A DNA stretch of 64,000 nt from a virus. How positions within the stretch are numbered: the stretch's first letter is position 1; each line of letters starts with the position of its first letter. A program made the position numbers and the translations under genes. The notes beneath the pieces were generated by a model that saw nothing but the letters and a program-made list of their open reading frames with translations, made no database searches and had not been told where the DNA came from. Below are positions 1-64,000 of this stretch, piece after piece. The stretch lies in IMG/VR virus record IMGVR_UViG_3300025137_004926, one strand, 5' to 3'.

Positions 1-13
1 ATGTTTAAGTCTA

Positions 14-100
14 GCCTCCTTGGTGGAATAGGTAGACACAAGAGACTTAAAATCTCTCGCCTTTAAAAGCGTCCCGGTTCGAGTCCGGGAGGAGGCACCA
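14..100 (+). tRNA. tRNA-Leu(TAA)
   Basis: Cloverleaf GCCTCCT/..GGAGGC-A-CCA; anticodon arm AGAGA-CT-TAA-AA-TCTCT; long variable arm; GTTCGAGTC T-loop. Confidence 0.95.
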
Positions 101-108
101 ATCATCAC

Positions 109-183
109 GCACCCTTCGTCTATCGGTTAGGACGCCAGGTTTTCAACCTGGAAAGACGAGTTCGATTCTCGTAGGGTGTACCA
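109..183 (+). tRNA. tRNA-Glu(TTC)
   Basis: Anticodon arm CCAGG-TT-TTC-AA-CCTGG; T-loop GTTCGATTC; encoded CCA. Confidence 0.95.
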
Positions 184-191
184 TTTAAAAT

Positions 192-269
192 CTCCACTTA
201 GCTCAGTTGGATTAGAGCAAGTGCCTTCTAAGCACTAGGTCAGAGGTTCGAGTCCTCTAGTGGAGGCCA
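192..269 (+). tRNA. tRNA-Arg(TCT)
   Basis: Acceptor CTCCACT/AGTGGAG; anticodon arm AGTGC-CT-TCT-AA-GCACT; CCA. Confidence 0.95.
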
Positions 270-295
270 ACATTATATATCAAGAAAGAAAAAAA

Positions 296-457
296 ATGGG
301 AAAACATTTAAAAACACGAATGGATTATGATATGATTAATGAGTTTGCAAAAGAGATTGTAAAACTTGATAGTATTGAAAATCCTGTACTTACAAAGTAT
401 CTTGCTATGCAAAACTTTGAAGGTGCTGAATTGCGTAAGGAATTAAAAAATGAGTGA
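296..457 (+). CDS. hypothetical protein
   Basis: ORF; start moved to ATG 296 because the track start lies inside tRNA-Arg. Confidence 0.6.
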   Translation: MGKHLKTRMDYDMINEFAKEIVKLDSIENPVLTKYLAMQNFEGAELRKELKNE

Positions 458-605
458 AAATTATTGTACAACTAAAGGACTTGGTTGGGCAGTTTTAATT
501 ATTATTATCGGTATGGTAGGTATGCCCATTCTTGGATCAGCGATTGCTTACCCAGATAATTGCAAACAATCTATTCTTATTCCTTGTTTAGGATTATCAA
601 AATGA
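450..605 (+). CDS. small membrane protein (51 aa, not in ORF track)
   Basis: MSENYCTTKGLGWAVLIIIIGMVGMPILGSAIAYPDNCKQSILIPCLGLSK; one TM helix; overlaps both neighbours in translationally coupled fashion. Confidence 0.65.
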   Translation: MSENYCTTKGLGWAVLIIIIGMVGMPILGSAIAYPDNCKQSILIPCLGLSK

Positions 606-808
606 CACCAAGAGAAGAAGCTGAAATTGAAGCACAGAAAACTTATGTTGGATTCTTAAAAGCAAGTAAGTATACATTTTATGGTGCTCTTGTTTTTTTA
701 CTTGCAGTAGCATCATGTAACTTTGGTGTTGAAGATGGTCCTAAGAAAACAGGATCAGGATATAACGGTGAACAATATAATCCAAGTAATATTCAGTTAG
801 AGAAGTGA
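602..808 (+). CDS. aa3-type cytochrome c oxidase subunit IV-like small membrane protein
   Basis: ATGA-coupled start; EAQKTYVGFLKASKY followed by a TM helix resembles the alphaproteobacterial COX IV motif (xExTYxGFxK..). Confidence 0.5.
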   Translation: MTPREEAEIEAQKTYVGFLKASKYTFYGALVFLLAVASCNFGVEDGPKKTGSGYNGEQYNPSNIQLEK

Positions 809-817
809 TACTAAAAT

Positions 818-895
818 CGGGGTGTAGCTTAGTCTGGCTAAAGCGCCTGGTTTGGGACCAGGAGAGCATAGGTTCGAATCCTATCACCCCGACCA
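818..895 (+). tRNA. tRNA-Pro(TGG)
   Basis: CGGGGTG/CACCCCG acceptor; CCTGG-TT-TGG-GA-CCAGG; CCA. Confidence 0.95.
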
Positions 896-899
896 ATAA

Positions 900-1409
900 T
901 TAGTTTGCTAGTGGATTGTCTAACGCTCTTTGTAAACGTTTATTCAATCTGCCTTCAAGTTCTTTAAGTTTTAAATCAGTACTAGTCCTTAAGCTATCTG
1001 CTTTTTGTTCATAGTCTGTAAGTAACTGGTCACGTTTATTTTCAAAACGTTGGTCAGCTAAATCAATCTGTTCACGTACATTGTCCTCTACTTTGTTAAC
1101 ATCATCTTCCACTGAATCTACAATACGTTCTAATCTAACGATATCATCACGTAATCCGTTTTTAATATCTTTTGTATATTCTAACGTTTCATCTAGTTTT
1201 GTGTTAACTACTGCTAGTTCGGATCTGATTCCGCTTAGGTCTGGTGCTTGATAACTTTCAATCTTAGCTTTCATATTTCTATAATCATTATAAAATTCGA
1301 AGCCTCCCCATGCGGCGCCACCAAGTGTACTCAGAATTGTTATAATCAAAAATAACTTTCCACCAGTGAATTTAACTCCACCAACTTCTACTGTTGTTTT
1401 TTCACTCAT
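900..1409 (-). CDS. membrane-anchored coiled-coil protein
   Basis: N-terminal TM (LFLIITILSTLGGAAWGG) followed by a long heptad-rich helix; AGGAG RBS. Confidence 0.8.
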   Translation of the reverse strand: MSEKTTVEVGGVKFTGGKLFLIITILSTLGGAAWGGFEFYNDYRNMKAKIESYQAPDLSGIRSELAVVNTKLDETLEYTKDIKNGLRDDIVRLERIVDSVEDDVNKVEDNVREQIDLADQRFENKRDQLLTDYEQKADSLRTSTDLKLKELEGRLNKRLQRALDNPLAN

Positions 1410-1418
1410 AAGTTGCTC

Positions 1419-1748
1419 CTATTTTAATTCAAACTGTATGCCAAAAACGACACCAGTTCTTTCTTCATCTTCAATCGTTGGCATAACGAAAAAGTTTTTA
1501 TATCTTAATCTAGCCATTGGTACAACATCATAGTCATATCCAGTGGCAACGCCAATATCTAATGACAGGTCTTTATTAAGACTATATTTATACGCCCCAA
1601 TAAGACTCCATCGGTCTAAACTATTATAGTAAGTTCCTACAATAGTCTTTTCGGTTTCACACATTGCATATGGGTGAAGATTGTTATATTTCCCTTCTAA
1701 TCCCACATGTGCTGAAAGTGCCAAACCCAATACTAAACAATTTAACAT
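1419..1748 (-). CDS. putative small outer-membrane beta-barrel or exported protein
   Basis: Hydrophobic N-terminus, alternating beta-strand pattern, C-terminal GVVFGIQFELK. Confidence 0.6.
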   Translation of the reverse strand: MLNCLVLGLALSAHVGLEGKYNNLHPYAMCETEKTIVGTYYNSLDRWSLIGAYKYSLNKDLSLDIGVATGYDYDVVPMARLRYKNFFVMPTIEDEERTGVVFGIQFELK

Positions 1749-4567
1749 TATTCCATCCCCTCATATTGCATATCAACCATTTTCTCATGTAATATTTCAC
1801 TTGCTAAACCATTACGTAATCCTCTCTGATTTTCAGGAATCTTTTTATCTTTATAAATTTCTTCATATTGATAAAACTCTACACCTGGTATATAATATTC
1901 ACCATATGCTTTGAAGCCTGGTACGTAATTTATAAGTGCAGATATTTGAGCCTGTAAAGCCTGTTGCTGTTCTAGTGATACGGCTCTGCCCATAACATCT
2001 GCTAATTCTTTCAATTTGTTTTTGATGATTTCTTTCATCTTTTTTAATTTTGCTTTTCGTTTTTCTTCTTTAGTCATTTTCTTTTTTGAAGGTTTATTTG
2101 AAGTAACCTCTTTATCATCAGAAGATTTTTCACTTGATTTTTCTTCTTTCTTTTCTTTTTTATCTGACTTTTCTTCTTTTTCTTCTTTTTCTTCTACTTC
2201 TTCTGACTCTTCTTCACTTTCTTCATTCTCAGATTCATCAGTATCTTCCTCGGATTCATTTTCTTCGTCACTACTTTCATCCTCAGTTGATTCTTCTTCT
2301 GTACTTTCTTCTTCTGTACTTTCTTCGTCACTACTTTCTTCTGTTTCTGTAGACTCCTCATTAGCGTCCTCATTTTCTGTACTTTCCTCTGCTATATCCT
2401 CTATTGATTCTGACTCACTTTCTTCTGTCTCTACTTCTAATTCTAATTCCATTGTATCATCTGATGTGTCTTGTGTTGGAATTTCTATATCGATTTCCAT
2501 TTCTGCTTCAATTTCCATCTCTAGTTCCATCTCAATTTCTAATTCAAGTTCTTCTACAACATCTGGGACGGGAACCTCAATCACTTCTGGTTCAACTGGT
2601 GTAACTGGTAAAATCTCAACTTCTGGCATAGAAGGTACTTCAATTTCTACACCAGGTATTATTCCAGGAATAGTAACTTCTGGTGCCTCAATAATGTTGT
2701 CAACAACTGAATCACCAGTACCTGTACCATCATCAATAAGGTCGTCTATATCTGTTTCTACTACAGGTGCAACATAGCCTGGACACATATCATCATATTG
2801 TGGGTTTTGTTGACATTGTTGATTAAAGTATGCATCCTGATATCCTGTACATTGAAAGTTGTAAAGTGGATCTAAATCACATTGCTGATTAAAATATGCA
2901 TCTGCATATCCTGTACAACTTTCATCATACAATGGATTCTGTTCACATTGATATGTTAAGAAAGCCTCTGCATATCCAGTACATGAACTATCATATAATG
3001 GATTAGATTCACATTGAAGTATTAAATATGCCGCATCATAACCTGTACATTCTGAATCATATAAAGGATTGGCAGTACAAGCCTGATTGAATATGTATGT
3101 TGCATATGCATCTGCATAACCTGTACACATTTGATTGAATAGTGTATTGGAATTGCATTGTGTAGTCATGTATGAAGTTTTAAAAAATCTATAAGTTTTA
3201 CCATTGTCTGGTTGAACAGTATTTCCACTTGCATTTTTTGTATACAAGAACATATGAGTTCCAGTTCCACTACCTTGAACAGAAATATTACTGATAGTAC
3301 CATAATCGTCAGTACAACTTGTACCTGTACATTCCCATTTCCAACCACCTGCGTTTATTTCTGCTTGGTTATAATATAATATCCAATAAAGTGTTGGGTC
3401 ATTTGCTTTAGTTACTTCAACAAAGTCACTGCCGGCTCCTGCAACGTTTGTACCATTGTTAGTTAATTCTGTAATTGCATTACTGTAACCTGTGCATGAA
3501 CTATCATAGTGTGCATCTAAAGAACATTGTTGTGCTAAGTAGGCCGCGGCATAACCCGTACACCCACTATCATAAAGAGGGTTAGCAGTACATTGTTGAG
3601 TATAGATTGCATCTGCGTAACCAGGACAAGACGCATCGTGTGTTGCATCTAAACTACATTGCTGATTAAGATAAGCAGTAGCATAGCCTGGACAACCGGT
3701 ATCATATAAAGCATTAGCGGCACAATTTTGGTCATACTGTTGGGCCGCATATGCAGTAGCATATCCTGGACAACTTGGATCATATAGTGCAGTATCATTA
3801 CATGGATTTGCTCTATAAGTAAACCAAGTTTTTAAATCTTTTACGATAGGTCCGTAATACCCGTCCCAATTACCTTTATCGTAACCACTAATTCTAAAAC
3901 GAACATCACCTACTGAATTTGGTGTACGTATTGTTCCTATTTTATCTATATGATTGTAAATTTCTATATTGTCTTCGTGTATCTGCCAGACAGTTGCGCC
4001 TTCACTAACTTCATTATTACTGTAACTATTACTTGATGTCCAATCATACCATGTATCCATAGTCCAAGTTTTAGTTTCAACTACGTTACCACTAGAATCT
4101 GTGACTTCTACAACTACAACTAGTTCATCCCAATATGTATCATCGGTAATCTCACCTGTTGTAGTGTTTACTCTATCTTCAATATCAATACTACAGAATT
4201 TCCCAGGTTCATTAAAGCAATGTATATACTTCCACTGATAATGAACTTTGTCTATGCTAACGCCAGTGCCTTGTAGTGCTTGATTAATTGCGTAAGAAAT
4301 AGCAAATGTATTTTGACACTCTCCCCACCTTATAGAACTTCCGTTTGAATATACATATGCCGCAGAGGTACCTGCAGGGCAATTACCAAATGGTTGGTTT
4401 ATTGTACCATCACCTAAATCTAAGGTGTTTGGACTAGTAGTTGTTGGATTATCTGGTGCAGTAGTATCGGTTGCGTATACTGTGCTACAAAGCGAAAGCC
4501 AGAATAGCAAGAATACCGCCGATAGTAAGCCCTTCACGCATCCCTTCTTTAGCAAGTTTCTTCTCAT
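1748..4567 (-). CDS. large exported Cys-repeat protein with acidic stalk
   Basis: Signal peptide; 11 C-x9-C-xGY repeats in two blocks; Pro/Glu-rich then E/S-rich low-complexity tract; basic C-terminal domain. Confidence 0.85.
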   Translation of the reverse strand: MRRNLLKKGCVKGLLSAVFLLFWLSLCSTVYATDTTAPDNPTTTSPNTLDLGDGTINQPFGNCPAGTSAAYVYSNGSSIRWGECQNTFAISYAINQALQGTGVSIDKVHYQWKYIHCFNEPGKFCSIDIEDRVNTTTGEITDDTYWDELVVVVEVTDSSGNVVETKTWTMDTWYDWTSSNSYSNNEVSEGATVWQIHEDNIEIYNHIDKIGTIRTPNSVGDVRFRISGYDKGNWDGYYGPIVKDLKTWFTYRANPCNDTALYDPSCPGYATAYAAQQYDQNCAANALYDTGCPGYATAYLNQQCSLDATHDASCPGYADAIYTQQCTANPLYDSGCTGYAAAYLAQQCSLDAHYDSSCTGYSNAITELTNNGTNVAGAGSDFVEVTKANDPTLYWILYYNQAEINAGGWKWECTGTSCTDDYGTISNISVQGSGTGTHMFLYTKNASGNTVQPDNGKTYRFFKTSYMTTQCNSNTLFNQMCTGYADAYATYIFNQACTANPLYDSECTGYDAAYLILQCESNPLYDSSCTGYAEAFLTYQCEQNPLYDESCTGYADAYFNQQCDLDPLYNFQCTGYQDAYFNQQCQQNPQYDDMCPGYVAPVVETDIDDLIDDGTGTGDSVVDNIIEAPEVTIPGIIPGVEIEVPSMPEVEILPVTPVEPEVIEVPVPDVVEELELEIEMELEMEIEAEMEIDIEIPTQDTSDDTMELELEVETEESESESIEDIAEESTENEDANEESTETEESSDEESTEEESTEEESTEDESSDEENESEEDTDESENEESEEESEEVEEKEEKEEKSDKKEKKEEKSSEKSSDDKEVTSNKPSKKKMTKEEKRKAKLKKMKEIIKNKLKELADVMGRAVSLEQQQALQAQISALINYVPGFKAYGEYYIPGVEFYQYEEIYKDKKIPENQRGLRNGLASEILHEKMVDMQYEGME
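2774..3802 (-). repeat. two blocks (5 + 6 units) of ~66-nt / 22-aa CxxNPLYDxxCxGYAxAY repeats
   Basis: Read from the translation; blocks at about 3478-3802 and 2774-3157, separated by a ~105-aa unique insert. Confidence 0.85.
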
Positions 4568-5075
4568 TATCTACATCAACCTTTATAGGCATTTCTTGAG
4601 GATTTTTCTTCCACAATTCGTATGCTTCTTCACCAATTTTACCGTTATATGGACAGGGTGTTCCTGCCATAGACATTGCATCAAATACTCTTCGGTCTTG
4701 ACACATAACAGACACCGCCGCTACCTTCATGCCCATATCATACAATGTTTTGGATAATTTTAATCTTTCACAATTGGCATCCCTATATGTTTGTCCTGTA
4801 GATACTCCTAAAATCTGCGTTTGCACTGCACCACTAACACCAACAGTACATAAATCAGAATTACTTCCATTAATGGAAGGTGATATTGCACTAGGTGGCG
4901 GGCTTTTTACAGTTGTTTTAGTATCCGAATCAGATTTGACTGTACTATTACTAGTAGAATCAGTAACGATAGGATCTGCCGCAATCGCAGGTGTAAATAA
5001 CATAAATCCCAACAACAATGCAATGACAAAGGTCATGGTGGTATTGTGGGAAAGATATTTCCTTTTTAGGGTCAT
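4485..5075 (-). CDS. exported Cys-containing protein with C-terminal membrane anchor
   Basis: GAGGAG RBS before ATG 5075; signal-like hydrophobic stretch; SPPPSAISP..C..C..C..CP; C-terminal TM LTIGGILAILAFAL. Confidence 0.8.
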   Translation of the reverse strand: MTLKRKYLSHNTTMTFVIALLLGFMLFTPAIAADPIVTDSTSNSTVKSDSDTKTTVKSPPPSAISPSINGSNSDLCTVGVSGAVQTQILGVSTGQTYRDANCERLKLSKTLYDMGMKVAAVSVMCQDRRVFDAMSMAGTPCPYNGKIGEEAYELWKKNPQEMPIKVDVDNEKKLAKEGMREGLTIGGILAILAFAL

Positions 5076-5142
5076 AAGTGTCTCCTCGAATTTTCTCTTC
5101 AACCATATACAATTAATTTTAATTAATTATACTCAATGTTAA

Positions 5143-5150
5143 TATTTATC
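5143..5150 (-). promoter_or_regulatory. late promoter GATAAATA for the minus-strand envelope operon
   Basis: Matches the motif recurring upstream of structural genes; T4 late consensus is TATAAATA. Confidence 0.6.
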
Positions 5151-5179
5151 TAATTGGTTCAAAAATTTGACATGGGGTA

Positions 5180-5208
5180 TTGACTTTTTGATAAAAATCG
5201 CTTATATT
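5180..5208 (+). promoter_or_regulatory. sigma70-type promoter for tRNA-Trp
   Basis: TTGACT-N17-TATATT. Confidence 0.55.
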
Positions 5209-5272
5209 AGTAAAAGATAATTTGACACACGAATCAGTTCAAAAAATTGACACCGTCAAATAGTTGTTGCGA

Positions 5273-5350
5273 GGAGGTGCCGTGAAGTTGGAGTTTCACA
5301 CTGGTCTCCAAAACTAGTATTAGTAGGTTCGAATCCTATCACCTCTGCCA
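5273..5350 (+). tRNA. tRNA-Trp(CCA), atypical C8
   Basis: GGAGGTG/CACCTCT acceptor; CTGGT-CT-CCA-AA-ACTAG; GTTCGAATC; CCA. Confidence 0.85.
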
Positions 5351-5367
5351 ACAAATACCTATTATTG

Positions 5368-5375
5368 TATAAATA
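5368..5375 (+). promoter_or_regulatory. late promoter TATAAATA
   Basis: Exact T4 gp55 consensus upstream of the MscS-like gene. Confidence 0.65.
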
Positions 5376-5396
5376 CGACTATAATGGGAGACACAA

Positions 5397-5825
5397 ATGA
5401 CAGACCTTAATTCACTAAGCATGAACCTATCTGATATGTTACTACCATGGATTGGTGTTCTGATATCTTTAGTCGTTGCTATTTGGTTTAAAGATTTTGC
5501 TACAGGATTAGCAAAAGGCTTAAAATTTAAAATGGATCCTGCATTCAATGAAGGCGATGAAGTATTACTTGATGGTGAACTAGCAATGATTGTAAAGATT
5601 GGTGTTAGACAAACAGTATTTGGTGTATATTCTGAGAGAGGATATACTTGGAGATACGTTCCAAATGAAAGAATTCCAGTATTAAAACTAGAGAAAGTTA
5701 TCAAAAAAGACTTGCACGTTGACACGGATGAGGAAAAAGCAAAAAAGATGAAGACACTTATCGACCAAGTACAAGATGATAAGATAGCCGCTAATTCACA
5801 AGCAATAAAAAACTTGAAAAAATAA
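5397..5825 (+). CDS. MscS-like mechanosensitive channel domain protein (truncated)
   Basis: TM helix then FNEGDEV..G..A.IVKIGVRQT..YVPNERI, the MscS middle beta-domain pattern. Confidence 0.65.
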   Translation: MTDLNSLSMNLSDMLLPWIGVLISLVVAIWFKDFATGLAKGLKFKMDPAFNEGDEVLLDGELAMIVKIGVRQTVFGVYSERGYTWRYVPNERIPVLKLEKVIKKDLHVDTDEEKAKKMKTLIDQVQDDKIAANSQAIKNLKK

Positions 5826-5828
5826 CAC

Positions 5829-5857
5829 TTGACACCGCATGTGTTTAATGTTATTAT
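5829..5857 (+). promoter_or_regulatory. sigma70-type promoter
   Basis: TTGACA-N17-TATTAT with extended -10 TG. Confidence 0.65.
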
Positions 5858-5886
5858 TATCTATATAAACTCACTAGGAGGTACTT

Positions 5887-6099
5887 ATGGACTTAGGTAT
5901 AAACCCAGGATACATTGCCGTTTTTTTCGGTTTAGTGTTATTCTACATGGGATATTTAAAAGGTAAGGATGTAGGCAGAGAGCAAGGCGCTGGTGGTATG
6001 GTTGACATGCTACATACAAACGGCTATCTAAAAGTAAAAGGTCATACTATGGATGAGCATGGTAAACCACAAATAGAATTTGCAAAAATAGACGAATAG
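5887..6099 (+). CDS. hypothetical membrane protein
   Basis: AGGAGG RBS; N-terminal TM. Confidence 0.75.
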   Translation: MDLGINPGYIAVFFGLVLFYMGYLKGKDVGREQGAGGMVDMLHTNGYLKVKGHTMDEHGKPQIEFAKIDE

Positions 6100-6108
6100 G
6101 AATATAAA

Positions 6109-6306
6109 ATGTCTTTTGAAATTGTATACACACCAAGGGTTCAAAGTGAGGTAATAGTTGCTAAATTTGAAACATTAGAAGAAGCAACTGACCACTTAGA
6201 AACAATTAAACAAACAAGACCCAAAGCATATCGACATCATAGAATTGAAGAAGTTAAAGAACAAGAATGGTTAGGGCAAGATAGTGGAATAGAAGATTAC
6301 GTATGA
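6109..6306 (+). CDS. hypothetical protein
   Basis: ORF with AGGA RBS, in operon. Confidence 0.7.
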   Translation: MSFEIVYTPRVQSEVIVAKFETLEEATDHLETIKQTRPKAYRHHRIEEVKEQEWLGQDSGIEDYV

Positions 6307-6722
6307 GTGACAATAAAGAATCTGAGAATTTAGATGCTCTTTTTGAGCGAATGGATAAGTTCTCAAAACAATTCGATTATATCAAACCTTTTGATAGTGA
6401 TATCAAAATATATTATTTCAAACATAGAGAACGTTTAAAAATGACTGTAAAAGTTTCTGATAACTTTGCTATGACATATTATTGGGATAAAGCAGAGTTT
6501 GAAGATATGATTGAACATTGGCAAAACGAGTGGGTTGGTAAAGCAAAAGGTATAGAAATGTTTGTTGGTCCAAAGAATAGAGACGGACAACGATTTGTAC
6601 GTATGTCAGCCGCACATGCGGCCTGTTTTGAACATCGTCTTCCATATCGTGCAATGATGCATATGAAAAAAGAATACTACAATCAACGTGACAATCCCAT
6701 GCCATGGGATAAAGAAGAATAG
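6303..6722 (+). CDS. hypothetical protein
   Basis: ATGA overlap with upstream gene. Confidence 0.75.
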   Translation: MSDNKESENLDALFERMDKFSKQFDYIKPFDSDIKIYYFKHRERLKMTVKVSDNFAMTYYWDKAEFEDMIEHWQNEWVGKAKGIEMFVGPKNRDGQRFVRMSAAHAACFEHRLPYRAMMHMKKEYYNQRDNPMPWDKEE

Positions 6723-6725
6723 GTC

Positions 6726-6754
6726 TTGACAATGACATTAAAAAATGTTAAATT
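6726..6754 (+). promoter_or_regulatory. sigma70-type promoter for clamp loader operon
   Basis: TTGACA-N17-TAAATT with extended -10 TG. Confidence 0.5.
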
Positions 6755-6778
6755 AAAAGATATTACACGGAGAATAAC

Positions 6779-7705
6779 TTGAAAGAATTATGGGTAGAAA
6801 AATACAGACCAAGTAATATAGGTCAGTATGTTTTCAGGGACGATAAACAAAAACATCAGGTACAAAGTTGGGTAGAAAGTGGTGCTATACCACATCTATT
6901 ATTTTCAGGCTCAGCAGGAACAGGTAAAACTACATTAGCAAAAGTTCTTTTAAAAGAATTGCAAGTTGATGAAGGCGATGTAATGATTATCAATGCATCA
7001 AGTGAAAATAATGTAGATACAATGCGTACAAAGATTAATGGATTCTCTAGTTCACTTCCTTTTTCAGGTGATTTCAAATATGTCTTATTAGATGAGGCAG
7101 ATTATCTATCTCAAAACGCACAAGCAATTCTACGTAATATGATGGAGACATATTCTTCAACATGTAGATTTATTCTGACATGTAATTATCCAAATAAAGT
7201 TATTCCAGCAATACATTCACGTTGTCAAGGGTATCATATTGAAAAACTAGATACAAATGAATTTACAGCCCGTATTGCAGAAATTCTTATTACAGAAAAT
7301 ATTCAACCAGACTTAGAAATACTTGATGTATATGTTAGGTCAGCATATCCTGACTTACGTAAATGTATCAATATGGTTCAACAGAATATTGTTGATGGTG
7401 CTTTACAACAACCTGGTCAAGGTGAAAGTGGTGAAAGTGATTGGATACTTGAATATGTGGCATTGTTTCAATTAGGTAAAGTAGCAGAAGCACGTAAACT
7501 AATCGTAGATAAAGCACGTGCAGAAGAATATGAAGGAGTGTATCGTAAACTATATGAGAATTTAGATTGGTTTGGTGATGATGAAATGAAAAAAGGCAAA
7601 GCATTAATGTGTATACGTGATGGCTTAGTAAATCACTCACTAGTTGCTGACCCTGAAATTAATCTAAGTGCAACATTATTAGAGTTACAATACATAGCAA
7701 AGTAA
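6779..7705 (+). CDS. gp44: DNA polymerase clamp loader ATPase subunit (T4 gp44 / RFC-like)
   Basis: LWVEKYRP, Walker A GSAGTGKTT, LDEAD, SRC motif; TTG start after GGAG. Confidence 0.92.
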   Translation: MKELWVEKYRPSNIGQYVFRDDKQKHQVQSWVESGAIPHLLFSGSAGTGKTTLAKVLLKELQVDEGDVMIINASSENNVDTMRTKINGFSSSLPFSGDFKYVLLDEADYLSQNAQAILRNMMETYSSTCRFILTCNYPNKVIPAIHSRCQGYHIEKLDTNEFTARIAEILITENIQPDLEILDVYVRSAYPDLRKCINMVQQNIVDGALQQPGQGESGESDWILEYVALFQLGKVAEARKLIVDKARAEEYEGVYRKLYENLDWFGDDEMKKGKALMCIRDGLVNHSLVADPEINLSATLLELQYIAK

Positions 7706-8106
7706 TGTACACACCAAAAGTAATTATTCCGGAAGGAATGCAGTCACAATATAAATTAATATTATACAGAGAAGTTATTAAATTATGCGAAGACAATGAA
7801 CCAGTTAATCCATTCAAATCTGTTTATGACACAGTTGAAGGATTAAGGATAGCATTGAATACTACTAACGATTTGCCTGGTGCTATAAAACATTGGGATA
7901 CAGAAGTATCAGAAGGCAGATATAATTATATTATTCTAGGAGACCCCAATCCTTCTAGTTATAAAGAAAGTGTTTTAGAAAGAGTTATGAACGAATGTGT
8001 AAATTCAAGTAGCTATTCAATTTCAGATGAATGGTTCCTGGCAAAGATAAATATTACTGATAAAAATAAGTTAGTAGTTAACAAATCAAAGATTACGATA
8101 GAATAA
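7705..8106 (+). CDS. hypothetical protein
   Basis: TAATG coupling. Confidence 0.7.
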   Translation: MYTPKVIIPEGMQSQYKLILYREVIKLCEDNEPVNPFKSVYDTVEGLRIALNTTNDLPGAIKHWDTEVSEGRYNYIILGDPNPSSYKESVLERVMNECVNSSSYSISDEWFLAKINITDKNKLVVNKSKITIE

Positions 8107-8107
8107 T

Positions 8108-8446
8108 ATGGCAAAAAAAGCATACATAGTAATAGCCCACTCGTTTAAACCCGCTGAAGGTGAAAATACTTCTATGAAGGACTTCGGTAAAAAAGGCAAA
8201 TGGATGATGATGGAAGATTGTTATTTCGTCACTAGACTGCGTAAACGTTATTGGGATCATTCAACAACAATTATCAATCTTACAGACGCTAAGATTGAAA
8301 AGAATTCCGCTGAAACAAGGGACTATAATAAGATAGTTCAACATGTTATGATTAAATATCCTCAACATTTTAATGCATTCGTTAAAGAGTGCAAAGAGGG
8401 TGGATTAATTAATAAGGGAGTTGCAGAGGAACAACCTACAGAGTAG
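8108..8446 (+). CDS. hypothetical protein
   Basis: ORF in operon; GATAAATA at 8046 upstream. Confidence 0.75.
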   Translation: MAKKAYIVIAHSFKPAEGENTSMKDFGKKGKWMMMEDCYFVTRLRKRYWDHSTTIINLTDAKIEKNSAETRDYNKIVQHVMIKYPQHFNAFVKECKEGGLINKGVAEEQPTE

Positions 8447-8449
8447 TAA

Positions 8450-8896
8450 ATGGCTAGTATACATATATTTGACTATGAAGACGGTATTCAAGACTTCATC
8501 GGTAGTATGTTGCCGTACGAATACAAAACATTCGATTGGGATAAAGATGGTTTCTTTCAATTCGATAAACTAAACCCATTTGGTGATTATAATATAGTTT
8601 GCTTAACTAAGCCTTATGACTGTTTACATAACGGGACTAACAAAGGTAAGTATAATGAAGAATCTGCTAAGGAAATGAAGATATGGAGCAGGAGAAACTG
8701 GAGATATAACACACAAGATATCAATGAAGAAATATATAAGTTTCTAACTAAAATGAACGGTAATTATATTTGTATTCACCCTGATATGATTGAAGAAAAA
8801 GTCACAGACCTTTGTGCATACTTAATGACTAACCAAGTAAATTTTAAAAAAAGAGAATACAATAAATTTTATAAAGAACATATTAACATAAGATGA
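8450..8896 (+). CDS. hypothetical protein
   Basis: ORF in operon. Confidence 0.7.
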   Translation: MASIHIFDYEDGIQDFIGSMLPYEYKTFDWDKDGFFQFDKLNPFGDYNIVCLTKPYDCLHNGTNKGKYNEESAKEMKIWSRRNWRYNTQDINEEIYKFLTKMNGNYICIHPDMIEEKVTDLCAYLMTNQVNFKKREYNKFYKEHINIR

Positions 8897-9333
8897 GTAA
8901 ATTAATAAGAGATAAATTCGATAAAGAACATATGATGCCTACTACAAAAATTATGGGCACAATATCTGATGATATCTCTATGAAAGTTAATCAAATGGTT
9001 GTATCAGGCGATACAAGTCAAGCAAAAATAATTGTAGACCATATCAACAAAATATTAAAAACTAACATATCTGATATTAATGCAGATACTTTTCCAGAAC
9101 CTTTTCAAACTGAATCTAAGATGAACGTAGATTATTCAACCCCAACAGGTTTGTTTTTTCTAGTTACATCTGGAATAGCAGAAATAAGAGTAGAGGGAAA
9201 AAGTTTTCAACTGAATCCTAAAAAGATATTCTTTGTTAACGAAAGATTATCGTATGTTATCTTATCACCAGATAGTAGTAGACTAAATATGTTGTCTGCC
9301 AAGTTTATGTGGGATAAGAATCTTCATGCATAG
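8893..9333 (+). CDS. hypothetical protein, possible cupin-like fold
   Basis: ATGA coupling; VTSGIAEIRVEGKSFQLNPKKIFFV resembles cupin strands. Confidence 0.6.
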   Translation: MSKLIRDKFDKEHMMPTTKIMGTISDDISMKVNQMVVSGDTSQAKIIVDHINKILKTNISDINADTFPEPFQTESKMNVDYSTPTGLFFLVTSGIAEIRVEGKSFQLNPKKIFFVNERLSYVILSPDSSRLNMLSAKFMWDKNLHA

Positions 9334-9565
9334 TACTAAAGTAGACTTACACGGACTTATTGTTCACGAAGGTTGGAAACGTTTTCGTCAATCAACACAA
9401 GAGGCGCACTTATATGGACATAGACAAATTGTTGTTATCGTTGGACATGGAGAAATGTCAAAAGAATTTGAAAGATGGTGTGAAGCGGATCCTTACGTGA
9501 AGGAAGCAAGACGTTTAGATAGAAACACAGGTGCATTTAGAGTAATATTAAAGAAGAAGAAATAA
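9326..9565 (+). CDS. stand-alone Smr domain protein
   Basis: VDLHGL...IVVIVGHG...NTGAFRV, the Smr signature (DLHG, IxGxG, GA). Confidence 0.8.
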   Translation: MHSTKVDLHGLIVHEGWKRFRQSTQEAHLYGHRQIVVIVGHGEMSKEFERWCEADPYVKEARRLDRNTGAFRVILKKKK

Positions 9566-10923
9566 TGTCTATATCATCTAAAACTTATTGTAAATATTTC
9601 TTTAACCATGTTGCATTATGGAATGGCAGATTAGGTAATCCGTGTTGTAGATATAATAATAAATCAGGATCACACGGAAACGACCTCCCTACTGTTTATC
9701 CAATGGAACCTGTAAAGTCTTTTAAAGAAACTTTTAATTCAGATAAATGGAAAGAGTTAAGAAGAAAGTCAATCTCAGGAGAAAAAGAGAATGGCTGTTG
9801 GAAATGCTATGAGGAAGAAGAAAACGGAATAACATCATTAAGACAACAAGCAAATGAAATAATGCTTGAACAAAAAGCTGATGCAGGTTTAACACATGAT
9901 AGCCAAGGTGATTGGGCAGAAGTAATAGATTACATACAAACACCTAAATTAACTTATATTGAAATGAATTTAGGAAATTATTGTAATCTTGCATGTAATA
10001 TATGTTCTTCTGCATTGAGTACAAAGTGGGAAGAAGATGATAGATGGTTAAATGATGAAAAGGGGTTTGGTAGAGGAGTGTTTGGTACAGATACAAAACT
10101 ACAAATCGAATATAACAAAGAAGATTATGAACATGTTAATAGAATAAAGTTCGTTGGTGGTGAGCCAATGTTGCATCCAAAGTTTGGAAGTATTGTAGAC
10201 TTTATTATTGAAACAGGTTACGCAAAGAATATTGCTTTGCATATTTTTACAAATGCAAGTTGGATACCAAAGGATAAAATTATCAATAGGTTGAAACAAT
10301 TTAAAGAAGTAAAAATATCGTTGAGCATTGACGGAACCGAGGAAGTAAATGACTATACGAGACATTTAAGTTCTTGGGAAACTGTAAACGCAACAGCCAG
10401 AAGTTGGCTAGAACTATCAATGAAATATGAAGGTTTTCAAGTAAAATGGGAACCCACTTTGAGTGTGTATAACGCCAATCACATTCCTAAAATGTTTCAA
10501 TGGTGGGTAGACTTATGCCTAGAAATAAGAGGTGAAAATATACAAAAAGCCTTATTAATTAATGGTGGTGATACTATCAACATTTATCTTAATAATGTAA
10601 TATATCCTGCTTATCTACAACCAAAACTTTTCCCTCATGAAAAGAACGGTGAAGGAGATAAAGATTTGTTTAGAAGAATCGAAAAATGGTTAAATGACCT
10701 CACAGATAAACATTATGAAAAGGGCAATCATTGGAATATGGCTACGATACGTATGTTGAAAGAAACTGTTCGTAAAGGAAAGTCATTAATAGCACAAGAA
10801 CCAAGTAGAACAGAAATATTAGATTTTTACAAGTATTCTATTTTATTGGACAAACGTAGAGGTAAAGATATTAAGACTGCTTTACCTGATGTTTGGAGAT
10901 TAGTTACTAAAGAAAAAGTGTGA
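9565..10923 (+). CDS. radical SAM protein with N-terminal SPASM/twitch-like Cys cluster
   Basis: CNLACNIC (CxxxCxxC), GGEP, TNA, SIDG; N-terminal PCC and CxxC. Confidence 0.9.
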   Translation: MSISSKTYCKYFFNHVALWNGRLGNPCCRYNNKSGSHGNDLPTVYPMEPVKSFKETFNSDKWKELRRKSISGEKENGCWKCYEEEENGITSLRQQANEIMLEQKADAGLTHDSQGDWAEVIDYIQTPKLTYIEMNLGNYCNLACNICSSALSTKWEEDDRWLNDEKGFGRGVFGTDTKLQIEYNKEDYEHVNRIKFVGGEPMLHPKFGSIVDFIIETGYAKNIALHIFTNASWIPKDKIINRLKQFKEVKISLSIDGTEEVNDYTRHLSSWETVNATARSWLELSMKYEGFQVKWEPTLSVYNANHIPKMFQWWVDLCLEIRGENIQKALLINGGDTINIYLNNVIYPAYLQPKLFPHEKNGEGDKDLFRRIEKWLNDLTDKHYEKGNHWNMATIRMLKETVRKGKSLIAQEPSRTEILDFYKYSILLDKRRGKDIKTALPDVWRLVTKEKV

Positions 10924-10929
10924 TTTTAC

Positions 10930-10958
10930 TTGACAAATCACACAGACAGTGCTATACT
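10930..10958 (+). promoter_or_regulatory. sigma70-type early promoter
   Basis: TTGACA-N17-TATACT with extended TG; downstream TTAAGTAATCA shared with promoter at 49100. Confidence 0.75.
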
Positions 10959-10986
10959 GTTTAAGTAATCAGAAAGAAAATCAAAC

Positions 10987-11571
10987 ATGAATAAAATTAT
11001 TGTGACAGACTGTGACGGAGTCCTCCTTGATTGGGAAAACTCTTTCTATGAATGGATGAAATCAAAAGGATATGATGCACAGAATATAGGTGTCTACGAC
11101 ATGGCAGATGTGTTTGCTATGGAAAAAGTTGAAGTCAAAAAACTTATTAAAGAATTTAATAACAGTTCATGGATGGCTACTCTACCTGTTTTACGTGATG
11201 CACGAAGTGGTGTTGCTAAATTAGTAGAAGCAGGATATGAATTTCATTGTGTTACTTCATTGAGTTTAGATGAAAACACAAAGATGCTAAGACAACAAAA
11301 TTTAGATAATGTATTTGGAAAAGATGTATTTACTAAACTTGTTTGTTTAGATACTGGTGCAGATAAAGATGAAGGACTTGAGCCTTACACTGATACTAAT
11401 TACTTCTGGATAGAAGATAAAACTGAAAACGCACTTTGCGGACTAAAATATGGTTTACAACCAATTCTTATCAGTCATGAACATAATTCAGATATGCAAA
11501 AAGATGGAATGATCCCAGTTGTTGATACTTGGGATGATATCGTAAATATTATTATACCAAATCATAGGTAA
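10987..11571 (+). CDS. HAD-family phosphatase / 5'(3')-deoxyribonucleotidase-like (T4 gp30.2-like)
   Basis: DCDGVL motif I, VTS motif II, K, WIEDK motif IV. Confidence 0.8.
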   Translation: MNKIIVTDCDGVLLDWENSFYEWMKSKGYDAQNIGVYDMADVFAMEKVEVKKLIKEFNNSSWMATLPVLRDARSGVAKLVEAGYEFHCVTSLSLDENTKMLRQQNLDNVFGKDVFTKLVCLDTGADKDEGLEPYTDTNYFWIEDKTENALCGLKYGLQPILISHEHNSDMQKDGMIPVVDTWDDIVNIIIPNHR

Positions 11572-11602
11572 TAATGAGGGAGCGAACTCCCTCATTACTT
11601 TT
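11572..11602. terminator. intrinsic terminator between convergent genes
   Basis: TAATGAGGGAG-CGAA-CTCCCTCATTA followed by T-run. Confidence 0.8.
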
Positions 11603-12341
11603 AATCGTCTTCTCCGTAAATTTTTAGAACTTCTGTAACAGCAGGATGCCTCTCCACATCCATTAAATCAAATCGACTTACTGAAATATGATTTAACTTT
11701 GCTTTTTGATAATTGTTAACAAGTTCTACAAAATCTGAAAGACCGTTTTCTGAAAATCCTCTGTCATGTTGCTTTAGGTCTCCGGTTACTATCATCTTTG
11801 TATTATTGCCAATACGGGTTAGTAACATCTTCATTTGAGATTTAGTTGCATTTTGCATTTCGTCTGCAATGATCCACGAGTTCTCAAATGTACGACCACG
11901 CATATATGCCAGTGGGGCTATCTCAATCAAATTTTCTGTGAGCATCATTTCGATTTGTTGCATCGAAAAGTGCTTTTCAAATATATCAAATATAGGTCTA
12001 GTCCATGGTGACATCTTTTCGTTTAAATCACCGGGTAAGAACCCATGTTGCTCGTCAACTGATACTGCAGGACGAGTTATAACTATTTTTTTCACCTCTC
12101 TTTCCATGAATGCTTTTATTCCCATCTGCGTACACAGGAGCGTTTTACCTGTACCAGCAGGACCAATCGCAAATACAATATTATTGTCTGGATTAGCTAA
12201 CTGATATAGATAGTCTTCTTGTGATACGTTTCTGGGTAAAATAGTTGGAATTGTCTTCTTATGTAGTGGGATTACTCCGTAATCATTACTACGGTTGTGC
12301 GTCTTATTATTATGTTTTTCAACACGTTTTTTTCGTGCCAT
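11601..12341 (-). CDS. phoH: PhoH-like ATPase
   Basis: GPAGTGKT, ITRPAV, GFLPG, AYMRGRT, DEMQN, LTRIG, GDLKQHD, RHP. Confidence 0.95.
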   Translation of the reverse strand: MARKKRVEKHNNKTHNRSNDYGVIPLHKKTIPTILPRNVSQEDYLYQLANPDNNIVFAIGPAGTGKTLLCTQMGIKAFMEREVKKIVITRPAVSVDEQHGFLPGDLNEKMSPWTRPIFDIFEKHFSMQQIEMMLTENLIEIAPLAYMRGRTFENSWIIADEMQNATKSQMKMLLTRIGNNTKMIVTGDLKQHDRGFSENGLSDFVELVNNYQKAKLNHISVSRFDLMDVERHPAVTEVLKIYGEDD

Positions 12342-12467
12342 GTGCTTTCCTCCTTAAAGAGGGATTTTCAGAATGAGCATTACACTCAATAGTACTTATC
12401 ATTTTTAGGTTGCAATTAAGTAAGAATACTGTTAAACTAAGAAGAAATAATTTTGTTATACAAAAAA

Positions 12468-12475
12468 GATAAATA
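12468..12475 (+). promoter_or_regulatory. late promoter GATAAATA
   Basis: Heads the IF1-spanin-DnaJ-ClpA operon. Confidence 0.65.
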
Positions 12476-12482
12476 GATATGT

Positions 12483-13013
12483 ATGAAGATTATGGAGAAA
12501 AGCATGTCAGATGTAAACTCAAATGATATTATCGATAATATAAGAAATGTCGATAAAAATGGCACATTGTTAGACGTTCTACTTGAATTTGAAAAAGTAT
12601 TGGACGATGTTGGCATGTACGCTTATAAAAACTGGTCAAAAGGCGAAGTTGCTATGGGACCTAAGCTATCACGTTATTGGTTGAACGTTAAAATAATGTA
12701 TCAATATAATGATATGCCTGATCCAAGAGCAGGTCTAAGACTAACTAAACTAGGCTGTGAAGTCAAGTATGAGCAAGGTGTACTAAAGACACCAGTTATT
12801 CCAAAAACACCAGAAGATTTAAACGATGAAGGTGAACCAAAACTAAAATCTGACACAGTTTGGTTAATCGACATCTTAATGCCACGTAAATTTGTAGATG
12901 AGTTTACAGATGAAGAAATGGCAGTTGGAGACATCAAGGTAGACCAAGAAGCTGTAGGTAATGCAGAAGCACAAGGTCTTGATGATGAAACCAATCAGCA
13001 ACAGGATATCTAA
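12483..13013 (+). CDS. hypothetical phage protein
   Basis: Long ORF after late promoter; true start may be a downstream ATG with GGAG RBS. Confidence 0.8.
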   Translation: MKIMEKSMSDVNSNDIIDNIRNVDKNGTLLDVLLEFEKVLDDVGMYAYKNWSKGEVAMGPKLSRYWLNVKIMYQYNDMPDPRAGLRLTKLGCEVKYEQGVLKTPVIPKTPEDLNDEGEPKLKSDTVWLIDILMPRKFVDEFTDEEMAVGDIKVDQEAVGNAEAQGLDDETNQQQDI

Positions 13014-13015
13014 TT

Positions 13016-13423
13016 ATGAAATTTGAACAAATTAAAGAAGGCGTAGGCCATAATGATTTGAAATCACTAGTATCAAATAAGATTTCTATAGCAGAATTTG
13101 TTCCTAAAACGGGAAACGAAGAAGATGTTATTGTTCTAGCTTTTTATGTTAAAGACGATAGACCTGCACAAGATTTAGCCACATTTATGGAGAAGGGTGT
13201 TGTTGATATATTAGATACAGAAGTATCCCCTAATGCAGATGATGATGGTCATTACTTAGTTTTCGTTGAAATGAAAAATGAAAATGTAATGAAAACTACT
13301 TTAGAACTATTAGACGATGTTTCACGTATTTGTGAAGTTGAAGAATGGTCATTAGAATTCTATGGTGGTAAAACAGTTCCAGTAAAAGCAGATGAAATTG
13401 AAGGATATCTAAAAAAGAATTAA
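13016..13423 (+). CDS. hypothetical protein, possible virion internal protein
   Basis: N-terminus MKFEQIKE resembles a T4 capsid-targeting propeptide ending in I-x-E. Confidence 0.7.
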   Translation: MKFEQIKEGVGHNDLKSLVSNKISIAEFVPKTGNEEDVIVLAFYVKDDRPAQDLATFMEKGVVDILDTEVSPNADDDGHYLVFVEMKNENVMKTTLELLDDVSRICEVEEWSLEFYGGKTVPVKADEIEGYLKKN

Positions 13424-13638
13424 TGGCAAAAGAACCCGCAATGGAATTTGAAGGTGATGTTACAGATATCACTCCTGGATGTTTTAAAATTAAGCTAGAT
13501 AATGGTCACACAGTTAATGGTACATTATCTGGAAAAATGAGAAAGAATAATATAAAAGTTATTCTACATGATAGGGTTAAAATTGAAATGAGCCCTTATG
13601 ATATTACAAAAGGGCGTATAACGTTTAGGTACAAATAA
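13423..13638 (+). CDS. infA: translation initiation factor IF-1
   Basis: MAKE..EFEG.V.....FKIKLDNGH.....SGKMRKNNIKVILHDRVKIEMSPYDITKGRITFRYK, near-canonical IF-1. Confidence 0.95.
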   Translation: MAKEPAMEFEGDVTDITPGCFKIKLDNGHTVNGTLSGKMRKNNIKVILHDRVKIEMSPYDITKGRITFRYK

Positions 13639-14114
13639 TGTTTTTTGTTAGAATTAAAAAATATCTAATCATCGCAGGTGTTTTAGCCGCAGTTGGATTT
13701 GGATTATTTAAATATTACGAATATACTCAAAATCAAATAAGAATATATGCTGAAAATGCCGCCAGAGCAGAAATGGCTCAACAAGAGACACAAGCGGCGT
13801 TAGAGCAAACCATGAAAGACTTACAGTTAGTACAAGAAAAATTTACTAAAGTTACTGAGCAATTTGCGACGGCTAATGGTCGTGTAAAAGGCTTGGAAAC
13901 TAAACTAAAAGAACACGATTTACCTTACTTGGCTGAACAAAAACCAGGATTAATCAATAAAATAGTTGACAAAGGTACTAAAGATATGTTAAGATGTTTA
14001 GAAATAGTAAGTGGTTCGCCACTAACCGAGGAAGAAATAAATGTTACTAAAAAAAGTAAAGCAAACACCACATGTTCTGATATTGCTAATCCTAACTACG
14101 TTCCTATTAACTAG
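13638..14114 (+). CDS. putative i-spanin (Rz-like)
   Basis: N-terminal TM, periplasmic coiled coil, C-terminal Cys; overlapped by a lipoprotein gene. Confidence 0.7.
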   Translation: MFFVRIKKYLIIAGVLAAVGFGLFKYYEYTQNQIRIYAENAARAEMAQQETQAALEQTMKDLQLVQEKFTKVTEQFATANGRVKGLETKLKEHDLPYLAEQKPGLINKIVDKGTKDMLRCLEIVSGSPLTEEEINVTKKSKANTTCSDIANPNYVPIN

Positions 14115-14499
14115 TTGTAGCACTACACCAAAATCAGTCATATATACGCCTAAACCAGTAGAGCGTCCTGAGTTAATTTTGCCTGAAACAAAAACTTTGA
14201 ATATGCGTAATGTTGACTTCATTGTAATGACAAGAAAAAATGTTGAAGAAGAATTCGCTAAGTTAGAAAAAGACGGTAAAGCTATTGTTATTTTTGGGTT
14301 AGATGCAGAAGACTATGAAAAGTTATCATTCAATATAGCGGACATCTTAGAGTTATTAGACCAACAACAGTCAGTAATAGTTGCATATAGAGAATACTAC
14401 GAAGAAGCAGATAAAACCCTTGAAGAAATCAATTTACAAAGCGAGATAGAAATTGAAGTCGATGAAGAAGGTGGCTTTCTTTCTAATTTTCTTAAATGA
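14041..14499 (+). CDS. putative o-spanin lipoprotein (Rz1-like)
   Basis: Lipobox LLTS-C, Pro-rich segment after the Cys, starts inside the i-spanin gene in another frame. Confidence 0.7.
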   Translation: MLLKKVKQTPHVLILLILTTFLLTSCSTTPKSVIYTPKPVERPELILPETKTLNMRNVDFIVMTRKNVEEEFAKLEKDGKAIVIFGLDAEDYEKLSFNIADILELLDQQQSVIVAYREYYEEADKTLEEINLQSEIEIEVDEEGGFLSNFLK

Positions 14500-14882
14500 C
14501 ATCCAGTCCATACGCAGTTCTAAAAATCGATAAATATTCTACAACAGATGATATCAGAAAGTCTTATAAAAGACTCATGAAGAAACATCATCCTGACACT
14601 GGAGACGGTGACAGAGAAACATTCGATAAGGTAAGACTTGCTTATATACAGTTAAAAGATAAAAAATCCAAAAATGGTGTTGTAAGGACACTCAGCATAA
14701 CAGTCCCTATAACAAAGCAAGACTTATCCTTAATTTTAGGCACTAAACAATCATTCATGTGCCAAGATGTTCCTTTTGATGTAATGGTTCCTTATGAGAC
14801 TAGGATTAATGATACCATAGTTGTTAAAAAAATACTAGGTGACTTGTCACTTAAAATAAAATTCAAGGAAGAAAATGAGTAA
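14496..14882 (+). CDS. J-domain (DnaJ-like) co-chaperone
   Basis: PYAVL...IRKSYKRLMKKHHPDTG...F..V..AY with intact HPD. Confidence 0.88.
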   Translation: MTSSPYAVLKIDKYSTTDDIRKSYKRLMKKHHPDTGDGDRETFDKVRLAYIQLKDKKSKNGVVRTLSITVPITKQDLSLILGTKQSFMCQDVPFDVMVPYETRINDTIVVKKILGDLSLKIKFKEENE

Positions 14883-17094
14883 AGCAGATAGAGTAAATGT
14901 TTCGATTGAACGTGCCGTACAACATGCAAATTCTTTAGCACACGAATATGTGACACTAGAGCATCTTCTATATTCAATTATGGAAGAACCTGATGTTAGC
15001 AATATGCTTACTCAGATGAAATGTAATGTTAAGTTTATGTTAGATGAATTAGAAAAGTATCTTAATGAGCGTGATGATATTACAAAAGGTGAGGATAATA
15101 CCACACCAAGAAAAACGCTATCATTGGACCGTGTGTTTAATCGTGCAGTAACACAAGTAATTTTTAGTGGTCGTTCTAAACTTCAAGTAAGAGATATATT
15201 TGTTTCTCTATTAAGCGAGACTGGATCTGTTGCTTATTATATCTTAAAACAATCAGGTGTATCAAGAGAAAAAGCAATCGATATTCTAAGAAAAGAATAT
15301 TACGGAACTAGCCAAGGTAGAGATATGGTTGGTGGACCTCAAGGTCAAGGAGCACCAATAAAATTTGAAGATTATTGTTTAAATTTAAATCAACAAGCAT
15401 TAGACGGAATAATCGATCCTGTTATTGGACGTGAAGAAGAATTAATAGAATTAACAGAGGTACTAGCAAGACGTAAAAAGAACAATGCTATCATTGTAGG
15501 AGAACCTGGTGTAGGTAAAACTGCAATCGCAGAAGGTCTTGCATTAATGATTGGTGAAGGTCATGTACCAGATATATTAAAAGATAAAACAGTCTATTCA
15601 CTAGATGTTACATCACTTGTAGCAGGTACAAAGTACCGTGGTGAATTTGAAGAAAGAGCAAAAGCAGTATTTGACCAATTATCAAGTAAAGATGATGTAA
15701 TCTTATTCATTGATGAAATTCATATGATTATGGGTGCAGGTTCGGCAGGTGGATCTAACATAGATATTGCAAACTTATTAAAACCATTATTAGCAAGTGG
15801 TAAATTGCATTGTATTGGTGCAACAACAAGTGAAGAATACAGAGAAAACTTTGAAAAAGATAGAGCATTACAAAGACGTTTTCAGAAACTAGTTATTGAA
15901 CAACCAAGTGCAGAGAATACAAAATTAATTTTGAAAGGCTTGAAACAATATTACGAAGCATACCACGAAGTTGAATACACAAGTGAAGCGATAGAGTTAT
16001 CAGTTGATTTAGCAGAACGTTATATGCATGGTAAGTTTAACCCTGATAGAGCAATCGATGTTATTGATGTAGCAGGCGCAAGAGCAAAGCTACATAAACA
16101 TAAAGGTAAAATTACTAAAGAAGAAATACAACAAGCCGTAGCAAAAATTACAAGAATTCCTTTAGAAATGATAGATGCAAAACAAAATGCAAACTATGAA
16201 AAACTAGAAGAAAGTATCAAGACAAAACTATTTGGGCAAGACAAAGCAGTTAGTTCATTAGTCGAATCTATACTCGTATCTAAATCAGGTATGAGAGCAA
16301 GAAATAAACCAATTGGTTCATTCTTATTTGTAGGTCCGACAGGAACAGGTAAAACTGAATTGTGTAGACAATTAGCAGACAAACTTGATATTAAACTTAG
16401 AAAGTACGATATGTCAGAATATATGGAACAACATTCTGTATCAAAACTTATCGGTGCCCCTCCGGGCTATGTAGGACACGCCGAAGGCGGGGCTGGCGCA
16501 GGACAATTAATCAATGACATAGATGAAACACCTAACTGTGTTGTTCTATTAGATGAAGTTGAAAAAGCCCACCCAAGTGTAATGAACCTCTTATTACAAG
16601 TTATGGACGATGGTCGTTTGACTAGTTCAACTGGTAAAACAGCAGACTTTAGCAATGTTATTCTTATAATGACTAGTAACTTAGGAGCGGCACAACAATC
16701 TAAGAGTGCTATAGGGTTCACGAATTCAAATGAAGGCGCTTCATATGAAGCAGTTAAGAGATTCTTTTCACCAGAGTTTAGAAATAGACTTGATGCAATG
16801 GTTGAATTTACTTCATTAGAACGTGAACACATAGATATGATTGTTAAGAAAACAATCAAAGAAATTAATGAAATGTTATCAGATAAAAATGTAACTATTA
16901 AATTATCAGCAAAAGCAAAAACATGGCTGAGAAATAAAGGATATCAACCTGATATGGGAGCGAGACCTTTACAACGTGTAGTAAATGATTACATCAAAAA
17001 ACCATTGTCAAAAGAAATATTATTTGGTAAACTTGTTGATGGTGGACTGGTAACTATAAAAATTGTAAATGATGAGATTGAATTTGAATACTGA
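14875..17094 (+). CDS. clpA: ATP-dependent Clp protease ATP-binding subunit ClpA
   Basis: Clp N-domain (HEYVTLEHLL), two AAA+ modules (GEPGVGKT, GPTGTGKT), no ClpB middle domain, ClpP-docking IGF loop. Confidence 0.93.
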   Translation: MSKADRVNVSIERAVQHANSLAHEYVTLEHLLYSIMEEPDVSNMLTQMKCNVKFMLDELEKYLNERDDITKGEDNTTPRKTLSLDRVFNRAVTQVIFSGRSKLQVRDIFVSLLSETGSVAYYILKQSGVSREKAIDILRKEYYGTSQGRDMVGGPQGQGAPIKFEDYCLNLNQQALDGIIDPVIGREEELIELTEVLARRKKNNAIIVGEPGVGKTAIAEGLALMIGEGHVPDILKDKTVYSLDVTSLVAGTKYRGEFEERAKAVFDQLSSKDDVILFIDEIHMIMGAGSAGGSNIDIANLLKPLLASGKLHCIGATTSEEYRENFEKDRALQRRFQKLVIEQPSAENTKLILKGLKQYYEAYHEVEYTSEAIELSVDLAERYMHGKFNPDRAIDVIDVAGARAKLHKHKGKITKEEIQQAVAKITRIPLEMIDAKQNANYEKLEESIKTKLFGQDKAVSSLVESILVSKSGMRARNKPIGSFLFVGPTGTGKTELCRQLADKLDIKLRKYDMSEYMEQHSVSKLIGAPPGYVGHAEGGAGAGQLINDIDETPNCVVLLDEVEKAHPSVMNLLLQVMDDGRLTSSTGKTADFSNVILIMTSNLGAAQQSKSAIGFTNSNEGASYEAVKRFFSPEFRNRLDAMVEFTSLEREHIDMIVKKTIKEINEMLSDKNVTIKLSAKAKTWLRNKGYQPDMGARPLQRVVNDYIKKPLSKEILFGKLVDGGLVTIKIVNDEIEFEY

Positions 17095-17782
17095 GAAAGT
17101 AGCTAAATTATTCTATGGAACACACCCGTACAAAATATCATATAAAAGACTGTACGGATTTCCAGACAAAGATAGTTTGTTTTTCAAAAGACATTTTGAA
17201 AGCAACCCAAATGCAATTAATGAATGGTGGTTTGATATGCCAACGACAGATGAAGAAAAGTCTGTTAGAATTAACTGTTTTACTTTCTTAAGAAAATTTA
17301 AAGATATAAAATTCAATAATGGTGCGTATACACATGCGTATTTTAAGTACAAATCAGACTATGAAGAAGCGAAACAGAGATACGTAGAGTTACACAAATC
17401 TTATGCCGAACCATTAGTTGATAATCTTAAAGAAGTATTAGATAGTTTTGACCGCAGAGTAGAACTAAAAAATAACCTATGGTTCAAGCAATATAAGTAT
17501 AAGATAGTATTCAAGCCTAATAGAGATTTCATTGACCATACGGGACATGACCTATATAAAATGTATGCACATAATACAAATTATAGGCTTAACTCTAATA
17601 TGAAACGATTTGATCCTGAATACTTACTAAAACATCAAAAGAGAAGACATATTCATCACCAATATCAGCTATATGCTATATATTGCCTAGATAAAATTGA
17701 TACAGACTTGCTAACTTTCGTTGCAAGTGAGTGTATTGGTACCATAACTAAAGCTGTGCTATTAACTGATTTAGATAAATAA
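17069..17782 (+). CDS. hypothetical protein
   Basis: 237-aa ORF following clpA; start uncertain. Confidence 0.7.
   Translation: MMRLNLNTEKVAKLFYGTHPYKISYKRLYGFPDKDSLFFKRHFESNPNAINEWWFDMPTTDEEKSVRINCFTFLRKFKDIKFNNGAYTHAYFKYKSDYEEAKQRYVELHKSYAEPLVDNLKEVLDSFDRRVELKNNLWFKQYKYKIVFKPNRDFIDHTGHDLYKMYAHNTNYRLNSNMKRFDPEYLLKHQKRRHIHHQYQLYAIYCLDKIDTDLLTFVASECIGTITKAVLLTDLDK
17774..17781 (+). promoter_or_regulatory. late promoter GATAAATA
   Basis: Upstream of the structural fibre cluster. Confidence 0.65.
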
Positions 17783-17839
17783 GTATAGTTATTATTGAAC
17801 ATAAACTATACAGGTTAATTACGAAGGGTTGAAGGATAT

Positions 17840-18211
17840 ATGGCACGTAAAACAGTTACACTCTTACCACAAACAGGTAGTCTTGAATTAAACACTACAG
17901 GTAGTGCAGTCCCAGGTGACAGTTATTATGGTTACACGGACGGAATACACACAGTTGCGATTTACGGTCAATCTTTGTCAGGTAGAGTAAAAATTCAAGG
18001 AACATTAGCAACTAATCCAACAGATGATGATTGGTTTGATGTACTATTTACTGGTTTACCATATAAAGATTACAACAATTTCACAGGAGTTGAAGGCTTC
18101 ACATTCGTGGCCAATTTAGTTTATTTAAGAGCATCTTTAGACAGGACTGCATTGGGTATATCAGATTTTACTCAAGCAGGATATATAGAGAAAATCTTTT
18201 TAAATTACTAA
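17840..18211 (+). CDS. putative virion structural protein
   Basis: Beta-rich composition; first gene of late fibre operon; AAGGA RBS. Confidence 0.7.
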   Translation: MARKTVTLLPQTGSLELNTTGSAVPGDSYYGYTDGIHTVAIYGQSLSGRVKIQGTLATNPTDDDWFDVLFTGLPYKDYNNFTGVEGFTFVANLVYLRASLDRTALGISDFTQAGYIEKIFLNY

Positions 18212-18223
18212 AGGAACACAGAT

Positions 18224-21200
18224 ATGAGCATTAACGCACAACCATTTAGTCCTACATTTAAACTAGTTGGCAACTTGTCGGACAGCCAAATATTAGTTTA
18301 TGATGCAAGTGAAAATGCGTTTGTAAACGCAACTAATACGGGTGCATCTGGAGGCGCTGGTTTAACTTCTGTATCTAATACAGGTACTGGAGTTGGAGTA
18401 GGACAGGCAACAGGCACAGCCCTAGAATTAAAAAGTCTTATAGCCGGCACAAATTTAACAATTACAGATAATGGTCAAGCATTAGTATTTGACGTAACAG
18501 GATCTGCATCACCATCAGGTTTAACAGGCGGTACTAATTTAGGTTCTGGACTTGGTGTTATTAAAGGTGTTGATACAGGTGGAACTTCACTTGAAGCAAA
18601 AAGTATAGCAGTTGGTAGTGGACTTTCGATTGCAGAAGCAAACGATACGTTAACTATTACACTGACAGCCAGTATTAATGGCAAACTAGAAATATCAAAT
18701 AATTTAGCTGATGTGGCCGACGTTGCAACAGCAAGAACAAATCTAAGTGTATATTCAAAAGCAGAAGCAGACTCAAAATACTTAAGGGTTGACAATCATA
18801 GTGTTCCGACTGTTGATAACACATTTGATTTAGGTTCAACAACATACAGATTTAACGACATTTATGCGGAGACTTTTCAAGGTACAGCCGTACTAGCAGA
18901 AAATCTTTCTTTAACAGGTACTGCACAAGGCGATGTATTAACTTGGAACGGTTCTACTTGGGTTGCTTCACAACCTACAGGCGGTGGCGGAGGTGGAGGC
19001 GGAGGCGTCCCACAAACTCTTTCTTTAATAGGACAATCTCTTACTATATCAGGTGGGAACTCAATTACATTACCATCATATAATGATGATGACCCATTTA
19101 TAAGATTAGACCAATCAACTGTACCGACAGTAACAAATACTTTTGATATTGGTTCTTCGACATACAAATATAATGACATTTACGCTGAAACATTCCAAGG
19201 TACTGCGGTTGCGGCTGATACGCTTACAGTAACCGGTACAGCAGGACAGATTTTAACATATAACGGCAGTCAATGGATTGCGGCCGATAATGCAGGTTCA
19301 GGAGGTGGAGGAAACTCTGTACCACAAACACTTGCTTTAAACGGATCAACTCTAGCAATTTCTACAGGTAACTCTGTAGATTTATCAGGTATTGGTGGTA
19401 CAACAGATTATAACAATCTGTCAAATAAACCTACTATACCAACAGACTTATCAAACCTGACAGACACAACTAACTTGTTGACATCGGGTCAAGTAGCACA
19501 GAATTTAACATTAGCTGGAACACAACTTACGATATCAAGTGGTAACACTGTAGATTTCTCAGGTATGTTCACTGATACAGATAATCAAACATTATCTTTC
19601 GACACTAATAATAACAGATTAACCATAGCAAACGGTAACTATGTTGACCTATCATCACTATCAGGTGGTGGTGGTGGTGCATCAATACTAAACGACTTAA
19701 CAGACGTAGAAGTAGCATCAGCAGGTCACATCCCAACTAACGGTCAAGCATTAATTTGGTCGCAATCAATGGGACACTGGATGCCAGGTAGTGTATTCGA
19801 TGGAGACTATAATTCTCTATCAAATCAACCAACAATTCCTTCAAGCCAAACACTTCTATTTTCAGGTACGACCTTATCGATATCTGGAGGCAATGGAGTT
19901 GATTTATCAAGTTTATCGGGCGCAGGCGCTCAAGCACTATCTTTAGCTGGTACACAATTAAGTATCTCAGGGAGCAATACAGTAGATTTTTCTGGTATGT
20001 TCACAGATACAGATAATCAAACATTATCTTTTGATACAGGTACAAAATCATTAACAATAGCAAATGGTAACTCAGTAGACCTATCATCACTTGGTGGGTC
20101 TTCTGTGCAAACTATAGATGACTTAGATGACGTTACAGTAACAGGCACACAAGATGGTCAGTTCTTAATATACAATAATACATCAGGTGAATGGGAAAAT
20201 CAGACAGTAAATATACCTACATCTAACCAAGCACTTTCTACTACAGATAATGTACAGTTTGCAGGTATTCAATCGACAGGAACAGTTCAGGCTCAAGCAT
20301 TTGAAGGTAACATATATGATACTAACGGTAATGTTCTACTTGATAATACTAGTGGCAACGCAGGTTTCGGTGGTAATATTTCATCAAATGGTTCATCATC
20401 ATTCTCAGGTACAGTAAATTTCAATGGTGCTACAATCCAGAATTTAGATTTAGCGTTAAGTGACTTAACAAATGTAAGTTCAAGTGCTCCATCAACTGGT
20501 GAAGTTTTAAAATGGGACGGCTCGCAATGGGCGGCATCACCTGACTCAACTTCAAGTGGTGGTGCAGGAATAGCCTTAACAGATTTAAGTACTGGTGTAG
20601 GTTTACAATATAATAATGTAAGCGGCGAGTTTACATTAAATGCAGGTATAAATGACTTACTTGATGTAAGCACAGCAGGCTTAAGTGACGGACAAGTTCT
20701 AAAATGGAATGCATCAGCAAATAGATTTGAACCAGATGATGACTTAGTACTGACAAGCACAGATGCATTAGCAGAAGGTTCAACTAATCTTTACTACAGA
20801 GATTCACGTGTAGATTCAAGAATTCAAGCAACTACTAGTGATATAATCACTGAAGGTACAAACAATCTTTATTATACAGATACAAGAGTAGACCAAAGAC
20901 TAGGCTCACAACTATTACCAGGTGCAAATATTACTATCACACCAGGCGCAGGCGGTATATTAACTATCGCTTCAACAGGTGGTGGTTCAACTTATTCAGA
21001 CACAGACGCAAGAGCGGCGATTTCAGTTTCACAACAAAGTGCAAGTGGCAACGGTTCATTAACATATAGCGTAGCGACAGGTACATTCACATATACTCCA
21101 CCAAACTTATCTACTTTTAGTACGTTTAGTGGTAATTATACAGACTTGATTGGCAAACCAACAATGCCAACTAAAGTAAGTGATTTGACGAATGACACAG

Positions 21201-22654
21201 GATTTACTACATTCGATGGTAACTACGTATCTCTATCAAACAAACCAAGTATTCCAGCTGACTTAGGTGACTTAACTGATAACGCAAATTTATTAGGTAC
21301 TGCATCATCTATAGCATGGAATAACGTAACAAGCACACCATCAACATTAGCAGGCTACGGTATTACAGACTCATTCAGCGGTGCTTATAATGACTTGTCA
21401 GGTAAGCCTACAGCGATTACAGACATTAATCAGTTAACAGACTCAAACAGCTTGATACCAAGTGCATTAGGCGATTTGACTATGCCTTCTGGTAGTTCTG
21501 GGCAGGTTCTTACAACTGATGGTTCAGGCAACTTCACATTCTCTACAGTAAGTGGCGGTGGCGGATCATATGGTGACTCAGATGTTCAATCATACATGGG
21601 TGCTTTTGATTTTCATATCTTACCAGATACGACTGAGACATATGATATTGGTAGTGCAAATAAAAAGATTAGACACTTATTCTTAAGTGATACCTCATTA
21701 TACATTGGTAACAACACTCTTAATACAACAGGTTCAAACTTGATGTTTAATAGCCAAGACGTAATGGACTACACAAACATAAAGAATAAACCAACTATCC
21801 CTACAGATATCGATGACTTAGCAGATTCAGGAAACTTACTAGGTGGTACATCTTATACAGCAGGCACAGGATTACAACTAAACACTAATACATTTTCTTT
21901 AAATGCAAATTTAAGTGATTTACAAAACGTTTCATCTAACACTCCAAATACTGGTCAAATTCTTAAATGGTCAGGTTCAGAGTGGGCACCAGTTAATGAA
22001 ACAGGCGGTACACCAGACTTATCAGGTTCTTCCGTTGGAGATTTAAATGATGTTAATATTGCAGGTATCAGTACAGGCGAATTCTTAGCTTGGGATGGTA
22101 CTAAATTTGTAGCACAAGCAGGAAGTACAACTGATTTATCAAGCGAATCAATTACAGAATTATCTGATGTTTCTACAGATTCACCAAACAATGGTGATGT
22201 ACTAACATGGAATAGCAGTAATAGTGCATATGCACCAGCGGCACCGGCATCAGGCGGTGGAGGTGGCGGTGGAACTTCTACTGAGAAATTTAAATTAAAT
22301 TATGCAACTAACGGTAGTTTGAGTACAATATCAAACACTTCAAGTGGCGTAAGTGCAACAATTTTATCAACTACAGGCGGTGACGTAGAAATTACTTTCT
22401 CAGGTCATAGTTATCCGCCAGCTAATATATTAATATATGGTTATGCAAGAGGATCAAATGAATACCTTATCATGCCACTGAACAAAGATATATCAACTCG
22501 TAAAGTAGCGGGTGGTGGTTCAGCAGGTTCTCCGACAGCGTTCGGTTCACTAGGTTCGTCAGTGGTAACATTGAAACTTAGAGAAACAGATACAGGTGCT
22601 TCTCGTTCATTTGGTACTGATACTCATGCATGGATCATGTTTACAATGATGTAA
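18224..22654 (+). CDS. long tail-fibre-like protein
   Basis: 1476 aa, G/S/T-rich; repeats LxDLxDV..GQVLxW, QTLSLxGxxLxIS, YNxLSNKPTIP, TDxxxEGxxNLYY; poly-Gly hinges. Confidence 0.85.
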   Translation: MSINAQPFSPTFKLVGNLSDSQILVYDASENAFVNATNTGASGGAGLTSVSNTGTGVGVGQATGTALELKSLIAGTNLTITDNGQALVFDVTGSASPSGLTGGTNLGSGLGVIKGVDTGGTSLEAKSIAVGSGLSIAEANDTLTITLTASINGKLEISNNLADVADVATARTNLSVYSKAEADSKYLRVDNHSVPTVDNTFDLGSTTYRFNDIYAETFQGTAVLAENLSLTGTAQGDVLTWNGSTWVASQPTGGGGGGGGGVPQTLSLIGQSLTISGGNSITLPSYNDDDPFIRLDQSTVPTVTNTFDIGSSTYKYNDIYAETFQGTAVAADTLTVTGTAGQILTYNGSQWIAADNAGSGGGGNSVPQTLALNGSTLAISTGNSVDLSGIGGTTDYNNLSNKPTIPTDLSNLTDTTNLLTSGQVAQNLTLAGTQLTISSGNTVDFSGMFTDTDNQTLSFDTNNNRLTIANGNYVDLSSLSGGGGGASILNDLTDVEVASAGHIPTNGQALIWSQSMGHWMPGSVFDGDYNSLSNQPTIPSSQTLLFSGTTLSISGGNGVDLSSLSGAGAQALSLAGTQLSISGSNTVDFSGMFTDTDNQTLSFDTGTKSLTIANGNSVDLSSLGGSSVQTIDDLDDVTVTGTQDGQFLIYNNTSGEWENQTVNIPTSNQALSTTDNVQFAGIQSTGTVQAQAFEGNIYDTNGNVLLDNTSGNAGFGGNISSNGSSSFSGTVNFNGATIQNLDLALSDLTNVSSSAPSTGEVLKWDGSQWAASPDSTSSGGAGIALTDLSTGVGLQYNNVSGEFTLNAGINDLLDVSTAGLSDGQVLKWNASANRFEPDDDLVLTSTDALAEGSTNLYYRDSRVDSRIQATTSDIITEGTNNLYYTDTRVDQRLGSQLLPGANITITPGAGGILTIASTGGGSTYSDTDARAAISVSQQSASGNGSLTYSVATGTFTYTPPNLSTFSTFSGNYTDLIGKPTMPTKVSDLTNDTGFTTFDGNYVSLSNKPSIPADLGDLTDNANLLGTASSIAWNNVTSTPSTLAGYGITDSFSGAYNDLSGKPTAITDINQLTDSNSLIPSALGDLTMPSGSSGQVLTTDGSGNFTFSTVSGGGGSYGDSDVQSYMGAFDFHILPDTTETYDIGSANKKIRHLFLSDTSLYIGNNTLNTTGSNLMFNSQDVMDYTNIKNKPTIPTDIDDLADSGNLLGGTSYTAGTGLQLNTNTFSLNANLSDLQNVSSNTPNTGQILKWSGSEWAPVNETGGTPDLSGSSVGDLNDVNIAGISTGEFLAWDGTKFVAQAGSTTDLSSESITELSDVSTDSPNNGDVLTWNSSNSAYAPAAPASGGGGGGGTSTEKFKLNYATNGSLSTISNTSSGVSATILSTTGGDVEITFSGHSYPPANILIYGYARGSNEYLIMPLNKDISTRKVAGGGSAGSPTAFGSLGSSVVTLKLRETDTGASRSFGTDTHAWIMFTMM

Positions 22655-22671
22655 GAATAGGAATACTTTGA

Positions 22672-24717
22672 ATGGCGATTAATTATAAGACTAGTGCAAT
22701 CGACCTAAACGTCCCGGCTAAAGTTCTTCCCTGTAACGTCTTATCAGCAACTCCATTAGCTAATTGGGAGTATGATGATGGAAAAGGGGATCCGTGGTGG
22801 TCAGGTGGCGGTAACGCCAAATCCTATAGATGGGAAATAAGCATGACTGTAACAACAATACAGCATGGTTCTCATTTAACAAGAACACCAAGACAGTTTA
22901 ACGGTTATGATATTGTAGTAGGTGATTTTATCGCAGGTGCAACTGACGGTCGTGCATTGCAAATTGTAAGTATTTCATCAAAAACAGCATTCACAATAAC
23001 ATGTCAAGTAGAAGATAGACTAAGATACAATACATTTAGAAGTGCATCAGGTACAGGTATATTTAACGTACCAGGTGGTGCAGTAGTATTTCAAATTAAT
23101 GAAGAAGGTGATCCTATGTTGGATCCACTTCCAACTGGTATTGTTTCAAGTGACTTCTACGCAAATGTTAACTCACGTTTCAAATATCTAAACCCTCAGA
23201 TGAACTATGTACTTGAACAACCTAGTAATACATTCGAAGAAGGTGATGTAATTTGTATGAATTCATCAACAGGTGCATTTGAATTAGCGGCTCCAGGCAA
23301 TATTTCAAGATTAGTTGGAACTGTGACACATCCAGGTTTAGGTCCAAATAGATTTTTATTAAGACCAGCTAATGGTGTTATTGATTTTGTTCCAGGGTTA
23401 CCAGGAAATAAAGGTGACTTTGTTTATCCTGCAGTTGATGGTTCAGGAGATTTAACTCTAACAGATACAGGTGTTGCTATTTTTTTAAAATTAGTAGATG
23501 CAGTTCCTAGTATTACACGTGGTACTGTAATTAATGGACAAGCTACAGCAGGCGACACCATGAATGTTAACGGTGAAGATGTTGTTTTTATAACAAGTAG
23601 TCTAGGTAATGTATCAGTTCAAAATGCAGTTACAGATATTAATGCAAAAACATCAGACCATAAAGTAACAGCATCAGCAAGCCCAGCCCCAAATGAAATA
23701 ACATCAGATATTAACACATATGGTTCGGCATACGGTCTTATTGGTGGTTTTGCACCGTTCTCAGCTTCAATCAATGGCTCAGTAATAAACTTTAGTACGA
23801 CAGCGGCAGGACAAGCCGCATATGGTATGGCGGTTGCTATTGCAGACGATATGGCCGCAGATATTAATGCGGCAGGTATTACTGATATTACAGCATCAGT
23901 AAATTCAGGTAACTTAGTTATAAGTCAAGCACAAGGTAGTGCTATCACCATCGTTAATACAACACCGGATGCAAATAATAATAACTTTGCGGGCATGAAT
24001 TCATGTGCATCATTAGGACTAACTTATGCAGGTAGTTCTAACGTTTTTGTTCTTCAACTAGAAAGACAAGATGGTGGTGAAATTATAATACAAGACTCTG
24101 TAGGTTCAAGTACTACTGACTTTGGAATTTTAAGTGGACATACAGGTTCATATGCTGTTGGTCTTAATGTTGAACAAGGTGTTCGTAAAGCAGGAACTAC
24201 AGTTGTTTCTACTATAGCGGCACGTGACGCTATTCCAGTTAAATTGTCAGGTGATAGCGTTTATATTCTTGACACTGGACAAGGTGAATGGGCGATGCAC
24301 GTATGGGATGGGACACAATGGAATATTGTTGCCACACAAGATAGTGCGTCCACAGATGCAAACTCTTTATCACACACATATACAATGCCAAGTTCATCAT
24401 TTGGTACTACAGAAGTTGTAACTCTAGGTCGTATATCAGATAACTCTAGGGTTGTAAGCGTTCTTGTAGAAGTTGTTACACCATTAACAGGTTATGCTGG
24501 AGGACCTAATAATTTAGTACCATCATTAGAAATAGGTACAGTAGCAGAACCGGATAGATTTATGACAGAAGACCAGAATGATATCGAAGGTACAGGTTCA
24601 TATACTACAACTCCAGATTTTCATTATGCGGGCGCAACTGAATTAGAGATTAAATGTTCAATGGAACACTTAAATGCAACTGCTGGCCAAGTAAAAGTCA
24701 CAGTAACATACGTATAA
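22672..24717 (+). CDS. virion structural / fibre-associated protein
   Basis: Beta-rich 681 aa; C-terminal domain resembles that of the 24931 protein. Confidence 0.75.
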   Translation: MAINYKTSAIDLNVPAKVLPCNVLSATPLANWEYDDGKGDPWWSGGGNAKSYRWEISMTVTTIQHGSHLTRTPRQFNGYDIVVGDFIAGATDGRALQIVSISSKTAFTITCQVEDRLRYNTFRSASGTGIFNVPGGAVVFQINEEGDPMLDPLPTGIVSSDFYANVNSRFKYLNPQMNYVLEQPSNTFEEGDVICMNSSTGAFELAAPGNISRLVGTVTHPGLGPNRFLLRPANGVIDFVPGLPGNKGDFVYPAVDGSGDLTLTDTGVAIFLKLVDAVPSITRGTVINGQATAGDTMNVNGEDVVFITSSLGNVSVQNAVTDINAKTSDHKVTASASPAPNEITSDINTYGSAYGLIGGFAPFSASINGSVINFSTTAAGQAAYGMAVAIADDMAADINAAGITDITASVNSGNLVISQAQGSAITIVNTTPDANNNNFAGMNSCASLGLTYAGSSNVFVLQLERQDGGEIIIQDSVGSSTTDFGILSGHTGSYAVGLNVEQGVRKAGTTVVSTIAARDAIPVKLSGDSVYILDTGQGEWAMHVWDGTQWNIVATQDSASTDANSLSHTYTMPSSSFGTTEVVTLGRISDNSRVVSVLVEVVTPLTGYAGGPNNLVPSLEIGTVAEPDRFMTEDQNDIEGTGSYTTTPDFHYAGATELEIKCSMEHLNATAGQVKVTVTYV

Positions 24718-24746
24718 ACTACGCATAAAACACACTTCACCAAACA

Positions 24747-24754
24747 GCTAAATA
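24747..24754 (+). promoter_or_regulatory. late promoter variant GCTAAATA
   Basis: One mismatch to GATAAATA; ~175 nt upstream of the 1593-aa gene. Confidence 0.5.
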
Positions 24755-24930
24755 CAATCAGTAAGAGTTTTACCGGTCTTAATGACTGATGTTCTTAATC
24801 TTTTACCATTACTGATGTTTCTTCCGGTAATCACATTTCAATAAAATTGAGAAAATATAGATGGGCGTATTGTATATTCAATATTATGCGTCTTAACCTT
24901 AAAAGCTAATATTTCTAAGGAGAAACTAAA

Positions 24931-27900
24931 ATGGCTGACATTAAAAACTTTGGTATCCGTGGTATTGGTGCTGACGTTCAGTTCGGTAAGTCGGGCGGTC
25001 GTGTTGTATATGATTCAGGTAATTCCCTGTTCAAAGTAACAACTGACGGTACTACACTTGGCAACATGAACGTGGCAACACCTACATCGGATAACCATGC
25101 GGCAAATAAAAGCTATGTTGACTCAGTAGCGGCCGGTCTTGACGTAAAAGACTCGGTACGTGTTGCGACAACTGGCTCCGTCACAATTGGAACTCCGGCG
25201 TCTACAATAGACGGCGTGAATCTAAGTGCTGGCGATAGAATCCTTGTAAAGGATCAAACAACTCAAAGCGAAAACGGCATTTACGCCTATGACTCAAGTG
25301 GACTAACAAGAACATCTGACATGGACGAAGCTGGCGAATTCGTAGGTGCATTCTTCTTTGTTGAAGAAGGTACTGTAAACTCAGACCAAGGTTACGTTAT
25401 GACTTCTGATGGCCCAATTACAGTTGGTTCATCAAACATCGTATTCACTAAATTTACTGGTACAGGCCAAATCACAGCTGGTGACGCCTTATCAAAATCA
25501 GGTAATACACTAAACGTAAACGTTGATGGTACTTACATTATGGTTAATGGTTCAGACGAACTAACAATCAAAGGTACTACAACAACTGGTCAATCACTAT
25601 TATCAGATGGTTCAGGCGGCGTAGCTTATGGCTCAGTTGACCTAACATCATCAGATGCAGTGTCAGGTGCTCTAGGCTTAGCCAATGGTGGCTTAGGTGT
25701 AGATGCATCACAAACATCAGGTAAAGGTACTGCAAGAACAAACTTGGGTCTTGGATCAATTTCAACTCAAGATGCTAACGCAGTAGCAATCACTGGTGGT
25801 ACTGTAGACCTATCAGGTGGTACATTAACTCTAGCAAACGACCAATTATCAGGTGACGTTATTTCTGGTGGTACAATCGACGGTGCTTCACTACAAGGTG
25901 GCGCTGGCGTAACTATCTCTCAGTTTGATGTAACTGTAGGTGCTGGTAAAACACTAGACGTTGACGGAACACTAGACGTAGACGGTGCGGCAGGTTCAGC
26001 AATGGACAACGTAATCATCGGTGCAACAACATCGGCGGCAGGTACATTCTCAACAATGGCAACTGATGCGGCTGATATTAACGGTGGTAACATTGATGCA
26101 ACAGTTATTGGTGCTACAACGGCGGCGAATGCCACTTTTGCAGATGCTAACGTAACTGGTACTCTAAAAGTTGACGAAATTGAAGCGTACACTACAAATG
26201 GCGACATTACTTTCAACTCACTAATCGTTACAACACAAGGTATTAACGTTGCTGGTGCAGGCATCTCAGGTGCAGGTTCAACAACAACTGATACTCTAAA
26301 CGTTGACACAATTAATGAAAAAACTGTAGGTAATGGTGTTACTGTAGATGGCGTAGTACTAAAAGATGCTGGCGTAGCCGCAACTGGTACTTCAACATTC
26401 TCAGACGCAACATTAACAACTGCCGATATTAACGGTGGTACAGTAGATGCAACTATTATTGGTGCAACTACATCAGCGGCTGGTACGTTCTCAACTATGA
26501 CTACAGCAGGTGCGGCAATTTCAGGCGGCACAATCGCAGGTACGGCAATCGATATGACTGGTCAAACTTTGACTTTTGATAACGATGCTATCTCAGGTGA
26601 TAAAATCGATGGCGGAACAATTTCAGACTTCGCTTCAACAGGTATCGATGACAACGCAACATCTACACAGGTAACTGTAGCAGATGCTGGTGTAACATTC
26701 GGTGCAGACGTTACAGTAACTGGTGACTTAACAGTTAACGGTACTTTAACATCAATCAATACAACAAACACTGAAATCACTGACAACTCAATCGTTTTAA
26801 ACAACGGTGAATCAGGTGCAGGCGTAACAGCCGGTACAGCTGGTCTTGAGATTGACAGAGGTACAGCCGACAATGCGACATTCCAGTGGAATGAGACAGA
26901 TGACGTTTTTGAACTAAAAGTAGGTACTGCACTAGCAGACTTGCGTATTGGTGCTCAAGCAATGGACTCAATCTCAGTTGATAACATCGGTGAACTAACA
27001 AATGGTGCAGGCATTACATTTGATAATGCTGTAACAGGTTCAGATGCAACGTTCTCTGGTTCAGTTTCAGTAGATACTATTAGTGAAAACTCAGTAGGTA
27101 ACGGTGTTGGAATCGATGGTGCATCTATTAAAGACGGTGTTCTAACTGGTGGCGTAACTCTAGGCGGATCGGACACAGCAGATTTATCAGCTGGTACGCT
27201 AACTCTAGCAAACGACCAAATCTCAGGTGACAAAATTGAAGGTGGTACAATTAATGCTATCACAATCAATACAATGACATCTGGTACAGTAGATATCGAC
27301 GGCGGTGCAATCGACGGAACAACAATCGGTGGTGGTACATCAGCGGCTGGTACGTTCTCAACATTAACTTCTGACTCAGTTGACTTAAATGGCGGTGCTA
27401 TTGACGGCGCAATAATTGGTGCAAACGCATCAGCGGCGGCAACTTTCACAACTATGGCAACAGACAGTGCAGATATCAACGGTGGCGCTATTGATGGTAC
27501 AATTATCGGTGGTACAACTCCAGCGGCAGTAACAGCTTCAACGCTAAATTCTGCTAACGCACAAATCACAGGTGGTGCAATTACAGGTGCAAACTTGACT
27601 TCATCAGTTGTTGATTTTGACGGTGGTAATATCGATGCAACAGTAATAGGTTCAGCAACTTCGGCGGCTGGTACTTTCTCTACTCTAACATCAAATAACG
27701 TAACACTAACAGGCGGTTCAGCTTCATTGGCTACAGTAACAGCGACAAACCTAAACTCAGGTAACGCTACAATTACTGGTGGTTCAGTTGCAGGTACGGA
27801 CGTTGACATGAGTGGTCAAACTCTAACATTAGATGCTGACTCAATCAATGGCGACAAAGTACACGGTGGCTCAATCTCAGCGGCTAACTTAGCTGGTACA

Positions 27901-29712
27901 ACAGGTAACACTATCGGCGGTTATGACATCACAGTTGGTGCAGGCAAAACTTTAGACGTATCTTCAGGTACTCTAACTCTTGCGGCTGACCAAATCTCTG
28001 GTGACTCTATCGACGGTGGAACTATCTCTGACTTTGCTTCAACAGGTATTGATGATAATGCTACAGCAACTAAAATCACATTAGATGATACAGATGCTAC
28101 ATTCGGTGTTAACATTGATGCAGGTGCAAATACGCTTGACGCAGGCGCTTCAACTCTAGCTTCATTGACAGTTACAGGCAATGCAGTTGTAAACGGTGAC
28201 TTAACAGTTTCAGGTTCAGTAACTACTACTCTATCAGAAACAGTAAACATCGAAGACAACACTATTGTTTTAAACTCAAATGAAACTGGTGCTCCATCAC
28301 AAGACGGTGGTATCGAAGTAAATCGTGGTACTTCTGACAATGCGGCTATCAACTGGAACGAAACAACAGACCGTTGGGAAGCAAAAGTTGGTTCAACACT
28401 AGCAGACGTATCAGTTAATGATATGGTAGTTAACGAAATCACACTAGCTAACGCTCTTCCATTAGACATGGGTGGTACGCATACTGATACTTCAAGTTTT
28501 GCGGCATCATCACTAATGACTATGGACGGCTCAGGTGGCGTGACTGAAATGGCTAAAGGCGCTAACTCAACAGTACTTAAAGTAAATGGTTCTGGTGCGT
28601 TAGGTTATGCTCAAGTTGATTTAACAACAGACGTTACTGGTACAATGCCAATCGCTAATGGTGGTACAGGTATAACTTCTGCAGGTTCAGACAACAAAGT
28701 AATGACATCAGACGGTTCAGCACTTGCAATGGAATACATCCAGCAAGTACGTAACTCATCAGGTGTTAAAGTTGTAGATGCGGCTAACGCCTCATCAGGA
28801 ACAGCAGAATTCCTAGACTTAACTAACGCGGCAGGCAAGTTAACACTTACAGCCAAAAACGCATCAGGTTCAGGCGCAGTAGATATGTATCTACAAGGTC
28901 AGAACGGTGGTGACGTATTCATCGTAGGTCAATCAGGTGAAGCCTTAATTCAAGGTGAAGCAGATACAGACTTAACAGTAGCAGGTGGTGATTCATCAGC
29001 TGGTGCGGCCGGTGACTTGGTACTTAAAGGTGGTAACGGTTCAGCTAACGGTGCCTCAGGTGCAGTTGTTATCAAAGGCGGTAACGGCGGTTCAGCAGAC
29101 GGTAACGTTCAACTTATGAGTGCAGATGACGAAGCTATCGCTACATTTACTGCTACAGCAAGTGCAGTTGATAACTTTGAATTCCACAATGGTACTGGCG
29201 GTGTAGAACTTCATTCAGAAGGTACTACAGCGGACATTAACATTACACTAGCACCAAAAGGTGACGGTCTTGTATTAGCTCCAGGTTCATACGACATGTC
29301 AGGTGGCGGAAACAAAGCATTCGCAACCAAAGACTATGTTGATGGCGCGGCGGCTGGTTCCGTTGACTTTGGTGTACGTAGAGTGGCATTCGCGGCGAAC
29401 GGTTCTTCATCGTTTGCTATCGGTACTGTAGCTAACGTTTCAGGCAAATCTTACTACGTTTCTAGAATCACTGTTAAAGTGACTACAGCATTCGTAGGTG
29501 CAGACGAACTAACTATCTCAGATGGTTCAGCTACACTAGTAGGAGTAAATGACGTGGATCTATCAGACGGTGGAATCTATGTTATGGATCTTGGTTTTGA
29601 AACAGCAACAGCAGGTGGTTCAACACTAACAGCATCTATCGGTAACGGTGGATCAAGTGCTTCACCATCAACTGGTAATGTTATCGTAACAGCGGAGTAC
29701 AAGCAAATCTAA
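24931..29712 (+). CDS. very long fibre / filament-like virion protein
   Basis: 1593 aa; PTSDNHAANKSYVD and DVKDSVRVATT..IDGV.L..GDRILVKDQ fibre motifs; many GGxIDxTxIGxTTxAAGTFST repeats; AAGGAG RBS; strong terminator after. Confidence 0.85.
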   Translation: MADIKNFGIRGIGADVQFGKSGGRVVYDSGNSLFKVTTDGTTLGNMNVATPTSDNHAANKSYVDSVAAGLDVKDSVRVATTGSVTIGTPASTIDGVNLSAGDRILVKDQTTQSENGIYAYDSSGLTRTSDMDEAGEFVGAFFFVEEGTVNSDQGYVMTSDGPITVGSSNIVFTKFTGTGQITAGDALSKSGNTLNVNVDGTYIMVNGSDELTIKGTTTTGQSLLSDGSGGVAYGSVDLTSSDAVSGALGLANGGLGVDASQTSGKGTARTNLGLGSISTQDANAVAITGGTVDLSGGTLTLANDQLSGDVISGGTIDGASLQGGAGVTISQFDVTVGAGKTLDVDGTLDVDGAAGSAMDNVIIGATTSAAGTFSTMATDAADINGGNIDATVIGATTAANATFADANVTGTLKVDEIEAYTTNGDITFNSLIVTTQGINVAGAGISGAGSTTTDTLNVDTINEKTVGNGVTVDGVVLKDAGVAATGTSTFSDATLTTADINGGTVDATIIGATTSAAGTFSTMTTAGAAISGGTIAGTAIDMTGQTLTFDNDAISGDKIDGGTISDFASTGIDDNATSTQVTVADAGVTFGADVTVTGDLTVNGTLTSINTTNTEITDNSIVLNNGESGAGVTAGTAGLEIDRGTADNATFQWNETDDVFELKVGTALADLRIGAQAMDSISVDNIGELTNGAGITFDNAVTGSDATFSGSVSVDTISENSVGNGVGIDGASIKDGVLTGGVTLGGSDTADLSAGTLTLANDQISGDKIEGGTINAITINTMTSGTVDIDGGAIDGTTIGGGTSAAGTFSTLTSDSVDLNGGAIDGAIIGANASAAATFTTMATDSADINGGAIDGTIIGGTTPAAVTASTLNSANAQITGGAITGANLTSSVVDFDGGNIDATVIGSATSAAGTFSTLTSNNVTLTGGSASLATVTATNLNSGNATITGGSVAGTDVDMSGQTLTLDADSINGDKVHGGSISAANLAGTTGNTIGGYDITVGAGKTLDVSSGTLTLAADQISGDSIDGGTISDFASTGIDDNATATKITLDDTDATFGVNIDAGANTLDAGASTLASLTVTGNAVVNGDLTVSGSVTTTLSETVNIEDNTIVLNSNETGAPSQDGGIEVNRGTSDNAAINWNETTDRWEAKVGSTLADVSVNDMVVNEITLANALPLDMGGTHTDTSSFAASSLMTMDGSGGVTEMAKGANSTVLKVNGSGALGYAQVDLTTDVTGTMPIANGGTGITSAGSDNKVMTSDGSALAMEYIQQVRNSSGVKVVDAANASSGTAEFLDLTNAAGKLTLTAKNASGSGAVDMYLQGQNGGDVFIVGQSGEALIQGEADTDLTVAGGDSSAGAAGDLVLKGGNGSANGASGAVVIKGGNGGSADGNVQLMSADDEAIATFTATASAVDNFEFHNGTGGVELHSEGTTADINITLAPKGDGLVLAPGSYDMSGGGNKAFATKDYVDGAAAGSVDFGVRRVAFAANGSSSFAIGTVANVSGKSYYVSRITVKVTTAFVGADELTISDGSATLVGVNDVDLSDGGIYVMDLGFETATAGGSTLTASIGNGGSSASPSTGNVIVTAEYKQI

Positions 29713-29738
29713 TTTGTTTAATACTTAGTATACACATT

Positions 29739-29769
29739 GAGAGAGCCGAGAAATCGGCTCTCTTTTTTT
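29739..29769 (+). terminator. intrinsic terminator
   Basis: GAGAGAGCCGA-GAAA-TCGGCTCTCTT then T-run. Confidence 0.9.
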
Positions 29770-29791
29770 ACCTCTGCAATTCCACAATAAA

Positions 29792-29799
29792 GATAAATA
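29792..29799 (+). promoter_or_regulatory. late promoter GATAAATA
   Basis: Motif match; leader contains hairpin CAGTGA-GAAA-TCACTG (29825-29840). Confidence 0.65.
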
Positions 29800-29868
29800 G
29801 ATAAGTAACAATATAACTTAACGACAGTGAGAAATCACTGACTTTAAAAACAGAACGTTGAGGAAGAC

Positions 29869-30666
29869 ATGGCAGTAGTATTAAACGCAAAAGGTACCAG
29901 TGTACCTTACTTTAAAATAGGCAAATCTGGAATTACCCTCTACCAGGGCGGTAACGACCCTCATTCTTCATTAGGATATGCAGTAGCAGAACATGACATT
30001 TGGATTGATACAAATGACAAAACTGTTAAATTTAGAACAGCTTCTAATACATGGGATCCAATTGCAGATAATTTAGATGATTTAACAGACGTAGACTTAA
30101 CAGGTTTAGCTGATGGTAATTTTCTAAGATATAATTCAACATCATCAATGTGGGAAGTACACGAAGTTACTGGCGGACTTGCTAGTGATTGGGGTAGTAT
30201 AGCACAAAATCCAATAACATTTGATGGGTATAGTGGTGATATTTGGACAGTAAACACAGCATCAAGTACAGCGGCATATAGTGATAATGTGTCAATCGGT
30301 GGAAACCTTTCAGTAACAGGTAATGCAACTATATCTGGTAATCTTACATTCGGTAATGCAGATACAGATACAGTGGCGCTATCAGCCGAAATCGTTTCTA
30401 ATATTGTACCAGATGCAGATGCAACTTACGATTTAGGTTCAAGTACTAAAACTTGGAATGATGTTTATGCATCAGGAACAGTTGGTTCATCGGCTACAGG
30501 TGCTTTACAATTTCCAATAGGAACCACTGCACAGAGACCAGGTTCAGCAACATCAGGTATGGTTAGATTTAATTCGACTACTAGTAGATTTGAAGGCTAT
30601 AATGGTAGTGCATGGATTAACATCGATGTACCAGATGATTGGGGCTCAGTAGCGGATACTCCATAA
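29869..30666 (+). CDS. short fibre-like virion protein
   Basis: LDDLTDV repeat, IVPDADATYDLGSS and PIGTTAQRP..GMVRFN..FEGYNG fibre motifs. Confidence 0.8.
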   Translation: MAVVLNAKGTSVPYFKIGKSGITLYQGGNDPHSSLGYAVAEHDIWIDTNDKTVKFRTASNTWDPIADNLDDLTDVDLTGLADGNFLRYNSTSSMWEVHEVTGGLASDWGSIAQNPITFDGYSGDIWTVNTASSTAAYSDNVSIGGNLSVTGNATISGNLTFGNADTDTVALSAEIVSNIVPDADATYDLGSSTKTWNDVYASGTVGSSATGALQFPIGTTAQRPGSATSGMVRFNSTTSRFEGYNGSAWINIDVPDDWGSVADTP

Positions 30667-31262
30667 TGATTTATCCAGTAGTCTTTTGGCCTGGGTCTTA
30701 TGGGAGTGTAGTTTGTCATTTTATAAATCTACACAGAAACTTCTATCAGTTACCTCATGCCTTTACTCCAACTCAATTCGGAATTGCAAGACAATTAGAT
30801 GGTCCTTTACACATTGATAAAGAAGGTAATTTTCTAATCAATAAAAAAGGTAGAAGACCCTTGAATGCACACGTTAAGAATATTATAGATACCTACGATA
30901 TTGCAGTAAAAACACCTGCTCCTCATGAAATACTTGATATAAATGATTTTACAAATATAAAACCTATAGTTATTATCCCAGATAAAGAAGATTTACTATG
31001 GCGTATAGAAGATAAAAATGAATATCTTCATCAACCTTTATCCATGCCTGCTACACATGAATATAATCAGTGGTTAGAAGATATTGGAAAATATAATCAT
31101 TATAAATTAGATATCAATGATTTTTGGTCTTGGGGCGATATGCGTGATGCTAAAGATTTAGATGAATCTTACTTAAAATTTTGTGAATATATTAATAGCG
31201 ACCCTAGACCTACTGTAGGTCTTGATATCTCAAGAATAGAGTGGTTCGTTAGAAATGAATAG
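30666..31262 (+). CDS. hypothetical protein, possible degenerate sulfotransferase-like P-loop
   Basis: TAATG-coupled start; N-terminal VVFWPGSYGS resembles the loop in the 43164 protein. Confidence 0.6.
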   Translation: MIYPVVFWPGSYGSVVCHFINLHRNFYQLPHAFTPTQFGIARQLDGPLHIDKEGNFLINKKGRRPLNAHVKNIIDTYDIAVKTPAPHEILDINDFTNIKPIVIIPDKEDLLWRIEDKNEYLHQPLSMPATHEYNQWLEDIGKYNHYKLDINDFWSWGDMRDAKDLDESYLKFCEYINSDPRPTVGLDISRIEWFVRNE

Positions 31263-31512
31263 TAAAGATATGTTTGAAATACTACAAGAGTGGTATAAAG
31301 AACGTAAACGTCATAAAGACAAATCCTTTAAAGAATGGCTTAAACATGTAGGCGGTCTATGGACGTCCAAAGAAGAATGGGCTAAATTAGGTCGTTGGGA
31401 AACATGGAAACAACCAGCAAAAGATACCGGAAAAGGCATCGGAAAGATGTTTTTAACTAAATTACTCACAGTAATAATCATTATAATTGTAGCTACCCTG
31501 TTCAATCTCTAA
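31255..31512 (+). CDS. hypothetical protein with C-terminal TM
   Basis: ORF with hydrophobic C-terminus. Confidence 0.7.
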   Translation: MNSKDMFEILQEWYKERKRHKDKSFKEWLKHVGGLWTSKEEWAKLGRWETWKQPAKDTGKGIGKMFLTKLLTVIIIIIVATLFNL

Positions 31513-31531
31513 TATTTTGTGTTTCTCAAAT

Positions 31532-31539
31532 GATAAATA
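31532..31539 (+). promoter_or_regulatory. late promoter GATAAATA
   Basis: Motif match; implies the true start is ATG 31581. Confidence 0.6.
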
Positions 31540-31580
31540 CATATGATGAGAGCATTAATAACAAGGCAAGGGACATTATA

Positions 31581-31907
31581 ATGAAGATAGAAAGAGTAAT
31601 ATGGTATGCACCAGAGTATTTTAGTAGATGGAGATTATTTCCTAGAGCGTTTATTTCAATGTACATTTATCTTTTGTACGATGTTACGCAATGGTTTATG
31701 GCACTACCAGATCCTAATACTCAACAAGCAGGTCTTGTATCTGTAATCGTAGGTGCAGGAGCGGCATGGTTCGGATTATATGTAAATTCAAGTTCAAGTA
31801 AATTTGAACAAGTTGAAGTACGTAGCGGATCGACAATGATAAAAGCATCAGACACTAGAGATACAGTAAACGAAAAAGCAGAGGCTAAAGGCCCTAAAGA
31901 ATACTAG
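31581..31907 (+). CDS. two-TM membrane protein, putative holin
   Basis: RLFPRAF..TM..WFMALPDP..TM..charged C-terminus; late promoter. Confidence 0.55.
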   Translation: MKIERVIWYAPEYFSRWRLFPRAFISMYIYLLYDVTQWFMALPDPNTQQAGLVSVIVGAGAAWFGLYVNSSSSKFEQVEVRSGSTMIKASDTRDTVNEKAEAKGPKEY

Positions 31908-31916
31908 GAAAAGATA

Positions 31917-32372
31917 ATGGCAAACTTTAAACATCACATAAGATTAATGATGAAAGAAGAATGGAATAAACACGATATTAAAGGTGTTATTACTGTTCTT
32001 AAAAAGGCTATTGCCAATATATTTGAGCCAAAAGAAGATGGCACCGCAGTAGTATATCATATGATGGATGATTTTCATGTATATGATTTTCGTATGAATA
32101 GGGCAGTAACAGAAGCAGAAGCAGAAGTGGTGTTAAAGTTGTTACAAAACTGGACTGACAAAGACTTTACTATGGAAATTACTACTAGTGAACAGTTTGA
32201 TATTCCAGAGGGTGAGACCGAAATAGATTTATCTTCAATACGACATAATAGATGGGTATCTAGTCGTGTTGATGATGGTTGGAGATATGGTCTGCAATTT
32301 AATGAAACTGAGAAAACTGATCCCAGATTACGACCGTACCACGAACTAACTGAAAAGTTGAAAAATCTATGA
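31917..32372 (+). CDS. RyR-domain protein
   Basis: C-terminal HNRW..R..DGWRYG....EKTDPRLRPYHELTE, the RyR repeat signature. Confidence 0.8.
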   Translation: MANFKHHIRLMMKEEWNKHDIKGVITVLKKAIANIFEPKEDGTAVVYHMMDDFHVYDFRMNRAVTEAEAEVVLKLLQNWTDKDFTMEITTSEQFDIPEGETEIDLSSIRHNRWVSSRVDDGWRYGLQFNETEKTDPRLRPYHELTEKLKNL

Positions 32373-32380
32373 TTTTCGAC

Positions 32381-32409
32381 TTGACTTTAGAGTGAAAATG
32401 ATATATTAT
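32381..32409 (+). promoter_or_regulatory. sigma70-type promoter for hscB-iscA-nitroreductase-erpA-acp-motor operon
   Basis: TTGACT-N17-TATTAT. Confidence 0.65.
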
Positions 32410-32429
32410 TAAAGAATAGGTATATAAAA

Positions 32430-32969
32430 ATGTCTGGAATAAAAAGAATATATGGTCTTGAAGAAAAGAACTACTTTAAGTTCTTTGGTATTGATGAAAA
32501 GCAAGGGATAAGTGGGCGTAGTCTTACGACACACTATAAAAAAATTCTAACTATCCTTAAGAAGGACACTTCATTCACAGGTCAAGACAGATTAGCATTT
32601 GCAAATAGGGCTTTCGAAACCCTTGCAGATCCTATTGCCCGTGCAAGATATATACTTGGACTAAAAGGTCATGAGAATGATTTTAGAGACGGTGTTAGAC
32701 CTGATGATATTCTTTTTATTAATCAACTAAAACATCAATTAGAAGAACAACTTACTGTAGAAGACATAACACAATACATTGATGAATTGAAGGACCAAAC
32801 ACAGTTCATTAAAGACCAAATAGAACAAAGTATTGATACATATCAGAATTACAAAACTGCTAGTGGATTATTGAATAGATTTTATGAAATATCAGAAATT
32901 CACCAAGAAGCAAAACAAAAACAAGAAAAGATTCAAGAGGGGATAACCTATGTTGTATTTAACAGATAA
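32430..32969 (+). CDS. hscB: HscB-like Fe-S co-chaperone lacking the HPD motif
   Basis: NYFKFFGI start, ANRAFETLADPIARARYILGLKG matches HscB (INxAYxTLxxPxxRAxYLL), helical C-domain; YHPD replaced by LKKD. Confidence 0.75.
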   Translation: MSGIKRIYGLEEKNYFKFFGIDEKQGISGRSLTTHYKKILTILKKDTSFTGQDRLAFANRAFETLADPIARARYILGLKGHENDFRDGVRPDDILFINQLKHQLEEQLTVEDITQYIDELKDQTQFIKDQIEQSIDTYQNYKTASGLLNRFYEISEIHQEAKQKQEKIQEGITYVVFNR

Positions 32970-33279
32970 CTCTACAGCAAGAATTAAACAATGGTTGTCT
33001 CAGAACCCAAAACAAAAAGTGAGATTAAGTATAGATGTTGCCGGTTGTACTGGCTTCATGTACGAAGTTAAACTTGATGACAAATTCAACATAGAAGATG
33101 ACTTTGCAATTAAGTATAGTGACTTTGACATTCTCGTAGAGCATAAATATTTTCACACTATTGACGGAGCAACATTAGATTATATCACTGATCCTAAGAG
33201 TATGAGTTCGCATTTCGAACTTCAAAATAATCCAAATGAAAAAGCACGTTGCGGATGTGGAGAGAGTTTTACGGTATGA
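32950..33279 (+). CDS. iscA: A-type Fe-S carrier (IscA/SufA family)
   Basis: GCTGFMY and NPN....CGCGESF motifs. Confidence 0.88.
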   Translation: MLYLTDNSTARIKQWLSQNPKQKVRLSIDVAGCTGFMYEVKLDDKFNIEDDFAIKYSDFDILVEHKYFHTIDGATLDYITDPKSMSSHFELQNNPNEKARCGCGESFTV

Positions 33280-33998
33280 ATGAAAGAATGAAAAGTGAGA
33301 AACATGCGATAAATCAAGCACGTAGATGCCAAAGAAATTGGGACCTTTCTAAAGAAGTAGATGAGGATCACATAGACCATTGGATTTACCTAGCAACTAC
33401 ATCACCATCAAAACAAGATGAGAGTTTTTTTGATTTATACGTTGTTACTGACAGAACAAAATTAGATTATCTCTACAAGGAACATTCGTGGGGCTTCACA
33501 ATGTTACCTGGTATGAAAGATTGGGTCGGAAGAAACCCACAAATGGGAGCAAACTGTTTGTTTGTTTTCAATAGAAAGATGAACGAAGAAGAAATTCGTA
33601 ATAACGAAAAAGATGGAAGCGTAAGAGATCCAAATGCGGCAAGTAGATGGGATAATGCGTTTACATCAATTGGTATAGCAAGTGGCATTGTAGCCTTTAG
33701 TGCAAATATGATGGGCTATGTTACTGGCTATGGAAAGAATTTTGGTTACATTGAAGAACCAAAGCACAGTCAGGATGTTTGGGGTGAAGTTCTCGGCATT
33801 AAGAAAGAAGATAACAACTTGACATATAGTTTGGGAATTGGTTACCCAGATGAAAGCCTTCAATGGTATCAAAGTAAAGATAACAACGAATACCTAACAG
33901 GAGGTCCTGTTAATTATTCAATAGAGTCTACTGACACTGATTTAAAGTATTCAACATATTCTAAATTAGCCAGAGATATAAAGGTGTGGCGAGTATGA
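33276..33998 (+). CDS. nitroreductase-family protein
   Basis: [28 protein letters not shown] motifs; ATGA-coupled start. Confidence 0.75.
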
Positions 33999-34318
33999 TT
34001 TTTACAGAAAAAGCGGCTACGAGAGTAGAAGAAATTATCATGGAACAAGGCGAAACCAACGATACAGCATTAAGAGTGTTTGTTGAAGGTGGCGGGTGCC
34101 ATGGTTTTAGTTACGGTTTTGGTTTTGAAAAAGACCTTAAGGATGATGATAGTGTCTATGAAACTAATGGCGTAAAGTTAGTAGTAGATAGTATGTCAAT
34201 TATGTATCTAGCAGATGCAAAAGTAGATTATATCTCTAGCCTACAAGGCGACAGATTTGTAATCGATAATCCGGAAGCACAAACTACATGTGGATGTGGT
34301 AGTAGTTTCTCAGTGTAA
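33995..34318 (+). CDS. erpA: A-type Fe-S carrier ErpA
   Basis: [46 protein letters not shown]. Confidence 0.9.
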
Positions 34319-34344
34319 TCAACCAGAGGACGAAAGAGAAGATA

Positions 34345-34584
34345 ATGGAAATAAAAGATAAAGTGTATGAAATAACTGCACGAAAAATGAAACGACAGGT
34401 CTCTGACTTGAATGATGATACCAATCTAAAGAAAGATTTGGGTGCTGATAGTATCGATACAGTTGAAATTGTATTTGAAGTAGAAGAATTTTATAAAATT
34501 GCTATTCCAGATGAATATGCAGAAAAGATACATACTATCGGTGATGCAGTCAAGTGCGTAGAGGACATGTTTAATAATCAATAG
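34345..34584 (+). CDS. acpP: acyl carrier protein
   Basis: DLGADSIDTVE phosphopantetheine-attachment motif; IPDE.AEKI.T. Confidence 0.92.
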   Translation: MEIKDKVYEITARKMKRQVSDLNDDTNLKKDLGADSIDTVEIVFEVEEFYKIAIPDEYAEKIHTIGDAVKCVEDMFNNQ

Positions 34585-34596
34585 GAAAAATAGATT

Positions 34597-35049
34597 ATGT
34601 CGAAAACTCTAAGGTGGTGGTTGTTCTTTTGTATATCACTAACAGTCATGGGAATAGGTTATTATTTCGGACTGTTTAATGAATTATATGAAAAGGATGT
34701 AACTAAGATTAGCTTTGGTATTATACTCTTGTATATATTTACAAGTTTATATATCGGTAAGTTAACGATGGATTATAAGGAAGGTGAAGATATCGAGGCA
34801 GGTTTGGGCGTCGGTTGGTTCATATCAGAAAGTATGTTGGCGTTAGGTATGATAGGTACTGTAGCAGGATTTATTCTGATGTTAGGTTCTAGTTTTGAAG
34901 GATTGGATGTAGAAGATACAGCAAGTCTTAAATCAACACTTACTGCAATGGCATTAGGTATGAGTACTGCGTTATACACGACACTTACCGGTCTTATATT
35001 CAGTCAGTTTACTAAGATACAGTTAGTCAACCTTGAGAGTCGTGACTAA
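34597..35049 (+). CDS. MotA/TolQ/ExbB-family proton channel subunit
   Basis: Four TMs; LGMIGTVAGF and GMSTALYTTLTGL motifs. Confidence 0.85.
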   Translation: MSKTLRWWLFFCISLTVMGIGYYFGLFNELYEKDVTKISFGIILLYIFTSLYIGKLTMDYKEGEDIEAGLGVGWFISESMLALGMIGTVAGFILMLGSSFEGLDVEDTASLKSTLTAMALGMSTALYTTLTGLIFSQFTKIQLVNLESRD

Positions 35050-35684
35050 TGAACAGAGGCAAGTACAAAAGCACAGTAGGATTTACAGACTTATTATTCA
35101 ACTTATTAGTAGGGTTTGTATTTCTATTCATCATTGCTTTTATTTTAATCAATCCAATAACAAAGAAAGCAGATGTACCTAAAAAAGCAGAGTACATGAT
35201 TGTTATGGAATGGCCTACAGAAGTATCAGATGATATTGACTTATGGGTCAAAGATCCTGAAGGTAATACAGTTTCTTTTGTAAAGAAAGAAAACGGTTAT
35301 ATGAATCTTGAAAAAGATGATTTGGGGCACTCCAATGATATGACTGTAGATGAGTATGGTAATAAAAAGATTATCTATATCAATAGAGAGGTAATAACAT
35401 TACGTGGTACTTTAAAAGGACAATACCAAGTAGCGGCTCATGTATACGCAATGCGACCATGGCAAGCAAAAAAGAATATTGATGTAAAGGATTTGATAAT
35501 TAAGGTAAAAATTATTAAAATAAATCCTTATAGAGAAATGTACATAGGTGATACAAATTATTCATTAAAAGGACAAGAACTATCATTAGTTAACTTTTGG
35601 CTAGACAAAGATGGGAATTTTGTTAAATACAATACGTTAGATAATAATATTATAACGAGAAAAGCAAGAAACGGCGGGCTTTAA
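35049..35684 (+). CDS. MotB/ExbD/TolR-like partner (TM with Asp plus periplasmic domain)
   Basis: GFTDLLFNLLVGFVFLF single TM with conserved Asp; periplasmic DIDLWVKDP domain. Confidence 0.7.
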   Translation: MNRGKYKSTVGFTDLLFNLLVGFVFLFIIAFILINPITKKADVPKKAEYMIVMEWPTEVSDDIDLWVKDPEGNTVSFVKKENGYMNLEKDDLGHSNDMTVDEYGNKKIIYINREVITLRGTLKGQYQVAAHVYAMRPWQAKKNIDVKDLIIKVKIIKINPYREMYIGDTNYSLKGQELSLVNFWLDKDGNFVKYNTLDNNIITRKARNGGL

Positions 35685-35708
35685 TCCGCACATATATGGA
35701 GACGTTAA

Positions 35709-36395
35709 ATGTTGTATTCAGTAGAGTTAGCGCCATTATTCATTTCACTGTTCTTTTTAGCATGTGTTGTACTTTGGTTCGCAATAAAAAATCATAGAAA
35801 CGCATTACTATTAGGTTTAGTTATACCTTTAACACTGGCGACTGTAGTTATTAGTTATATGTCAGTAGACAGGATATTAGGTTATCCTATCAATGCAACA
35901 ATTAAAGCAGATTCAGTTTATATATCTCATATAGAGTCACTTGATGGCGAGAGTATATATGTATGGGTAGTAGAACCAGGAAGTGCTAAACCTCGTGCAG
36001 TAAGTATAGCAAATACAAAAAACAATAAAAAACAAATGCAAGATGCAAAAGATAAATCTAAAGAAGGTATTAAGCAACAAATGTCACCAGTATCTAAAAT
36101 TCTAAATAAAGAAGAAATGAAAGGTAGAGGTATGACAGCAGGTGGAGAGTATGCTACATATGATTTTAGAATAGGTGGCGGAAGTCTAAAAGATATTAAT
36201 CCTAGATTAGGTTTACCTTCAGAACAAGATCCTGATGAAGAACAATCTCCTCAAGCTAACCCACCTAGTATAAGCCATATGGACCTAGAGAATGCCGAAG
36301 ATGTTGTAATGACTCAAACAGTTGTTCCTTATGAAGAATTGCCTGATATGGAAGATGCGTCAAATCATACAGTGGATGAGAATACTGACTTTTAG
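35709..36395 (+). CDS. membrane protein, third gene of motor cassette
   Basis: Two N-terminal TMs, soluble domain, acidic Pro-rich tail. Confidence 0.75.
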   Translation: MLYSVELAPLFISLFFLACVVLWFAIKNHRNALLLGLVIPLTLATVVISYMSVDRILGYPINATIKADSVYISHIESLDGESIYVWVVEPGSAKPRAVSIANTKNNKKQMQDAKDKSKEGIKQQMSPVSKILNKEEMKGRGMTAGGEYATYDFRIGGGSLKDINPRLGLPSEQDPDEEQSPQANPPSISHMDLENAEDVVMTQTVVPYEELPDMEDASNHTVDENTDF

Positions 36396-36397
36396 CA

Positions 36398-36426
36398 TTG
36401 ACACTATAACGAATCTGTGTTATTAT
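36398..36426 (+). promoter_or_regulatory. sigma70-type early promoter with internal CGAATC (GANTC)
   Basis: TTGACA-ctataa-CGAATC-tgtgt-TATTAT. Confidence 0.75.
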
Positions 36427-36459
36427 TATTAATCAATGAGAAAACAAGGACGTATAGGC

Positions 36460-36615
36460 ATGTATCAGACAAACTTAAAGGTACTCTCAGTAAAAGAGTT
36501 ACTAAAAGAATTCTACAGAATACGACATAAAGGTTCACCTTCACATGAAGATTTAATGAAGTGGATGGAAGTTTATTCTGAACTATCTTATCGAAAAATT
36601 CAAATAGATGAATAA
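36460..36615 (+). CDS. hypothetical protein (51 aa, not in ORF track)
   Basis: AAGGA RBS; MYQTNLKVLSVKELLKEFYRIRHKG...; follows promoter. Confidence 0.6.
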   Translation: MYQTNLKVLSVKELLKEFYRIRHKGSPSHEDLMKWMEVYSELSYRKIQIDE

Positions 36616-36623
36616 ATATAGAT

Positions 36624-36812
36624 ATGTTATACGTCATACTATTCTTTTGTGTAATTTTATTGGGTATGGTTATTGGTGTAGTTTGGGTTCATGAACAATC
36701 ATACAAAGTACCTCACATACCACCTGATCCAATGGAACAAAGAGTAGCAGACATTAAAGAAAGAATCTTCATACAACAAAAGAAGATTAATTCATCAAAA
36801 AGCGTTTCTTGA
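36624..36812 (+). CDS. small membrane protein
   Basis: N-terminal TM; AATAAATA ends 6 nt before the ATG. Confidence 0.65.
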   Translation: MLYVILFFCVILLGMVIGVVWVHEQSYKVPHIPPDPMEQRVADIKERIFIQQKKINSSKSVS

Positions 36813-36895
36813 AATCTACGTTCAGTAATGAACATATAAGACAAGAGCGGGTTGTTACGAAATAAACACGCAAGGGATCATGGTTAATCCCTTAA

Positions 36896-36903
36896 GATAA
36901 ATA
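36896..36903 (+). promoter_or_regulatory. late promoter GATAAATA upstream of tRNA-Thr
   Basis: Motif match. Confidence 0.55.
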
Positions 36904-36925
36904 TAGACGTAGTTAACAAAAGTCT

Positions 36926-37001
<76 letters not shown>

Positions 37002-37018
37002 TACAGAAAGGTAATAAA

Positions 37019-37234
37019 ATGAAGCCAGGCGAAGCAATTATGATAGCCGCAAGGAAACAAGCGGAGGGAGAAATAGCAATCCACCTAGCAAATATTCAGG
37101 TCTATCAAACAATGCCTGCAGGTATCGGAGAACACTCAGATGTTACCGAAGCAGTTATTGAAGAACTTAATAAGCTGGCGGCCGCACACGACCGTCTTGA
37201 AATGCTCAAAGAGTATTTCGAAAAAGCTGAATAA
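37019..37234 (+). CDS. small helical phage protein
   Basis: AAAGG RBS; start after tRNA-Thr; PAGIGEHSD motif. Confidence 0.75.
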   Translation: MKPGEAIMIAARKQAEGEIAIHLANIQVYQTMPAGIGEHSDVTEAVIEELNKLAAAHDRLEMLKEYFEKAE

Positions 37235-37243
37235 TAAAATTTA

Positions 37244-37328
37244 GCCCATGTGGTGAAATTGGTAGACACGCAGGTTTTAGGTACCTGTGCTTCACGGCGT
37301 GGGGGTTCAAGTCCCTCCATGGGCACCA
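37244..37328 (+). tRNA. tRNA-Leu(TAG)
   Basis: GCCCATG/CATGGGC; CAGGT-TT-TAG-GT-ACCTG; long variable arm; CCA. Confidence 0.95.
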
Positions 37329-37359
37329 TCTATTTAAACTTAATACAAGGAATAACAGA

Positions 37360-37791
37360 ATGAAATTAACGTATATCGTTACACTCGCTAGTAGCCTCTT
37401 AATTGGATCGTTTGCTTATGCAGAAGACATGACTATTGAAATGTTAAACAAACGTGACGATGGAGCAAAGATGGTTTATAGCGAAGACATTGCACGTATT
37501 GACGTGGGCGATACAATTACTTGGGTACCAACATCTAAAGGACATAATGTACATTTTATTGCAGGTCCAGATGGTTGGGATAAACCAAAGAAGTCAAAGA
37601 ACAACAAAGAGGTTGCTCTAACATTCGACACGCCAGGCATTTATTTGTATCAATGCACACCACATGCAAGTATGGGTATGATTGCACTTATAGTTGTAGG
37701 TGATGATACCTCTAACCTAGATGCATTAAAGAAAGCAAAAGTACGTGGTAAATCGAAAAAGAAACTTAAAGGTCTAATGCAGGATCTTTAA
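37360..37791 (+). CDS. pseudoazurin (type 1 blue copper protein)
   Basis: Signal peptide; IEMLNK, KGHNV, YQCTPHASMGMIALIVVGD (His, Cys, His, Met ligands). Confidence 0.9.
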   Translation: MKLTYIVTLASSLLIGSFAYAEDMTIEMLNKRDDGAKMVYSEDIARIDVGDTITWVPTSKGHNVHFIAGPDGWDKPKKSKNNKEVALTFDTPGIYLYQCTPHASMGMIALIVVGDDTSNLDALKKAKVRGKSKKKLKGLMQDL

Positions 37792-38210
37792 TGAACTATT
37801 TTAAAAACATAAGCGAAAAACTACCGGACTTCTGTTTATCACATTGGTTGTACAGAATTCCTTTGGCCATTGTTTTTATTCAACAAGGACTAAGTAAGTT
37901 TCCAGTATCCGTAGAAGATGCTGAAAGTTTTGGTCTGCCATATTTGGTTTGGTGGGTTGTCTCTTATGGTGAACTAGGCGCAGGTTTAGGACTCATTGTA
38001 GGAGGCATATTCCACACACAAAAAATGCCACATTGGATAGGTGACATTTTTACACGTTTCTCTGGAATTACAATCTGTTGTATAATGACAGGTGTTATCT
38101 GGGTAGGCGAACCAGAAAGTCTATTAGACGTAATCTTATATGACAATCTACACGTATTTTTATGGGTAGGTGGTTTGTTTTTTGCATTACGAGGTAATAG
38201 GGCTAAATAA
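37791..38210 (+). CDS. DoxX-family membrane protein
   Basis: RIPLAIVFIQQGLSK, GELGAGLGL, four TMs. Confidence 0.8.
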   Translation: MNYFKNISEKLPDFCLSHWLYRIPLAIVFIQQGLSKFPVSVEDAESFGLPYLVWWVVSYGELGAGLGLIVGGIFHTQKMPHWIGDIFTRFSGITICCIMTGVIWVGEPESLLDVILYDNLHVFLWVGGLFFALRGNRAK

Positions 38211-38216
38211 GGATGT

Positions 38217-38507
38217 ATGGCAAGAGTTGGAAGAAAACGGGTCCTGCAATGGATCAAAGAAGATTACGCTACTAACCCTGTAAGATTTACTACAGAGGTT
38301 TGTGGGATGACCTTAAACTTAATGGCCGCAATAATACTAATGTGGTATAGCCCAAATCCTCCAATGTTTTGGGCTTACATTTTTTTCATACTAGCTAGTG
38401 GATTATTAATGGTGGCGGCTTTCAGCCGTAAATCATTTGGATTTACTTTTATGTATATCGTTTATTTGATGATAGATGGTATAGGTTTTTTGAAAACTTT
38501 ACTTTAA
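38217..38507 (+). CDS. small three-TM membrane protein
   Basis: Three hydrophobic helices; AAGGA RBS. Confidence 0.7.
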   Translation: MARVGRKRVLQWIKEDYATNPVRFTTEVCGMTLNLMAAIILMWYSPNPPMFWAYIFFILASGLLMVAAFSRKSFGFTFMYIVYLMIDGIGFLKTLL

Positions 38508-38678
38508 TTACTTTTTCTTTGCGACTGAACCTTTATTTGGTCCTTTTTTTATTACGTAATCTTGTGTACCATTATTTCCAATATTTACTTCTTTTCGTAG
38601 GAAACGAGAAAGAAGTTTCTGTTTCGCTTCACGTAACATCTTAGTTGTATACCCGGTTAGCGATTTAGTGTCTCTCAT
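38508..38678 (-). CDS. small basic protein (56 aa, not in ORF track)
   Basis: AAGGA RBS; MRDTKSLTGY...KEVNIGNNGTQDYVIKKGPNKG. Confidence 0.65.
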   Translation of the reverse strand: MRDTKSLTGYTTKMLREAKQKLLSRFLRKEVNIGNNGTQDYVIKKGPNKGSVAKKK

Positions 38679-38689
38679 ATAATCCTTAG

Positions 38690-38959
38690 TTATTCATCAT
38701 ATCTGGATACATCTGAACGATTATTACCGCTTGTGTCAGATTCATTGATATCAGACATTTCTTGTCTAAATGCATCACAATCTTCTGATGTTGTAAAAGC
38801 AATCTTAGTGTATTCACCAGCTAAACCCATAGTAATGATATCCATTTCTATAATTTTATTTTCAGCTACATAACGGTCATAAATTGCCTGTGCATCATCT
38901 GAGCATTGCTTACCGTCTTCGCCTGTACCTTCGTTTTTAAATCTTAATATATGTGGCAT
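38690..38959 (-). CDS. hypothetical protein
   Basis: GGGAG RBS; late motif GATAAATA at 38982-38989 on the minus strand. Confidence 0.75.
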   Translation of the reverse strand: MPHILRFKNEGTGEDGKQCSDDAQAIYDRYVAENKIIEMDIITMGLAGEYTKIAFTTSEDCDAFRQEMSDINESDTSGNNRSDVSRYDE

Positions 38960-38993
38960 CGTTGTCTCCCTAATATACTACTATTTATCTATT

Positions 38994-39410
38994 TTAGCAC
39001 ACAGTGATAGCAAATCGCCAATCTGTGATATTTCTTACTGTATGATGCACGTTTACTGCTAATTTATGCCATTCTTCTTTGGGTATTATAACAGAATCTA
39101 TAGGTTCTTGTACAAATTCTTCATACCAACATGTCTCTGCATTTTGTCCACCAGTTTGTATAATATAATTAATTGCAAATTCTCTACCTCTATCTGTGTG
39201 TATTGGTATATCCTTTGTTAATGTCTGATATCTAAATTTAGTACAATCAGGGAATAACTCTTGCAAATATTCCTTAAGTTCTGGTTGGCATTCGTGTATT
39301 GTATAATTCTTACTTTTGCCTCCAAATATATTTTCAAGTTTCAATACTTCTTCTAGTGGAAGTATCAAATCTTTTGGTATTTTTGGTAAGTCTAATTTGG
39401 TGTAGTTCAT
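38994..39410 (-). CDS. 2OG-Fe(II) oxygenase / cupin-like protein
   Basis: IPIHTD...distal H..V....R facial-triad pattern. Confidence 0.65.
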   Translation of the reverse strand: MNYTKLDLPKIPKDLILPLEEVLKLENIFGGKSKNYTIHECQPELKEYLQELFPDCTKFRYQTLTKDIPIHTDRGREFAINYIIQTGGQNAETCWYEEFVQEPIDSVIIPKEEWHKLAVNVHHTVRNITDWRFAITVC

Positions 39411-40087
39411 AATAGTAACTCTTTCAATGTTGGCATACTATCAGTGCTTAATGAAATAAAAAATTGATATACATTATCACCGATAGCACTTGCATCATGT
39501 ATTACGTGTGTATCTGTTATATATAATCTACCTGCTTCTATATCTTTTTCTCTTACTAAATCATATGATAGATTACCCTCTGCCACTTCTCTTGGACTAG
39601 CCGTTTTTCTATCTTTATCAAATTGAAATATCATATTATCTGGATCATTTGTTCCCCATAGTCTAATAATATCACTAGGTATTTTAGTATCTGTATGAGG
39701 TTTAAAATGTCCAGTAGTATGCCACTTTAATATAGCACTTCTATACATAAAAGGTTTAATTGGTTCAAGAGGATCAAAGCATGATTCTGCCAACATTGGA
39801 GTAGGTGAAGTACATTTCGGGTCACGTACTTTATCTTCTTCTTTCTTTCCTTCATTCCATTGATTTAATGGATAACATATAGGTTCTGGATTGTTGAACA
39901 TATCTCCGTTTAAATTAACGAGAGGAGCTCCATATCTTGGATATTCAGTGTGTTTAGTACCCCAACGTCTAAATGCGTATCTGTATTCATGCATTTGTTC
40001 TTCAAACAAATTTACATCAATTTTCATATCAAGAGGTTGTAATACAGTTGGATGAAACTTATTATATTCTTCTAGTCCTAATGACAT
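39407..40087 (-). CDS. 2OG-Fe(II) oxygenase (Asp/Asn beta-hydroxylase-like)
   Basis: GHFKPHTD...GRLYITDTHVIH. Confidence 0.7.
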   Translation of the reverse strand: MSLGLEEYNKFHPTVLQPLDMKIDVNLFEEQMHEYRYAFRRWGTKHTEYPRYGAPLVNLNGDMFNNPEPICYPLNQWNEGKKEEDKVRDPKCTSPTPMLAESCFDPLEPIKPFMYRSAILKWHTTGHFKPHTDTKIPSDIIRLWGTNDPDNMIFQFDKDRKTASPREVAEGNLSYDLVREKDIEAGRLYITDTHVIHDASAIGDNVYQFFISLSTDSMPTLKELLL

Positions 40088-40102
40088 TTCGTGTCCTTTA
40101 CA

Positions 40103-40690
40103 TTAATAGTAACCGAAAGCCCAATACTTCTCTTTACACCACCAACATTCTTTACATGGTCTAGGCAAACTTTCGCTTTCACAACTGATAGTTAAATTTG
40201 CTAAATCTTGTAAATTATGCTCGTTATATAATTCTGCTATCGTTTGTTTAGTACTATTTATAAACGGACGATAGTGATATACCCCATGTGATGAGATTAC
40301 TCTAATTTCTCGCTTTTTATCTCGACTTTCATCACGTCCTTCTATCAATAATTCAGAGGGATTTAGTGTCATACCAGTTAATACACCTGATGCTTTATGT
40401 TTATCAATAAGTCTATCTCTAGTTTTGGTTCTATTGTTTCGTGCTTCATTTCTATCTTTATAGTAACCAATATAATGTTCTTCAATTCTGTTTGGAAATC
40501 TAGCATGTAACCAATTTGTAATTGCTATTACATTAAATAGATTATAGTAATTTAAAGATTGATGGCATACGCTACTTAAGACCAGCTTTGTATTTGGTAA
40601 CTCTTTTAGCACTAGATAAGAGAGCAACGCACTATCAAGTCCGCCACTCAGCATCATTACATATGTTCCAGAGTTAGGTACATCTTTCAT
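40103..40690 (-). CDS. QueC-like PP-loop ATPase
   Basis: SGGLDS PP-loop; C-x8-C-x2-C-x2-C zinc site at C-terminus. Confidence 0.75.
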   Translation of the reverse strand: MKDVPNSGTYVMMLSGGLDSALLSYLVLKELPNTKLVLSSVCHQSLNYYNLFNVIAITNWLHARFPNRIEEHYIGYYKDRNEARNNRTKTRDRLIDKHKASGVLTGMTLNPSELLIEGRDESRDKKREIRVISSHGVYHYRPFINSTKQTIAELYNEHNLQDLANLTISCESESLPRPCKECWWCKEKYWAFGYY

Positions 40691-41391
40691 TATTTTATAC
40701 CAGTAAAACTACGATGTACTGTGTTATCTAAAACTTTTTTATAATCTTTATTCTTAGTTAAGTCTTTCAATTTAGAATCTTGTGAAATCAATTCTTCTTC
40801 ACTTCTAAATTCAGATGGCAGACCAAGTCTTTCAAACACTTCATATATTGATAGTTGTTCTAAATCAAAGAAGTTTTCTATGTTTGTATTTTCTATGTTA
40901 ATCTGTTTAATCATACGTGCATCATTCTCATACCAATCATAATGTGGATATGATATATCCCAACCACCTACTTTATTTCTCCACCAATCAAAACAAAAAT
41001 TAGATGGCATATATACAGCCATAATCTTTGCTTTTGGAAATAAGTCTTGTAGTAAAGGAAGATGATATGCAAACCAATGACTTTTTATTATCTTAACACC
41101 ATAGTTAAAATCTCTATATGGCTTCTTGAATTCTTTTATGATTTCATCTTTTGTCATATCTTGTAGATTATCAAATCGTTGACCTTGATTATGATATGGC
41201 CCCCAATAAGCACCTCGATGCCAACCATACTGTTTTGTTTTACCATCAGGCGTAACATAGTCTCTGGCGTATTCTAGTTCACTTCTTTCGTCACTAATAT
41301 TGATATTTGGATTAGTACTAATAGCACGTAAGGTGCCACTCCATCTACTCCCAGGAGCACCTGTTGCCAATATTAAATCTTGTCCGTCCAT
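40690..41391 (-). CDS. sulfotransferase-like P-loop protein
   Basis: TGAPGSRWS loop and IIKSHW; paralogue of 42461 (shared GGxDIxYPxY). Confidence 0.65.
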   Translation of the reverse strand: MDGQDLILATGAPGSRWSGTLRAISTNPNINISDERSELEYARDYVTPDGKTKQYGWHRGAYWGPYHNQGQRFDNLQDMTKDEIIKEFKKPYRDFNYGVKIIKSHWFAYHLPLLQDLFPKAKIMAVYMPSNFCFDWWRNKVGGWDISYPHYDWYENDARMIKQINIENTNIENFFDLEQLSIYEVFERLGLPSEFRSEEELISQDSKLKDLTKNKDYKKVLDNTVHRSFTGIK

Positions 41392-42461
41392 AATTTCTCT
41401 CTGCTATTGTGTGATAGAACTTTTTTAAGTGCTAGTTTAGAACTTACACCATCAAATTGCAAATTGCAATGGTCGTTGCCATAGCATATCGTATCTTCTG
41501 GTAATCTCCATAAGAAATCTATTGCATTTTGATGACTTTGTTTACTTGTCTTTAGTAGGTTACTTGGTATTCTTTTTAATGCACCGTCCCACCATATCAT
41601 TCCTTGCCCATTAGTGTCAATAGAACTAATATCTTTTATATTCATTCTATGCCACTTATGATTTAAACTTTTATATTTGTTCCAGTGTTCTTGCCATTTG
41701 TCTCCGAAATGATTCTGTACATCTTCCCATACGACTTTCCATTTTCTATCTTCACTAGTAAATTTCTTTCTATTCCAAAGTGACATGCTAGGAAATTTAT
41801 TGTTAAGATGTTCTATCCATGATTCAAAATCATTTCCATCCCAATTTTCAATAGTATACTTGTGAACATGAAGACTTATCTTTGAGATATCGACATGATG
41901 TATTACAGACTTCTCATTAAACCCATGATGGTCTAATATACAGTTAATGAAAAATCCACTGCTTACTGTTATTGCCCAATCAACTGGTTTAGTTATATCT
42001 CCGTAGTTTGGTATTTCATTGTGCATTAGATATGTAATATTGCTATCATCAATTAAACTTGTTAAAATAGTATCATGGCTATTGTAGAATTCTTCTGCAC
42101 TATCTGTGTTTAACTTATGAATAAACTTTGCTTCTATGTGGGTTGTGCCGTCGCCCAATGGCTTATGAAACCAAACGTCATCACTAAAATGTATATACTC
42201 ATGCTTTGATGCTTCAATCATTTTTTTATAATGATGCTCGTATGCACCCCATAAGAATATAGTTCCAGCATTGACAACCATAACAATATCGTAATCATGC
42301 AAGTATGTGTAACTGTCCATTACATAATAATCAACTTGGTTTTCTGTTGGTAATCTATTGCATTCTTGATAGTCTAAACTTAATTGTGTATAATTTAGAG
42401 CAATCTTATCAAAATGGTCATCGCCACTTCTAAGTACAACGATTGCATATTTTAATAACAT
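41373..42461 (-). CDS. hypothetical enzyme (362 aa)
   Basis: Long ORF coupled within the cluster; no motif recognised. Confidence 0.75.
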   Translation of the reverse strand: MLLKYAIVVLRSGDDHFDKIALNYTQLSLDYQECNRLPTENQVDYYVMDSYTYLHDYDIVMVVNAGTIFLWGAYEHHYKKMIEASKHEYIHFSDDVWFHKPLGDGTTHIEAKFIHKLNTDSAEEFYNSHDTILTSLIDDSNITYLMHNEIPNYGDITKPVDWAITVSSGFFINCILDHHGFNEKSVIHHVDISKISLHVHKYTIENWDGNDFESWIEHLNNKFPSMSLWNRKKFTSEDRKWKVVWEDVQNHFGDKWQEHWNKYKSLNHKWHRMNIKDISSIDTNGQGMIWWDGALKRIPSNLLKTSKQSHQNAIDFLWRLPEDTICYGNDHCNLQFDGVSSKLALKKVLSHNSREKLWTDKI

Positions 42462-43174
42462 TATAATCTTTCATCTATTTTATCAAAATTATAATAAGCA
42501 ATATGAGTGTCTAACGAAACATCTCTACTAGGATCTTTCTTTTCAAAGAAATAACCCTCTATACTTTTTATAAATCTATTTTGACTATCAGTTATATCCC
42601 AATAATCTTTCCAATGCTTACTGGTTGCAGTATGAATTGTTAAGTTTCTATTAAATATCCATTGTCTTGCATCTTTAGTTTCTTCTTTTATATATTCACG
42701 TGCAGTTTGTTCATCTTTATAGTAACCATGATACTTTGGATAAGTTATATCAAACCCACCTGCACCAAACCAACCTTTATAACAACTTTCTATAGGTCTG
42801 AACACTATTATAATCTTACTCTTAGGAAATGTCTCTGCAATAAAATCTAAGTTGTTTGATATCATATGTGATTTTACAATTCTGTAATCAGTTCTTTTTT
42901 CTTCTTTCCAGGCTTTATCTATTTCATTTAATATTTCTTGTTTTGAGAACTTATTAATCTCATGCCAACCTTCACCGAACTCCATGCCCGTGCCAAAGTA
43001 ACTTCCTAGATGTTGTGCTTTATTAAATTTAGTTGGATGTGTATATTCTCTATCTTCATTTCTATCAGTAGTATTGATGTCAATCTTTTTTGTCATAGAC
43101 AACACATTACTTACTGCACTCCATTTACTTCCAGGAGCACCTGTAAAAAATATAAGTTTACTTTCATCTATCAT
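42461..43174 (-). CDS. sulfotransferase-like P-loop protein
   Basis: FFTGAPGSKWS, IVKSH, FPKSKIIIVFRP. Confidence 0.65.
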   Translation of the reverse strand: MIDESKLIFFTGAPGSKWSAVSNVLSMTKKIDINTTDRNEDREYTHPTKFNKAQHLGSYFGTGMEFGEGWHEINKFSKQEILNEIDKAWKEEKRTDYRIVKSHMISNNLDFIAETFPKSKIIIVFRPIESCYKGWFGAGGFDITYPKYHGYYKDEQTAREYIKEETKDARQWIFNRNLTIHTATSKHWKDYWDITDSQNRFIKSIEGYFFEKKDPSRDVSLDTHIAYYNFDKIDERL

Positions 43175-43931
43175 TCAAGAACCTTTTTATACCTTTATAG
43201 TTTACATAGTTTTTATCTATTTCATATATGTTTGATGAATTTATATAACGTGAGGGTAGATAACGTCTTTTCCACATATTCATTCTTATAATGTCGTGTA
43301 TATGCATAGAGTACTCAATGTGATGTTTATCATTGAACTTCAATTTATATTTATCCCAAGACCAAATATCTCGTATTGTGAAATCAGAGCCTATCTCTTT
43401 GGCGATTGTTCTTAGCTTTTTCCCATATTCTGTATTTTCTCCACCTAGCCATTTCATTTTAAGAAATCCAGGAAACACCGCAGTTGTTCGCAAGTATCGT
43501 TCGCCTGTTGTATATTCATCATCTATCAAATTTAATACTTTTGCATTAGGAAATCTTTTTAGTAATTTCTCTGGCAATTCGTGTGTGCATATAATAATTC
43601 TATTCTTTTTGATTATCGCATGGCCACCCATCTTTTCGAAGCGTGGGTAAAAGAACCTAGTATAGTAATGTTCCTCATCTGGTATAAAATCTTTTACATA
43701 ATCATGTATTGGCGGCAAGGAACCATTAGGTACTAGTCTATCAAAATGATAGCGACTTATATGCCGTTGTCGTATATCTGAATTTTTAAAATAAACATTC
43801 CATGGGTTAGTACCGTTATCTTTATGACTATACCAATATACATCAGGTAAGCAAGACAATACTCTCCCTAATTTATGTCCACCACATCCCTGTTCAAATG
43901 ATATGAATATAATTCTACTTTCGTCCAACAT
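43164..43931 (-). CDS. sulfotransferase-like / P-loop-like protein
   Basis: N-terminus MLDESRIIF matches 42461 (MIDESKLIF); FEQGCGGH loop; CTH; FPNAKV. Confidence 0.55.
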   Translation of the reverse strand: MLDESRIIFISFEQGCGGHKLGRVLSCLPDVYWYSHKDNGTNPWNVYFKNSDIRQRHISRYHFDRLVPNGSLPPIHDYVKDFIPDEEHYYTRFFYPRFEKMGGHAIIKKNRIIICTHELPEKLLKRFPNAKVLNLIDDEYTTGERYLRTTAVFPGFLKMKWLGGENTEYGKKLRTIAKEIGSDFTIRDIWSWDKYKLKFNDKHHIEYSMHIHDIIRMNMWKRRYLPSRYINSSNIYEIDKNYVNYKGIKRFLNDR

Positions 43932-44613
43932 AGTAGAACATACCTTCCTTGTTTTGTACTAAATCTCCAGTAGCAAACCAATCATCATAAACACATATGT
44001 CACCTTTTACATATAATTCACCAGCGACAATCTTTGTATCACAATAAGTTTTACTACCCATTATTGTTTCTGTTGTCTGTACTTTTATACCAGGTACAAA
44101 TGTTCTATTGATTGCAACTGGACCAACTTCTGTCATGCCCCAATTAACAATAAAGATTGCACCTCTATCAATAAAGTTTTGTATAATGCCACTTTGTACT
44201 CTGTCACTGCCACACATAATGATTTTATCTTCTAGGTTTAGACTATCGAAACTCTTTGTCTTCATTATCGCTCTTGCCATATCAGGTGTTAAGTGACTGT
44301 GCGTAAAATCTTTTATCTTTCTTACCCAAGAAAATGCATTAAACTTTTCTACTTCAATTTCTGCATTGACTTCATAACCTGGTAATGTTTGTGCCAGTAA
44401 TCCACCTGCATGTTTTAATGTACATACAGTTAATATCTTGCTGTCCTTATCTATGCCTTGTACTTCTCTAGCAATAGCATTTGCATATCTTAACTTTTCT
44501 GGTGGTTGAAATATATTCTTAGGAGTACCTGTTGAACCACTGCTTTGTAGTATACAGCCTTCCATAATCATTTCATCGAATTCGTTTTTAATTATATTGT
44601 CTTCTAATTTCAT
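43915..44613 (-). CDS. minimal adenylate-forming (ANL / acyl-CoA synthetase-like) enzyme
   Basis: SSGSTGTPK (A3), WGMTE (A5), GELYVKG, WFATGD (A7), VGR (A8); ends before the A10 subdomain. Confidence 0.85.
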   Translation of the reverse strand: MKLEDNIIKNEFDEMIMEGCILQSSGSTGTPKNIFQPPEKLRYANAIAREVQGIDKDSKILTVCTLKHAGGLLAQTLPGYEVNAEIEVEKFNAFSWVRKIKDFTHSHLTPDMARAIMKTKSFDSLNLEDKIIMCGSDRVQSGIIQNFIDRGAIFIVNWGMTEVGPVAINRTFVPGIKVQTTETIMGSKTYCDTKIVAGELYVKGDICVYDDWFATGDLVQNKEGMFYYVGRK

Positions 44614-45127
44614 TATATTTTTCTACGTTTAATATCCATGTATTTTGTTTAACACTAAAAACTTCACTTACACCTAAGTTTTTAACTAGTTCTATCTTTT
44701 CTAAATGATAAAATGTTTTATCAATTCTATTCATCTTTCCACTTGCATCATGTTCAGTATTTGTTGTGATGTAAATGAATAGATTATTTAAATCTGTTTC
44801 TTTGCTTGATGCATAATCTATTTGATATGGTAACTGACTATGAAAACAATAACTTTGCATGTGGTATCTATTCAGACCTATCTTTTTACTTTCAGTCTGT
44901 GCACCTCTAAACAACGCTCTCCAACCATTAGCCCATGGATGTATTCCACTGACACTAACCATACGTTCATCTACATAGGTTGCATGCCACATGCCACCTT
45001 GTTCCAAACACCATTCAAACTTCATATCTTCTAACGTAGAATTGTTATTGAAGCCTTTTACTTCACATGCTTTTAGAAAGTTTTCAAGTTCGGGTGTTAC
45101 TGTATGTAGTTCCTTAGTAATAATCAT
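44588..45127 (-). CDS. GNAT-like acyltransferase
   Basis: Beta-strand pattern ..MVSVSGIH..RALFRGA..YITTN; first gene of cluster. Confidence 0.5.
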   Translation of the reverse strand: MIITKELHTVTPELENFLKACEVKGFNNNSTLEDMKFEWCLEQGGMWHATYVDERMVSVSGIHPWANGWRALFRGAQTESKKIGLNRYHMQSYCFHSQLPYQIDYASSKETDLNNLFIYITTNTEHDASGKMNRIDKTFYHLEKIELVKNLGVSEVFSVKQNTWILNVEKYNEIRRQYN

Positions 45128-45129
45128 GC

Positions 45130-45182
45130 TTGACAATCTATTTATATACTCATATTATACATGATAAATAACATGAAGTCAA
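45130..45182. promoter_or_regulatory. bidirectional region with overlapping sigma70 and late promoters on both strands
   Basis: Plus: TTGACA(45130)-N17-TATTAT and GATAAATA(45163). Minus: TTGACT(45182)-N17-TATAAT and TATAAATA(45146-45139). Confidence 0.75.
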
Positions 45183-45189
45183 TAGAAAA

Positions 45190-45264
45190 GCGGGCGTAAC
45201 TCAGTGGTAGAGTCCCTCGTTGCCAACGAGGTTGTCGTGAGTTCGAATCTCATCGCCCGCTCCA
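45190..45264 (+). tRNA. tRNA-Gly(GCC)
   Basis: GCGGGCG/CGCCCGC; CCTCG-TT-GCC-AA-CGAGG; CCA. Confidence 0.95.
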
Positions 45265-45271
45265 AATCTAT

Positions 45272-45347
45272 GGGGCATTAGCTCAGTTGGGAGAGCGCCT
45301 GATTTGCATTCAGGAGGTCGTGGGTTCGACTCCCTCATGCTCCACCA
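45272..45347 (+). tRNA. tRNA-Ala(TGC)
   Basis: GGGGCAT/ATGCTCC with G3:U70; CCTGA-TT-TGC-AT-TCAGG; CCA. Confidence 0.95.
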
Positions 45348-45367
45348 TAACATAAAGGAGAGGTAAT

Positions 45368-45562
45368 ATGGTATGGATCTTAATATGGTTGCAGTTGTCG
45401 GCAGGACAATCAATGCAATATTATCACGTAGACACATTTAGTACAGTAGATGAATGTATAGAAGAACTAAGGAAAGCAGTTGTTCTAAAAAACCACAAAA
45501 ATACAGCAATAGACTGTCTTCCTATACAAACAACAAGAGAAGTTAAAATAGATGTCAAATAA
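45368..45562 (+). CDS. small exported protein with Cys pair
   Basis: AAGGAG RBS; hydrophobic N-terminus; F.T..EC...C. Confidence 0.7.
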   Translation: MVWILIWLQLSAGQSMQYYHVDTFSTVDECIEELRKAVVLKNHKNTAIDCLPIQTTREVKIDVK

Positions 45563-45565
45563 GCA

Positions 45566-45595
45566 TTGACTTCTATTACTAAAGTATGCTATAAT
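45566..45595 (+). promoter_or_regulatory. sigma70-type promoter for tRNA-Ser and symporter
   Basis: TTGACT-N18-TATAAT with extended TG. Confidence 0.7.
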
Positions 45596-45623
45596 AAAAG
45601 ATAGTAATCATATATGATTATTA

Positions 45624-45713
45624 GGAAGAGTGGCAGAGCGGTTGAATGCACTGGTCTTGAAAACCAGCAATGGGGAAACTCATTCGAGAGTTCGAATCTC
45701 TCCTCTTCCGCCA
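45624..45713 (+). tRNA. tRNA-Ser(TGA)
   Basis: GGAAGAG/CTCTTCC; CTGGT-CT-TGA-AA-ACCAG; long variable arm; CCA. Confidence 0.95.
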
Positions 45714-45743
45714 AATAGAAGAAATGTCTAAGGAGGACAATTT

Positions 45744-47231
45744 ATGAACATAATATTAATGTTACTATTCGTAGTAGCAGTAGGATTAGTAGCCTACAAG
45801 TCTAAAGGGGATAATTACTTTCTGACAACATCAGATAGCAATATGAACCTTGGGCTTTCTTATGGAGCAACGTTAATTTCAACGTCCGCTATTATAGGAT
45901 TTGGAGGTCTAGCTGGTTGGATTGGATTTTCTATTCCACTCACAATGATTATTCCATTCGTGGGACTTATATATCTTGCAACCGTTTATATTGGTCCAAA
46001 AGTATACAAAGCTAACAAGAAAATTAAAGCCAAAACGTACATTGAAATGATTGGTAAACATTATAATACACCAATGATTTCTAAGTTACTAGCACTTATT
46101 ACTGTGGGGTTAATCCCATTTTATTGTGTGGCAGTTCTTATAGGTGTCGGTAAATTTATTACTGCATTTACAGGGATTGACTTTACTTTAGCAGTAGTTG
46201 GTTTTAGTATTCTAGTTTTTGGAACTATCGCATACGGTGGAATGAGTTCTGTACTTAAAAATGATATGGTACAAGGTATCATTGTTATTGCAGGGTCACT
46301 TGTCGTATTAGCAATTACAGTATTCGTGCATATGCAGGCTCCCGGTTTTTGGGATAACTTATCAGATGCATGGTTACTAGTACCAGAAGGTGATGGATTG
46401 CGTAAACTTAGTTTTACAGGATTTACTAGCTGGCCAGAGTTTTGGTCTAGAGGCTGGTTAATGATTACTACATTATTAGTATTCACTATTCCAGTAGGAC
46501 TTATCACTTTGCCTCAACTACAAACACGTTGGATGATGGCTAAAGATGAAAAGAGTTTTAAAACTATTGCAAATTGGGGTGTTATTATCCCAGGTCTAGC
46601 AATCATAACGTTTATGTTAGCGGCAATTTCTGCCAACTCATATACGTTTGCTACAGAAGGTATGACAGTTGCACAAGCGGCTGGAGGAACTGCTAGTATT
46701 ATTCCTTATTGGATTAAGACAGGGTTCCCAGCATGGGTTTCTAGTGCTTTATTCTTAACTATTTTGGCGGCGGCTTTCACAACTCTTAATAGTTTGATGC
46801 ATTTACTATCAACAACAATAGCCAATGATATTGTATCTACAAAGAAACCAAGTCTTAAAGTAGCATATGGTTCAATGATTGCAGTTATTTTACTAGCACT
46901 TTGGATGACAATTCAATTCAATGGGCAAATGGCAATTATTGCACGTGCAACTGCATTGTATTTTGGTATTATTGGTGCAAGTATGTTACCACTAGTTATT
47001 GGAATGGCAAGAGGACTATCTAATGGTCGTCATGCACTTGCAAGTTTTATTGGTGGTGCAGTAACAAGTATTGGTTGGGTACTATTCGTACACTTCAAAG
47101 AATCAAAGTTGTTTACTGGTATCACATATGATATTGGTGTATATAACTTTGTTGAACCAATAGTTCCTGGTTTAATTATATCTGGTGCAATCTTTATTGC
47201 ACTAACATATCTTAGACCAACAATTAAATAA
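45744..47231 (+). CDS. sodium:solute symporter (SSS family)
   Basis: About 13 TMs; ATLISTSAIIGFGG, YGGMSSVLKNDMVQG, LPQLQTRW, LAAAFTTLNS. Confidence 0.88.
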   Translation: MNIILMLLFVVAVGLVAYKSKGDNYFLTTSDSNMNLGLSYGATLISTSAIIGFGGLAGWIGFSIPLTMIIPFVGLIYLATVYIGPKVYKANKKIKAKTYIEMIGKHYNTPMISKLLALITVGLIPFYCVAVLIGVGKFITAFTGIDFTLAVVGFSILVFGTIAYGGMSSVLKNDMVQGIIVIAGSLVVLAITVFVHMQAPGFWDNLSDAWLLVPEGDGLRKLSFTGFTSWPEFWSRGWLMITTLLVFTIPVGLITLPQLQTRWMMAKDEKSFKTIANWGVIIPGLAIITFMLAAISANSYTFATEGMTVAQAAGGTASIIPYWIKTGFPAWVSSALFLTILAAAFTTLNSLMHLLSTTIANDIVSTKKPSLKVAYGSMIAVILLALWMTIQFNGQMAIIARATALYFGIIGASMLPLVIGMARGLSNGRHALASFIGGAVTSIGWVLFVHFKESKLFTGITYDIGVYNFVEPIVPGLIISGAIFIALTYLRPTIK

Positions 47232-47237
47232 AGAAAT

Positions 47238-47266
47238 AATGCTCTCCTAGAAATAGGGGAGCATTT
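47238..47266 (+). terminator. hairpin / probable terminator
   Basis: AATGCTCTCCTA-GAAA-TAGGGGAGCATT. Confidence 0.7.
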
Positions 47267-47269
47267 CCA

Positions 47270-47277
47270 TATAAATA
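47270..47277 (+). promoter_or_regulatory. late promoter TATAAATA for iscU
   Basis: Exact T4 late consensus. Confidence 0.65.
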
Positions 47278-47304
47278 CTATTATATAATCACACAGGAAA
47301 TATT

Positions 47305-47712
47305 ATGGCTTATTCAGAAAAAGTGTTAGACCATTATAATAATCCACGTAACGTAGGTAAATTTGATCCAAAAGATCCTGACATTGGAACAGGCATGGTA
47401 GGTGCACCGGCATGTGGTGATGTTATGCGTTTACAAATAAAAGTAAACGATGAAGGAATTATAGAAGATGCAAAATTTAAAACATACGGATGCGGCAGTG
47501 CTATTGCTAGTTCAAGCATGGTAACAACAATGCTAAAAGGTATGACATTAAATGAAGCACAAGAAATTAAAAATACAACAATAGTTGAAGAACTAGCGTT
47601 ACCTCCAGTTAAGATTCACTGTAGCGTATTGGCAGAAGATGCCATTAAAGCCGCAGTTAGAGACTATGGTGGTAAGCAAGAAATAAACGCAAAGGCGGTT
47701 AGGATAAATTAA
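47305..47712 (+). CDS. iscU: Fe-S cluster scaffold IscU
   Basis: MAYSEKVLDHY.NPRNVG, GAPACGD, KTYGCGSAIASSS, LPPVKIHCS. Confidence 0.97.
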   Translation: MAYSEKVLDHYNNPRNVGKFDPKDPDIGTGMVGAPACGDVMRLQIKVNDEGIIEDAKFKTYGCGSAIASSSMVTTMLKGMTLNEAQEIKNTTIVEELALPPVKIHCSVLAEDAIKAAVRDYGGKQEINAKAVRIN

Positions 47713-48288
47713 ATGGATATTCAGTACTATGAGCGCCCGTTCCCCTATGTAATTATTGATAACTTTTTACCTCAAGAGTTATATAATACAATTAAAGCAA
47801 ATATGAAGAACATGCATAGTGGATTACAGGCACTACCAGAAGCAGTAGAAGTTAGAAATGCATTTGGTAAAGAATTACAGAACATACGTAATAAATTACT
47901 TGAGCAGGTTCCTAATGCATCAGACCAAGAATTGACAGCCAATGACTATATAATATGGGCTAATAGACAAATACCATACAATAAGTATAAAGTTCATATT
48001 GATTCCCCATGGAAAAGATTGTCTACAGTATTATATGTTGGATCATTCAATCAAGGAACGATGTTTCATGAGAATGAAAACCCACACAGTAAAGTAGTAG
48101 GACAAGTAGAATGGAAGGAAAATCGTGCAATGTCATTTGTTCCATCAACTACTAGTTTTCATTCATATGCAAATACTAGAGAATATCATAGAGATACCGT
48201 ATTAATCAATATGGGTTCTATAAAAAATATCAATGAAGCTAAAAATAGTGACGCTTTTCGGCATATTTTTAACCCAAATAATAAGTAG
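47713..48288 (+). CDS. 2OG-Fe(II) oxygenase
   Basis: PFPYVIIDNFL, HID, LYV...GT, FH...R. Confidence 0.85.
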   Translation: MDIQYYERPFPYVIIDNFLPQELYNTIKANMKNMHSGLQALPEAVEVRNAFGKELQNIRNKLLEQVPNASDQELTANDYIIWANRQIPYNKYKVHIDSPWKRLSTVLYVGSFNQGTMFHENENPHSKVVGQVEWKENRAMSFVPSTTSFHSYANTREYHRDTVLINMGSIKNINEAKNSDAFRHIFNPNNK

Positions 48289-48294
48289 AAAAAC

Positions 48295-48322
48295 TTGACA
48301 ATATAGCGAATCGTGTTATAGT
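48295..48322 (+). promoter_or_regulatory. sigma70-type early promoter with internal CGAATC (GANTC)
   Basis: TTGACA-atatag-CGAATC-gtgt-TATAGT. Confidence 0.75.
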
Positions 48323-48349
48323 ATATACATGATGAAGGAGAACGCTATT

Positions 48350-48820
48350 ATGAATAAGTTTGTTATTGAGACTTCTATTCGTGAAAACTATGCCGCCCAT
48401 AATGACGATTGGGACGGTGTTACGTCATATTGGAAGAATAAAGGTGGTAGCACCTATATTGTTGAAGCAAGTAGTTATGACGAGGCTACTTCTGTTATCG
48501 ATTTAGTTACATCTTCAAACGAAGCATACGAAGAAAACTTCTTTGATTGTTATCAAGTTGAAGATAACTTTGAATCAGAATACGTAAAATCACAAAAAGA
48601 GTATGACCCAAAAGGTTGGGATACCTTGTACCTTGATAATGTTGTTCGTAAGAATGACAAAGGTGATTGGTATATGAAACGAGGTTATATCGTTGGTGGA
48701 TTTCAGGAAGGAACTGACTATGAGCATCTTATTGGCAAGTTTGTTGGTAATGTCGATAACCTTAGTACAGGCGAATGTATCCTTAAAATTGAAGGCGATA
48801 CACGTACAAGTTTAGTTTAA
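48350..48820 (+). CDS. hypothetical early protein
   Basis: AAGGAG RBS before ATG 48350; RENYAAH...YWKNKGG. Confidence 0.8.
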   Translation: MNKFVIETSIRENYAAHNDDWDGVTSYWKNKGGSTYIVEASSYDEATSVIDLVTSSNEAYEENFFDCYQVEDNFESEYVKSQKEYDPKGWDTLYLDNVVRKNDKGDWYMKRGYIVGGFQEGTDYEHLIGKFVGNVDNLSTGECILKIEGDTRTSLV

Positions 48821-48833
48821 TAGGAGGGTAGTA

Positions 48834-49016
48834 ATGATTACATTTACATTTAACGCATATGGTAAGACATTTAAAGCAAAAGCAGAGAAAGGTCTTGATG
48901 TTATGGAGAAAGCAAATAAAGAATTGCTTTGGTCTAATCCTGTATCAAAAGACGGTGCATGGTTTGAAGAAGGTTCAACTGGTTTTAAATGGGTAGAGGG
49001 TAATTTCTTTGACTAA
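48834..49016 (+). CDS. hypothetical early protein
   Basis: AGGAGG RBS. Confidence 0.7.
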   Translation: MITFTFNAYGKTFKAKAEKGLDVMEKANKELLWSNPVSKDGAWFEEGSTGFKWVEGNFFD

Positions 49017-49099
49017 GTTTATACAGTACCTTCCCAAAAAATTGCAATATCGTTTAGGATATATAGTAGGAACAATCGAAAGATTTATCGGCTAAAAAC

Positions 49100-49127
49100 T
49101 TGACAAATACACGAATCATGCTATATT
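49100..49127 (+). promoter_or_regulatory. sigma70-type early promoter with internal CGAATC (GANTC)
   Basis: TTGACA-aataca-CGAATC-atgc-TATATT. Confidence 0.75.
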
Positions 49128-49158
49128 AGTTAAGTAATCACAAAAAAGGAGCATACAA

Positions 49159-49548
49159 ATGACACAATTTGACAAAACAAAGTTTAGTTATCACGGTGGA
49201 TATTTAATGTATAACGGCACATATGAAGGTCAGCCTACATATGAAGAAGTATATGGAAAGGATAAAATACATCCTTCACGTATTGGTATGCCAGTAGAAC
49301 TATTCATTGCTCGTTTCAAGTATGTGTTCTTTCAAGGTGCTTTTAAGAACTTTTTAGCTAAAAACTTCACAGTTGAAGAATATGCTGAAGGCTACAAAGC
49401 TGGTAAGTCACCTTTAGGTATGTTAGAAGAAAAAGGTTTTATGACACCACAAGCAAAGAAATTGTGTAAACAAAATGGTATGAAGCCTACACAAGAAAAT
49501 TATAAAATTTGTATTCATGCACTAGCAGAAGCAAGGATGGTAGCTTAA
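49159..49548 (+). CDS. hypothetical early protein
   Basis: AAGGAG RBS; FSYHGGYLMY...FIARFKY. Confidence 0.8.
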   Translation: MTQFDKTKFSYHGGYLMYNGTYEGQPTYEEVYGKDKIHPSRIGMPVELFIARFKYVFFQGAFKNFLAKNFTVEEYAEGYKAGKSPLGMLEEKGFMTPQAKKLCKQNGMKPTQENYKICIHALAEARMVA

Positions 49549-49739
49549 TGATACATATCTTCAACTCAGCATACCGGGATTCAGACGTAAGAAAGATTCC
49601 ATTGGACGAAGTAAATATTGTTACACAGAATATAAGTGTATATGGTAAACCTTATATATTGTTTGAACATAAGGATTACCCATTAGGTGCCTTACAAGCT
49701 ATATATAATGGCGAACATTGGTCCTGCGACTTAGATTAA
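49548..49739 (+). CDS. hypothetical protein
   Basis: TAATG-coupled start at 49548. Confidence 0.65.
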   Translation: MIHIFNSAYRDSDVRKIPLDEVNIVTQNISVYGKPYILFEHKDYPLGALQAIYNGEHWSCDLD

Positions 49740-49769
49740 TACATTATCCCTTAAATATTAATCACAACT

Positions 49770-49796
49770 GACCTACTTCCGAGTGGGTCTTTTTTT
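49770..49796 (+). terminator. intrinsic terminator
   Basis: GACCTACT-TCCG-AGTGGGTC followed by T7. Confidence 0.8.
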
Positions 49797-49804
49797 GATT
49801 TAAA

Positions 49805-49812
49805 GATAAATA
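49805..49812 (+). promoter_or_regulatory. late promoter GATAAATA for internal-protein cluster
   Basis: Motif match directly after a terminator. Confidence 0.7.
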
Positions 49813-49842
49813 CACATAGCAGTTAATTATAGGTAGCAAAAT

Positions 49843-50952
49843 ATGAGACTATTCGACTTATTTGAGAACGAAAATACTAATCTTGTTGTGATTTATCCAG
49901 GAAGATTCCACCCATTTCATATAGGACATGGGAAAGTATTCAAGTATCTAAAACAAACGTACAAAGGTGCACAAGTATTTATAGCATCTTCTGATAAAAC
50001 AGACAACCATAAGTCACCTTTTACATTCCAAGAGAAGAAAAAAATGATGCAATTAGCTGGTGTAGACCCTAATTCTATCGTTCAATGTAAAGTTCCTTAT
50101 GTTGCTACAGAGATTACAGATAGATTTGATCCAGATAAAACAGTAATAGTTTATGCAGTATCAGAGAAAGATATGGCAGAAGACCCTAGATTTAACTTTC
50201 CAGACACTGGCATGGCTCTATTAACTAGAGGTGCTAAGAAAGGACAACCTGCTCACATGCAGAAATGGCCTGGTATTGAAAATGCAAAACCATTACGTGA
50301 CCATTCATATATAGCTACTGTTCCTACATTTAAGTTTTCACTTAGAGGAAAAGCAATCAATAGTGCTACACAAATTCGTGATATGATTTCAAAAGCAGAT
50401 GAGTCAACACTAGAACAGATTTTACAAGATTTATATGGTAATCCTAATATTCCAAATGATGTAATGCAGTTGTTTCAAAACAAATTACAAAAAGGTCTTA
50501 CAAATGAAAATTGGGAAGAGCCATCATTATACGAAGCGATAATAGAAGCCCAACTTACACATGATGTTGAAGAAAAGATTACTAAGAGAACACCTATGGG
50601 TGATGTAGTAACAGATTTTTATAAAAGCGATGCTCCTCAATTCAAGGGTAAAAGCAAAGCAAAAAGAAGACAAATGGCTGTAGCGGCCAAACTATCTAAG
50701 ATGGATGAAAAGGGCGATGAAGACTTATTAAAAGGCTTTGACCCAAAAACTGCAAGAGCATTGGTTCATTTAAAAACTAAGTATCCACAAGCTGACAATG
50801 TGTTATCAGCTTTACTGGCAGACGTAGGAAAGAATGAAAGAGACGGTGATAAGGCAGACTATAAACATGAACAAGAACTATCAAAACTAACAAAAGCAAT
50901 AGAAGTATTGCAAAAAGAAATACAAGTTTTGAAGACACAAAAGGGAAAATAA
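49843..50952 (+). CDS. HIGH-motif nucleotidyltransferase (cytidylyltransferase/NMNAT-like), probable virion internal protein
   Basis: YPGRFHPFHIGH, SPFTF.EK, SATQIR; N-terminus MRLFDLFE; small C-terminal modules. Confidence 0.8.
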   Translation: MRLFDLFENENTNLVVIYPGRFHPFHIGHGKVFKYLKQTYKGAQVFIASSDKTDNHKSPFTFQEKKKMMQLAGVDPNSIVQCKVPYVATEITDRFDPDKTVIVYAVSEKDMAEDPRFNFPDTGMALLTRGAKKGQPAHMQKWPGIENAKPLRDHSYIATVPTFKFSLRGKAINSATQIRDMISKADESTLEQILQDLYGNPNIPNDVMQLFQNKLQKGLTNENWEEPSLYEAIIEAQLTHDVEEKITKRTPMGDVVTDFYKSDAPQFKGKSKAKRRQMAVAAKLSKMDEKGDEDLLKGFDPKTARALVHLKTKYPQADNVLSALLADVGKNERDGDKADYKHEQELSKLTKAIEVLQKEIQVLKTQKGK

Positions 50953-50953
50953 A

Positions 50954-52633
50954 ATGAGATTAGATGAAGTAGAACAACCGATAACTAATGCTCAGTTAAA
51001 TGCTTTAGAGAATGCACTAGATAAACTATTTGCTAGTCTTAAAATTGATGTAGAATTCACTAGGCATTTTATTGATAGAGCAAACGATGACCGTAATGGT
51101 AACCCAATCACGATGGCAGAGTTGGTAAAGATGTTTAAAAAAGAATATCAACGTTGGGGTAAACCTATTGCACAAATGGGACCTGATGCTGAGGCAGTAA
51201 TGAAAGACTTAGAAAGCGATATTAATATTCCTTTTGTATTGAAGTGGGACAGAGACAACGAAGAATTAGACTTAGTTGCTAAAACTGTTATGCGTAAAAA
51301 GAATTTCAAAACATCTAATAAAGAATTCCCGGTTGAAAGTGTTGTAGGTTCAGAACGTGATGAAGTTAAAGCAATACTAGATAAACATAATATCACAAGT
51401 TTAGATAATATTGAATATGGTACAGATGCATATGAAGAATTGTTTGTTTACTATATGGATTCAGGCGAAATGCCGTATGGTACACAAAAAGCAAGAGACG
51501 GTGATCCAGAAGAATGGATTGTTGATAGAATTTCTGATTTAGATTTACTAGTTGAGTCTAAGACATATAATACTATGTCAAATGTTGGTAAAGCAAAGTA
51601 TGTTGTAAACTTTCATGATGGAGAGAAAACACATAAAGATGGTTCTCGTTTCTATGACATGAGTACTTTTAAGAATGCAAAAGATTTAGAGAGTTTTGAG
51701 AAACAATTAAAATCAAAAGGGTATATAAAAGAAAGTGGCATACTATACAAAGCTGGTGTTAAAAAATACGGCAAAGCAGGCATGAAAGCAATACAAAGTG
51801 CCGCTGGTACAGGTGCTAGTGCAGAAGAAATTGGTGCAATCAAAGATAAGCACAATAAGAAAAAAGTAAAAGAAGACGAAACACCTAACCCAATGAGAAG
51901 AATTTCTGATGAAGAAAAACTTGCAATGTTTAATGACTTAAAAGCGGGTGACACTGTTTATCTATGGTACGATTCATCATTCAAACGTGGTGAGAAATAC
52001 AAACCATTTAAAATGGGCAGACGTACTAAATCAGAGAAGTATAATCTTTCAAAATTTTCAATGCAACAAATTAGTGCAGAAGGTATTCCAGCTGGTGTTA
52101 AATTTTTCTTATACAATAGAGAAGGCAAAGTATCACTAGCAATGGGAGATATGGCGGCAACTTTAGTTGATATGCAGACAGACTTAGGTGAATACAAAAT
52201 CAGTAGCAAGAAACCTCTATCTAGTTTAGGTGGGTATGGTGATAAAAAACTTGCTAAGAAACAACCATCAGTAGGTGACGGATTATCAGAAGATGATGAT
52301 TTTTACGTAATCGTAGAATATGAAAAAGGTAAGCCTGTTAAACAATCTGATCCTTTAAGAGTATTAGATAACTTAGCCTCACGTAATGACAATATGCCTT
52401 TCCCGATTAAGTTTAAGAATGGTGGAGATATTAAAGTTACACCTGAACTTGCAAAAAGATTCACAATGGCATATCATGATATAGCAAGACCAGAACAAAA
52501 AGAAATGATTAAACAATATCTAAGAACCAAAGAAGGCTTCATGAAAATTGTACAACAAATGCAATTAAAAAAGCCTAACTTCGGCAAAAATGTAGGCGCA
52601 AATATGGCCAGCTTAGATAGAAATGTCAAATAA
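50954..52633 (+). CDS. modular probable virion internal (poly)protein
   Basis: N-terminus MRLDEVE; modules separated by x-x-E sites (PVE, LVE, IKE, VKE, LGE, LSE); N-domain FTRHFIDR. Confidence 0.7.
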   Translation: MRLDEVEQPITNAQLNALENALDKLFASLKIDVEFTRHFIDRANDDRNGNPITMAELVKMFKKEYQRWGKPIAQMGPDAEAVMKDLESDINIPFVLKWDRDNEELDLVAKTVMRKKNFKTSNKEFPVESVVGSERDEVKAILDKHNITSLDNIEYGTDAYEELFVYYMDSGEMPYGTQKARDGDPEEWIVDRISDLDLLVESKTYNTMSNVGKAKYVVNFHDGEKTHKDGSRFYDMSTFKNAKDLESFEKQLKSKGYIKESGILYKAGVKKYGKAGMKAIQSAAGTGASAEEIGAIKDKHNKKKVKEDETPNPMRRISDEEKLAMFNDLKAGDTVYLWYDSSFKRGEKYKPFKMGRRTKSEKYNLSKFSMQQISAEGIPAGVKFFLYNREGKVSLAMGDMAATLVDMQTDLGEYKISSKKPLSSLGGYGDKKLAKKQPSVGDGLSEDDDFYVIVEYEKGKPVKQSDPLRVLDNLASRNDNMPFPIKFKNGGDIKVTPELAKRFTMAYHDIARPEQKEMIKQYLRTKEGFMKIVQQMQLKKPNFGKNVGANMASLDRNVK

Positions 52634-52648
52634 TTAGGATTGTTTTAA

Positions 52649-55600
52649 ATGAAATTGAGCGAATTTAAGATAGAGAAGCCAAAGCCAGAAGATACTATGG
52701 GTATTACTAGAGACAAAATGCCTCAAGTGAAATCTACAGACTATGACGCATACAAATCGTATCTTAAAAAGAATGGAGTATCGCTAACTCCACAGGTTGT
52801 AAGTGCAAAAGAACTAAAACCAATACAAAAAGAATTTTCAGACCAAGGTGTTGAACGACAACTAATCAAGAATAAAGAATTTGATGGAAATAATCCAAAG
52901 CCTCTATTAGCAAGTAGTGATAGTTGGATTATAGATGGCCATCATAGATGGTTGGCCGCATTGAACACAGGCAAAGACGTTAGTATTTTACGTGCAAACA
53001 TTGACGTTCATGAACTTTTATCCTTGACATTAAAATTTCCTAGTGTATACTTCAAAGATATATACACAGAAGAGGAAGAATCAATGGAAGTGATTCGAAA
53101 AGCAGAACAGTTTGCTCAAGAGGCCCATAAAGACCACAAGAGAAAATACACTGGACAACCATACTATGTGCATTTGGATGAAGTCAGGAATATTGTTAAG
53201 CAGGCCGGTGGGTCTGTCAATCAACAGTGTGCCGCTTTATTGCATGACACAGTAGAAGATACTTCTGTAACCTCTACTGATGTTACACGTGAGTTTGGTC
53301 CTGCTATTGCTAAACTAGTAATTGAACTTACTGATGTAAGTAAACCAGAAGACGGTAATAGAAAAGTACGCAAAGGTATCGATAGAGATAAACTATCAGG
53401 TGTTAGTGCAGATGCACAGACAGTTAAGTATGCAGACTTGATTAGCAATGGTAGAGATATCGGCAAGAACGATCCTAAGTTTGCTAAAGTATACCATGCA
53501 GAAAAGGCTGACTTGCTAAGAGTTATGACAAAGGGTAATCAGAATTTAAGAAAAGAAGCTATCTCTATGCTACCAGATGAATTAAAATCAGTAGTAGGTG
53601 AGGCGTTTGGTAGAGCAAACTTTAATAAGCAATTAAAAAGAAAAGGCCTCGATGTAGATAAGATGCATTCAGATAATGTTAAAGATGCTGAGGCATCTAA
53701 GAAAAGAAGTAAGGATGCAGAAGATGATTTAAAAGCATTCAGAAAAAAGCATGGGATAAAAGAAGAAACACCTTTTGGTTTAATTGCTCGTAAGGCAAAT
53801 CATTTAGTTCATAAAAAAGCATATGTTAAAATTGCAGATATGATGCATGATATACTTACAAGAAAATACAAAGAAACTAATGGTAAACTTAGACATTCAC
53901 TTGCCTATTATGCACAAATGTTAGCAATGCAGACAAACAACAAAATAAACTATCGTGAACTTGAGCAAGAATATCTCAATTCGTATGGTAATGCAATGTT
54001 TGAAAGTGAATTAGATGTATCATTATCAGCATTAAGGGAAGAAGCATTAAACGTAAAGCCTATCATTACACAAGCTATTCGTAAACTAGATAAAGTATTC
54101 AAAAAGAATGGTCATGAAGTTAGAATAGTAGGTGGGGCTGTACGAGATATTGCATTAGGTAAAGATCCAAAAGATATTGACTTCGCCACAGATGCTACTC
54201 CTGACGAAATGATTGCTATGCTTGATAAAGCAGGCATCAGACACATTCCTACAGGTATAGAACATGGTACAATAACCGCAGTTGTAGATGGAGAAGATTT
54301 TGAAATCACAACACTGAGAGCGGACTCAAATACAGACGGCAGACATGCTGATGTAGAGTTTGTGCGTTCATGGGAAGAAGATGCTAAACGTAGAGACTTA
54401 ACATACAATGCAATGTCAATGGATATTGACGGTACTGTACATGATTATAATGGTGGTATGGACGACTTACAAGATAAGGTAAGTAGGTTCGTAGGAGATG
54501 CAGAAGAAAGAATTAAAGAAGATTATTTGCGTATCTTAAGATACTTTAGATTTCAATCTAAGTTAGATAGTCCAAAGTGGGATGATGATACGTTAAAAGC
54601 AATTAAAGATAATGCAGACGGCATGTCAGGGTTATCTGTTGAAAGAATTTGGCAAGAAATAGGTAAATTGTTAATGGGGTCAAGTGCCAAAGAAGCACTT
54701 GAGTGGATGAACAAGACAGGCGTATCAAGTAAGATTGGACTTGAAGGTATCAATCCAGCTAAACTAGGTGAGCCTACAGGACCTATTATTGCACTTGCAA
54801 GAATGCTAGACAGTAGTGGTATTGCAAGAGATTGGAAGATGAGCAATTACGATAGAGAAATGTTTGACTTCTTAATCAAGCACAAAGGTGAAAACATAAA
54901 TTCAAAACAAGCACAAGATATGATTATCAAAGGTGCATCACAAGACCATTTACTTGCATGGGCAAACATGCATAGCAAGAAGGATGTATATAATACAGTC
55001 CAAGGATTTGAACAGCCAGACTTTCCAATTAATGGTAAAGACTTACTAGCAAGAGGTTATGTTGCTGGTCCTAATCTTGGTAAAATGATTGCTGATTTAA
55101 AAGATACATGGATGAAATCTAACTATAAACTAAGCAAGGAAGAATTACTAAGTAAAGTTCCAGTTAGAGAAAATACATTATTTGAAGCAGTTGCTAGATT
55201 TATGACAGGACATGGTATTACTTACAAGGGTAAGAAGTATGATACAATGGATGTAGAAGTAGTAGCAGTTGATAATGAAAAGAGACAATATCAAGTAATG
55301 ATATTTGAACCAAAAGAACTACTTGGTACAAATGTAATGATGAGTGCAAAATTTATGCACAGAGGTCCTTGGGTTAAAACTAAGATACCTGATTACATGG
55401 GAGCAATAGAAAAAGGTTTAGATAAAGAAAAGACAGATGAATGGATAGTTCCAGCCGCTCAAGCAGTAGCACATGGTGCCAGAATGGCGGGCCCACATGT
55501 AGCGAAGTTTCTGAGAAATGATCCTGCACCTAAGATAGCAGGCGCTCTTGCGACAACAGGAGGCGTTGCAAATTGGGCAAAAAGCAAGTATAATAGTTGG

Positions 55601-56323
55601 ATGAATAAGAAAAATAAGAAACCAACAACTATAGATGAAGACTTTAATAATCTATTTGAAGATAATACTCCTGATGTCTATGTAGATATGGACGGCGTGT
55701 TAGTTGATTTCTTTAATGAATGGGCTAGACTAGTAAACGTAAAATCATACAGAGATATACCAAAAAAAGATATAGGTAAAGCACTTAAGAAGATTGTTAA
55801 TACTCCAAACTTCTGGGAAGACTTGCCAGCATTAGCAGGCTATAAAGACTTGCTACAAACTATTAAAGCCACTAAAGGCAATTATAAAATATTAAGTTCC
55901 CCTCTAGCAAATGATCCTAATGTAGATCCTGGCAAAAGAGAGTGGGTGAGAAAAAATTTAAACTTCTTTAAACCAGAGCAAGTTATCATTGACCACAATA
56001 AATCAAAGTATGCAAAGAAACAAGACGGTACTCCGAACTTGTTAATTGATGATTTTGGTAAGAATGTCAATGCATGGCAATCAGCTGGTGGTATCGCAAT
56101 TAAGCATCATACATCAACTACTGCAAATACAGTACAAGCAATTAAAAAAGTATTCAGTAGAAAAGATGTAAAAGAAGCGGCGGGCGTAGGTAGAGTTATA
56201 CCTGGCATAAATACCACAGTTGACGTAGGACCCAACGAAATTACTAAACAAGCTAAAAAGTTTGGTAATGATGTAGACAAAGATGGGAAACCTAAAAAGC
56301 TACTGCGTACAAAGAAAAAATGA
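52649..56323 (+). CDS. cca: multidomain polyprotein: ParB/Srx-like + HD (alarmone hydrolase-like) + CCA-adding enzyme + HAD nucleotidase
   Basis: IIDGHHRW; AH...RKYTGQPYYVHL..ALLHDTVED..KYADLISN; VGGAVRD..DIDFAT..RRDLTYNAM..EDYLRILRYFRF; VDMDGVLVDF..LSSP..GK..W..LIDDF. Confidence 0.9.
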   Translation: MKLSEFKIEKPKPEDTMGITRDKMPQVKSTDYDAYKSYLKKNGVSLTPQVVSAKELKPIQKEFSDQGVERQLIKNKEFDGNNPKPLLASSDSWIIDGHHRWLAALNTGKDVSILRANIDVHELLSLTLKFPSVYFKDIYTEEEESMEVIRKAEQFAQEAHKDHKRKYTGQPYYVHLDEVRNIVKQAGGSVNQQCAALLHDTVEDTSVTSTDVTREFGPAIAKLVIELTDVSKPEDGNRKVRKGIDRDKLSGVSADAQTVKYADLISNGRDIGKNDPKFAKVYHAEKADLLRVMTKGNQNLRKEAISMLPDELKSVVGEAFGRANFNKQLKRKGLDVDKMHSDNVKDAEASKKRSKDAEDDLKAFRKKHGIKEETPFGLIARKANHLVHKKAYVKIADMMHDILTRKYKETNGKLRHSLAYYAQMLAMQTNNKINYRELEQEYLNSYGNAMFESELDVSLSALREEALNVKPIITQAIRKLDKVFKKNGHEVRIVGGAVRDIALGKDPKDIDFATDATPDEMIAMLDKAGIRHIPTGIEHGTITAVVDGEDFEITTLRADSNTDGRHADVEFVRSWEEDAKRRDLTYNAMSMDIDGTVHDYNGGMDDLQDKVSRFVGDAEERIKEDYLRILRYFRFQSKLDSPKWDDDTLKAIKDNADGMSGLSVERIWQEIGKLLMGSSAKEALEWMNKTGVSSKIGLEGINPAKLGEPTGPIIALARMLDSSGIARDWKMSNYDREMFDFLIKHKGENINSKQAQDMIIKGASQDHLLAWANMHSKKDVYNTVQGFEQPDFPINGKDLLARGYVAGPNLGKMIADLKDTWMKSNYKLSKEELLSKVPVRENTLFEAVARFMTGHGITYKGKKYDTMDVEVVAVDNEKRQYQVMIFEPKELLGTNVMMSAKFMHRGPWVKTKIPDYMGAIEKGLDKEKTDEWIVPAAQAVAHGARMAGPHVAKFLRNDPAPKIAGALATTGGVANWAKSKYNSWMNKKNKKPTTIDEDFNNLFEDNTPDVYVDMDGVLVDFFNEWARLVNVKSYRDIPKKDIGKALKKIVNTPNFWEDLPALAGYKDLLQTIKATKGNYKILSSPLANDPNVDPGKREWVRKNLNFFKPEQVIIDHNKSKYAKKQDGTPNLLIDDFGKNVNAWQSAGGIAIKHHTSTTANTVQAIKKVFSRKDVKEAAGVGRVIPGINTTVDVGPNEITKQAKKFGNDVDKDGKPKKLLRTKKK

Positions 56324-57645
56324 ATGAACTAAATCCAAATCTTCATAATTTAAAAAATACAATGTGTTTCAAAAACTGGAACGACATTATTATATCCTTA
56401 CCTCAAAGAACAGTAAAGTGGTGTTGTAAAACACAACATACACCTGAGCAAATGAAAGAACTGACATTTGATATAGATACACTTACCGAAGATTTTTTAT
56501 TTAATCATCCTATACTACAAAAACGAAAGTATGAATTAAGTGGAGGCACTCGTAGTGCAGATTGTTCGGGTTGTTGGAGAACAGAAGATGCAGGCGGTGA
56601 GAGTGTCAGAACATCATATAATAGTAATTACGATTATCCATGGAGAATGCGTTTACAAAAAGCAGGTAATCATCCAAACATGGCTAAACAATTTCATAGA
56701 GATATGATGGAACGTGATAACTTCAAGTTTATTGAAATAGAATTAACAAATAAGTGCAACATGGCATGTGTGTATTGTTGGGCTGGTTCTAGTACTCGTT
56801 GGCAAAAAGAAGTAGGACAGCGTTTTCCAGATACAGATGATATGATGTTTGATAAAACACTGCATATTTTAAATGATTATTGGGATAAGAAATTAGTAGG
56901 GCAAGGACATGTTAACTTTAGTTTACTAGGCGGTGAGCCGTTCTTTACTGACCATATGTTTAAGTTTATTGAAGATTTTATGATAAACATTAATGATACT
57001 CACACTGAAGGTCAAATAGTAGTAATTACTGTTACAACAAATTTAAACTTCCCTAAAAAGAAATTCGATAAATTTATTGAACTAGTACATAGAACACCAA
57101 ATATACGTTATGAAATGCAACTATCAGGCGAAGCATTAGATAAGCAGAGTGAATTAATTAGGTGGGGATTAGATTTTAATAAATGGGATGAAAACTTAGA
57201 TTTATTTTTTGAGAAGTCAAAGGAAATCGATAACTTAATTATTGGGTTTGGTTGCGCCCATAATAGTTTAAGTCTTCCTTACTTCAAAGATTTTTTAGTG
57301 TATCTTAATGATAAAATAAATAAGTATGAATATGATAAGACAATATTAATGCATCAGAATTGGGTAGATAATCCAGTGCATTTAGCAGTAGATTCGTTAG
57401 AGCCACATCATGCAGATGCAATAGAAGAACAAATAGAATATTTTCAGAATATGTCTGGTAATTTCTATAAAAAACAAAGATATATTAGATTAATGAAGAC
57501 AATGAAATCACTAGTAGAAAGCGAAGTACCAGTAGAAACTAAGCTAATAGCACAAAAACAGTTTAAAATACTAGAAGATAGGCGCAAAATCTCATATTCA
57601 GAGTGCTTCCCTCACTTCAATGAACTAATAAATTCAATTAATTAA
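56320..57645 (+). CDS. radical SAM protein with N-terminal Cys cluster
   Basis: CNMACVYC, GGEPF, TTN; N-terminal WCCK and CxxC. Confidence 0.9.
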   Translation: MNELNPNLHNLKNTMCFKNWNDIIISLPQRTVKWCCKTQHTPEQMKELTFDIDTLTEDFLFNHPILQKRKYELSGGTRSADCSGCWRTEDAGGESVRTSYNSNYDYPWRMRLQKAGNHPNMAKQFHRDMMERDNFKFIEIELTNKCNMACVYCWAGSSTRWQKEVGQRFPDTDDMMFDKTLHILNDYWDKKLVGQGHVNFSLLGGEPFFTDHMFKFIEDFMININDTHTEGQIVVITVTTNLNFPKKKFDKFIELVHRTPNIRYEMQLSGEALDKQSELIRWGLDFNKWDENLDLFFEKSKEIDNLIIGFGCAHNSLSLPYFKDFLVYLNDKINKYEYDKTILMHQNWVDNPVHLAVDSLEPHHADAIEEQIEYFQNMSGNFYKKQRYIRLMKTMKSLVESEVPVETKLIAQKQFKILEDRRKISYSECFPHFNELINSIN

Positions 57646-57652
57646 TTAATTT

Positions 57653-57660
57653 GATAAATA
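57653..57660 (+). promoter_or_regulatory. late promoter GATAAATA (probably leaderless transcript)
   Basis: Ends 6 nt before ATG 57666; no RBS. Confidence 0.65.
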
Positions 57661-57665
57661 GTAAT

Positions 57666-57896
57666 ATGAAACTAACAGAATTATTAGGTGAAAATTTTAG
57701 TGGAGCGTTTGCAGGTGTGGCTATGCCAATGACACCTGGCACGAAAGCTAAAGATGCCAAAAAAGCAGTAGACCCGTTTGGGTATTTGACACCTGGTAAG
57801 AAACAAAAGAACTATAAGATGGGTTTTTCTGCCGATGTAGGTAACTTAGTTTATAATAAGCCTGTCAAGAGTCCAATGATTAAGAGAGCAAAATAA
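57666..57896 (+). CDS. small probable virion internal protein
   Basis: N-terminus MKLTELLGE; basic body. Confidence 0.7.
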   Translation: MKLTELLGENFSGAFAGVAMPMTPGTKAKDAKKAVDPFGYLTPGKKQKNYKMGFSADVGNLVYNKPVKSPMIKRAK

Positions 57897-59710
57897 TGAA
57901 ACTTACACAATTAACAGAGAGTTTTGTAATCAATAACGATGAGTTTGAAGATTACTTAAACCGTGGTACGGAACAACTCAAAACAGAATTAGAAGGTGGA
58001 AAGAATGCCCGTGATGCGGTTCATGATTTAGCCTTAACATTTTCACAACAACATAATAAATCATATGAGGCATATGAACGTATGTCAGACAGTCTAGCGG
58101 CTCGTATGCATACACTAGAATTAGGTAATGAACAAGCTCCAGCTATGGATATGCCTGGTGAGATCCCATCGATGGATCCAGAAGCACCAAGCGACATGGA
58201 CATTGCACCTGATATGGCTCCCGAAGAACCAGAAGATGGTGAAATGAGCGGTATGGATATGAATGTACCAGACGCAGAAGAAATGCCAGGTGAACAAGAC
58301 ATGGCAGATTATGATGCAGTGATGGCGAATAAGCCAGATGCTGATGCCGAAGAAGATACAACAGAAGAAAGTATCGAAGAATCTTCAACTGCTCTTTTAA
58401 ATAAAGAAGATTATATGGCAAAGCGTAAAGCACTAGCAGATATTCAGATGGACCCTGACACAGCAAATAACGAAGACCTCAAAAGAGAAGTAATGCGTAG
58501 AAAAGCAGAACTTGAAGACCAAGCACAAAAAATGGGTATCAAAGAAGGTACTATGATTGGTGGACTAATGAAATATGATGGTCAACCAGAAGAAGAATAT
58601 TCAGAGGCTGTTGCAAAATACAATGAATTTATGGCTACACCTCGTCCAGCAGGCGAAGATACAAGTGACATGGTTATGTCTTTTGTATTTGACGATGAAC
58701 TATTAGATGATATGTATGTTGCACAAGAAGAAGGCAACAAAGATGTTAGACCTATGGTTGCTAAGAGAATGGCAGAACTTGGTCATGCAAATGAATCAGT
58801 ATCAGAAGCAGATGAAAAACCATACATTTGTGTACATGCTCAAAAAGGCAAACATGAATGTCATGCGTCTACTTCATATGGAGCGGCTAAAAAAGCGGCT
58901 GAACATTGGGGTATGAAATCAACTGCTGGTATCGATGCACATTTGGCAGTAGATGAAAGCGAAGCAGTTGTTGAAGCAAACGCAATGGATACTATAAAGA
59001 AAATTGTAGCAGACAAACAAAATATGCCTGTTAAATTTGATGATGGGTCTATGAAAGTTGACTTATTCACTGCTAGTGCAGTTTCACAAGTTTATGATAA
59101 AGTAAATGACGCAAACAGAGAAAAAATTGACAATATGCTTAAAACAAAAGCTGGTATGTTAAAGATTGCAGACTTCGCCATGGGTTCTATGAAAGAAGGC
59201 AAACTAGATACTGCTATGAACATAGCAAAGAAAGTAGGAAAAGTAGCTGGTGCAGTCAAAACAGGTGCAGAGAAAGTTGGTAAAGGTGTTAAAGTTGCAA
59301 AAGCAGTAGGTAATAGCACAGTCGGAAAAGCAGTAGGCGGCACACTTGGTAACTTAGCCAAAGCAGTTGGTGTTGGTATGCAGAATAAAGCATCAGATTT
59401 AACTGGTGGGCAAATTAAGAAATCTAAAGTAAAAGTATTCAATGCAGATGATGTAGCAGACAGAATTGTTAATAATTCGGCTAGAATTGCAATGTCAGAG
59501 TACAACGAATTCTACAAAGAACTAGACAAAGCGGCCAAACAAGGCAAAAAAGCTGGTGACAGTATTTCAGTTGGTGGCAAGAACATCAAATTAAAATCTA
59601 ATCCAAAGAAAATGTCAGACCTAACTGACTCAGATTTTACAAAGATTGACATAGTAGCACAGAAGCTAATGGACGCTTGTGGCGGATCAATGAAAAAATA
59701 CAAAAAATAA
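57896..59710 (+). CDS. acidic modular probable prohead-core / internal protein
   Basis: N-terminus MKLTQLTE; M/P/D/E-rich tract; x-x-E-delimited modules; one module shared with the C-terminus of 50954. Confidence 0.75.
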   Translation: MKLTQLTESFVINNDEFEDYLNRGTEQLKTELEGGKNARDAVHDLALTFSQQHNKSYEAYERMSDSLAARMHTLELGNEQAPAMDMPGEIPSMDPEAPSDMDIAPDMAPEEPEDGEMSGMDMNVPDAEEMPGEQDMADYDAVMANKPDADAEEDTTEESIEESSTALLNKEDYMAKRKALADIQMDPDTANNEDLKREVMRRKAELEDQAQKMGIKEGTMIGGLMKYDGQPEEEYSEAVAKYNEFMATPRPAGEDTSDMVMSFVFDDELLDDMYVAQEEGNKDVRPMVAKRMAELGHANESVSEADEKPYICVHAQKGKHECHASTSYGAAKKAAEHWGMKSTAGIDAHLAVDESEAVVEANAMDTIKKIVADKQNMPVKFDDGSMKVDLFTASAVSQVYDKVNDANREKIDNMLKTKAGMLKIADFAMGSMKEGKLDTAMNIAKKVGKVAGAVKTGAEKVGKGVKVAKAVGNSTVGKAVGGTLGNLAKAVGVGMQNKASDLTGGQIKKSKVKVFNADDVADRIVNNSARIAMSEYNEFYKELDKAAKQGKKAGDSISVGGKNIKLKSNPKKMSDLTDSDFTKIDIVAQKLMDACGGSMKKYKK

Positions 59711-59713
59711 GTA

Positions 59714-59742
59714 TTGACTTAGAAAATTACTTATGTTATTAT
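59714..59742 (+). promoter_or_regulatory. sigma70-type promoter for replication operon
   Basis: TTGACT-N17-TATTAT with extended TG. Confidence 0.7.
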
Positions 59743-59775
59743 AAAGAGTGTCCTAGAAATAGGGCGCTCTTTTTT
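59743..59775 (+). terminator. intrinsic terminator of late cluster
   Basis: AAAGAGTGTCCTA-GAAA-TAGGGCGCTCTTT plus T-run. Confidence 0.8.
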
Positions 59776-59793
59776 AACCTAAGGAGGAACTAT

Positions 59794-60054
59794 ATGTCAA
59801 TCGATACATTAAGTACAGAAGACAAAGCTAAATTAAAGCAATTAGTAGACGAGGGATGCTCAGTACTACAGGAAGTTGACGACCTAAAAGGTGGTCTACG
59901 TGATACAGTTAAAGCAATCGCAGATGAATTTGATATCAAACCAGGTGTTTTAAACAAAGCGATTAGCCTAGCACATAAGGCAAAATTAACAGAAGCAAAA
60001 CAAGATTTTGCTGATGTTGAAGAAGTGTTAGAGACTGTAGGACGTACCCTATAA
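59794..60054 (+). CDS. small dsDNA-binding protein (T4 DsbA / GapR-like)
   Basis: AAGGAGG RBS; 86-aa helical pattern KLKQLVDE..L.EVDDLK..LRD..K...E.DIKP..LNK.I..AHK. Confidence 0.65.
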   Translation: MSIDTLSTEDKAKLKQLVDEGCSVLQEVDDLKGGLRDTVKAIADEFDIKPGVLNKAISLAHKAKLTEAKQDFADVEEVLETVGRTL

Positions 60055-62844
60055 ATGAGTTATGTGGACGCTTATTACAACCGAGATAAAGACATTGTTC
60101 AAGTAATAGAACGTGTCGATGGAAAACGTGTCTATAATGATTTCCCTGCATGGCGTACATTTTATGTCAAAGATCCTAGAGGACAACATTCTAGTATTCA
60201 TGGCGACAAAGTACGTGAAATTAAGTGTAAGCGACTAAAAGATTTACACAAAGAACGAAGAATAAACTCAGGTAAATCTCTATACGAAAGTGATATCAAA
60301 CCAGAAGTAAGATGTCTAAGTGAGAACTACAACGGCGTAGATTCTCCTAAACTACATGTTGCATTCTTTGATATCGAGGTAGACTTTGATGCAGATAAGG
60401 GATTTGCTCCTCCAGAGGATCCCTTTATGCCTATCACTGCAATTACTGTATATCTACAGTGGTTAGATAAACTAGTCACGTTTGCTCTTCCTCCTAAACA
60501 TATGCAAGAGGGAGAAGGGCTAGAGGAAGCAGAACGTATCTGTAAACAATTTGATGATACATTTTTATATCTTGATGAAGTAGATATGTTAAATGACTTT
60601 ATTGCAGTGATTGATGATGCTGATGTTTTATCTGGTTGGAACTCAGAAGGTTTTGATATTCCATATACAGTTAGACGTATTACTCGTATGATGAGTAAAT
60701 CACATACACGTAAACTTTGTTTGTGGGACTTATTGCCTCATGAAAGAAAAGTAGTTAAGTATGGTAGGGATCAAATTACATATGACTTATCAGGTCGTAT
60801 TCACTTAGACTATCTTGAACTTTATCGTAAGTATACGTATCACGAAATGCATTCATATTCACTTAATGCTATTGGTGAGTACGAACTTGGTGATAAGAAA
60901 ATTGAGTATGAAGGTACACTAGACCAACTATACAACAGAGACTTCTATAAGTTTATTGAATACAATAGACAAGACGTTGCACTACTTGGTGAAATGGATA
61001 AGAAGCTACAGTTTATTGACTTAGCAAATGAAATTGCACATGATAACACAGTTAATATCAAAACAACTATGGGTGCTGTTGCAGTTACAGAACAAGCAAT
61101 TATTAACGAAGCACATCGTAGAAATATGGTTGTGCCTGATAGAAAAGCCAAAGATTGGGGAGAAGATGATATCGAACCAACTGATGCAGAATTAGAAGAA
61201 GCAGAAAAACAAAAAGCCGCAGGTGCATTTGTGGCAAATCCAAAGACTGGAATCCAACGTTGGGTATCAGGTATTGATATCAACTCACTTTATCCTTCAA
61301 TTATTCGTGCATTGAATATGTCTCCAGAAACTATTGTTGCACAACTTGAACCAACACTAACAGAGAAGATGATTGGTGATAGAATTGCACATGGTAGACG
61401 AAATGGTAGTAAGGGTTTCGGTGCGGCACAGGCGTGGGAAGATACATTTAGTGCAGAAGAATTTAGACTAGTCAATGAGAAAGATAAGACAGAAAAGATT
61501 AATCTTAGATTAGAGTCAGGCGAAGTAGCAGACATGACTGGTGCAGAGATACATAACTTGGTATTCAATAGCGACCTACAATGGGCTATTACTGCCAATG
61601 GTACTGTTCTTAAGCAAGATGTACAAGGTATTATTCCTAGTCTATTAGAACGTTGGTATGCTGAACGTAAAATATTACAAGCGAACAAGAAGAAAGCTAT
61701 CGAAGAAGGCGATAAAGAAAAGATTGCATTCTGGGATAAGAGACAACTTGTTAAAAAGATTAACTTGAATAGTTTATATGGTGCGATTCTAAATCCTGGT
61801 TGTCGCTTCTATGATAAACGTATAGGTCAGAGTACAACATTGTCCGGTCGTTGTATCACAAGACATATGGGTGCTAAGACTAATGAAGTAATCGCTGGTG
61901 ATTATGACTACAAAGGTGAGTCCATCATCTATGGTGATACAGATAGTATCTATTATTCTATGTATCCTGTTTATAAGGAAGACATTGACGCAGGCAAAAT
62001 TGAGTGGAGTAAAGAAAAAGTTATTGAACTATATGATGAGATTGCAAATCAAGTCAATTTAAGTTTTCCAGACTTTATGAAAGACTTCTTTAATTCTCCA
62101 CGTAAACAAGGTGAGATTATTGCCGCAGGTCGTGAGAACTGTGCAAGTATGGGTATCTTCATTAAGAAGAAACGCTATGCAATGCTTATCTTTGATGATG
62201 AAGGTGTAAGGAAAGACGTAGATGGCAAACCTGGTAAAGTAAAAGCTATGGGTCTTGACTTGAAACGTAGTGACACTCCAGACTATATGCAGAACTTTTT
62301 GAGTGATGTTCTTGTTAAAATTCTAACAGACTGTACAGAACAAGACGTTATCGATATGGTTAAAATATTCAAGAAAGAGTTTAGAGCGAAGCCTGGTTGG
62401 GAAAAAGGAACTCCTAAACGTGTTAACAATCTTACTATGTACAGAAAGAAAGTACAGAAGATTGCAAAAGCACATGGTAGAGAATTTAAACTAACAGGTG
62501 CCGAAGACAAAAGAGATAAAGTACATCTTCCGGGTCATGTTAGTGCGGCTTTAAATTGGAATACTCTACGTGAATTACATGGAGACAAATATTCTATTGA
62601 GATTACAGATGGTATGAAAACTATTGTATGTAAACTAAAACCTAATGCGTTAAAAATGACAAGTATAGGTTATCCAATCGATGAAAAACGAATTCCAGAA
62701 TGGTTTCAAGAACTTCCGTTTGACGATGAGTTAATGGAAGCAACAATCATTGATAAGAAACTAGATAATCTTATTGGTGTTCTTAAGTGGGACTTAAGTG
62801 ATGCTGATGCATCTGAACAATTTACAAATTTATTTGATTTTTAA
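60055..62844 (+). CDS. gp43: family B DNA polymerase
   Basis: Exo FDIEV, GWNSEGFDIPY, YN..D; Pol DINSLYPS, K.NLNSLYG, YGDTDS, KKRY. Confidence 0.97.
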   Translation: MSYVDAYYNRDKDIVQVIERVDGKRVYNDFPAWRTFYVKDPRGQHSSIHGDKVREIKCKRLKDLHKERRINSGKSLYESDIKPEVRCLSENYNGVDSPKLHVAFFDIEVDFDADKGFAPPEDPFMPITAITVYLQWLDKLVTFALPPKHMQEGEGLEEAERICKQFDDTFLYLDEVDMLNDFIAVIDDADVLSGWNSEGFDIPYTVRRITRMMSKSHTRKLCLWDLLPHERKVVKYGRDQITYDLSGRIHLDYLELYRKYTYHEMHSYSLNAIGEYELGDKKIEYEGTLDQLYNRDFYKFIEYNRQDVALLGEMDKKLQFIDLANEIAHDNTVNIKTTMGAVAVTEQAIINEAHRRNMVVPDRKAKDWGEDDIEPTDAELEEAEKQKAAGAFVANPKTGIQRWVSGIDINSLYPSIIRALNMSPETIVAQLEPTLTEKMIGDRIAHGRRNGSKGFGAAQAWEDTFSAEEFRLVNEKDKTEKINLRLESGEVADMTGAEIHNLVFNSDLQWAITANGTVLKQDVQGIIPSLLERWYAERKILQANKKKAIEEGDKEKIAFWDKRQLVKKINLNSLYGAILNPGCRFYDKRIGQSTTLSGRCITRHMGAKTNEVIAGDYDYKGESIIYGDTDSIYYSMYPVYKEDIDAGKIEWSKEKVIELYDEIANQVNLSFPDFMKDFFNSPRKQGEIIAAGRENCASMGIFIKKKRYAMLIFDDEGVRKDVDGKPGKVKAMGLDLKRSDTPDYMQNFLSDVLVKILTDCTEQDVIDMVKIFKKEFRAKPGWEKGTPKRVNNLTMYRKKVQKIAKAHGREFKLTGAEDKRDKVHLPGHVSAALNWNTLRELHGDKYSIEITDGMKTIVCKLKPNALKMTSIGYPIDEKRIPEWFQELPFDDELMEATIIDKKLDNLIGVLKWDLSDADASEQFTNLFDF

Positions 62845-63411
62845 ATGTATACTGATACAATAAATTCTGTAGAGTTTAAGATTATTGGTAATAATTTGAA
62901 AGAGTTTTTACAAGGACTGATTACTAATAATATAAACAATATAGATAATGGACCAGTAGAAACATTTATACTTACTCCTCAAGGTAAGATAAAACATCAA
63001 GTAACAATAACAGATAAAGGCGACAGCTTTAATATATTATGCACTAATGACCAAGGAGATTTGTTTAAGTTTTTAAATATGTATGCAATGCTTAAAAGAA
63101 TAGTTGTAGAAAAAGTAGATGTACAAAATGTATATGATAAGAAATACTTCTTAAAACTTTTAGAAAAGGGCAAACTAGATACTAATTTCTTAACACAGCC
63201 TTCTTTATATCCTGCTGAGGTAGATGATAGTTTAGTTGATTATAATAAAGGTTGTTACATAGGTCAAGAGGTTGTTGCAAGAATGCATTATAAACAGAAG
63301 AATAAGAAACAAATACTAATAAGAAACAAATTAGACATAATGTATTCAACTGCAAAAGTATTACTAGAGATAGAAAATTGGATTATTGTTAAGGTACCAG
63401 TAAATGTGTAA
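62845..63411 (+). CDS. ygfZ: YgfZ/Iba57-like folate-binding Fe-S maturation factor (compact)
   Basis: EFLQGLITN, LTPQGKI and the diagnostic KGCYIGQEVVAR motif. Confidence 0.85.
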   Translation: MYTDTINSVEFKIIGNNLKEFLQGLITNNINNIDNGPVETFILTPQGKIKHQVTITDKGDSFNILCTNDQGDLFKFLNMYAMLKRIVVEKVDVQNVYDKKYFLKLLEKGKLDTNFLTQPSLYPAEVDDSLVDYNKGCYIGQEVVARMHYKQKNKKQILIRNKLDIMYSTAKVLLEIENWIIVKVPVNV

Positions 63412-64000
63412 AGTAGGAATAGTAGGGTCTAGCTATAGTGTAGGTATGCATCATAACAAAGAGACTGGTGAAAATAATTTAGCATTACCATTTGAGACAT
63501 GGTTAGAGAAACATACAACAAACATGAGGTTTTTTAACTCAGCATGTTCTAGTAAAGGTACTGAACTTTACCTAAATAAGATTGTGTACTTAAAAGAAAA
63601 GCATAATATTGATGTTTTATTAATGGAGTTAGTAAACAATAGGTCAGAGTTAAACTTTAAATGTCTTGCAGAACCTTATCTAAAGATAAAGCATGTAACT
63701 GATATGTCTATTATAGAAGATGATGTATACAAAAATTCTGCATCCATATATGAATTCATGAGAGCATTAACCCAAGACATGGAAGAAGAATGGTTTGCGA
63801 AAACTAGAAAGACTTTTCAACATTGGAAAGAAACACAAGAACAAATGGCGGCAAATCATATGTCACCAGAGTTTTGGGGCATGTTAGATGTATATCAAGC
63901 AATTAAGCTATGTAAACTATTAGATATAAAAGTTGTAGCATGGCAGAAGTCATGGGACTTCTACAACTATCCTGGATTTAAATCAATGCTACAGAAATCA
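63404..64000 (+). CDS. partial ORF, SGNH-hydrolase-like (runs off window)
   Basis: MCKVGIVGSSYSVG..., open to the end of the window. Confidence 0.55.
   Translation, partial: MCKVGIVGSSYSVGMHHNKETGENNLALPFETWLEKHTTNMRFFNSACSSKGTELYLNKIVYLKEKHNIDVLLMELVNNRSELNFKCLAEPYLKIKHVTDMSIIEDDVYKNSASIYEFMRALTQDMEEEWFAKTRKTFQHWKETQEQMAANHMSPEFWGMLDVYQAIKLCKLLDIKVVAWQKSWDFYNYPGFKSMLQKS

Follow-up and report, generated by a model that had tools for sequence, protein, structure and literature searches.

The 5:2 ion motors, to which the flagellar stators, the Ton and Tol systems, gliding and Zorya belong, form a small group of machines by which energy from the inner membrane is transmitted to the cell envelope. 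ExbB-ExbD-TonB and TolQ-TolR-TolA are encoded by three adjacent inner-membrane genes, with the PF01618 transmembrane (TM) core in the A subunit. Every characterised superfamily member in which an A subunit is combined with a single-TM protein bearing the Asp is a 5:2 motor (PMC9389320; PMC12204202). In addition, pentamers of TolQ-like proteins were recently predicted to have non-TolR 'transpore helix' (TPH) partners that carry the Asp (Mol Biol Evol 2025, PMC12204202). Phage copies of these TPH-vWA motors are unmentioned in that study (PMC12204202).

Here we describe three genes (g1, g2 and g3) from a marine phage with a genome of roughly 300 kb, which are best read as a new branch within the superfamily of 5:2 ion motors, one whose partner proteins are novel. 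In the 64,000 nt window (the whole stretch of DNA that was analysed) three open reading frames were confirmed on the + strand at positions 34597-36395 (Table 1). As in the Ton and Tol systems, the three inner-membrane genes are adjacent and the A subunit carries the PF01618 TM core. The stop codon of g1 and the start codon of g2 overlap in the sequence TAATG, and g3 starts 24 nt past g2 with the ribosome-binding site GGAGA in front. A promoter and terminator scan gave 30 sigma-70-like sites, a number at chance level (28.5 expected), and no T4-type late box near the trio.

Table 1. Genes of the trio and flanking genes in the phage window.
Feature	Position	Strand	Protein	Assignment
g1	34597..35049	+	150 aa, 4 TM	minimal MotA/ExbB-family A-type subunit; Pfam PF01618
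g2	35049..35684	+	211 aa, single TM	candidate B-type subunit; invariant Asp14, predicted TerD-like periplasmic beta-sandwich
g3	35709..36395	+	228 aa, TM hairpin	putative third subunit; ~100-aa periplasmic domain, acidic Pro-rich tail
Upstream of the trio				HscB-like, two IscA/HesB-like, nitroreductase-like gene, ACP
Downstream of the trio				pseudoazurin, DoxX

By its sequence g1 belongs to the MotA/TolQ/ExbB proton-channel family (PF01618). The Pfam model MotA_ExbB matched residues 64-136 with 31.1 bits (cut-off 22.9, E 2.2e-7), and g1 relatives in three jumbo genomes scored 29.6-32.6 bits. Four hydrophobic segments were identified, for which the positive-inside rule predicts an N-in topology. 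This arrangement is shared with the four-TM, N-in A subunits of MotAB and PomAB, whereas ExbB and TolQ have three TM segments and a large cytoplasmic domain that g1 does not possess. While MotA harbors a loop of ~100 aa and a torque-generating cytoplasmic domain, TM2 and TM3 of g1 are separated by only ~14 residues and the domain is absent. To our knowledge g1, with 150 aa and no cytoplasmic domain, is the smallest A subunit, and because any cytoplasmic domain is missing its behaviour may differ from that of known stators. The motifs GxxGT..G (G84, G87, T88, G91) and A..TT..G (A125, T128, T129, G132) are conserved in 95 or more of 98 unique relatives and align with the MotA motifs of 8gqy. Among solved structures, the best sequence matches were MotA chains (8gqy, 6ykm), with which g1 aligns over the TM3-TM4 core.

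Searches of NCBIfam and PADLOC with g1 yielded only sub-threshold matches to the cores of ZorA, PomA and TolQ, the ZorA models being the best in both collections. No PHROG family matched g1. ZorAB is, like the trio, a non-flagellar member of the superfamily. The ZorA matches and the loss of the regulatory cytoplasmic loop from the phage form of g1 would suit an interference device, in which the minimised g1 and g2 poison or hijack a host motor (the Tol or Ton system, the trio of the host or a Zorya-type defence) by forming mixed or decoy complexes. However, the ZorA models reached only 17-23 bits, far under their cut-off of 500 bits, and aligned with residues ~38-143 only, the TM core common to the superfamily. 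In contrast to Zorya, the trio is devoid of the long ZorA tail, the peptidoglycan-binding ZorB domain, the ZorC/D/E effectors and the defence-island context, and no effector-like neighbour was present in the window or in 40 representative viral loci. Chromosomal copies of the trio likewise lie outside defence islands, and a decoy would need neither three co-conserved genes nor a functional Asp and Thr ring that never varies. We regard interference as very unlikely.

The second protein, g2, has one TM segment (residues 16-34, N-in). Asp14, located in the sequence GFTDLLF at the cytoplasmic end of this helix, is invariant in all 91 unique phage and chromosomal relatives, as are W55, D62, D64, D90, D91, G93 and E114. 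A single N-in TM helix that carries an Asp of the essential type close to the cytoplasm is likewise found in ExbD, TolR and MotB, and a TM Asp is found in the B subunits of MotAB and PomAB. The helix is connected by a short Lys-rich linker, with only ~13 conserved residues between helix and sandwich, to a predicted periplasmic beta-sandwich carrying an invariant acidic cluster. In the AF2 model (pLDDT 80.9) the ectodomain is an all-beta sandwich with zero helices of four or more residues. Its best fold match was TerD (2qz7_B: Z 9.0, rmsd 3.7, 131 aligned; 2kxt: Z 8.2, rmsd 3.7, 134 aligned), the next fold reached Z 6.0, and TerD chains occupied ranks 2-5 in Foldseek. The modelled fold of the ectodomain is TerD-like. 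TerD proteins (PF02342; 2qz7, 2kxt) share with g2 many conserved Asp residues and are known to bind Ca2+; unlike the membrane-anchored, periplasmic g2 they are soluble and cytoplasmic. The acidic cluster of the modelled sandwich suggests metal binding, and the ligand of the TerD-like domain is probably Ca2+.

Homology of g2 to TerD was not found at the sequence level: the Pfam search gave no match to PF02342, no TerD chain in the PDB was reached by the g2 profile at E ≤ 10, and a search with the TerD model in five genomes carrying g2 homologs found nothing. Profile homology to ExbD/TolR was not found either. Pfam returned no match to PF02472 at E ≤ 0.1, and alignment of the g2 profile with 14 genuine ExbD/TolR sequences gave an hhalign probability of 2.6%, restricted to the TM region and with the Asp out of register. 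ExbD/TolR chains were absent among the structure matches listed for g2, a listing that does not exclude them. An OmpA-type peptidoglycan-binding domain (PF00691) was found neither by Pfam nor by NCBIfam or PADLOC, and the modelled ectodomain contains no helices of this minimum length. No family of Pfam, NCBIfam, PADLOC or PHROG matched g2 at E ≤ 0.1, so that signatures of OmpA or ExbD were not seen. The nearest named clusters in the Atlas were DUF2135/PPC (0.82), to be taken as a lead only. The ectodomain of g2, a predicted TerD-like sandwich in which no ExbD signature was seen, sets the trio apart from the Ton and Tol systems, and the trio differs from MotAB and PomAB in the missing peptidoglycan-binding domain, in the presence of a third subunit and in having no flagellar context. 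With the predicted TPH-vWA motors it shares a TolQ-like A subunit and a non-TolR transpore-helix Asp partner with an unrelated periplasmic head; those motors have a vWA head and form heterologous pairs (PMC12204202), while the trio has the TerD-like sandwich and, as its third member, a separate protein with two TM segments. The first-pass annotation had described a compact four-TM MotA/TolQ/ExbB protein, its coupling to the second gene, a conserved Asp in a single-TM partner (FTDLLF) and a periplasmic domain unlike that of OmpA or ExbD, and our analysis bears out each of these points, the difference from ExbD at the level of sequence.

Since g1 has neither a cytoplasmic nor a large periplasmic output domain and the acidic sandwich of g2 suggests metal binding, the complex might also be no rotary motor at all, but a gated ion channel, a channel responding to Ca2+ or an assembly factor, with only the TM3-TM4 hairpin in common with MotA and ExbB. 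We give this little credence, as the Asp and Thr residues of the motor mechanism are invariant in the trio and every characterised pair of this kind is a 5:2 motor (PMC9389320; PMC12204202).

The third protein, g3, contains a hairpin of two TM segments (residues 8-57, N-out), followed by a conserved periplasmic domain of ~100 aa with the order strand-strand-strand-helix-strand-strand. The last 63 residues comprise 17 D/E, 1 K/R and 7 Pro. An AF2 model had a pLDDT of 76.2, with values below 60 in the tail. Thus, the two-TM third protein with an acidic Pro-rich tail that had been proposed earlier is present in this phage; the tail (~166-228), which is disordered, is not a general feature, as in the alignment it lies outside the conserved core of g3 and occurs in a subset of phages only. 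Across 89 relatives the conserved positions were only G58, P60, A113 and G120, and no TM His was conserved. Like TonB and TolA, g3 is a membrane-anchored periplasmic third protein. Unlike them it has two TM helices instead of one, lacks the SHLS/His motif and matches neither the TonB_C nor the TolA domain. No match was obtained in Pfam, PADLOC or the PHROG families, and no named cluster in the Atlas. Foldseek gave nothing below E 0.26, and it was mainly the TM hairpin that determined the outcome of the fold searches. The strand-helix order and weak matches to toxin B-subunit and Mop-like barrels suggest a small OB-like barrel for the soluble domain, which we do not put forward as an assignment.

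Of the 99 viral or related loci that were retrieved, 95 contained the ordered trio with abutting or overlapping genes; g3 followed g2 in these 95 and was missing in three. All 20 chromosomal loci showed the same order, with g3 immediately downstream of g2 in 19 and below the threshold in one. Such an arrangement is far beyond chance. Hundreds of phages retain the trio, ranging from Rhizobium phages of 68 kb to marine jumbo phages of 340 kb. When 50,697 phage records were searched with 2.4 kb of DNA no match was obtained, nor did tblastn of g1 against phage records give one; searches with g2 and g3 matched only Rhizobium phages. The combination had been considered undescribed, and indeed all relatives are publicly named 'hypothetical protein' and literature searches found no published description of the trio.

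Among 401 sampled Alphaproteobacteria 52 (13%) carry the trio on the chromosome, and in the SAR116 order it is present in 51 of 151 genomes. The chromosomal neighbours are housekeeping genes, such as those for SpoT, CtaA, anthranilate synthase and PanE, and not phage genes; a prophage origin of these copies was rejected for this reason. The neighbourhoods are variable and do not indicate a single pathway. As the same genomes hold one to four canonical ExbD/TolR genes, the trio represents an extra system. Chromosomal g1 proteins usually have an insert of 40-75 aa between TM2 and TM3, forming a cytoplasmic loop, and in the closer chromosomal clade six of eight loci have a lipoprotein gene behind g3, reminiscent of Tol with Pal. 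Phage trios have neither the loop nor the lipoprotein gene, for which searches of the window, of the viral loci and of three jumbo genomes that are 91-100% complete were negative. In a midpoint-rooted tree the marine and Rhizobium phage copies formed one old group (support of the uniting branch only 94/53) with a SAR116 chromosomal copy nested inside. This nesting among viral copies shows phage-host exchange, which would also fit interference. The phage copy is a minimised derivative of the chromosomal trio and not a phage invention. Thus, the earlier notion of a phage-specific motor needs correcting.

A survey of gene neighbourhoods, which the first-pass annotation had called for, revealed besides the chromosomal copies no lysis, defence or receptor gene consistently beside the trio in viral or chromosomal loci. 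Phage membrane modules of similar size often serve in superinfection exclusion or in the timing of lysis, examples being T4 Imm and Sp and the holin-antiholin systems, and the trio could by analogy form a complex that senses or dissipates the proton motive force (PMF) and thereby times lysis or blocks the DNA entry of later phages. Yet none of endolysin, holin or spanin was a recurrent neighbour in the 40 representative viral loci, the trios of Rhizobium phages sit among replication and late-sigma genes, and the chromosomal housekeeping copies point to a cellular function. Moreover, no fused version of g3, with a lysozyme for instance, turned up among proteins of 400-2000 aa. A lysis or exclusion module is in our opinion improbable.

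In the phage studied here the trio lies within a same-strand run of host-like auxiliary genes. Together with the homologous chromosomal trios in the presumed host class, this location would be expected of a plain auxiliary gene set, by which the phage replaces the host trio when host synthesis stops and sustains the same housekeeping process in the envelope or periplasm, in parallel to psbA of cyanophages. The phage copies, however, form one old divergent group rather than repeated recent captures, and they are devoid of the g1 loop and the lipoprotein partner. Moreover, as only ~13% of the sampled Alphaproteobacteria carry the trio, many hosts may be without the pathway. Simple replacement thus appears unlikely, if somewhat less so than interference, a non-motor complex or a lysis module.

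Taken together, we favour, at slightly better than even chances, the explanation that the phage trio is the minimised form of an inner-membrane machine of Alphaproteobacteria, so far uncharacterised, which belongs to the MotA/ExbB ('5:2') superfamily and the unregulated core of which benefits the phage. We infer a 5:2 stoichiometry and ion coupling for this complex. g1 would form the outer ring, with the Gly/Thr motifs of TM3 and TM4 lining the ion path, and g2 would provide the central helix, Asp14 being protonated and deprotonated during inward ion flow. Because only ~13 conserved residues link helix and sandwich, the acid-rich, probably Ca2+-binding TerD-like domain of g2 would be positioned just above the membrane. 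The TM hairpin of g3 may dock on the ring and present its small periplasmic domain, which would make g3 the counterpart of TonB for ExbBD and of TolA for TolQR, unrelated to either. In the chromosomal versions, the neighbouring lipoprotein is the likely target or partner. As the cytoplasmic loop of g1 and the lipoprotein gene were lost, the phage would install an unregulated motor core in the inner membrane of the infected cell, which might keep, boost or redirect a periplasmic or envelope process to its own benefit.

A bolder version, which we consider possible but rather unlikely, holds that the trio represents a new class of alphaproteobacterial ion-driven periplasmic machine, in which a minimal ring is combined with a TerD-like axle that binds Ca2+ and with a third subunit of a novel kind, and that phages of these hosts have long possessed a deregulated miniature form of it as a weapon. 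Installed early in infection, it would remodel or gate the envelope mechanically, e.g. excluding rival phages or disabling an envelope-based host response. The roles listed in the first-pass annotation (superinfection exclusion, uptake, PMF control, lysis timing and interference with Ton, Tol or Zorya) are guesses.

The trio would add to the 5:2 motors a widespread branch with a tiny A subunit, two novel partner domains and routine viral carriage. Its minimal phage version would lend itself well to structural and mechanistic studies of the conversion of ion flow into force. Since trio-bearing Rhizobium phages such as P10VF, RL38J1, RHph_N34 and RHph_N3_13 are available in culture, with hosts amenable to genetics, the use of an own ion motor by a phage is directly testable.

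The three genes under study, a putative ion-motor subunit gene (g1), its partner gene (g2) and a third membrane protein gene (g3), form a compact unit in which the start of g2 overlaps the stop of g1 (TAATG) and g3 follows after a gap of 24 nt, with a GGAGA site preceding its start. This trio is embedded in AT-rich phage DNA, within a long same-strand block of host-like genes, of which the upstream nitroreductase-like gene scored 22.3 bits, just below the cut-off. In a scan of the window, the trio was not set off from its neighbours by any convincing promoter, terminator or T4-type late box. A g2 protein of identical sequence was found on a 296-kb contig, and relatives of g2 occur on IMG/VR genomes of 316-343 kb (91-100% complete).

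Coordinates of the trio, its surroundings and related loci (L numbers: fetched loci, viral or chromosomal as stated)
Feature	Position	Strand	Description
g1	34597-35049	+	ORF, 150 aa
g2	35049-35684	+	ORF, 211 aa
g3	35709-36395	+	ORF, 228 aa
Upstream side	31917-34584	same strand	HscB-like, two IscA/HesB-type Fe-S proteins, nitroreductase-like protein, acyl carrier protein
Downstream side	36926-38507	same strand	tRNA-Thr(TGT), tRNA-Leu(TAG), pseudoazurin-type copper protein, DoxX, small membrane protein
Viral subclade flanked by PF00574 and PF05992	L056:1234-1890, L060:6424-7506; equivalent positions in L052, L054, L066, L067, L068, L070, L073, L074
Lipoprotein gene (examples)	L116:10539-11333, L117:10192-10983, L119:11328-12116	same strand as trio	chromosomal loci

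The g2 family comprises 1,859 clusters (50% identity, E<=0.001). Loci carrying a g2 relative were fetched (99 in all, from IMG/VR contigs, Rhizobium phages, SAR116 genomes and some MAG contigs), and in 95 the homologs of g1, g2 and g3 were ordered and overlapping or abutting. The three genes are tightly co-inherited, and the trio is a real, well-conserved feature. Its proteins are all named 'hypothetical protein' among the public records examined, and a literature search yielded no published description. The only named, cultured phages that carry it are Rhizobium phages, including T4-like Pootjesviridae (P10VF, RHph_N34) and 68-kb phages (RHph_N3_13); there, the three 'hypothetical' genes are set among replication and late-sigma genes. 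In one viral subclade, genes for a ClpP-family/NfeD-like protease (PF00574) and a 309-aa protein directly precede the trio, and a gene for an SbmA/BacA-family inner-membrane transporter (PF05992), unusual in itself on a phage, directly follows it.

As the first-pass annotation had proposed, g1 belongs to the MotA/ExbB family. It exceeds the Pfam MotA_ExbB cut-off (31.1 vs 22.9 bits) and has four hydrophobic segments with N-in topology, as do MotA and PomA. Compared with solved structures, the g1 profile gave a weak alignment with the MotA TM3-TM4 core (8gqy, 6ykm), with matching motifs GMIGT..G and GM..AL.TTL.G. The gap between TM2 and TM3 is only ~14 residues in g1, whereas MotA and ExbB carry cytoplasmic domains at this place. 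G84, G87, T88, G91, A125, T128, T129 and G132 were retained in at least 95 of 98 unique phage and chromosomal relatives.

The g2 protein consists of a basic N-terminus, one TM helix (16-34), a short conserved Lys-rich linker and an all-beta domain. Asp14, which lies within GFTDLLF, is present in 91/91 unique relatives, as are the ectodomain residues W55, D62, D64, D90, D91, G93 and E114. The best structural matches of an AF2 model of g2 (pLDDT 80.9) were TerD proteins (2qz7_B: Z 9.0, rmsd 3.7, 131 residues; 2kxt: Z 8.2; next fold: Z 6.0); Foldseek agreed on TerD, and no link between g2 and TerD was found at the sequence level. Nor was a sequence link to OmpA-type domains found in Pfam, and comparison with a profile built from 14 genuine ExbD/TolR proteins of genomes also bearing the trio gave an hhalign probability of 2.6%, limited to the TM helix and out of register. 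At the sequence level, these results fit the expectation of an Asp-bearing single-TM partner with an ectodomain unlike OmpA or ExbD, and g2 is therefore 'B-like' through position, topology and Asp, without detectable homology. The g2 profile strand DDvDlWVkdPxG also gave a chance-level match (E 0.44) to PDB 11pb_C, a 'virion structural protein' chain bearing DDVDIYVKGPNG, which is probably a mere common beta-sandwich edge motif.

Since its short N-terminus has no basic residue and is followed by two TM helices (linked by KNHRN), g3 is predicted to be N-out/C-out. After the helices follows a conserved periplasmic domain of ~100 residues with the pattern LGYP...H...W...PR.Y.IP.T..N...AK...G.PQ...YDF...K and the element order strand-strand-strand-helix-strand-strand; when the complete g3 model was searched for similar folds, the helical hairpin alone gave matches. 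The acidic Pro-rich tail noted previously is confirmed: its 63 residues include 17 D/E and 7 Pro. It is predicted to be disordered and is limited to a subset of phages. In two T4-like contigs without g3 (L053:1612-2921 and L062), g1 and g2 are present and g2 (267-270 aa) has its own acidic C-terminal extension, so the acidic tail shifts from subunit to subunit.

The main correction to the first-pass annotation is that the trio is not confined to phages: it is also found on chromosomes among housekeeping genes. Whole-genome profile searches detected one copy in 51/151 genomes of the SAR116 order, 52/401 of the class and 13/401 of the phylum. In SAR116, its neighbours are EamA transporter, anthranilate synthase, PanE and old-yellow-enzyme genes. 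All 20 chromosomal loci, taken with 9-kb flanks, contained the ordered trio, and their neighbours (SpoT/RelA, CtaA, FtsX-type permease, phosphoribosyltransferase, PQQ dehydrogenases etc.) are not phage genes. These genomes also carry one to four canonical ExbD/TolR genes, so the chromosomal trio is an additional system beside these. Most chromosomal g1 proteins have a TM2-TM3 insert of 40-75 residues, and in 6/8 loci of the chromosomal clade nearer to the phage copies a fourth same-strand gene follows, encoding a ~262-aa lipoprotein (lipobox LSGC/LTGC/LPAC) without Pfam family or PDB sequence match. Neither insert nor lipoprotein gene was found in the phage loci or in three jumbo genomes with a completeness of 91-100%.

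Several further observations concern the chromosomal surroundings. An APH-family kinase gene follows the lipoprotein gene in two loci. In 4/20 loci (L115, L121, L123, L124), PQQ-dependent dehydrogenases (PF01011), one of which has a cytochrome c domain, are encoded within 1-5 kb of the trio; in two (L118, L119), CtaA (heme A synthase) is encoded directly upstream. Of the 51 positive SAR116 assemblies, at least 13 have a contig that starts ~0.5 kb upstream of g2, at the g1 start, which suggests a repeat or strain-variable junction there. Together, the protease/transporter, PQQ/CtaA and Fe-S/ACP/periplasmic redox genes flanking the trio suggest a membrane or periplasm theme, with no single pathway.

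In a maximum likelihood tree of 73 dereplicated g2 sequences (midpoint root for drawing only), a distant chromosomal clade split from all other sequences. All viral g2, marine and Rhizobium, grouped together (support 94/53) next to the closer chromosomal clade, and SAR116 g2 was nested in a viral subclade with good support (99/90). The simplest reading, which depends on the root, would be that phages captured the trio once, long ago, that widely differing types of phage then retained it, and that it went back to a host chromosome at least once.

The residues key to a motor mechanism, the partner-helix Asp and the g1 Thr/Gly motifs, are invariant, and g2 and g3 extend into the periplasm. A g1 ring would surround a g2 dimer, with relative movement driven by ion flow via the g2 Asp. 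In the motor, the short linker would hold the acid-rich, probably Ca2+-binding g2 sandwich near the membrane, and g3 would receive or direct the work, with the lipoprotein as the likely partner in cells. A comparable arrangement has been predicted in which TolQ-like pentamers are paired with 'transpore helix' proteins that bear an Asp and carry vWA heads; neither the trio nor any phage copy was described there (PMC12204202, 2025). Because the phage form has neither cytoplasmic loop nor lipoprotein, we favour that the phage would install an unregulated motor core, by which an envelope process may be kept or redirected. Less likely, the phage copy may simply stand in for a host system as an auxiliary gene set, interfere with host motors, control lysis or exclusion, or act as a non-rotary channel. 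The trio is best read as a new branch of a known ion-motor superfamily with novel partner domains, present in minimised form in phages, and the cultured Rhizobium phages make its function directly testable.
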